This document shows, in pieces, positions 1-24,561 of a stretch of 24,561 nt of DNA. The notes beneath the pieces were generated by a model. That model made no database searches. It worked only from the letters and a program-made list of their open reading frames with translations, and was not told where the DNA came from. The DNA is taken from positions 1-24,561 of the forward strand of contig JBDKSP010000084.1 in NCBI GenBank assembly GCA_039680575.1. Reading direction: 5' to 3'. The position numbers and the translations under genes were made by a program. This DNA is from Armatimonadota bacterium (GTDB lineage Bacteria; Armatimonadota; UBA5829; DTLH01). Positions within the stretch are counted from its first letter, which is position 1, and each line of letters starts with the position of its first letter.

Positions 1-152
1 AATGGGTCTTTACGATTACGGGACATTCCTCGATTACTCTCCATCCAACAGATGCTATCGCACCTGATAATACAATACACTGGAGATTACGAGCTTATGG
101 CTCCAAACGTTACAACTGACCCACTAGGTTTTGGGGAATAGGGAGCAGAAAA

Positions 153-181
153 GCTATCAGCATTCAGCCGTCAGCTATCAG
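153..181. repeat. Heptamer tandem repeat (4 units)
   Basis: GCTATCA-GCATTCA-GCCGTCA-GCTATCA-G, with an exact 7-bp period and consensus GCnnTCA. Confidence 0.75.
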
Positions 182-186
182 TAAAG

Positions 187-249
187 ACATCGCTCTGAAC
201 GACAAATACATCTCCCTGAACAACAAGGACATCATCCCGAACAACCACC
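187..249 (+). repeat. 21-bp-period tandem copies of the REP left arm
   Basis: Units ACATCGCTCTGAACGACAAAT, ACATCTCCCTGAACAACAAGG and ACATCATCCCGAACAACCACC run in phase into ACGTCACCC..TGAAC at 250. Confidence 0.75.
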
Positions 250-250
250 A

Positions 251-319
251 CGTCACCCTTGCTGAACTTGATTCAGGGTCCATTTTCTTCCTGGATTCCG
301 AGTCAAGCTCGGAATGACG
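251..319 (+). repeat. CGTC-tagged REP-like palindromic doublet, copy 1 (no loop insert)
   Basis: CGTCACCC(ttgc)TGAACTTGATTCAGGGTCC...GGATTCCGAGTCAAGCTCGGAATGACG. It starts with CGTC, ends with GACG and has two hairpins. Homologous copies lie at 11493 and 24437. Confidence 0.85.
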
Positions 320-404
320 TTGTGATCGCTAGTTGCTTCGGACTGCTTGCCGCCGAAGCCGACACCGCAGGTGTCGAATCTGTATCTGCTACCTACCGCC
401 GGTT

Positions 405-1226
405 TTATTGTTCCTCCGGGTTCTCCTTTTCCATCCGGTCCTTGTACAACCTGATAATCCGGTAGTAGAGTGGGGGAGTGAGGAGTTTTATGATAAGGCT
501 TGGGAGCGAAAACCAGCCGAGCATGATCAGTGGTTTCGGCTTGAGTGAGGCTTTCACCAGCCTGTCCGCGACCCATTCCGAGGATGCTTTCATTTTTCCG
601 CCTGCGTCGACCCACTGCTGGTATTTCCCGAACCGCTTGGTCGATTTTCCGAACTCCGATGTGGTCATAGCCGGACAGAATGCCACTATTTTGATAGGGG
701 TGCCGAAGTATTCCGCGTTTGCCGACTCCGAAAGAGCTGTCAGCGCGGCTTTTGTGGCGTTATAGACCGACATGTAGGGGGTTGTGAGTATTCCTCCGAC
801 CGAGGAGACGTTCAACACGACTCCCCATCCCTGCCGCTCCATTGTTTTGAGCCCTGCCTGCATCACTGCGGCAACTCCAAGGACGTTCAGGTCGAAAAGA
901 TACTTTATATCCTCAATAGGAGTCTCGATAAATGATCCGAGAATCCCTGCTCCGGCATTGTTTACGATTACGTCGATCTGCCCGAAGTGCTCGATGGATG
1001 CGTCGATAAGCCGTTGAACCTGCCGTAGATCGGTAACATCGGTCGGAACGACAAGCGCTTTGACTCCAAGGTCCTCGACCTCGGCCTTAGCCTCTTCCAG
1101 CATCTCGACCCGGCGCGCCGCAAGCACGATATTCGATCCTCGCCTGGCAAACGCAAGCGCCGCTGCATGCCCGATCCCGCTCGATGCTCCGGTTATTACC
1201 ACTGTTTTGTTTCTAAGGCTTCTCAT
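405..1226 (-). CDS. Short-chain dehydrogenase/reductase (classical SDR)
   Basis: TGASSGIG Rossmann motif, NNAG and catalytic YNATK; 273 aa. Confidence 0.95.
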   Translation of the reverse strand: MRSLRNKTVVITGASSGIGHAAALAFARRGSNIVLAARRVEMLEEAKAEVEDLGVKALVVPTDVTDLRQVQRLIDASIEHFGQIDVIVNNAGAGILGSFIETPIEDIKYLFDLNVLGVAAVMQAGLKTMERQGWGVVLNVSSVGGILTTPYMSVYNATKAALTALSESANAEYFGTPIKIVAFCPAMTTSEFGKSTKRFGKYQQWVDAGGKMKASSEWVADRLVKASLKPKPLIMLGWFSLPSLIIKLLTPPLYYRIIRLYKDRMEKENPEEQ

Positions 1227-1232
1227 GTGAAG

Positions 1233-1241
1233 ATGATACCA
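1233..1241 (-). promoter_or_regulatory. Extended -10 promoter, probably leaderless
   Basis: TGGTATCAT, then 6 nt (CTTCAC), then the ATG at 1226; no Shine-Dalgarno. Confidence 0.5.
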
Positions 1242-1358
1242 TAGGGATAATGGGATAGCTATCCGTAGTGTACGTTATTTATGCATTCTCCAAAAGATGC
1301 ACTCTTTCGACACTATGTCATCGCATTTGACGGGTAAAACAAAACGGAGGATATAGTT

Positions 1359-1832
1359 ATGGAAAAAGTCAATGAACGTCAGATGCTGCCGAGTTTCCGG
1401 CTTGAATCGATAGATGGGCGGATGATAGGTCCATCGGATTACAGGGGCAAGAAGAACCTGGTACTAGTCTTCTTCGATGTTAACTGCATTTCATGCAGGA
1501 ATATGCCGGTTGATTTCGCTGCAAGGTATTCCGACTATCAGGATGCCGAAACCGAAATCCTGGCAGTCGGAATAGGTCCGAAGGATGCGGTCAGCGATGC
1601 GGCTCATGGCAAGAATCTGCCGTTCCCGGTGCTGGTGGACACGAATGGTGATGTGCTTAGGCAATACGCCGACGAGTCTCCTGCTATCTTTGCGGCAGAC
1701 CGGTACGGGGAGATAAGGGTTGCGCACTCAGGTGACGATGTGGATTCGTCTGACCAGGATTTCGTTCTTGACCGGATGAATCTGGCCGAACTTGAGTGCC
1801 CGGAGTGCGGCGTACCTACGTGGACACCGTAG
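1359..1832 (+). CDS. Redoxin / AhpC-TSA (peroxiredoxin-like) domain protein with C-terminal CxxC
   Basis: LPSFRLES..DYRGKKNLVLVFF..CISC..LPFPVLVD thioredoxin-fold pattern; C-terminal ECPECG; GGAGG RBS. Confidence 0.8.
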   Translation: MEKVNERQMLPSFRLESIDGRMIGPSDYRGKKNLVLVFFDVNCISCRNMPVDFAARYSDYQDAETEILAVGIGPKDAVSDAAHGKNLPFPVLVDTNGDVLRQYADESPAIFAADRYGEIRVAHSGDDVDSSDQDFVLDRMNLAELECPECGVPTWTP

Positions 1833-1857
1833 TGGAAGGATAGCCAATAGCTTTTTT

Positions 1858-1979
1858 ATCACGAAAACGCGAAAGGATAGAAAAAAGAAAGGGGTAATGT
1901 GTAGTAAGCCATGGGATAGGTATTACCATTCCCCTTTTATTCTTTATTTCGTGTTTTTTCTTTTTCGTGCTTTCGTGAT
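1858..1979. repeat. ATCACGAAA-type inverted repeat element between convergent genes
   Basis: Left arm ATCACGAAAACGCGAAA (1858-1874) and right arm TTTCGTGCTTTCGTGAT (1963-1979) are 15/17 complementary. A further right arm is at 11624-11640. Confidence 0.75.
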
Positions 1980-1989
1980 TAGAAGTTAT

Positions 1990-3024
1990 CTACATCCAGT
2001 TATTATCGTCTGCGATTCGGGCTTCTATGTCGATTCCATAGAACTCGGCTATCGGCGCGAGAATTTCGGGGTTGTTGACCCATACAGTCTTTACAGCCTG
2101 TCGGACGATTTCTACACCCGGCCTGGTCATCTTTCCAAGCGGCCTTCGGCACGCGCCGGAGGGCATGCCTAGTGCAGACATCAGATTCTTTATGGCGACC
2201 GGGTTGCGGTACTTATCGGCAACCTTAACATTCCGGCCGTCCGGCAGTATCCGCTCATTTTCGACCTTGACAGTGACTATTTTAAATAACGGAGCAAGGG
2301 CATTCTGCAGCTTTTCCGCTTTTTGAAGGTCGCCGGATTTGACTGCGGATACCATCTCCTGTACCGGTCTAGGAACCACATTGGAAGCGACTGAGATCAC
2401 CCCGTCTGCGGCTATCGCCTGGTCGGCCATCATCCTGTAAGTCAGGTCGTCATCTCCTGAGATAATGCTGAAATCGCTGCCGCAAATCTCCCGCGTGTAA
2501 GCCATCCGCGCTAGATCGCCAGTAGCCTCTTTTACAGCGGAAATGTTCGGATGTTTCGCGTGGAGTATCGCCAGGTCTTCGACAGAAAGAGCCGTGCCAG
2601 TCCGCCCGGGGATGATGTAGGGGACGATAGTAAGTTCAGGATATCTTTTGGCAATTACAGCATAGTATTCGTCCCTGAGTTCCTGCGAAGACGGCCCGTT
2701 ATAATAGCAATCGACCACAAGCGCCGCGTCAATGCCTGCCTGGGCGGCATGTTCCGTGTTTGCGATGCACTTTTCAGTCGAGTTGCTGCCGGTGCCTGCG
2801 ATTACTTTGCATCTGCCGTCGGCTGCCGCTATCGCGCGCTCGATAATCTCTTTTCGCTCATCCTGGCTGATTGTCGGAGATTCTCCCGTAGTCCCGACAG
2901 GAACCACTCCGGCAATACTCTGAGATACCTGGAATTCGATGTTTTTTACCAGTCCGTTGTAATCAACGCTCCCATCAGGAAATAAAGGGGTAATAATTGC
3001 GGTATAGGCGCCTTCAAGCTTCAT
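1990..3024 (-). CDS. dapA: 4-hydroxy-tetrahydrodipicolinate synthase (long variant)
   Basis: GTTGES, AGTGSNST, YIIPGRTG, Schiff-base Lys in VKEATG, SGDD and GVISVASN; GGAG RBS. Confidence 0.88.
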   Translation of the reverse strand: MKLEGAYTAIITPLFPDGSVDYNGLVKNIEFQVSQSIAGVVPVGTTGESPTISQDERKEIIERAIAAADGRCKVIAGTGSNSTEKCIANTEHAAQAGIDAALVVDCYYNGPSSQELRDEYYAVIAKRYPELTIVPYIIPGRTGTALSVEDLAILHAKHPNISAVKEATGDLARMAYTREICGSDFSIISGDDDLTYRMMADQAIAADGVISVASNVVPRPVQEMVSAVKSGDLQKAEKLQNALAPLFKIVTVKVENERILPDGRNVKVADKYRNPVAIKNLMSALGMPSGACRRPLGKMTRPGVEIVRQAVKTVWVNNPEILAPIAEFYGIDIEARIADDNNWM

Positions 3025-3057
3025 TATCAGTCTCCGGTTACTTTATGCTTGATGCTT

Positions 3058-3086
3058 ATTCTACGAGATATCGAGCTTCTTTGCAA
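3058..3086 (-). promoter_or_regulatory. sigma70-type promoter of dapA
   Basis: TTGCAA-N17-TAGAAT immediately after the GH38 stop codon. Confidence 0.55.
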
Positions 3087-3089
3087 TTG

Positions 3090-5720
3090 TTATTCCACCT
3101 TCACCGTCACAATCTCCTTTGGTTTCACAGACACCTGCATCTTGCCATCAACTGCCTTCATCGGTTCCAGTGGTTCCTCGTTCAGGTTGGTTTTTTCGGC
3201 TTTCGAGGCTCCGGCTGCCTTTATACCGAGTGAAATCAGCTTTTTGGCGATGTTGAAGCCTCGGAGGACGATTGCTTCTTCGCGTTCAGCTTTTTTGAGC
3301 GCAGTCAGGACGAATGCCGGGTCGCTTACTTTCATAAACGATGCCTGCATAGGGAGTTCCCCTTCATGAACGTCGGTCTGGCCGGTTATCATCGGCACGT
3401 TGAAGTTGTGCGCCTGAATGTAGCTTCCGGCTTCCTCCCAGTCGCCCGCGTGCGGGTAAAGCGCATATTCAAAAGTATACTCTCCGATCATCTGCCCTTC
3501 CTGCTGGTGCTCCGGCGCGCGGACTCCGTTTCCGAAAGCCCGCATGAGCGTAAGAGCGATTGTCCTCGCCTCATCGTCCCTTACTTCATACTCCTGAAGC
3601 GCCTTGTTGATGAGGGTGAGCCCGATTCCGCCGCCGCTTATGTCGACAAACGACTTCTGCGGGTGTACTGCAGGCATCGGCTCCTTCCAGTCTGGGCATG
3701 GCTGGACTGCGATCTTCCGCTCGACCACATCGAATGGCTGCTCTGCGTGCGAGACATCTGCGGGGATTCCGCTCGGGAATAAAACGCGCAGACGGTGGTC
3801 TTTTGCATAGTTCACGAAGGCTGTTTTGATGTCCAGCCGCTTCGAGCCAGCCGCAATGGTGAGATATGTCTTGATGCGGCAGATAACAGTCTCTTCCGAA
3901 CGCTCGAGGCCGTTTGCATGACGCTCTTTTGGGAGTTCCAGGTCGCTTATGATCTCGAATACCACCCGGACGGCGTTGTCTTCGGCAACAGATACGCGGG
4001 TTTTTGCCCCAAGGCTGGTGACAGCTTTGTCCTTAAACGGCTTCACATAGTTCCATCCGTCGCCGAAGTCTCCGCAGTCCTCGAAAATGAGGCAGTTCGT
4101 GAAGACCGAATCTGTCTCCTTGTCGAGAAGCGAGAATGTGCCGTCGCTTGAGACCGTGAGGGACAGATACTCGTTTTCCGCCGTATCCGGTCCGAGAAGC
4201 ATCGACCGGGGCTGGCGGTTAGGTGTGTCCAGAACCTCGATTCGATATGCCTTGTATCCGACTCCCGGCACGTTTTCCACAGGGAAGGCGATTTTGACCT
4301 TCTTGAGACTCGGCGCACACGGAATGTCATAAGGCTCAGGATCCATCGGTTGATAGATGCGCATCCCAAGGAGCGCATGCGGCATTTCTTTACCTTCCGG
4401 ATCGGTCACTTTGACTCCCGGGACCCGCCAATGGGCAGGTGCATCGAACTCCGTCTCGATGACCTCGTTTCTATTGTGCGAAAGGGTGTTGAAAACGGGC
4501 AATACGGCAGTCTTTTCCGGGTTATCGGCGGTGCTTCCAACACGGCCGGAGAGGTCTTTCAGGGCATTTTCAAGGAGTTTCGAGCTGATCTCCCGGCACT
4601 GGTCGTAGCGGTAGCCCATGTCTCTGTGAACCTGGTCGATGCTGCAGCCGCAGATGGAGTCGTGCGGGCTGTTTTTCAACAGATATTTCCATGCCAGGTC
4701 GATATACGCCTTGGGATAACGGCTGCCGAGCGTCCACGCCCAAGTCGCAAGCGGTTCGATGTATTTTTCGAGCGTCGTCTCGCACGAGTGGTTCATCTGC
4801 TTCAAGTGAATCCGGCTGGAAAGGACGTTTGTGAGCAGCGCCTGCAGTTTCCACTTGCGGTTCGACCACCTGAGCTCCCCGACGATGGTTTCGAGCTTCG
4901 GGTTTTCGCTTCGGACGGCTGCCACAAACGCGGGCAGTGTGCTGTGCTTGACCTCGATGTTAGCTATCCGCTCGTTTGCGGTCTTGATGATCTCCGGCGT
5001 CTTGAACTGCGGGAAAACGTGGTCGCAGCCGTCCATAAAGAGAAGCTGCGAAGTAGTCGGTCTCTCTTCGATGCAGTCCGATATGAGCGTCTGCACTCCC
5101 TTAGTCGCCTCGTCATGGTCAACCGGCTTTTCAGGGTATCTCAACTGCTCCTGAAGGCTGTAGAACCAGTTGCTGTAGGCGTTATTATCCGGCATCTTTA
5201 CCGCGAGGACCTCCGAACCGTCCGGCGACTGCCAGAGGAACTCCGAGTTTACCTGATCGGCGGTAATCCCTCGGAACAATACTGCGCTGTCTATCCCGAA
5301 GCCGCGCAGGATCTGAGGGAACTGTGATATATGGCCGAAGCAGTCCGGCACATAGCCGACGGCAAGGTAGTTGCCGAAATCATCGCATAGCTTTCGCCCG
5401 AGCATGAAGTTTCGGACCATGCTCTCTCCGCTTACAAGAAACTCGTCCGGCTGGTTGTACCACGGACCGATCATGATGCGCCCTTCGCGGATAAACTTTC
5501 GGAGCCGTTCCTCGTTTTCGGGACGGATGGCGAGATAATCTTCCAACACTATCGTCTGCCCATCGAAGGTGAAATATCTGAAGTCCGGGTTGGTTTCCAG
5601 AAGCTCGATGAGCGTGTCCGTAAGGTCCACGAGCCTCATCCTGTAGTGCTGGAAAGTCTTATACCATTCCCTGTCCCAGTGCGTGTGCGAAACGACGTGC
5701 GCGGTGTATTTATCGGCCAT
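3090..5720 (-). CDS. Glycoside hydrolase family 38 alpha-mannosidase (MngB/mannosylglycerate hydrolase-like), cytoplasmic
   Basis: HTHWDREW Zn-binding motif, FDGQ, GPWY, nucleophile region YVPDCFGH and PHDSICGCSID; no signal peptide; AAGGAG RBS. Confidence 0.93.
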   Translation of the reverse strand: MADKYTAHVVSHTHWDREWYKTFQHYRMRLVDLTDTLIELLETNPDFRYFTFDGQTIVLEDYLAIRPENEERLRKFIREGRIMIGPWYNQPDEFLVSGESMVRNFMLGRKLCDDFGNYLAVGYVPDCFGHISQFPQILRGFGIDSAVLFRGITADQVNSEFLWQSPDGSEVLAVKMPDNNAYSNWFYSLQEQLRYPEKPVDHDEATKGVQTLISDCIEERPTTSQLLFMDGCDHVFPQFKTPEIIKTANERIANIEVKHSTLPAFVAAVRSENPKLETIVGELRWSNRKWKLQALLTNVLSSRIHLKQMNHSCETTLEKYIEPLATWAWTLGSRYPKAYIDLAWKYLLKNSPHDSICGCSIDQVHRDMGYRYDQCREISSKLLENALKDLSGRVGSTADNPEKTAVLPVFNTLSHNRNEVIETEFDAPAHWRVPGVKVTDPEGKEMPHALLGMRIYQPMDPEPYDIPCAPSLKKVKIAFPVENVPGVGYKAYRIEVLDTPNRQPRSMLLGPDTAENEYLSLTVSSDGTFSLLDKETDSVFTNCLIFEDCGDFGDGWNYVKPFKDKAVTSLGAKTRVSVAEDNAVRVVFEIISDLELPKERHANGLERSEETVICRIKTYLTIAAGSKRLDIKTAFVNYAKDHRLRVLFPSGIPADVSHAEQPFDVVERKIAVQPCPDWKEPMPAVHPQKSFVDISGGGIGLTLINKALQEYEVRDDEARTIALTLMRAFGNGVRAPEHQQEGQMIGEYTFEYALYPHAGDWEEAGSYIQAHNFNVPMITGQTDVHEGELPMQASFMKVSDPAFVLTALKKAEREEAIVLRGFNIAKKLISLGIKAAGASKAEKTNLNEEPLEPMKAVDGKMQVSVKPKEIVTVKVE

Positions 5721-5750
5721 AATTTACTCCTTGCTTGCTAAAACAGGGAT

Positions 5751-5779
5751 ATGGTAGCGGAGAGGGGGAGAAATGGCAA
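5751..5779 (-). promoter_or_regulatory. sigma70-type promoter of the GH38 gene
   Basis: TTGCCA-N17-TACCAT about 30 nt before the ATG. Confidence 0.5.
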
Positions 5780-5925
5780 GACAAAACCGCAAGTGAGCAT
5801 TCCATGAGTTGGGTCGAATATTTGACACGGATTTCTTTGGAGTGCATCCCTGCTATTCGATTGTTTAAATCCAGGATGTGAATATTTACATATAAGTGGT
5901 ATAGTGGTATACAAGTAAGTCTGCC

Positions 5926-5934
5926 TGGTATAAT
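5926..5934 (+). promoter_or_regulatory. Extended -10 promoter of the GNAT gene
   Basis: TGGTATAAT about 50 nt before the start codon. Confidence 0.55.
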
Positions 5935-5983
5935 AGTGTTCTATGATGACATATTTCAATTATCATACTATGTGAGGTGTATC

Positions 5984-6421
5984 ATGGAAGTGAAAATTAG
6001 AGACATAGACAGAAGTACATGGAATAAATGCTGTAATCTGAAAGTTGCTCCCAATCAACAAGAGTTTGTTGCGTTAAATTCATATTCGTTGGCACAGGCA
6101 GCTTATGAGCCTGACACTTATCCCATGGGAATCTTTTGCGATGATGAGATGGTCGGCTTTTTGATGTGGGGTTTTGATATTGATACAGGCGTATGGGAAA
6201 TGTGCAGGTTAATGATCGACGAAAATCATCAAAGCAAAGGGGTAGGCAAAGCGGCTGTTCAACAATTGATGGATTTGGTGAGGAATAAACTCGGCCATAT
6301 CATGTTTTATACAAGCACCGATCCGAACAACACAGTAGCAATCAGCTTATATGAGAAAATGGGCTTTAGAAAAAACGGACGATTTCTATACGATGAGATA
6401 ATGCTTGAGACGCAATTGTAG
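5984..6421 (+). CDS. GNAT family N-acetyltransferase (spermine/spermidine acetyltransferase-like)
   Basis: LKVAPNQQEFVA..SLAQA, RLMIDENHQSKGVGK (motif A) and N..AISLYEKMGF. I moved the start to ATG 5984, behind a GAGGTG RBS. Confidence 0.88.
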   Translation: MEVKIRDIDRSTWNKCCNLKVAPNQQEFVALNSYSLAQAAYEPDTYPMGIFCDDEMVGFLMWGFDIDTGVWEMCRLMIDENHQSKGVGKAAVQQLMDLVRNKLGHIMFYTSTDPNNTVAISLYEKMGFRKNGRFLYDEIMLETQL

Positions 6422-6435
6422 CGCTGATTTTGAGC

Positions 6436-6482
6436 ATGGGGGAGCATGGGCTTCGGCTTTCTGCTCCCCCATTTTGTTGTTT
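6436..6482 (+). terminator. Intrinsic terminator after the GNAT gene
   Basis: 11-bp stem ATGGGGGAGCA/TGCTCCCCCAT enclosing a C(UUCG)G loop, followed by TTTGTTGTTT. Confidence 0.75.
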
Positions 6483-6585
6483 GGGATATACTTGCCGAAA
6501 TCTGCCGCTCAGTTTTTCACCACTTGTCCCTAAATCCTCTGTAATTGGGTATGACTGATTCAAATATCGTGCTGGAGGTATTGAA

Positions 6586-7344
6586 ATGCCGGGACCAATG
6601 GATGGAAAAGTGGCTATCGTAACGGGAGGAGCCGCTGGGATTGGCAAAGCGACGGCAATCGCGTTTTCCCGCGAAGGCGCGCAGGTTATGATATGCGATG
6701 TCAATGAGGAAATAGGGCTGGCGGCAGCTCGCGAGATCACCGATGCCGGAAGCCAGTGCTACTTTGTCAAAACTGATGTTTCGAAAGCTTCGGACGTGGT
6801 GGACTTGGTCAATCACACCGTGGAAACATTCGGGCGGTTGGACTATGCCTGTAATAACGCCGGTATCGAAGGAGAAAGAGCTTCGACCGCGGAATGTTCC
6901 GAGGAGAACTGGGACCGTATCATCGATATAAACCTCAAGGGCGTCTGGCTGTGTATGAAGTACGAAATCCCTCAAATGTTGAAACAGGGTGGGGCGATAG
7001 TGAATGTCTCTTCGATAGCAGCGCTTGTCGGGTTTAGCGGGCTGCCTGCGTATTGCGCATCCAAAGGCGGGATAAACCAGCTTACCAAGACTGCAGCTCT
7101 TGAGTATGCCCGTCAAGGTATTAGGGTCAATTGTATCTGCCCTGGAGCAATCCGTACAACGATGCTCAGACGATTGGAAGTTACGGATCCTGAGTGGATC
7201 GCGGGTATAATAGCGGCGCACCCGATAGGCAGGCTTGGAACGCCGGAAGAAGTCGGAAACCTTATTGTTTGGTTGTGCTCTGAAAGGTCATCATTTATCA
7301 CCGGCTGCGAGATACCGATAGACGGCGGTTATGTGGCGCAGTAG
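6586..7344 (+). CDS. SDR oxidoreductase (glucose 1-dehydrogenase/FabG-like)
   Basis: TGGAAGIG, NNAG, YCASK, CPG and DGGY; GGAGG RBS. Confidence 0.95.
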   Translation: MPGPMDGKVAIVTGGAAGIGKATAIAFSREGAQVMICDVNEEIGLAAAREITDAGSQCYFVKTDVSKASDVVDLVNHTVETFGRLDYACNNAGIEGERASTAECSEENWDRIIDINLKGVWLCMKYEIPQMLKQGGAIVNVSSIAALVGFSGLPAYCASKGGINQLTKTAALEYARQGIRVNCICPGAIRTTMLRRLEVTDPEWIAGIIAAHPIGRLGTPEEVGNLIVWLCSERSSFITGCEIPIDGGYVAQ

Positions 7345-7376
7345 GAAACCAGGGGATTACTATTTTATTTCGATCA

Positions 7377-7405
7377 TTGACGTCTGCCTGATACGCTTGT
7401 AAAAT
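7377..7405 (+). promoter_or_regulatory. sigma70 promoter of the S41 peptidase, probably leaderless
   Basis: TTGACG-N17-TAAAAT, then 6 nt, then ATG 7412; no RBS. Confidence 0.65.
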
Positions 7406-7411
7406 GCAACT

Positions 7412-8734
7412 ATGATGAAAAGATTATTTCGCTCATTGCGCGTAATTGCGCCTGTATTTATGTTGTTAACCCTCTCAGCGGCAGCTTTTGCTGAGATCGA
7501 TCTGGCGACCAGACAAGAGACATTCGAGAGAGTGTGGACCATAGTCAACGAGCGTTTTTACGACCCTAATTTCAACGGCGTAAACTGGGCCGCGGTCAAA
7601 AAGGAATATGAGAAGAAAATTCCTTTCATTCAGAGCGACCAGGAGTTCTACAAACTGCTGACTGATATGCTTGACGAACTGCACTGTTCGCACTTTGCGA
7701 TAATCCCTCCGTCGCCCTACGAAGAATACGAGTCTCAAAAGGGGCCGATAGATTCATCTCCGGGTATCAAGGTGCGTTTCGTCGAGGATAAGCCCATGAT
7801 CACCAGTGTGGCGCCTGATTCTCCTGCGGCAAAGGCAGGGATTAAGCCGGGATATATCATCACTCATGTAAGGGGCAAGGAAGTCTCGAAGTTGTGGGAG
7901 TATGTTAAATCGTCAGGTAAATCAGACCATTATAACAAAGCCAAATTTGCTTTTATGATGGACAGCGTGCTCTCCGGGTATGAAGGCGAGACGATGGAGA
8001 TAAAATACCTTGATGAGAAGGATGCCCCCAGGGTAACCAAGGTCAAGCTGGCGAAAAAGAAGGGACAGAATGTCTCGTTGGGTATGTACGATGAGCTTGC
8101 CGAGTTCGAGACCAAGCGCATCGAGGATAATATCGGTTATATAAGTTTCAGTACCTTTACCCCGGATCTCACGATACCGATCAAGGATGCGATCAGGTCG
8201 TTCCACGATACACCGGGGATCATAATCGATCTACGCGGCAACCCCGGAGGGGTAGTCCACACTACCATGGCTATATCGGCCATGTTTTATGGGGAGAGGT
8301 CTTCTCTCGGGACGATGAAACAGCGTAAAGGGGAAATAAGATATCCGATATTCCCTTCGAAGGATCCTTACAAGGGAGTTGTAGTCATCCTGACAGATGA
8401 GGCTTCCGCCAGTTCGTCAGAAGTCCTTGCGTGTGGAATGCAGTGGAATAAGAGGGCTATCGTTATTGGTGGGAGATCTATGGGAGCTTCGCTGCCATCT
8501 GTTATGGAAAGGCTTCCTACCGGCGCTGTTATGCAGTATGTCATCGCCGATTTCAAGACACCGAACGGCTACTTGATAGAAGGTAATGGAGCAGTCCCGG
8601 ATTATCCTGTGGAACTTACGCGCGCGAACCTCTTAACCGGGCGCGATCCGGTTATTGTTAAAGCCATATCGGTGATAAAAGAGAAAAGCGCTGCTGCCGA
8701 TACTGCCGCCAAAGAGTTACAGGTGACGCGTTAA
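7412..8734 (+). CDS. S41 family carboxyl-terminal processing peptidase with PDZ domain, secreted
   Basis: Signal peptide (AFA-E), PDZ (DSPAAKAGIKPG), IGYI, IIDLRGNPGG, catalytic SASSSE and IEGNGAVPD. Confidence 0.92.
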   Translation: MMKRLFRSLRVIAPVFMLLTLSAAAFAEIDLATRQETFERVWTIVNERFYDPNFNGVNWAAVKKEYEKKIPFIQSDQEFYKLLTDMLDELHCSHFAIIPPSPYEEYESQKGPIDSSPGIKVRFVEDKPMITSVAPDSPAAKAGIKPGYIITHVRGKEVSKLWEYVKSSGKSDHYNKAKFAFMMDSVLSGYEGETMEIKYLDEKDAPRVTKVKLAKKKGQNVSLGMYDELAEFETKRIEDNIGYISFSTFTPDLTIPIKDAIRSFHDTPGIIIDLRGNPGGVVHTTMAISAMFYGERSSLGTMKQRKGEIRYPIFPSKDPYKGVVVILTDEASASSSEVLACGMQWNKRAIVIGGRSMGASLPSVMERLPTGAVMQYVIADFKTPNGYLIEGNGAVPDYPVELTRANLLTGRDPVIVKAISVIKEKSAAADTAAKELQVTR

Positions 8735-8804
8735 AACTCTCCCCGCAAGATTTTCGGCGATAATAGATATACGATTGGTTGCCAATTGAATAGCCGGAAA
8801 TCCA
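8711..8804 (+). repeat. Degenerate free copy of double-hairpin element B overlapping the peptidase 3' end
   Basis: AAAGAGTTACAGGT..AAACTCTCCCCGCAAGATTTTCGGC..(34 nt)..GCCGGAAATCCA matches 24451-24513. Confidence 0.75.
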
Positions 8805-8831
8805 CAAGTAACGCTTCGGCCTGAAAAGCAA

Positions 8832-8861
8832 GATAGCCCAGCGCATTTGCGCTGGGCTATC
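8832..8861. terminator. Terminator hairpin between the convergent peptidase and rpmA genes
   Basis: Perfect 14-bp inverted repeat GATAGCCCAGCGCA-TT-TGCGCTGGGCTATC, followed by TTGCTTTT on the minus strand. Confidence 0.75.
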
Positions 8862-8892
8862 AATTTAACTTCTGCAGCAATGTTGCTTGAGG

Positions 8893-9147
8893 TTACTCCG
8901 CCGGGTAGACGCTTATAACTCTCCTGCCGCCGCCATGCTCGAACTTAACCAGTCCGTCTACGAGCGCAAAGAGGGTGTGATCTCTGCCGAGTCCGACGTT
9001 GCTACCCGGGTGCAGTTTGGTTCCTCGCTGGCGGATCAGAATGGATCCTGCGGTGACTTTTTCTCCCGCGTACTCCTTCACGCCAAGCCTCTTGGACTTG
9101 CTGTCGCGTCCATTACGGGAACTACCTACTCCTTTTTTATGGGCCAT
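8893..9147 (-). CDS. rpmA: 50S ribosomal protein L27
   Basis: [40 protein letters not shown]. Confidence 0.99.
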
Positions 9148-9249
9148 TAAATCTCACCTGCCTTCGTGTAAACCCTGTACAATTGCAAATAGACCAACCG
9201 CTACTATATCAGCGGTCGGTATATTGCAACTAAAAACTTATGGAGCAGC

Positions 9250-9561
9250 TTAAGCCTCAATCTTTGTGATTTCTAGTCTTGTAAGCTGCTGCCTGTGACC
9301 CCAGTGCCGCTGAGTGTGCTTTTTAGGCTTGTATGTGAAGGCATCGATCTTTGGTCCCTTGAACTGCTTCAAGACTTTGGCCGTCACTTTTGCTCCGGGC
9401 ACATACGGTGTTCCGACTTTCACGCCAGAATCGGCGCCGACGACGAGGACTTCTTCGATCGTAATCTCTGAACCCTCATCAGAAGACAGCTTATTGACCT
9501 CAATTATTGTCTTCTCTTCGACTCTATATTGCTGGCCGCCTGTTTTAACTATAGCGTACAA
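9250..9561 (-). CDS. rplU: 50S ribosomal protein L21
   Basis: (M)[25 protein letters not shown] start at 9561 behind a GGGAG RBS gives 103 aa; the ORF-track start at 9663 is too long. Confidence 0.97.
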
Positions 9562-9619
9562 TTCCGGTCTCCCACACATAATGCTGGGTATCGAGAATCT
9601 CCCGATACCCAGGTTCGAT

Positions 9620-9648
9620 ATTTTATCACGGAGCAACCGCTTTGTCAA
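9620..9648 (-). promoter_or_regulatory. Strong sigma70 promoter for rplU-rpmA embedded in the rng 3' end
   Basis: TTGACA-N17-TAAAAT, with the extended -10 TG supplied by the rng TGA stop codon. Confidence 0.75.
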
Positions 9649-11341
9649 GCGATTTTGCTCCACCGACTACTTCACCCAGCGCATAAGACCGCCGGACGTC
9701 TGAAAGTTTCGCTTTTACCCTCTGCCCGACATACTTACCGCCGTTCGAGAGATCGACCAGGTAACCGTCGATCCATGCCGTAGACCTCGGTAGAAGTGAG
9801 TAAGGGTTTCTCACTACGCTGCATTCTATAGTATCGGACGATTTGAGCTGCTGCATTTGCCGCTCAGTTTCCTGAATGTTTGCCGGCACTATCTCAAACT
9901 TCTCTATATGCAGATCTTCGTTCGCCCTTACGTATATAGCATGCTTCAACTGTCTTTCGATCTCGTCTATCGTTTCTCCCATCGGTCCGATCAGGTGAAC
10001 AGCGACTTCCGGGTGGGCCGTTACTACGAACGCTTCCTCATCGGTCACCGATACCATCTTTCTCAGCTCACGCTCGATGTCTATCGATACCGATTCAGGT
10101 GATTTTACCCGGCCCCGGCTCTGGCAATAGGGGCAACTCTCCGTCATTGCTTCGGATATGGTCTCGCCGGTCCGTTTTCTGGTCATCTCGATCAGTCCGA
10201 GCGGGCTGATGTTCGATATTTTCGTCCTGGTGCGGTCTTTTTTGAGCGCTTTCTCCAGCGCGGATACCACATGCTGCCTGTCTTTCGGATTAGCCATATC
10301 GATAAAGTCGATAATGATAATCCCGCCTATATCCCGCAGCCTGAGCTGCCTTGCGATTTCGGTTACAGCGTCAAGATTCGTCTTGAGTATTGTGTCGGAC
10401 AGGCTCGTGCTTCCGATGTACTTGCCTGTATTGACATCTATCGTTGTCAATGCCTCGGTCTCGTCGATAGTGAGATGTCCGCCGGACTTGAGCCAGACCT
10501 TGCGCCTTAGAAGCCGGTCGATCTCACTCTCGACAGCGTATCTCTCGAAAATCGGTTCCCGCCCATCGTAGAGCTGGATACGCGATTTCATTCTGGGTGA
10601 TAGCAACTCGATAAGCTCGATAGCTTTTTCGTAATCGACAGGTGAGTCGATCAGCATAGCTGTGACATCGGCGCTCAGGACATCCCTTATGGTCTTGTAG
10701 ATTAAGGACAGGTCCTGGTGTACAAGCCCAGGAGCGCTGATTTTTCGGGATTTCTCCTGAATCTGATTCCACATTCTGAGGAGGAATTCGAGGTCCTGCT
10801 TTAGCTCGGCCTCACTTTTCCCCTCAGCCTCGGTCCGGACTATGAGTCCATACCCGAGCGGGCGGATATTCTCAGCGATTTTCTTCAGCCGGTCGCGTTC
10901 TCCGCTTTCCTCGATCTTTCTCGATATCCCCGAGTTATCGGAGTCCGGCATGAGAACGAGATAACGGCCAGGGAGTGAGACTCTGGTTGAGACTCTTGCT
11001 CCTTTCGTGCCGCGCGGGCCTTTGATGACCTGTACCAAGAGTTCCTGCCCAATCTTGAGTACATCCTTGATGTGCAGATATTTGGTATCCTTTCTGCTGA
11101 CAGGCATATCTTCGTCGGCTTCAGGCAGAACATCAGCGACATAGAGAAACGCATTTCTCTCAAGCCCTATATCCACGAAAGCTGCATCCATACCAGGAAG
11201 AACATTGGATACTTTGCATTTATAAATACTTCCGACTACGCGTTCTTCCCGTTCGACGTGCAGTTCGACCAGTTTATCGCCTTCGATCAGTGCGACCCTG
11301 GTTTCCCGGGTGTCGACATTGACGATTATTTCCTTCGACAA
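9626..11341 (-). CDS. rng: Ribonuclease E/G family (Rne/Rng) with a C-terminal TRAM-like domain
   Basis: S1 domain (GSIYKCKV..LPGMDAAFVDIG), IDVNTG, LRLRDIGGIIIIDFIDM, EMTRKR and Zn-link CPYC; TTG start with AAGGAGGTG RBS. Confidence 0.95.
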   Translation of the reverse strand: MSKEIIVNVDTRETRVALIEGDKLVELHVEREERVVGSIYKCKVSNVLPGMDAAFVDIGLERNAFLYVADVLPEADEDMPVSRKDTKYLHIKDVLKIGQELLVQVIKGPRGTKGARVSTRVSLPGRYLVLMPDSDNSGISRKIEESGERDRLKKIAENIRPLGYGLIVRTEAEGKSEAELKQDLEFLLRMWNQIQEKSRKISAPGLVHQDLSLIYKTIRDVLSADVTAMLIDSPVDYEKAIELIELLSPRMKSRIQLYDGREPIFERYAVESEIDRLLRRKVWLKSGGHLTIDETEALTTIDVNTGKYIGSTSLSDTILKTNLDAVTEIARQLRLRDIGGIIIIDFIDMANPKDRQHVVSALEKALKKDRTRTKISNISPLGLIEMTRKRTGETISEAMTESCPYCQSRGRVKSPESVSIDIERELRKMVSVTDEEAFVVTAHPEVAVHLIGPMGETIDEIERQLKHAIYVRANEDLHIEKFEIVPANIQETERQMQQLKSSDTIECSVVRNPYSLLPRSTAWIDGYLVDLSNGGKYVGQRVKAKLSDVRRSYALGEVVGGAKSLDKAVAP

Positions 11342-11459
11342 GTGCTATCACCTCCTTCCATTCTGTCATTCATATCAATATCCCCTTTCAAATAGGAATC
11401 TTTTCTGTCACTAAAGCAGGTTAGGTAGCTTTCAGCAGGGAAGGGATTGGATGATACCG

Positions 11460-11484
11460 TGCTTCGGGATATTATCCCGAAGCA
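11460..11484. repeat. Perfect 25-bp palindrome
   Basis: TGCTTCGGGATA-T-TATCCCGAAGCA. Confidence 0.8.
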
Positions 11485-11492
11485 TAAGAATA

Positions 11493-11594
11493 CGTCATTC
11501 CGAGCTTGACTCGAAATCCAGGAAGAAAGATGGACCCTGAATCTTCCGGGGAGAGTTTCAGGTAATACCTGAAACTCCTTAGTTCGGTGTGACG
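11493..11594 (-). repeat. CGTC-tagged REP doublet copy 2, carrying a 37-bp element-B insert (11544-11580)
   Basis: Reverse complement reads CGTCACACCGAACT[AAGGAGTTTCAGGTATTACCTGAAACTCTCCCCGGAA]GATTCAGGGTCCATCTTTCTTCCTGGATTTCGAGTCAAGCTCGGAATGACG. Confidence 0.88.
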
Positions 11595-11606
11595 TCCTCT
11601 ATTCCC

Positions 11607-11640
11607 TTTTTCTATTTTCTCCCTTTCGTGCTTTAGTGAT
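11607..11640. repeat. Solo arm of the ATCACGAAA-type repeat
   Basis: TTTCGTGCTTTAGTGAT (11624-11640) is 16/17 identical to 1963-1979 and is preceded by a similar pyrimidine tract. Confidence 0.65.
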
Positions 11641-11670
11641 TAAATAAACTCCCGCATAATTAGCGGTAAA

Positions 11671-14193
11671 CTAATAAACCTTAACCCTATGAGCAGAGCG
11701 CATTTCGATGGATGGGATGCTCTCTTTCAGTGCATCGACGATCTCACTCGGCCTGCCGCTTGTAAGTCTCGCCCGGATAACTCCGGTGCATCCATTTATG
11801 CTATGCTCGTTCAGCAGTTCAATCGACTCGATACCGGGTCTGATATCTACCTGCTTGAAACCTTGTTCTTTCTTTCTGGCTATCACTAAACTTTCACTCG
11901 ATAAGAGCGTACCGATAGCCGCGTCCATATCTATTGTGTTATGAGTCCCCATTACACCGATCAGATACTCACTGCCCTGAATCGATGGGGACTTGCGCCC
12001 GTCCACTTCCACTGCCGATTTTATACTTAACCCATCGGGCAGTGCTGAGTTCAGTGCGCCGACTAACTCGACAGGATCGATTCTCTTCGCCAGCTCTATA
12101 GTCATCGGTTCGGCTTCACCGGTCGTTCCGACTGAGAGCTGGGTGTAAAACGACATTCGTGGTCTCGGATTGAACCCTTCAGAGTAAGAAACCGGCATAT
12201 TAGCGCGCCTTACAGCTCGCTCGAAGACTCTCACGAGGTCCAGATGCGACAGATACCTGAGGTTAGGTCCCTTCGAGTAAGTCAATCTGAACCACACACG
12301 TGTTTGTTCAGTTTTTTCCTCTGACTGCTCGGAATAAACATCTGGTGCAGCCTCGTTTTCAGAGCTGTATACGCCGCACCCGTCAGAACTGCCGAGAAAT
12401 TCCTTGATTCCGCAGTTCAGGCAGACTCCGAACCGGCAGTCCGGCAGTGATTTCGTCTGTTCCGCAAGCTTGTCCTGCGCCATGAGCCACTTGGTGGTCA
12501 CGCCGCAGTCGATATGCTCCCAGGGTAGGGGAGCGTCGTAACTTTTTCGGCTGTGAGCGATTGAATCGGCATCTACTCCGCACCCATTGAACGCTTCCTG
12601 CCATCTCTCGTAGTCGAAGCGGTCGTCCCAGCCGTCGAACTTCGAACCCATCTCCCAGGCTTTAAGAATTACCGGTCCAAGCTCTCTGCCGCCGTTTGCA
12701 AAAACGGCTTCGAGTTCGCTCATGGTCGTGTCATGCCATGAAATCGAAACCGACCTGTGCCTCAGCCTCGACCTCAGTATCTCGATCTTTCGCTTGAGCT
12801 CCTCGATTCTGTCTTGCGCCCTCCACTGGAACGGCGTAAAAGGCTTGGGAACAAACGAGGATACTCCCACATTTATCGAAAGCGGCCGCCTCTTTGTCCG
12901 TGCAAGGTCCAGCACTTTGTATACCAGGCCCGCAATCGCTGAGACATCTTCGTCCGTCTCTGTCGGGAGCCCGATCATGAAATAAAGCTTGATCTTGCGC
13001 CAGCCGCACTCGAGCGCTGTTTCCACTGCTTCCAGCAGGTCAGCCTCGGTCACGTTTTTATTTATAACATCTCTCAGCCGCTGTGTCCCGGCTTCCGGCG
13101 CAAACGTAAGCCCGGATTTTCTGACTTTCTGAATCTCAGCCGCGAATCTGACGCATCCTGCATCCGCCCTTATCGACGGAAGCGATACACCGATCCGCTC
13201 CGACTCATATTTCGCAATCAGATCGTGTACAAGCTGCTCGATCCCTGTGTAATCTGCGCTTGAGAGGGACATCAAGCCGATCTCATCGTAACCTGTAGCA
13301 GCAATGAGCGCCGCGGCCTGCTCCTTGATCTTACCTATGGACTTTTCTCTCACCGGCCTTGTAATCATACCCGCCTGGCAGAACCGGCATGTTCGAGTGC
13401 ATCCGCGCATTATCTCAAGCGCGACCCGGTCATGGATCGTTTCTACGAACGGCACGATCATTCTGTCCGGGTAGTCCACCGACTCGAAGTCTTTAACGAC
13501 CGTTCGCCGCACCTTTGCAGGCACTTTGTCGTCGATTGGCGCTAATCCGCCGTCACTTTTCTCGTAAAGAGATGGGACATACACTCCCTCAATTGAGGCG
13601 AGTGCCAGAAGCAGCTTATGGCGGTCGGTCTTATGCTCTTTGTATACATGGACGATTTTATGCACGACTTCTTCGCCGTCACCGATGGCAAATGCATCGA
13701 TGAATTCCGCCATCGGTTCGGGGTTGACTGTGCAGTGGCCTCCGGCGATGATCAGCGGGTGTGACTCGTTGCGCTCCGAGCTCTTGAGCGGGATGCCCGC
13801 AAGGTCGAGCATGTTGAGGACATTAGTGTAGGTAAGTTCGTAGGCAAGGGAAAAGCCGATTATATCGAAGCTCTGCACCGGAACGAACGATTCCAGCGCG
13901 TACAATGGCAACTGCGCCTCCCGCATGGCATCTTCCATGTCCGCAGCAGGTGCAAATACACGTTCCGCCGCTGTGTCGTCACGGCGGTTTAGTGTGTGAT
14001 AGAGGATTTTGATGCCGATGTTCGACATCCCGACCTCATATACATCAGGGAATGCGAGTGCAAAGAGGACCTCAACACTGGCATGGTCCTTCTTTACTTC
14101 ACCCAGCTCCCCGCCGGTATAACGTGCCGGTCCTCTCACCTTCAGCAGGATACTTTCTACCAGATCACGTATCCCGGTGAGCCGGAGCCCCAA
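11671..14193 (-). CDS. TIGR03960-family radical SAM protein fused to a TIGR03936 (DUF2344) radical SAM-linked domain
   Basis: PARYTGGE, FPDVYEVGMS, CxxxCxxC (GCTRTCRFC), TFAPEAG and KLYFMIGLP; C-terminal YLSHLDL..YSEGFNPRP. The exact start (TTG 14193) is uncertain. Confidence 0.9.
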   Translation of the reverse strand: MGLRLTGIRDLVESILLKVRGPARYTGGELGEVKKDHASVEVLFALAFPDVYEVGMSNIGIKILYHTLNRRDDTAAERVFAPAADMEDAMREAQLPLYALESFVPVQSFDIIGFSLAYELTYTNVLNMLDLAGIPLKSSERNESHPLIIAGGHCTVNPEPMAEFIDAFAIGDGEEVVHKIVHVYKEHKTDRHKLLLALASIEGVYVPSLYEKSDGGLAPIDDKVPAKVRRTVVKDFESVDYPDRMIVPFVETIHDRVALEIMRGCTRTCRFCQAGMITRPVREKSIGKIKEQAAALIAATGYDEIGLMSLSSADYTGIEQLVHDLIAKYESERIGVSLPSIRADAGCVRFAAEIQKVRKSGLTFAPEAGTQRLRDVINKNVTEADLLEAVETALECGWRKIKLYFMIGLPTETDEDVSAIAGLVYKVLDLARTKRRPLSINVGVSSFVPKPFTPFQWRAQDRIEELKRKIEILRSRLRHRSVSISWHDTTMSELEAVFANGGRELGPVILKAWEMGSKFDGWDDRFDYERWQEAFNGCGVDADSIAHSRKSYDAPLPWEHIDCGVTTKWLMAQDKLAEQTKSLPDCRFGVCLNCGIKEFLGSSDGCGVYSSENEAAPDVYSEQSEEKTEQTRVWFRLTYSKGPNLRYLSHLDLVRVFERAVRRANMPVSYSEGFNPRPRMSFYTQLSVGTTGEAEPMTIELAKRIDPVELVGALNSALPDGLSIKSAVEVDGRKSPSIQGSEYLIGVMGTHNTIDMDAAIGTLLSSESLVIARKKEQGFKQVDIRPGIESIELLNEHSINGCTGVIRARLTSGRPSEIVDALKESIPSIEMRSAHRVKVY

Positions 14194-14294
14194 TATGTGC
14201 CAACTTTCTTAGGCCTGGCCTGTTTTAGCCGGCCAAATATATATAAAGCTGGTGAGGGTTACCCCCGCCAGCCGTAAAACCCTATTTCGACAAT

Positions 14295-14323
14295 ATTATA
14301 CCATTCATGCACCATAGGGTCAA
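14295..14323 (-). promoter_or_regulatory. sigma70 promoter of the radical SAM gene
   Basis: TTGACC-N17-TATAAT with extended -10 TG. Confidence 0.75.
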
Positions 14324-14418
14324 TTGCGAGTTCGGAATGTGAGTTCAGAGTGATGGCAGAGCAAACGAATGGGATTGAGAGTGTTAAGGGTGATAATCGG
14401 ATATCGCCGGAATACCAA

Positions 14419-14448
14419 GAGCCGCCTGAAAACTACACTCGGCGGCTC
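14419..14448 (-). terminator. Possible terminator of PEP-CTERM gene 1
   Basis: 8-bp stem GAGCCGCC/GGCGGCTC about 45 nt after the stop; weak U-tract. Confidence 0.4.
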
Positions 14449-14490
14449 CTAATTATATCCTTCACTTGCGAGCTCTTCGGAGATTCCGGC

Positions 14491-15114
14491 TTACCGTTTT
14501 CTCCTTCTAAAGAACATCCCTGCCGGAGCAAGTATAGTACATGCTGCCAGGATCGTTCCGGGTTCCGGAACAGAGGAAACATCCATTACGCCGGTTCCAT
14601 GGGCAGTAACACTGCCTGTCCCGCTAGTTTTCGTAAGGGTTGCATCGTGGTCTAATAGGAGCCACCTTGCGCTGATAGTAGGCCCATATGATATATCTCC
14701 TGATGATTCGCCGACCCACGAACCAGAACCGGATTTATCGACATTCAGTAAAGACCCCACACACGTCCAATTAGTAACATCTTCCGCAGAGTCCACATTG
14801 TCAGCACTGTAGTAGTACTGCCAGATGAAGTTATCACCGCCTGTATCTTTCAGATTACCCTGCAGGCTCCATGACGGGTTAGTGTTATTGGTGGTAATGT
14901 CTACTTTGCCACTGTATGTCAGTTTCCATAATCCTACGAATCCTAGATCGTATGACGAACTGTCTAGGTCCAAGGGGGTAGCAGTGACCGCAGTATTATT
15001 CTTCTTCACAGTAGCAGTGAAGCCTAAGGTGGTACCATCATTATCTGCTCGGACTCCGACCGATAAACAAGACAGGACTATAGTTGCTGCGATAGCAAAT
15101 AGCAGTTTTCTCAT
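14491..15114 (-). CDS. PEP-CTERM sorting domain protein 1
   Basis: Signal peptide (VRA-D), S/T/G/D/N-rich body, C-terminal VPEPGTILAACTILAPAGMFFRRRKR; AAGGAG RBS. Confidence 0.92.
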   Translation of the reverse strand: MRKLLFAIAATIVLSCLSVGVRADNDGTTLGFTATVKKNNTAVTATPLDLDSSSYDLGFVGLWKLTYSGKVDITTNNTNPSWSLQGNLKDTGGDNFIWQYYYSADNVDSAEDVTNWTCVGSLLNVDKSGSGSWVGESSGDISYGPTISARWLLLDHDATLTKTSGTGSVTAHGTGVMDVSSVPEPGTILAACTILAPAGMFFRRRKR

Positions 15115-15238
15115 AAATCTTATCTCCTTTCACAATTTCTTCCGCGCCCATCAGGCCATGAGCCTATCGACCCGGCGCTGGTGTGCCGATAACGCTGAAT
15201 TGACTGCGTAATTATTGACACTATGCCTTCTCGCCATC

Positions 15239-15326
15239 AATTTATCGTAAATTAGCTGATCAGTCAAGGCCATATTTCATATTTGACGAAATTTGACAGT
15301 AAAACAGGTAATATTACTGGGATACT
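15239..15326 (-). promoter_or_regulatory. Shared box plus promoter for PEP-CTERM gene 1
   Basis: Box AGTATC-CCAGTA-ATAT-TACCTG-TTTTA (15326-15300), 32 nt, then TTGACT (15267-15262)-N17-TAAATT. Confidence 0.7.
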
Positions 15327-15447
15327 CCCACTCGTAATGTGGAATGACCTGCCCCAGGGAGCCGCTGGTTTGCATTCCGGCTTGCTGCAGGAAACATACG
15401 GGATCAAATGTCTCTTTGTCTACATGTGTGTGTCACTGTACAGACAA

Positions 15448-15515
15448 AATTACCCTGTACAAATACCAGTTTTGCCACTTATCGTCTTGACACCGGAGAT
15501 ATCCCTACGTATATT
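15448..15515 (+). promoter_or_regulatory. Shared box plus promoter for the beta-propeller gene
   Basis: Box AATTAC-CCTGTA-CAAA-TACCAG-TTTTG (15448-15474), 12 nt, then TTGACA (15487-15492)-N17-TATATT. Confidence 0.7.
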
Positions 15516-15634
15516 GAGCATGTGGCAAGCTGACGGTCATAATATTGCGATCAATTTGAGTATCGCGTCAGCAGTTAACCTGAATAATCATCAGAAGATG
15601 TTCTGCCGGGTTGTTTATAAGGAGTAATGAGAAA

Positions 15635-17311
15635 ATGAGAATTATAAAATCTGTTATGGTTGTTATTGGTGTCTTGTGCGTTCTATCACTCTCCAATAGA
15701 CAGGCGGCAGCCCTTACCTGGAGCACGGATACCATTAAGGACGGGCAGCACAGCTCGGTCGTGATGGATGGAAGCGGCAGCCTGCACCTGGCATATTATG
15801 ATTTCAGGGCTGGATCGCTCAAATACGCGGTCAATAACGGCGGCACATGGTCAACACAGGTTGTGGACGGTCCCGGATTCAAAGGCCAATATCCTTCGCT
15901 CGTTCTGGATGCGTCGGGAAACCCTCATATCAGCTACTACGATTACCAGAATGGCGATCTGAAGTATGCGTCATTGGTTGGGACTGCATGGCAGATTACC
16001 ACAGTGGATAGTGCCGGTAACGTCGGCATGTTTTCATCCCTGGCATTGGACTCCAGCGGACACCCGCGCATCAGTTACTATGATTATGGAAATGGGAAGC
16101 TGAAATATGCTTCGATGGATTCAGGTACGTGGTCTGTGGAAGTCGTCGATTCGGATGGCGACGTCGGCCAGTACTCATCAATTGCATTAGACCCTTCCTG
16201 TAAACCCGTGATCAGCTACTATGACTATACCAAAAGTGATTTGAAGTGCGCGGACTGGGATGGTACGCAGTGGCACCGGGAGGTAATTGACAGCGGCAGT
16301 AATGTCGGGCAGTTTACATCGCTTGCAGTAGATGCTTCCGGAACCAGGCGGATTAGCTACTACAAAGCTGCGAATCTCTCTTACGCAGAGTATAAGAGCG
16401 GCTCGTGGACAACAGAAGTTGTCGACACCTCTGCGGGCGCCGGACAAGGGACAGCGATGTCTGTGGGAGACGGCGGCGTGGTACATATAGCCTATTATGT
16501 GTTCGGCACGCATGACCTCAAATATGCGGCCAGAGTAAACGGTCTGTGGATGACAAGCACGGTTGATTCCGCTGGAGACGTGGGGCAGAACCCTGCGATT
16601 TGCCTCGATCCTGCCGGTGCTCCTGTGATCTCCTGCTTCGATGCCACTAATCTGTGCGTTAAGGTTGCCTCGGTGCAATACAGTGATGATATCTCCGCAG
16701 CCAGGAAGTCGGACACAGACATCGTGTCTGTCGGCGGGCAGGTGGTGACCGCAGCTTACGATGGTTACTTCTATATCGAGGCTTCTGACCGCTCTGCAGG
16801 TATACGTGTCGATAGGCCGGCTCACGGCTTAAGCGCCGGTCAGATGGTGAATGTGGTCGGGAAAACTCTGACGAACGATGACAGCGAGAGATACATAGCT
16901 GCGGTAGCGGTCGGCAAAACCGGTCTAGGCTCAGTCGGACCTTTCGGTATGTCGAATAAATCGGTGGGCGGTACGGATCTTTTATCGGACGGCAATGTAG
17001 TGCAGTGCGGTGTCCTTGACGGTTTAGGTCCCAATAATATCGGGATGCTCATCAAAGTCTGGGGAACGGTCACACAGAAAGATCCTTCCGGCAGTTATGT
17101 CTATATCGACGATGGATCGGGGCTTCTTGACGGTTCGTACACGGATAGTGCTGCGAACATCGGTGTGCGTGTCGCGATGGATGGAAGCGGATACAAAGAA
17201 GGTGATTTTTTGATCATTACCGGTGTCAGCTCATGCTTTCGCAATAAAGCAACGGGTGAAGTCTGCCGCATGGTGCGTGTATTGAATGTATCCGGAACTC
17301 CATCCGAATAA
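15635..17311 (+). CDS. Secreted 7-repeat beta-propeller protein with a distinct ~200-aa C-terminal domain
   Basis: Signal peptide (AAA-L); seven ~47-aa repeats W....VDS.G.VG.YSSLALD.SG.P.ISYYD....LKYA. Start set at ATG 15635 behind AAGGAG. Confidence 0.85.
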   Translation: MRIIKSVMVVIGVLCVLSLSNRQAAALTWSTDTIKDGQHSSVVMDGSGSLHLAYYDFRAGSLKYAVNNGGTWSTQVVDGPGFKGQYPSLVLDASGNPHISYYDYQNGDLKYASLVGTAWQITTVDSAGNVGMFSSLALDSSGHPRISYYDYGNGKLKYASMDSGTWSVEVVDSDGDVGQYSSIALDPSCKPVISYYDYTKSDLKCADWDGTQWHREVIDSGSNVGQFTSLAVDASGTRRISYYKAANLSYAEYKSGSWTTEVVDTSAGAGQGTAMSVGDGGVVHIAYYVFGTHDLKYAARVNGLWMTSTVDSAGDVGQNPAICLDPAGAPVISCFDATNLCVKVASVQYSDDISAARKSDTDIVSVGGQVVTAAYDGYFYIEASDRSAGIRVDRPAHGLSAGQMVNVVGKTLTNDDSERYIAAVAVGKTGLGSVGPFGMSNKSVGGTDLLSDGNVVQCGVLDGLGPNNIGMLIKVWGTVTQKDPSGSYVYIDDGSGLLDGSYTDSAANIGVRVAMDGSGYKEGDFLIITGVSSCFRNKATGEVCRMVRVLNVSGTPSE

Positions 17312-17367
17312 ATTGCCTGATGGCCTGTATTTATATAAAGGAGCAGCTCTTCCATAGCTGGGTCTGG

Positions 17368-17455
17368 AATTACCAGGTACAATTACCAGTTTTGTTGTAA
17401 TTTTGATATTTTGGCTGCCAATGGTCTTGACTATTAAATGACTAGCTGCTATATT
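17368..17455 (+). promoter_or_regulatory. Shared box plus promoter for PEP-CTERM gene 2
   Basis: Box AATTAC-CAGGTA-CAAT-TACCAG-TTTTG (17368-17394, 24/27 identical to 15448-15474), 32 nt, then TTGACT (17427-17432)-N17-TATATT. Confidence 0.75.
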
Positions 17456-17623
17456 TCACGATAAGAGTGTGGTGTGTACCAAGTAGCCATTATATTGGCA
17501 AGTATGTTAATTGCGCCACGCTTTTTAGTTTGAACGGCTGTAATGTGGAACCATGACAAGTTCAACAAGCATATATGTCGTTCTTTGGGATGCTCATTAT
17601 TGTTGTAATAGGGGGAAACTGAT

Positions 17624-18292
17624 TTGAAAAGAGGAATTGTTCGCGTGGCCTTGTGTCTTGCCGCAGTCCTGGTCACGATGAGCCCGCAAATAGCGAGAGC
17701 TGATTCAGGAGTCCTTTTTGGTAACTTGCCATGGCCTTCCTATGGGTCTAGTTACACATCACCAACAAGTAATACCGTTTTTCTGGATATCAATCCGATG
17801 TACAATATTACAGAATCCGGTGTATTGACAAGATGGGATTGGTACGCTCAGAGTTCGCTTAGCAGTGGGACTTCCAATTCTATGTATCTGATGGTTTGGC
17901 GCCCAACTACTGATTCGAGTGTTTATACCCTCAAATATCAGCAACTGGTCGACAACAAGACCGATGGCGCTCAATGGGTTGATGCAGTAGGCAGCTTTGT
18001 TGTCAATCCGGGAGATGTGCTGGGGTTTTATCTGTCAGCGGACAGTCAACGCGGTATTGCAGAAGCCTATAATCCAGGTTCCAGTTCCAGCATATCCTGG
18101 ACTACTTCGGGGCCTTTGAGTGTTGGCACAACACATAACATTGGTGACAGTGCAATCGCAAAAAGTGACAAGACCTATGCCTTGGCCGCGGAACTGTCGC
18201 CTGTGCCTGAGCCGAGCACAGTTGTTGCGGCACTCTCGGTTCTTGCTCCGGTGGGGCTGTTCTTCAGACGCAAACGCAAGACGGTTTTATAA
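17624..18292 (+). CDS. PEP-CTERM sorting domain protein 2
   Basis: TTG start with GGGGGA RBS, signal peptide (ARA-D), S/T-rich body and C-terminal VPEPSTVVAALSVLAPVGLFFRRKRK. Confidence 0.92.
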   Translation: MKRGIVRVALCLAAVLVTMSPQIARADSGVLFGNLPWPSYGSSYTSPTSNTVFLDINPMYNITESGVLTRWDWYAQSSLSSGTSNSMYLMVWRPTTDSSVYTLKYQQLVDNKTDGAQWVDAVGSFVVNPGDVLGFYLSADSQRGIAEAYNPGSSSSISWTTSGPLSVGTTHNIGDSAIAKSDKTYALAAELSPVPEPSTVVAALSVLAPVGLFFRRKRKTVL

Positions 18293-18314
18293 AGTCAGTT
18301 GTAAGTTATCGCCA

Positions 18315-18364
18315 GGCTATTACCGAAAATCTTCCGGGAGAGCTTCAGGTATCATCTGAGACTC
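18315..18364 (-). repeat. Degenerate free copy of element B
   Basis: Reverse complement GAGTCTCAGATGATACCTGAAGCTCTCCCGGAAGATTTTCGGTAATAGCC aligns to 24454-24504. Confidence 0.8.
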
Positions 18365-18387
18365 AGTAATAGTTTCCTCCTTTGTAT

Positions 18388-18427
18388 AAAAGGGGCCGAT
18401 GGATACTCTTTCCATTGGTCCCTTTTT
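18388..18427 (+). terminator. Intrinsic (possibly bidirectional) terminator after PEP-CTERM gene 2
   Basis: AAAA-GGGGCCGATGGA-loop-TCCATTGGTCCC-TTTTT. Confidence 0.75.
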
Positions 18428-18445
18428 CCAGTTGCTGAAACAGCA

Positions 18446-18533
18446 TCAACCCCGGTATATATGCCGGTTTTAGCCGATAATCACTGTCAAAATGCCTGCC
18501 TGCCTTGACAATGCCTGCTTGGTGAGCTAAATT
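18446..18533 (+). promoter_or_regulatory. Shared box plus promoter for the wza-wzc-capD operon
   Basis: Box TCAACC-CCGGTA-TATA-TGCCGG-TTTTA (18446-18472), 32 nt, then TTGACA (18505-18510)-N17-TAAATT. Confidence 0.68.
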
Positions 18534-18876
18534 ATAATAAGATGTGCATAAGTTTTGCCAGTGTAGTTTACATCTTGGGGTTCTGCGTATTATATGCGAC
18601 TAATTTGATAGCCAAAAGAGTCCGATATATGGCATCCATTCCATGATGCATGCTGTTGTGGTGCTGGCATGAGGCTGCAGGTGTCAGACACTACACCTTA
18701 AAGACAAATCTTCTTTATATGACCAGCCTCTCGTACATACCACGAGCGCAAGCAACTCAGACAACAGTATCGCAGCATACGGTACCGAAAGCCAAGTCCA
18801 GACACTATTAAAGTTGGGTTATTTCTAAATTCTATCAGGTCGAGTTTGTCGTCTCACCCCTGGAGGATGAGTTCCT

Positions 18877-20088
18877 ATGGTCATTAACATCAGCAATACC
18901 GGCAGCTGTCTCAAATACATTTTGCGGGCGAGACTTTGTATTTCTATAATTGCTCTCTGCATGACACTTTTATTGCCCGTTTTGGGGAACGCTGCCGATT
19001 CCGATTATAAGCTCGGTCCCGAAGACGTGATTACTGTTATGGTGATGAACCATACTGAGTTTTCCGGCGATTTCTATATACCGACCGATGGAAAGATCAC
19101 GATTCCTCTTGCGGGAACCGTGGAAGTCACAGGCAAGACGCTTACCGAAGCCGCTGCGCTGATCGCTGACAACCTGAAGAGCGAACTCAAGGACCCTGAT
19201 GTCACAATCGTACTGAAGACACCCAGACCACAGCTCGTTTATGTGATGGGCGCAGTCAAGCAGCCGGGACCATACAACCTGAAGCCGGGATGGCGCATCA
19301 CGGAAGCTGTGACAGCCGCTGGAGGGATTCCTTCCGGCATAGAGGCCGCAGATTGCAAGGTCAGCATACTTCGCGGCACAAGCGGAGATAAGCAGATGGT
19401 CTCGCTGCAGGAAGCCATGAGGGGCAATGAATCAGCTAATCAGGCTGTCCGCGCCGGTGATGTAATCACTGTAGAAAATGTTGAACTCATACCTGTATAC
19501 GTGATGGGCAAAGTTGCGAGGCCTGGTGTCTATAACATCCGAAAAGACAGTGCCGGCATTCTGGAAGCCATCACGATGGCCGGCGGCACTTTGGATGATG
19601 CCGCGCTCACTAAAGTCACTGTGACTCATCTCAATGGTTCGTCAGAGACTATAAACATCGTACCGGCTACTATCGAAGGTAAGCAGGAAACACCCGTCAA
19701 GCTGCAGTCGGGCGATCTGCTCGTGGTCCCTGACTCTATTGCACGGTTTGCGGTTATGGGATGGGTAAATGCTCCCGGATTCTTCCCGCTGAAGGAGAAC
19801 CAGCAGGTAACGCTCTCCGATGCTCTGGCGCTTGCCCGTGGAGCCGACAACAAAAGGGGCGGATTGAAAAAAGTAGCGATTCTCCGTACCACCAGCGGCA
19901 AACAGGAGAGGTTGGTCGTGGATTTTCAAAAATTCGCGAAGAAGGGGGATATGTCTCAGAACCCGGTAATCCAGCCTGGAGATATTGTATGGGTGCCTGA
20001 GACAGGAAAACTGGACTGGGACAGAGTGTTTGCTAATCTGTCTACCGGTTTATCCTTCCTGTGGTCGATTGACCGGTGGAATGATTAG
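18877..20088 (+). CDS. wza: Polysaccharide export protein (Wza/OPX family: Poly_export domain plus 3 SLBB repeats)
   Basis: DYKLGPEDVITV..DGKITIPLAG.V.V.GKT; three VYVMG.V..PG..(T)..EA...AGG SLBB units; GGAGG RBS. Confidence 0.88.
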   Translation: MVINISNTGSCLKYILRARLCISIIALCMTLLLPVLGNAADSDYKLGPEDVITVMVMNHTEFSGDFYIPTDGKITIPLAGTVEVTGKTLTEAAALIADNLKSELKDPDVTIVLKTPRPQLVYVMGAVKQPGPYNLKPGWRITEAVTAAGGIPSGIEAADCKVSILRGTSGDKQMVSLQEAMRGNESANQAVRAGDVITVENVELIPVYVMGKVARPGVYNIRKDSAGILEAITMAGGTLDDAALTKVTVTHLNGSSETINIVPATIEGKQETPVKLQSGDLLVVPDSIARFAVMGWVNAPGFFPLKENQQVTLSDALALARGADNKRGGLKKVAILRTTSGKQERLVVDFQKFAKKGDMSQNPVIQPGDIVWVPETGKLDWDRVFANLSTGLSFLWSIDRWND

Positions 20089-20109
20089 GGGAAAGGTGGT
20101 TGCAGATAA

Positions 20110-22311
20110 ATGAGTTTGACTGACCGGCATATAACAACTGTGGACAACGCGCCACTTGCCCAAACGACTGAGGCTTATCAGCGCAGCGCGCCTCCCGTTG
20201 AGCAGATCGAGCTGTCCCGGATTCTTGACGTAATCAAAAGGCGCTTTTGGCTGATGCTTGCGACACTCGTCATCGTACTGGCTGCCGGAGCGGTCTACAC
20301 ACTCCATCAAAAGCCGGTGTATGAGTCCACCGCGCTCATGATCGTCGCCACAAACGGCCCGGTGACTGTCAACAGCAATGACGCGACCGTTGTAAGCGAC
20401 GTTGTAGCGCTCACAAAGTCCAGGTCCATCCAATCGCAGATCGAGCTGATCACCAGCCCTGAAGTCATCCGCGATGCCGCATTGAAGGTTGGTGAAGAAA
20501 GCTTGTCCAAAGGCTTTGGTGCAGACATAATCCCACAGTGGGCTCTCAGTGTGGATTCCAAGAAAGATTCGGATATTATCAGCATAACAGCCAAAGCTTA
20601 CAACCCGGAGGTGGCTGCAAACCTGGCCAACTCACTGGTATCGACATATATAGTACGTGATCAGCTTTCTGCCAGCCAGTCCTCGAGACAGGGCCGGGAG
20701 TATGTATCCGATGAGCTGAAGTCGGTGAGCGATCAGTTGTCAGATGCTCGTAAAAAACTCTCCGAATATAAGAAAAAGACCAAGATGCTTGCAGCGGATG
20801 ATCAGCTGAGAGCTATTGCAGGAAACCTGGTTTCCCTCCAGATGGACCAGGACAAAGCCGACATCGAGCTGGCTGCTGCTCAAAAGGAAGCCGAAACTTT
20901 CAAGAATCAGCTTGCGAAAGATGGCCATGAGATCGAGGGGAGCAGCACGATACAGCTCAGCCCTCAATATCAACAGGCTCTGACTACCCTTGCGAAGCTC
21001 TACACCGACCGCGCCAGTCTGATCCAGGAATACACTCCTGAATCAAAGCAAATAAAGAAAATCGACGGCGCTATCGCTTCGACAATGCAGGTGATGAACC
21101 AGGCTGCCCAGACAATTACGGCAACGAAGGTCAAAACAAGGAACCCAGACATCCAGAACTACACCGTAGCCCTGGTGAACCGCGCCGCCTCCAGTGCCAG
21201 GATCAAGGCGTTGAGGCGCGTTCTGGCTGCGAGAGATGCGCAGGTCCAGGCTCTGCCGGAGCAAGAGCGGGCACTTACAAAGCTGATCGAGAAGGTGACC
21301 GTGCTCGAGCGGACATACCAGATGCTCTCCGACAAGTACTACACCCTCCTGGTCAACGAGAAGTCTACGGTGCCCAGTGCAAAGTTTGCTTCGACAGCTT
21401 ACCCTGCCCCTTCACCGTCGGCGCCTAATAAAAAGAAGAATGCAGCGCTGTTCTTCCTTCTGGGGTGTATGCTGTCGGTCGGTGTCGCTACGGTTGCCGA
21501 GCGGCTGGACAAGAAGGTCCGGTATGACGACATAATCATCAAACTGACCGGAGAAGCCCCGCTTGCGGTGATCCCGAACCTGAAGGGTGCGGACAAAGCG
21601 AACCTGCAGTTGGAGTCGGTAGACCAGAGCAGCGGGTTCATAGAAGCCTTCAGGGTACTGCGCAACATAATAGACTTCGGAACAAAGGAAAATCCGGTAC
21701 AGATAGTTGCGGTGACAAGCCCCGGAAGGGCGGAAGGCAAGTCCATCACGTCTATCAATCTCGCCGTTGCCGCGGCACTCTCCGGCAAGAAGGTGCTGGT
21801 TGTAGACTGCGACCTGCGGCGTCCGTCGCTGCACAAGAAAGCTTCTATCAAACGAAATATCGGTTTTACCAACCTGGTCAGAGGGTTGATAAGTATAGAA
21901 GAGGCTGTAATGTCGACACAGATACCCAATCTTTACTGCCTCCCGGCAGGGCCGATACCGCCCAACCCCGCGGATTTCCTTAATTTGCCGGAGTGCCGTG
22001 CAACTTTCGAGAAGCTCCGGGAGAAATACGATTGGGTGATAATAGATGGGCCTCCCTGCGCTGGGCTGAGCGATATGCAGGTTGTATCGACTATTTCCGA
22101 CGGCGTAATGCTGGTCGTATCGGTGAACCAGACCGAGAAGAGCACCCTCCAGAACTCGGTGAGGATACTCTCTCTGATCGGCGCTCCTTACATAGGGTCC
22201 ATAGTCAATAAATGCAATGATAACTACGGCGGGTACGATGCTTACCGCCCGATAGCGAACATTAATGAAGCGGACATCCCCGCAATCGATGATGGAAATG
22301 ATCAGGACTAG
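20110..22311 (+). CDS. wzc: Polysaccharide co-polymerase / BY-tyrosine kinase (Wzc/GumC family)
   Basis: Two TM helices flank a coiled-coil; EAFRVLR, Walker A SPGRAEGKS, A' VVDCDLRRP, Walker B IIDGPP and a C-terminal YGGYDAY. Confidence 0.92.
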   Translation: MSLTDRHITTVDNAPLAQTTEAYQRSAPPVEQIELSRILDVIKRRFWLMLATLVIVLAAGAVYTLHQKPVYESTALMIVATNGPVTVNSNDATVVSDVVALTKSRSIQSQIELITSPEVIRDAALKVGEESLSKGFGADIIPQWALSVDSKKDSDIISITAKAYNPEVAANLANSLVSTYIVRDQLSASQSSRQGREYVSDELKSVSDQLSDARKKLSEYKKKTKMLAADDQLRAIAGNLVSLQMDQDKADIELAAAQKEAETFKNQLAKDGHEIEGSSTIQLSPQYQQALTTLAKLYTDRASLIQEYTPESKQIKKIDGAIASTMQVMNQAAQTITATKVKTRNPDIQNYTVALVNRAASSARIKALRRVLAARDAQVQALPEQERALTKLIEKVTVLERTYQMLSDKYYTLLVNEKSTVPSAKFASTAYPAPSPSAPNKKKNAALFFLLGCMLSVGVATVAERLDKKVRYDDIIIKLTGEAPLAVIPNLKGADKANLQLESVDQSSGFIEAFRVLRNIIDFGTKENPVQIVAVTSPGRAEGKSITSINLAVAAALSGKKVLVVDCDLRRPSLHKKASIKRNIGFTNLVRGLISIEEAVMSTQIPNLYCLPAGPIPPNPADFLNLPECRATFEKLREKYDWVIIDGPPCAGLSDMQVVSTISDGVMLVVSVNQTEKSTLQNSVRILSLIGAPYIGSIVNKCNDNYGGYDAYRPIANINEADIPAIDDGNDQD

Positions 22312-22314
22312 CAA

Positions 22315-24240
22315 ATGATACGCAGAAGCCTGAGTAGAGCGGAGTCTGTGGGCTGGCGCGTTGCGCTCGCCTTCACGGATGAGCTTATAGTATTCGCTTC
22401 GTTTCTCGTCGCTTTATGGATGAGATTCGATGATAAGCCGCTGCTTCAGACCTGGGATCATTACATTGGCCCCAGGTTCCCGGGCATTCTGCTGTCTGTC
22501 GCGTTCTACTTCCTGGTGCTTGCGGCATCGAAGATGTATCTGCATGCGTGGCGTTTTGCGGGATTCGAGGCTATATTGTCCCTTACGCGGGCAAGCATCA
22601 TAGCCGTAGCGGGAATGGTGCTCATCCAATACTGCCTCTATGCCGATATGATGCCGCGGAGCGTGGTGTTTCTTTACTGGCTTTTGAGCCTGCTAGGCAT
22701 CGGCACACTCCGGTTGGGGATCAGAATGCTCGGCCGCCGCTTTCTGTCTTCTGTCTGCGATGAAAAAAAAGATGGTGAGACGGTCACAGTCCGCACTATC
22801 ATAGTCGGACCTGCCGAACAGGCGCTTGCCATAGTCAAAGCCATCGCGCACACAAGCAGTATGCGCTACTATTCGATTATCGGGTTCCTTGACGACAGTG
22901 ATGAAAAGCAGGGATTGTTCTTCGGCGGAGTCAAGGTCCTCGGGACTACTGATCTCTTGGCCAAATATCTCGAAAACCGTGAAGTAGACGAAGTGATATT
23001 CGCCCAGACCGATGATTCGGACCCCGAAGACATACGCGACCTGGTTCTCGAGTGCAGAAAGAAAAAAGTCCTGGCAAAAGTGATTCCGAACCTTGAAGAT
23101 CAGCTGCTCCGGCCAAGATACCTGCGGATCGAAGAGATCCAGATGGAAGATTTGCTCAGGCGTCCGATGAGATCGGTCGATGTGAAGTCCTATGCAGGGT
23201 ATCTGACAGGCAAGAGGGTCCTTATCACAGGAGCCGGAGGGTCCATAGGCTCTGAGATCTGCCGCCAGGTAATGAGGCTGAACCCAGCAGAGGTTATCCT
23301 TCTTGGACACGGCGAAAACTCGATATTCAGAATCGCTCAGGAGCTCAGGCGCGATTATCCCGAGATGTCCAGCAACATCTTTACGATCATCTCATCGATA
23401 ACCAATCAGAAGAGGATCAGCAGGGTATTCAAGCGGTTCCGTCCGCAGGTGGTGTTTCATGCTGCCGCGCATAAGCATCTGCCGCTTATGGAAGAGAACA
23501 TCTGCGAGGCGGTGCATAACAATGTCATCGGCACGCATAATGTAGTCGATGCCTGTGTGGAATACGGCGTCGAAAAGATGGTCCAGATATCGACGGATAA
23601 GGCCGCGGAGCCTTCCAGTATAATGGGCGCAACCAAGTGGATCTGTGAGATGGTAGCAAGGACCGCCGCTAAGCAGTATCCTGATACAACATTCGTATGC
23701 GTCAGGTTCGGAAACGTTCTGGGCAGCAGAGGCAGTGTTATTCCGGTCTTTCAGGAGCAGATAAGGACCGGCGGCCCGGTAACAGTGACCCATCCGGAGA
23801 TGACCAGGTTCTTCATGGCGATACCTGAAGCCGTGCGCCTGGTAATCCAGGCTGGTGACGTAGGAAAAAGCGGCGCGATATATGTGCTGGACATGGGCAA
23901 GCCTGTCCGTATACTGGACCTTGCCGAAGATATGATCCGGTTGAACGGCTACGAGCCCGGAACGGATATTCAGATAGCATTCACGGGAATCAGACCCGGC
24001 GAGAAGATGCATGAGACCCTCGCCTCGAACCAGGAACAGCTGGAACGCACGCAGTATGACGGTTTGAACAAGGTCCAGGGAGAAGTGGGCTTAACATACG
24101 CCGAAGCAGAGGATATCGTGGAGAAGTTCCAGCATCTTGCACTGTCTCTCGACGGCGAAGGGGTCCTCGAAATGCTGCAGGAAGTTGTGCCCGGGTATGC
24201 AAAGTCAGCCAGGGCGATGTACTCAAGGCAGGTATCGTAA
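22315..24240 (+). CDS. capD: Membrane-bound nucleoside-diphosphate-sugar 4,6-dehydratase (CapD/WbpM/PglF family)
   Basis: Four N-terminal TM segments, CoA-binding-like linker, EDLLRR, TGAGGSIGSE, HAAAHKH, STDKA, MGATK, RFGNVLGSRGSV and RPGEK. Confidence 0.92.
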   Translation: MIRRSLSRAESVGWRVALAFTDELIVFASFLVALWMRFDDKPLLQTWDHYIGPRFPGILLSVAFYFLVLAASKMYLHAWRFAGFEAILSLTRASIIAVAGMVLIQYCLYADMMPRSVVFLYWLLSLLGIGTLRLGIRMLGRRFLSSVCDEKKDGETVTVRTIIVGPAEQALAIVKAIAHTSSMRYYSIIGFLDDSDEKQGLFFGGVKVLGTTDLLAKYLENREVDEVIFAQTDDSDPEDIRDLVLECRKKKVLAKVIPNLEDQLLRPRYLRIEEIQMEDLLRRPMRSVDVKSYAGYLTGKRVLITGAGGSIGSEICRQVMRLNPAEVILLGHGENSIFRIAQELRRDYPEMSSNIFTIISSITNQKRISRVFKRFRPQVVFHAAAHKHLPLMEENICEAVHNNVIGTHNVVDACVEYGVEKMVQISTDKAAEPSSIMGATKWICEMVARTAAKQYPDTTFVCVRFGNVLGSRGSVIPVFQEQIRTGGPVTVTHPEMTRFFMAIPEAVRLVIQAGDVGKSGAIYVLDMGKPVRILDLAEDMIRLNGYEPGTDIQIAFTGIRPGEKMHETLASNQEQLERTQYDGLNKVQGEVGLTYAEAEDIVEKFQHLALSLDGEGVLEMLQEVVPGYAKSARAMYSRQVS

Positions 24241-24373
24241 GAGTGAGAATTGCCGGGCTGGAATGGCGGAATACTTCGCATCGGAAAAACCGCGGCGGGT
24301 AGGACATCTCACCGCATAAACAAGCTTTAGTTACCCTCTATTGACTGTAAGAGTTCACTCTTACAAGAATTAT

Positions 24374-24435
24374 ATATCACCCTGAACAACCAGCCCATCA
24401 TCATGGATGGAAGCACGTCACCCTGAATAACCAAC
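24374..24435 (+). repeat. ~21-bp-period tandem copies of the REP left arm
   Basis: ATATCACCCTGAACAACCAGC, a degenerate 20-mer and ACGTCACCCTGAATAACCAAC, in phase with ACGTCACCCTGAACT at 24436. Confidence 0.75.
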
Positions 24436-24436
24436 A

Positions 24437-24561
24437 CGTCACCCTGAACTAAGGAGTTTCAGGTATTACCTGAAACTCTCCCCGGAAGATTTTCGGCTAT
24501 AGCCGAAAATCCATAGATTCAGGGTCCATTTTTTTCCTGGATGCTGAGTCAAGCTCAGCAT
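24437..24561 (+). repeat. CGTC-tagged REP doublet copy 3 with a 65-bp element-B insert (24451-24515); runs off the window edge
   Basis: CGTCACCCTGAACT[AAGGAGTTTCAGGTATTACCTGAAACTCTCCCCGGAAGATTTTCGGCTATAGCCGAAAATCCATA]GATTCAGGGTCC..GGATGCTGAGTCAAGCTCAGCAT. Confidence 0.88.

Follow-up and report, generated by a model that had tools for sequence, protein, structure and literature searches.

A palindromic motif at activator distances from sigma70-type promoters of Armatimonadota surface genes, with a small LuxR-type protein as candidate binder

The regulation described so far for PEP-CTERM/exosortase genes is the PrsK/PrsR-sigma54 circuit of proteobacteria; the PEP-CTERM box of this PrsK/PrsR/PrsT-sigma54 system contains a 63-nt spacer, and the work that described it leaves other phyla open, noting that more motifs and regulators remain to be found outside the proteobacteria (PMC1569441). 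According to the accessible part of PMC4132738, CRP acts best as a class I activator from -61.5, -71.5 and -82.5, and is helped by a UP-like tract immediately downstream of its site. We have found that surface genes of an Armatimonadota bacterium are preceded by a 16-bp dyad, CYGGTA-W4-TACCRG, that has a T-tract on its promoter side and lies at activator distances from sigma70-type promoter-like sites. A literature search found no described regulon for Armatimonadota and no description of the motif or its factor, which subscription papers or supplements could contain; the analysis supplies the motif, the promoter geometry, a target list and an 85-residue candidate factor. Armatimonadota occur commonly in digesters, soils and hot springs.

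The window, by which we mean the whole stretch of 24,561 nt that was analysed, carries the following features.

14491..15114, minus strand: PEP-CTERM protein gene 1, 207 aa (open reading frame; TIGR02595 20.0 bits, cut-off 16)
15239..15267, minus strand: sigma70-type promoter-like site of PEP-CTERM gene 1, TTGACT (15267-15262), 17 nt, TAAATT (15244-15239); start predicted
15300..15320, minus strand: box 1, dyad 15320-15305 plus T-tract, 37 nt above the -35; 15/16 kept in congener G001
15454..15474, plus strand: box 2, dyad 15454-15469 plus T-tract, 17 nt above the -35; 15/16 kept in G001
15487..15515, plus strand: sigma70-type promoter-like site of the propeller gene, TTGACA-17-TATATT; top match of an independent promoter scan (11/12)
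15635..17311, plus strand: secreted repeat (propeller-like) protein, 558 aa (weak BNR_4 match; signal peptide by eye)
17374..17394, plus strand: box 3, dyad 17374-17389 plus T-tract, 37 nt above the -35
17427..17455, plus strand: sigma70-type promoter-like site of PEP-CTERM gene 2, TTGACT-17-TATATT; 10/12, TG extension
17624..18292, plus strand: PEP-CTERM protein gene 2, 222 aa (TIGR02595 20.8 bits, cut-off 16)
18436..18790, plus strand: promoter and leader block with a near-identical duplicate before an exosortase-EpsI fusion gene on contig C94 (alignment)
18452..18472, plus strand: box 4, dyad 18452-18467 plus T-tract, 37 nt above the -35; 15/16 kept in G001
18505..18533, plus strand: sigma70-type promoter-like site of wza, TTGACA-17-TAAATT; 10/12
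18877..20088, plus strand: wza-like polysaccharide export gene (Poly_export, SLBB; alternative start possibly 18982)
20110-22311, plus strand: wzc-like tyrosine autokinase gene (profile matches)
22315-24240, plus strand: sugar-nucleotide dehydratase gene (profile matches)

The gene labels given by a sequence-only reading of this DNA stand, as both PEP-CTERM genes pass TIGR02595 and wza has Poly_export and SLBB. The last three genes, separated by gaps of 21 and 3 nt, are probably co-transcribed. An Rfam search of the window and the duplicated leader gave no structured RNA match for the long leaders. We note that contig C94, which carries wzm/wzt and exosortase genes, may continue the EPS cluster of the window, and that the overlap is a multi-copy repeat.

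All four 21-mers lie where the sequence-only reading had placed them, and its gaps of 32, 12, 32 and 32 nt from 21-mer to -35 are reproduced (37, 17, 37 and 37 nt when counted from the 16-bp dyad). Each box is followed by TTGAC(A/T)-N17-TA(A/T)ATT, as had been claimed, and the dyad centres put near -81 and -61 compute to -80.5, -60.5, -80.5 and -80.5 if the start, which is predicted, falls 7 nt past the -10. The independent promoter scan, with 25 sites, contains all four promoters, three of them within its top four. When the three intergenic stretches were shuffled 5000 times with a matrix that included the four window boxes, there was at most 1 site above 14 bits (mean 0.01) against the 4 observed; with a matrix derived from 33 out-of-window sites, three of the boxes rank first to third among all window positions and the propeller box fifth. 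The congener G001 retains the four boxes at gaps of 37, 17, 38 and 37 nt (box 3 aligned by eye), its copy of box 3 agreeing at 14/16 positions and lying nearer the consensus. The four boxes and their promoter spacing in the window are far beyond chance.

The box is a motif of the whole genome and of a class of Armatimonadota. In this genome 45 of 1532 upstream regions score over the threshold set by shuffling, and the exact pattern occurs 14 times, 13 of them intergenic, with no copy in the shuffled genome. Among 41 genomes, 36 carry 2-49 exact sites (median 11) and the other five carry 1, 0, 0, 2 and 0; a control palindrome with C and G swapped occurs 0-3 times per genome, and a spacer-5 control is also low.

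Spacing was analysed for 102 sites from three genomes, with 57 promoter-like matches beside them. The gaps to TTGAC cluster at 15-17 nt (22 matches), 26-28 nt (7), 37-38 nt (6) and 0 nt (4), where about 0.3 per position would be expected by chance; they are periodic at 10.5 bp (Rayleigh p=8e-10), and the T-tract faces the promoter in 38 of the 57. The three longer classes put the dyad centres at about -59 to -61, -70 and -81 from predicted starts, and the spacing of dyad to -35, so measured, is the geometry of class I and class II activators. The spacing analysis thus supports the proposal of a dyad in helical phase with sigma70-type promoters at the distances of an activator, and the predicted gaps of 12, 22 and 32 nt recur at further PEP-CTERM genes and at one exosortase gene. 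The -81 position holds at the window locus but is mostly local, since about -60 dominates in relatives. Strict patterns find no promoter, sigma70-like or sigma54-like, at 49 of the 102 sites.

The idea of a PEP-CTERM/EPS regulon stands in part. Held-out PEP-CTERM genes have a box at 4/16 against 51/1220 other regions (p=0.004), but the targets are not confined to this group, and only about a third of the 26 PEP-CTERM matches in this genome have a box. In another order PEP-CTERM genes make up 17 of 46 genes downstream of boxes, the others encoding mostly enzymes with signal peptides. Further targets include exosortases and secreted enzymes and, in this genome's family, genes for EPS, pili and chemotaxis, and motility genes are among the targets too, so the regulon is wider than PEP-CTERM and EPS. 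The link to wza, seen in the window, is local (3/22 wza loci, all in this genome's family), and by alignment the wza box and the exosortase box are one duplicated promoter. The propeller protein's C-terminal domain (about 200 aa) is common to 26 proteins of the genome in a local profile search, and genes with this domain show weak enrichment (box at 3/22 against 66/1240). Some matches lie at housekeeping genes (greA, yebC, nuoH/recA), so part of the target list is noise or reflects divergent neighbours. We also note c-di-GMP riboswitch-like leaders, which have a box above 12 bits at 2 of 7 pattern matches.

The best candidate binder of the box is probably a conserved family of stand-alone LuxR-type helix-turn-helix proteins of 72-86 residues, consisting of the PF00196 domain alone. 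This genome encodes three paralogues outside the window (C117:6780-7037, C58:6798-7016 and C82:13817, the last behind the sigma-factor gene; as a set, open reading frames of 72, 85 and 83-86 aa). Their helix SKRTVDFH has TVxFH in common with an RhlR variant and QscR and not with GerE or VraR/LiaR, and the positions KRTVDFHLA are invariant among 45 aligned members. The family is absent from the five motif-poor relatives and present in the other 36. The same five are related, all coming from a single family (three genera), and are also without strong enhancer-binding proteins and pilM; co-loss therefore cannot single out the LuxR-type family. In a phylum sample, 64 genomes with the family have 383 sites against 42 spacer-shifted controls, and 87 genomes without it have 91 against 46; beyond the class many family-bearing genomes have 0-3 exact sites (median 2; none in 6/51), and exceptions are G020, with the family and 2 sites, and G121, without it and with 6. 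G037 has a pair of boxes in the region between two divergent paralogues; one is 15 nt above a TTGACA, the other covers the -10. Such autoregulation is not general: a box above 13 bits lies within 310 nt upstream at 9 of 80 loci of the phylum, and the second paralogue has one above 10.9 bits at 6 of 19 loci, three from one genus.

Several other regulators were considered and rejected. For CRP/FNR, the two partial HTH_Crp_2 matches over cut-off are, from their translations, a DtxR-like protein and a 99-aa HTH protein. LexA has a separate set of CGAAC-N4-GTTCG sites in this genome; the GAAC-N4-GTTC set comprises 10 sites, one before a uvrA-like gene, and only a weak box lies near recA. For an AHL-binding LuxR protein, the best PF03472 match in a genome search is 14.2 bits (cut-off 23). 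NarL-type response regulators give matches of only 24-37% in the five genomes checked, with no close orthologues, and motif-less G027 has one. PrsR was rejected with enhancer-binding proteins at 264, 428 and 406 bits against the TIGR02915 cut-off of 502.6, in a scan that took three of the four enhancer-binding-like proteins and left out C11 (V4R-like by eye); TIGR02916 (PrsK) was not among the matches at E<=1e-30 for two kinases beside the scanned proteins, these two kinases being the only ones covered. An enhancer-binding protein as direct binder was rejected because the class-wide one has no DNA-binding tail, ending about 42 residues past the WPGN motif, which leaves no room for a DNA-binding domain. 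The accessible part of PMC10732425 yielded no usable consensus.

It is reasonably probable, in our judgement, that the palindrome before the surface genes is bound by a small LuxR-type dimer that recruits sigma70 RNA polymerase and so co-activates them. A dimer of the stand-alone protein would occupy the box. From about -60, -71 or -81 it would act as a class I activator, with the alpha C-terminal domain on the promoter-side T-tract; from about -43.5, the lux-box position, it would act as a class II activator by contact beside the -35. Because these proteins lack a sensor domain, their abundance or their partners may set activity; no cysteine is conserved in the main paralogue, so nothing points to redox control as in PedR.

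A less likely reading, to be taken seriously, is that the box is a genuine sigma70 activator site whose binder is another factor, one that disappeared from the same lineages as pili, sigma54 activators and the LuxR-type family did. Several gene families are indeed missing in the same pattern from the five motif-poor relatives, autoregulatory boxes are patchy, and the families compared were limited to LuxR-type, CRP-type, LexA and enhancer-binding proteins. Against it, the motif is of lux/cep-box form and the helix of quorum-sensing type, the phylum-wide motif excess also tracks the LuxR-type family, the NarL-type matches reach only 24-37%, and LexA has sites of its own.

A chiefly repressive or DNA-architectural role for the box, with its protein bending or blocking near-consensus promoters, seems to us improbable. 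Three of the four window promoters match the consensus at 10-11/12, which makes an activator less necessary, and there are boxes that overlap a -10 and others a short way downstream of sigma54-type sites. Repressors, however, usually overlap the core promoter, and the majority of promoter-linked boxes are entirely upstream of the -35, sharply phased and with the T-tract on one side, which is the class I pattern.

We give slightly less credence still to a reading in which a sigma54 enhancer-binding protein uses the box as its enhancer, the box being a local counterpart of the PrsR site and the sigma70 hexamers secondary. A sigma54-like site lies within 130 nt at 14 of the 102 sites, against 5.9 in shuffles; four of these distances are 65-66 nt, near the 63-nt proteobacterial spacer (PMC1569441), but three of the four are paralogous promoters of one genome. 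The joint pattern matches 12 times, in 10 of the 53 genomes of the class, and never in the control, and enhancer-binding proteins are missing from the same five genomes. Promoters with both a box and a sigma54-type site include C106 and a trio on C75 of G039. The class-wide protein, which is HTH-less, argues against this reading, since G037 has 37 sites and no other strong one was found there, as does the failure of every tested protein to reach the PrsR cut-off. Sites of the -24/-12 type precede six PEP-CTERM genes of this genome, two of them alongside a box, and neither PEP-CTERM gene of the window. The proposed sigma70 circuit in place of sigma54 agrees with the lack of a PrsR among the three proteins tested, but sigma54 is not replaced at those six genes.

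Chance palindromes or remnants of dispersed repeats are very improbable: there is a multi-copy repeat in the genome, the boxes of wza and of the exosortase gene come from one duplication and an identical-looking 16-mer in G057 seems part of a repeat, but the flanks of the other boxes are unrelated to one another, the shuffled and palindrome controls are low, and the fixed spacing to -35 hexamers is seen again in two other genomes.

Extending LuxR-type activation further is doubtful: the trio, with its one recognition helix of quorum-sensing type, might be a master surface regulator of much of Armatimonadota, using a single lux-box-like site to activate sigma70 (class I/II) and sigma28-type pilus promoters, gating the sigma54 promoters of a second group of PEP-CTERM genes and possibly providing a DNA address for the co-inherited HTH-less enhancer-binding protein. 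The candidate factor is small and its sites are explicit, which opens binding and activation to experiments in vitro or in E. coli with no need to grow the host. If the preferred reading is true, recognition of the lux-box type occurs without an autoinducer domain, far from the proteobacteria.

The circuit, with its predicted binder and predicted activation, probably differs from that described for PEP-CTERM-type surface genes in proteobacteria. CRP sites follow the consensus TGTGA-N6-TCACA, from which the dyad differs, and no convincing CRP/FNR protein was found in this genome; the earlier comparison with CRP thus holds for class I spacing, but the site itself resembles lux and cep boxes. Centres near -61, -71, -81 and about -43, and an A/T tract directly downstream, are shared with CRP class I and II promoters as covered in the accessible part of PMC4132738. 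The cep box of Burkholderia (CTGTAAAAGTTACCAGTT; PMC1766932 Table 2) equals the dyad consensus with its T flank at 15 of 18 positions, and its consensus scores only 6.6 bits on the dyad matrix; the box here has CYGGTA as its left half and is a cleaner palindrome. With lux-type boxes it shares the 16-bp CT-N12-AG dyad, and the candidate binder has a TVxFH helix, as in RhlR and QscR. Lux boxes abut the -35, as do the 4 promoter-linked sites at gap 0 and none of the four window boxes, whereas most sites here lie one to three helical turns further upstream; unlike AHL-type LuxR proteins, the candidate is the HTH alone, in a genome with no autoinducer-binding domain above cut-off. In being PF00196 domains alone, of 70-90 residues, the candidates resemble GerE of Bacillus and PedR of Synechocystis (PMC5923263, accessible part), but the recognition helix differs from that of GerE (SEKTVRNH), and three paralogues with one common helix and surface-gene targets set them apart from both. 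As with the PrsK/PrsR box (PMC1569441), one upstream motif is common to single PEP-CTERM genes at scattered places, has a link to exosortase/EPS loci and was discovered by motif-to-factor profiling; unlike that box, the motif is another one (without the TTTACA end), stands at activator distances from sigma70-type promoters and has wider targets.

We found the four boxes before PEP-CTERM gene 1 (minus strand), the propeller gene, PEP-CTERM gene 2 and wza as the sequence-only reading had described them, each followed by a TTGAC(A/T)-N17-TA(A/T)ATT promoter-like site at gaps of 32, 12, 32 and 32 nt. Counted from the end of the 16-bp symmetric core, the gaps to the -35 are 37, 17, 37 and 37 nt, and the dyad centres lie at -80.5, -60.5, -80.5 and -80.5 if the predicted start is taken as 7 nt after the -10. 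The three intergenic stretches hold four sites above 14 bits, and 5000 shuffles never gave more than one per shuffle. When the whole window is scored with a matrix built from 33 outside sites, three of the boxes take the first three ranks and the propeller box the fifth, and all four are kept in the congener (G001), where base changes are mostly towards the consensus. A motif-like palindrome of 12.6 bits at 11651-11666, between radical SAM and RNase E/G genes and with TAAACT on both flanks, may be a terminator hairpin.

The window is contig C84 of a genome (G000) of 2.97 Mb that is 97% complete. Scanning that genome with a matrix made from the four boxes alone, as the earlier reading had proposed, gave as its top matches sites between genes that precede further PEP-CTERM genes and an exosortase; at these matches TTGAC lies 22 and 32 nt away, as predicted. 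Repeated refinement over 1532 upstream regions converged on 45 that exceed the threshold set by shuffling, with the consensus CYGGTA-W4-TACCRG and a T-tract on one side. The exact pattern CHRGTANWWNTACYDG occurs 14 times, 13 of them intergenic, and not at all in a shuffle. With the window genes excluded, sites above 12 bits precede 4 of 16 scorable PEP-CTERM genes versus 51 of 1220 other regions (p=0.004). Boxes cover about 9 of 26 PEP-CTERM matches, a tally that takes in the two window genes, a weaker site on contig C111, another on C89 that lies 670 nt upstream, and an operon on C58. Genes downstream of the remaining sites were read in scans of 55 and 41 proteins, and they include the following.

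Candidate box targets and the duplicated promoter in the genome
Exosortase-EpsI fusion with UDP-sugar dehydrogenase
Second wza-wzc-exosortase operon, divergent from an HD-domain gene
motAB, pilMNO and cheY-cheX-cheA
Prepilin-type genes, sortase and TolC-HlyD-ABC exporter
Nucleotidyl-transferases, TPR glycosyltransferases, lptF/G-like and LysM-NlpC genes
At weaker sites: flagellin, fliW-csrA and a FliA-type sigma factor
Window 18436-18790 and contig C94 (locus L004:9530-10150): duplicated promoter and leader, also in the congener

Some matched genes are housekeeping genes (greA, yebC, nuoH/recA, endonuclease V), which probably reflect noise or the gene on the wrong side where two genes diverge. 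One block of ~350 nt is present in two almost unchanged copies as the promoters of wza and the exosortase gene; it has no Rfam match and possibly contains a leader RNA or antitermination element. The C-terminal 200 residues of the propeller protein (16685-17311), without a Pfam match, recur in 26 proteins of the genome, in most cases as the C-terminal end of a large protein with a signal peptide, and form a candidate lineage-specific surface-anchoring or sorting domain.

A dispersed repeat that is present at numerous contig ends and between genes in both G000 and its congener has copies at ~18315-18365 and 24400-24561 of the window. Two tandem c-di-GMP-I riboswitches (Rfam; L017:9004-9252, minus strand, on C89) stand before a secreted-protein gene, ~150 nt downstream of a weak box, and a 13.9-bit box lies 56 nt before two further riboswitch-like leaders, on C31 and C51.

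Of the 41 genomes in the class sample, 36 carry 2-49 copies of the exact pattern (median 11) and the other five carry 0-2, while a C/G-swapped control palindrome gives 0-3 copies in each of the 41. A box precedes pilM in all six genomes of the window organism's family and, with a score of at least 11 bits, in 8 of another 24 pilM loci, where it is followed by a GCCGATAA/GACGATAA element that we take to be a sigma28 -10. In two genomes of another order (G037 and G039; 36 of 37 and 22 of 36 exact sites read), 17 of 46 genes on the T-tract side encode PEP-CTERM proteins and most others signal-peptide proteins, such as GHL10 hydrolases, amidases and phosphodiester glycosidases. A box before wza was found in only 3 of 22 loci, all within the window organism's family. 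Together, these distributions indicate that the class-wide core is surface and secreted proteins; of the PEP-CTERM/EPS regulon first suggested, the PEP-CTERM enrichment stands, but the EPS link is seen only in that family.

Within 70 nt of 102 sites in three genomes there are 57 sigma70-like promoters, with 22 gaps at 15-17 nt, 7 at 26-28, 6 at 37-38 and 4 at 0 nt, against a background of about 0.3 promoter per gap position. The gaps are phased at 10.5 bp (p=8e-10; 42 promoter matches, gaps 8-45 nt), and the T-tract faces the promoter in 38 of 57. Because four of the six 37-38-nt cases come from the window (three) and from the duplicated block (one), the usual position is about -60; the centres near -81 and -61 that had been claimed are found in the window, but -81 is mostly a matter of the window cases. 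Stricter limits leave a sigma70-like promoter at 43 of the 102, a sigma54-like one at 14 (5.9 in shuffles) and neither at 49.

The genome also carries rpoN in two copies, together with four enhancer-binding-like genes, and none of the three such proteins scanned reaches the PrsR cut-off. Of 15 strict sigma54-type -24/-12 sites in all upstream regions, many precede secreted proteins; TGGCA-N-TGC sites stand before six PEP-CTERM genes (C33, C40, C58, C89, C90, C106). The C106 gene has a box 21 nt above its site, the C89 gene a box with a sigma70-like site farther up, and among the boxes of relatives some are placed 65-66 nt above sigma54 sites and others directly behind them. The PEP-CTERM genes therefore seem to be divided between two partly overlapping promoter classes, and sigma54 remains in use.

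Compared with the cep box consensus (PMC1766932), the box consensus with its T flank agrees in 15 of 18 positions and, within the right half, in 9 of 10, although the box matrix gives the cep sequence only 6.6 bits. No autoinducer-binding domain lies above cut-off in the genome, which encodes three 72-86-residue proteins consisting of a LuxR helix-turn-helix only, all with SKRTVDFHLA (the LuxR-HTH family). The TVxFH of this helix is common to an RhlR variant (SESTVNFH) and QscR (DQRTVKFH), whereas GerE (SEKTVRNH) and VraR/LiaR-type (TLKTVKTH) helices are without it. The main paralogue has a best match of 62-99% identity in 36 of 40 relatives, less the 44% match of G027. G011, G014, G024, G029 and G027, the same five genomes that are poor in the motif, lack the family; these relatives are not independent of one another. 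G024 keeps 13 PEP-CTERM genes without box or factor. Of 151 genomes of the phylum, the 64 with the family have 383 exact sites versus 42 spacer-5 controls, and the 87 that lack it have 91 versus 46; the corresponding figures beyond the class are 200 versus 33 and 87 versus 43. At least five sites occur in 24 of 64 versus 2 of 87. The two exceptions are G057 and G121; at the G057 loci L248-L262, CCGGTATAAATACCGG recurs between genes with similar flanks, and it looks like part of a dispersed repeat, as does that genome's site excess. Two divergent paralogues in G037 have two boxes between them. On the other side, G020 has the family and only two sites, and boxes at the family's own loci, as expected of autoregulation, number only 9 of 80 and 6 of 19.

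Around the family's genes, GGAA, ~10 nt and then GAGCGGCGAGCAGGGAAAGGAG are strongly conserved ~45 nt before the main gene in all 30 aligned class loci (L084-L113); this is probably its promoter and leader, and possibly serves an alternative sigma factor. The third paralogue lies directly behind a sigma70-family sigma factor gene at 17 loci (C82:12895-14080, L078; L381-L397), which suggests a conserved pair. One LexA-like gene of two (C117:5506-6195 and C106:17596-18213) lies two genes before the main paralogue, an arrangement that recurs in several relatives.

An enhancer-binding protein might bind the box instead. The five motif-poor genomes also lack strong enhancer-binding proteins, as well as pilM, which takes weight from the absence of the LuxR-HTH family there, but this alternative is weakened by the class-wide protein itself: in all seven relatives read it ends ~42 residues after WPGN, and G037 has no other strong one. 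That receiver-AAA+ protein (C55:10757-11962, L305; orthologues L307-L311, L313, L314), without a C-terminal DNA-binding domain, is 64-78% identical across the class, and the five genomes without it are those that lack the LuxR-HTH family. LexA was rejected as the factor, having its own separate sites.

The box is very probably a functional, mostly activating site, and we consider it likely that the LuxR-HTH family binds it. A dimer would bind the dyad and recruit sigma70 polymerase from one to three turns upstream, through alpha-CTD on the T-tract, or alternatively by contact next to the -35; its activity would likely be set by its amount or by partner proteins. This explanation as a whole, a LuxR-HTH dimer activating sigma70 promoters from the box, is one we favour with some reserve.

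CRP activation is best from -61.5, -71.5 and -82.5 and is helped by a UP-like tract just downstream (PMC4132738). Lux boxes sit beside the -35 (PMC1766932), a place shared by our gap-0 sites, whose dyad centre falls at about -43.5. Neither the motif nor the LuxR-HTH family is described in the literature searched, which covered papers outside subscription and without supplements; one paper held that outside proteobacteria further motifs and regulators were still to be found (PMC1569441). The proposed box circuit plays the same part as PrsR-sigma54 of proteobacteria, but departs from it in a tested feature; it works like CRP and lux-box activation, but a tested feature likewise sets it apart from each.
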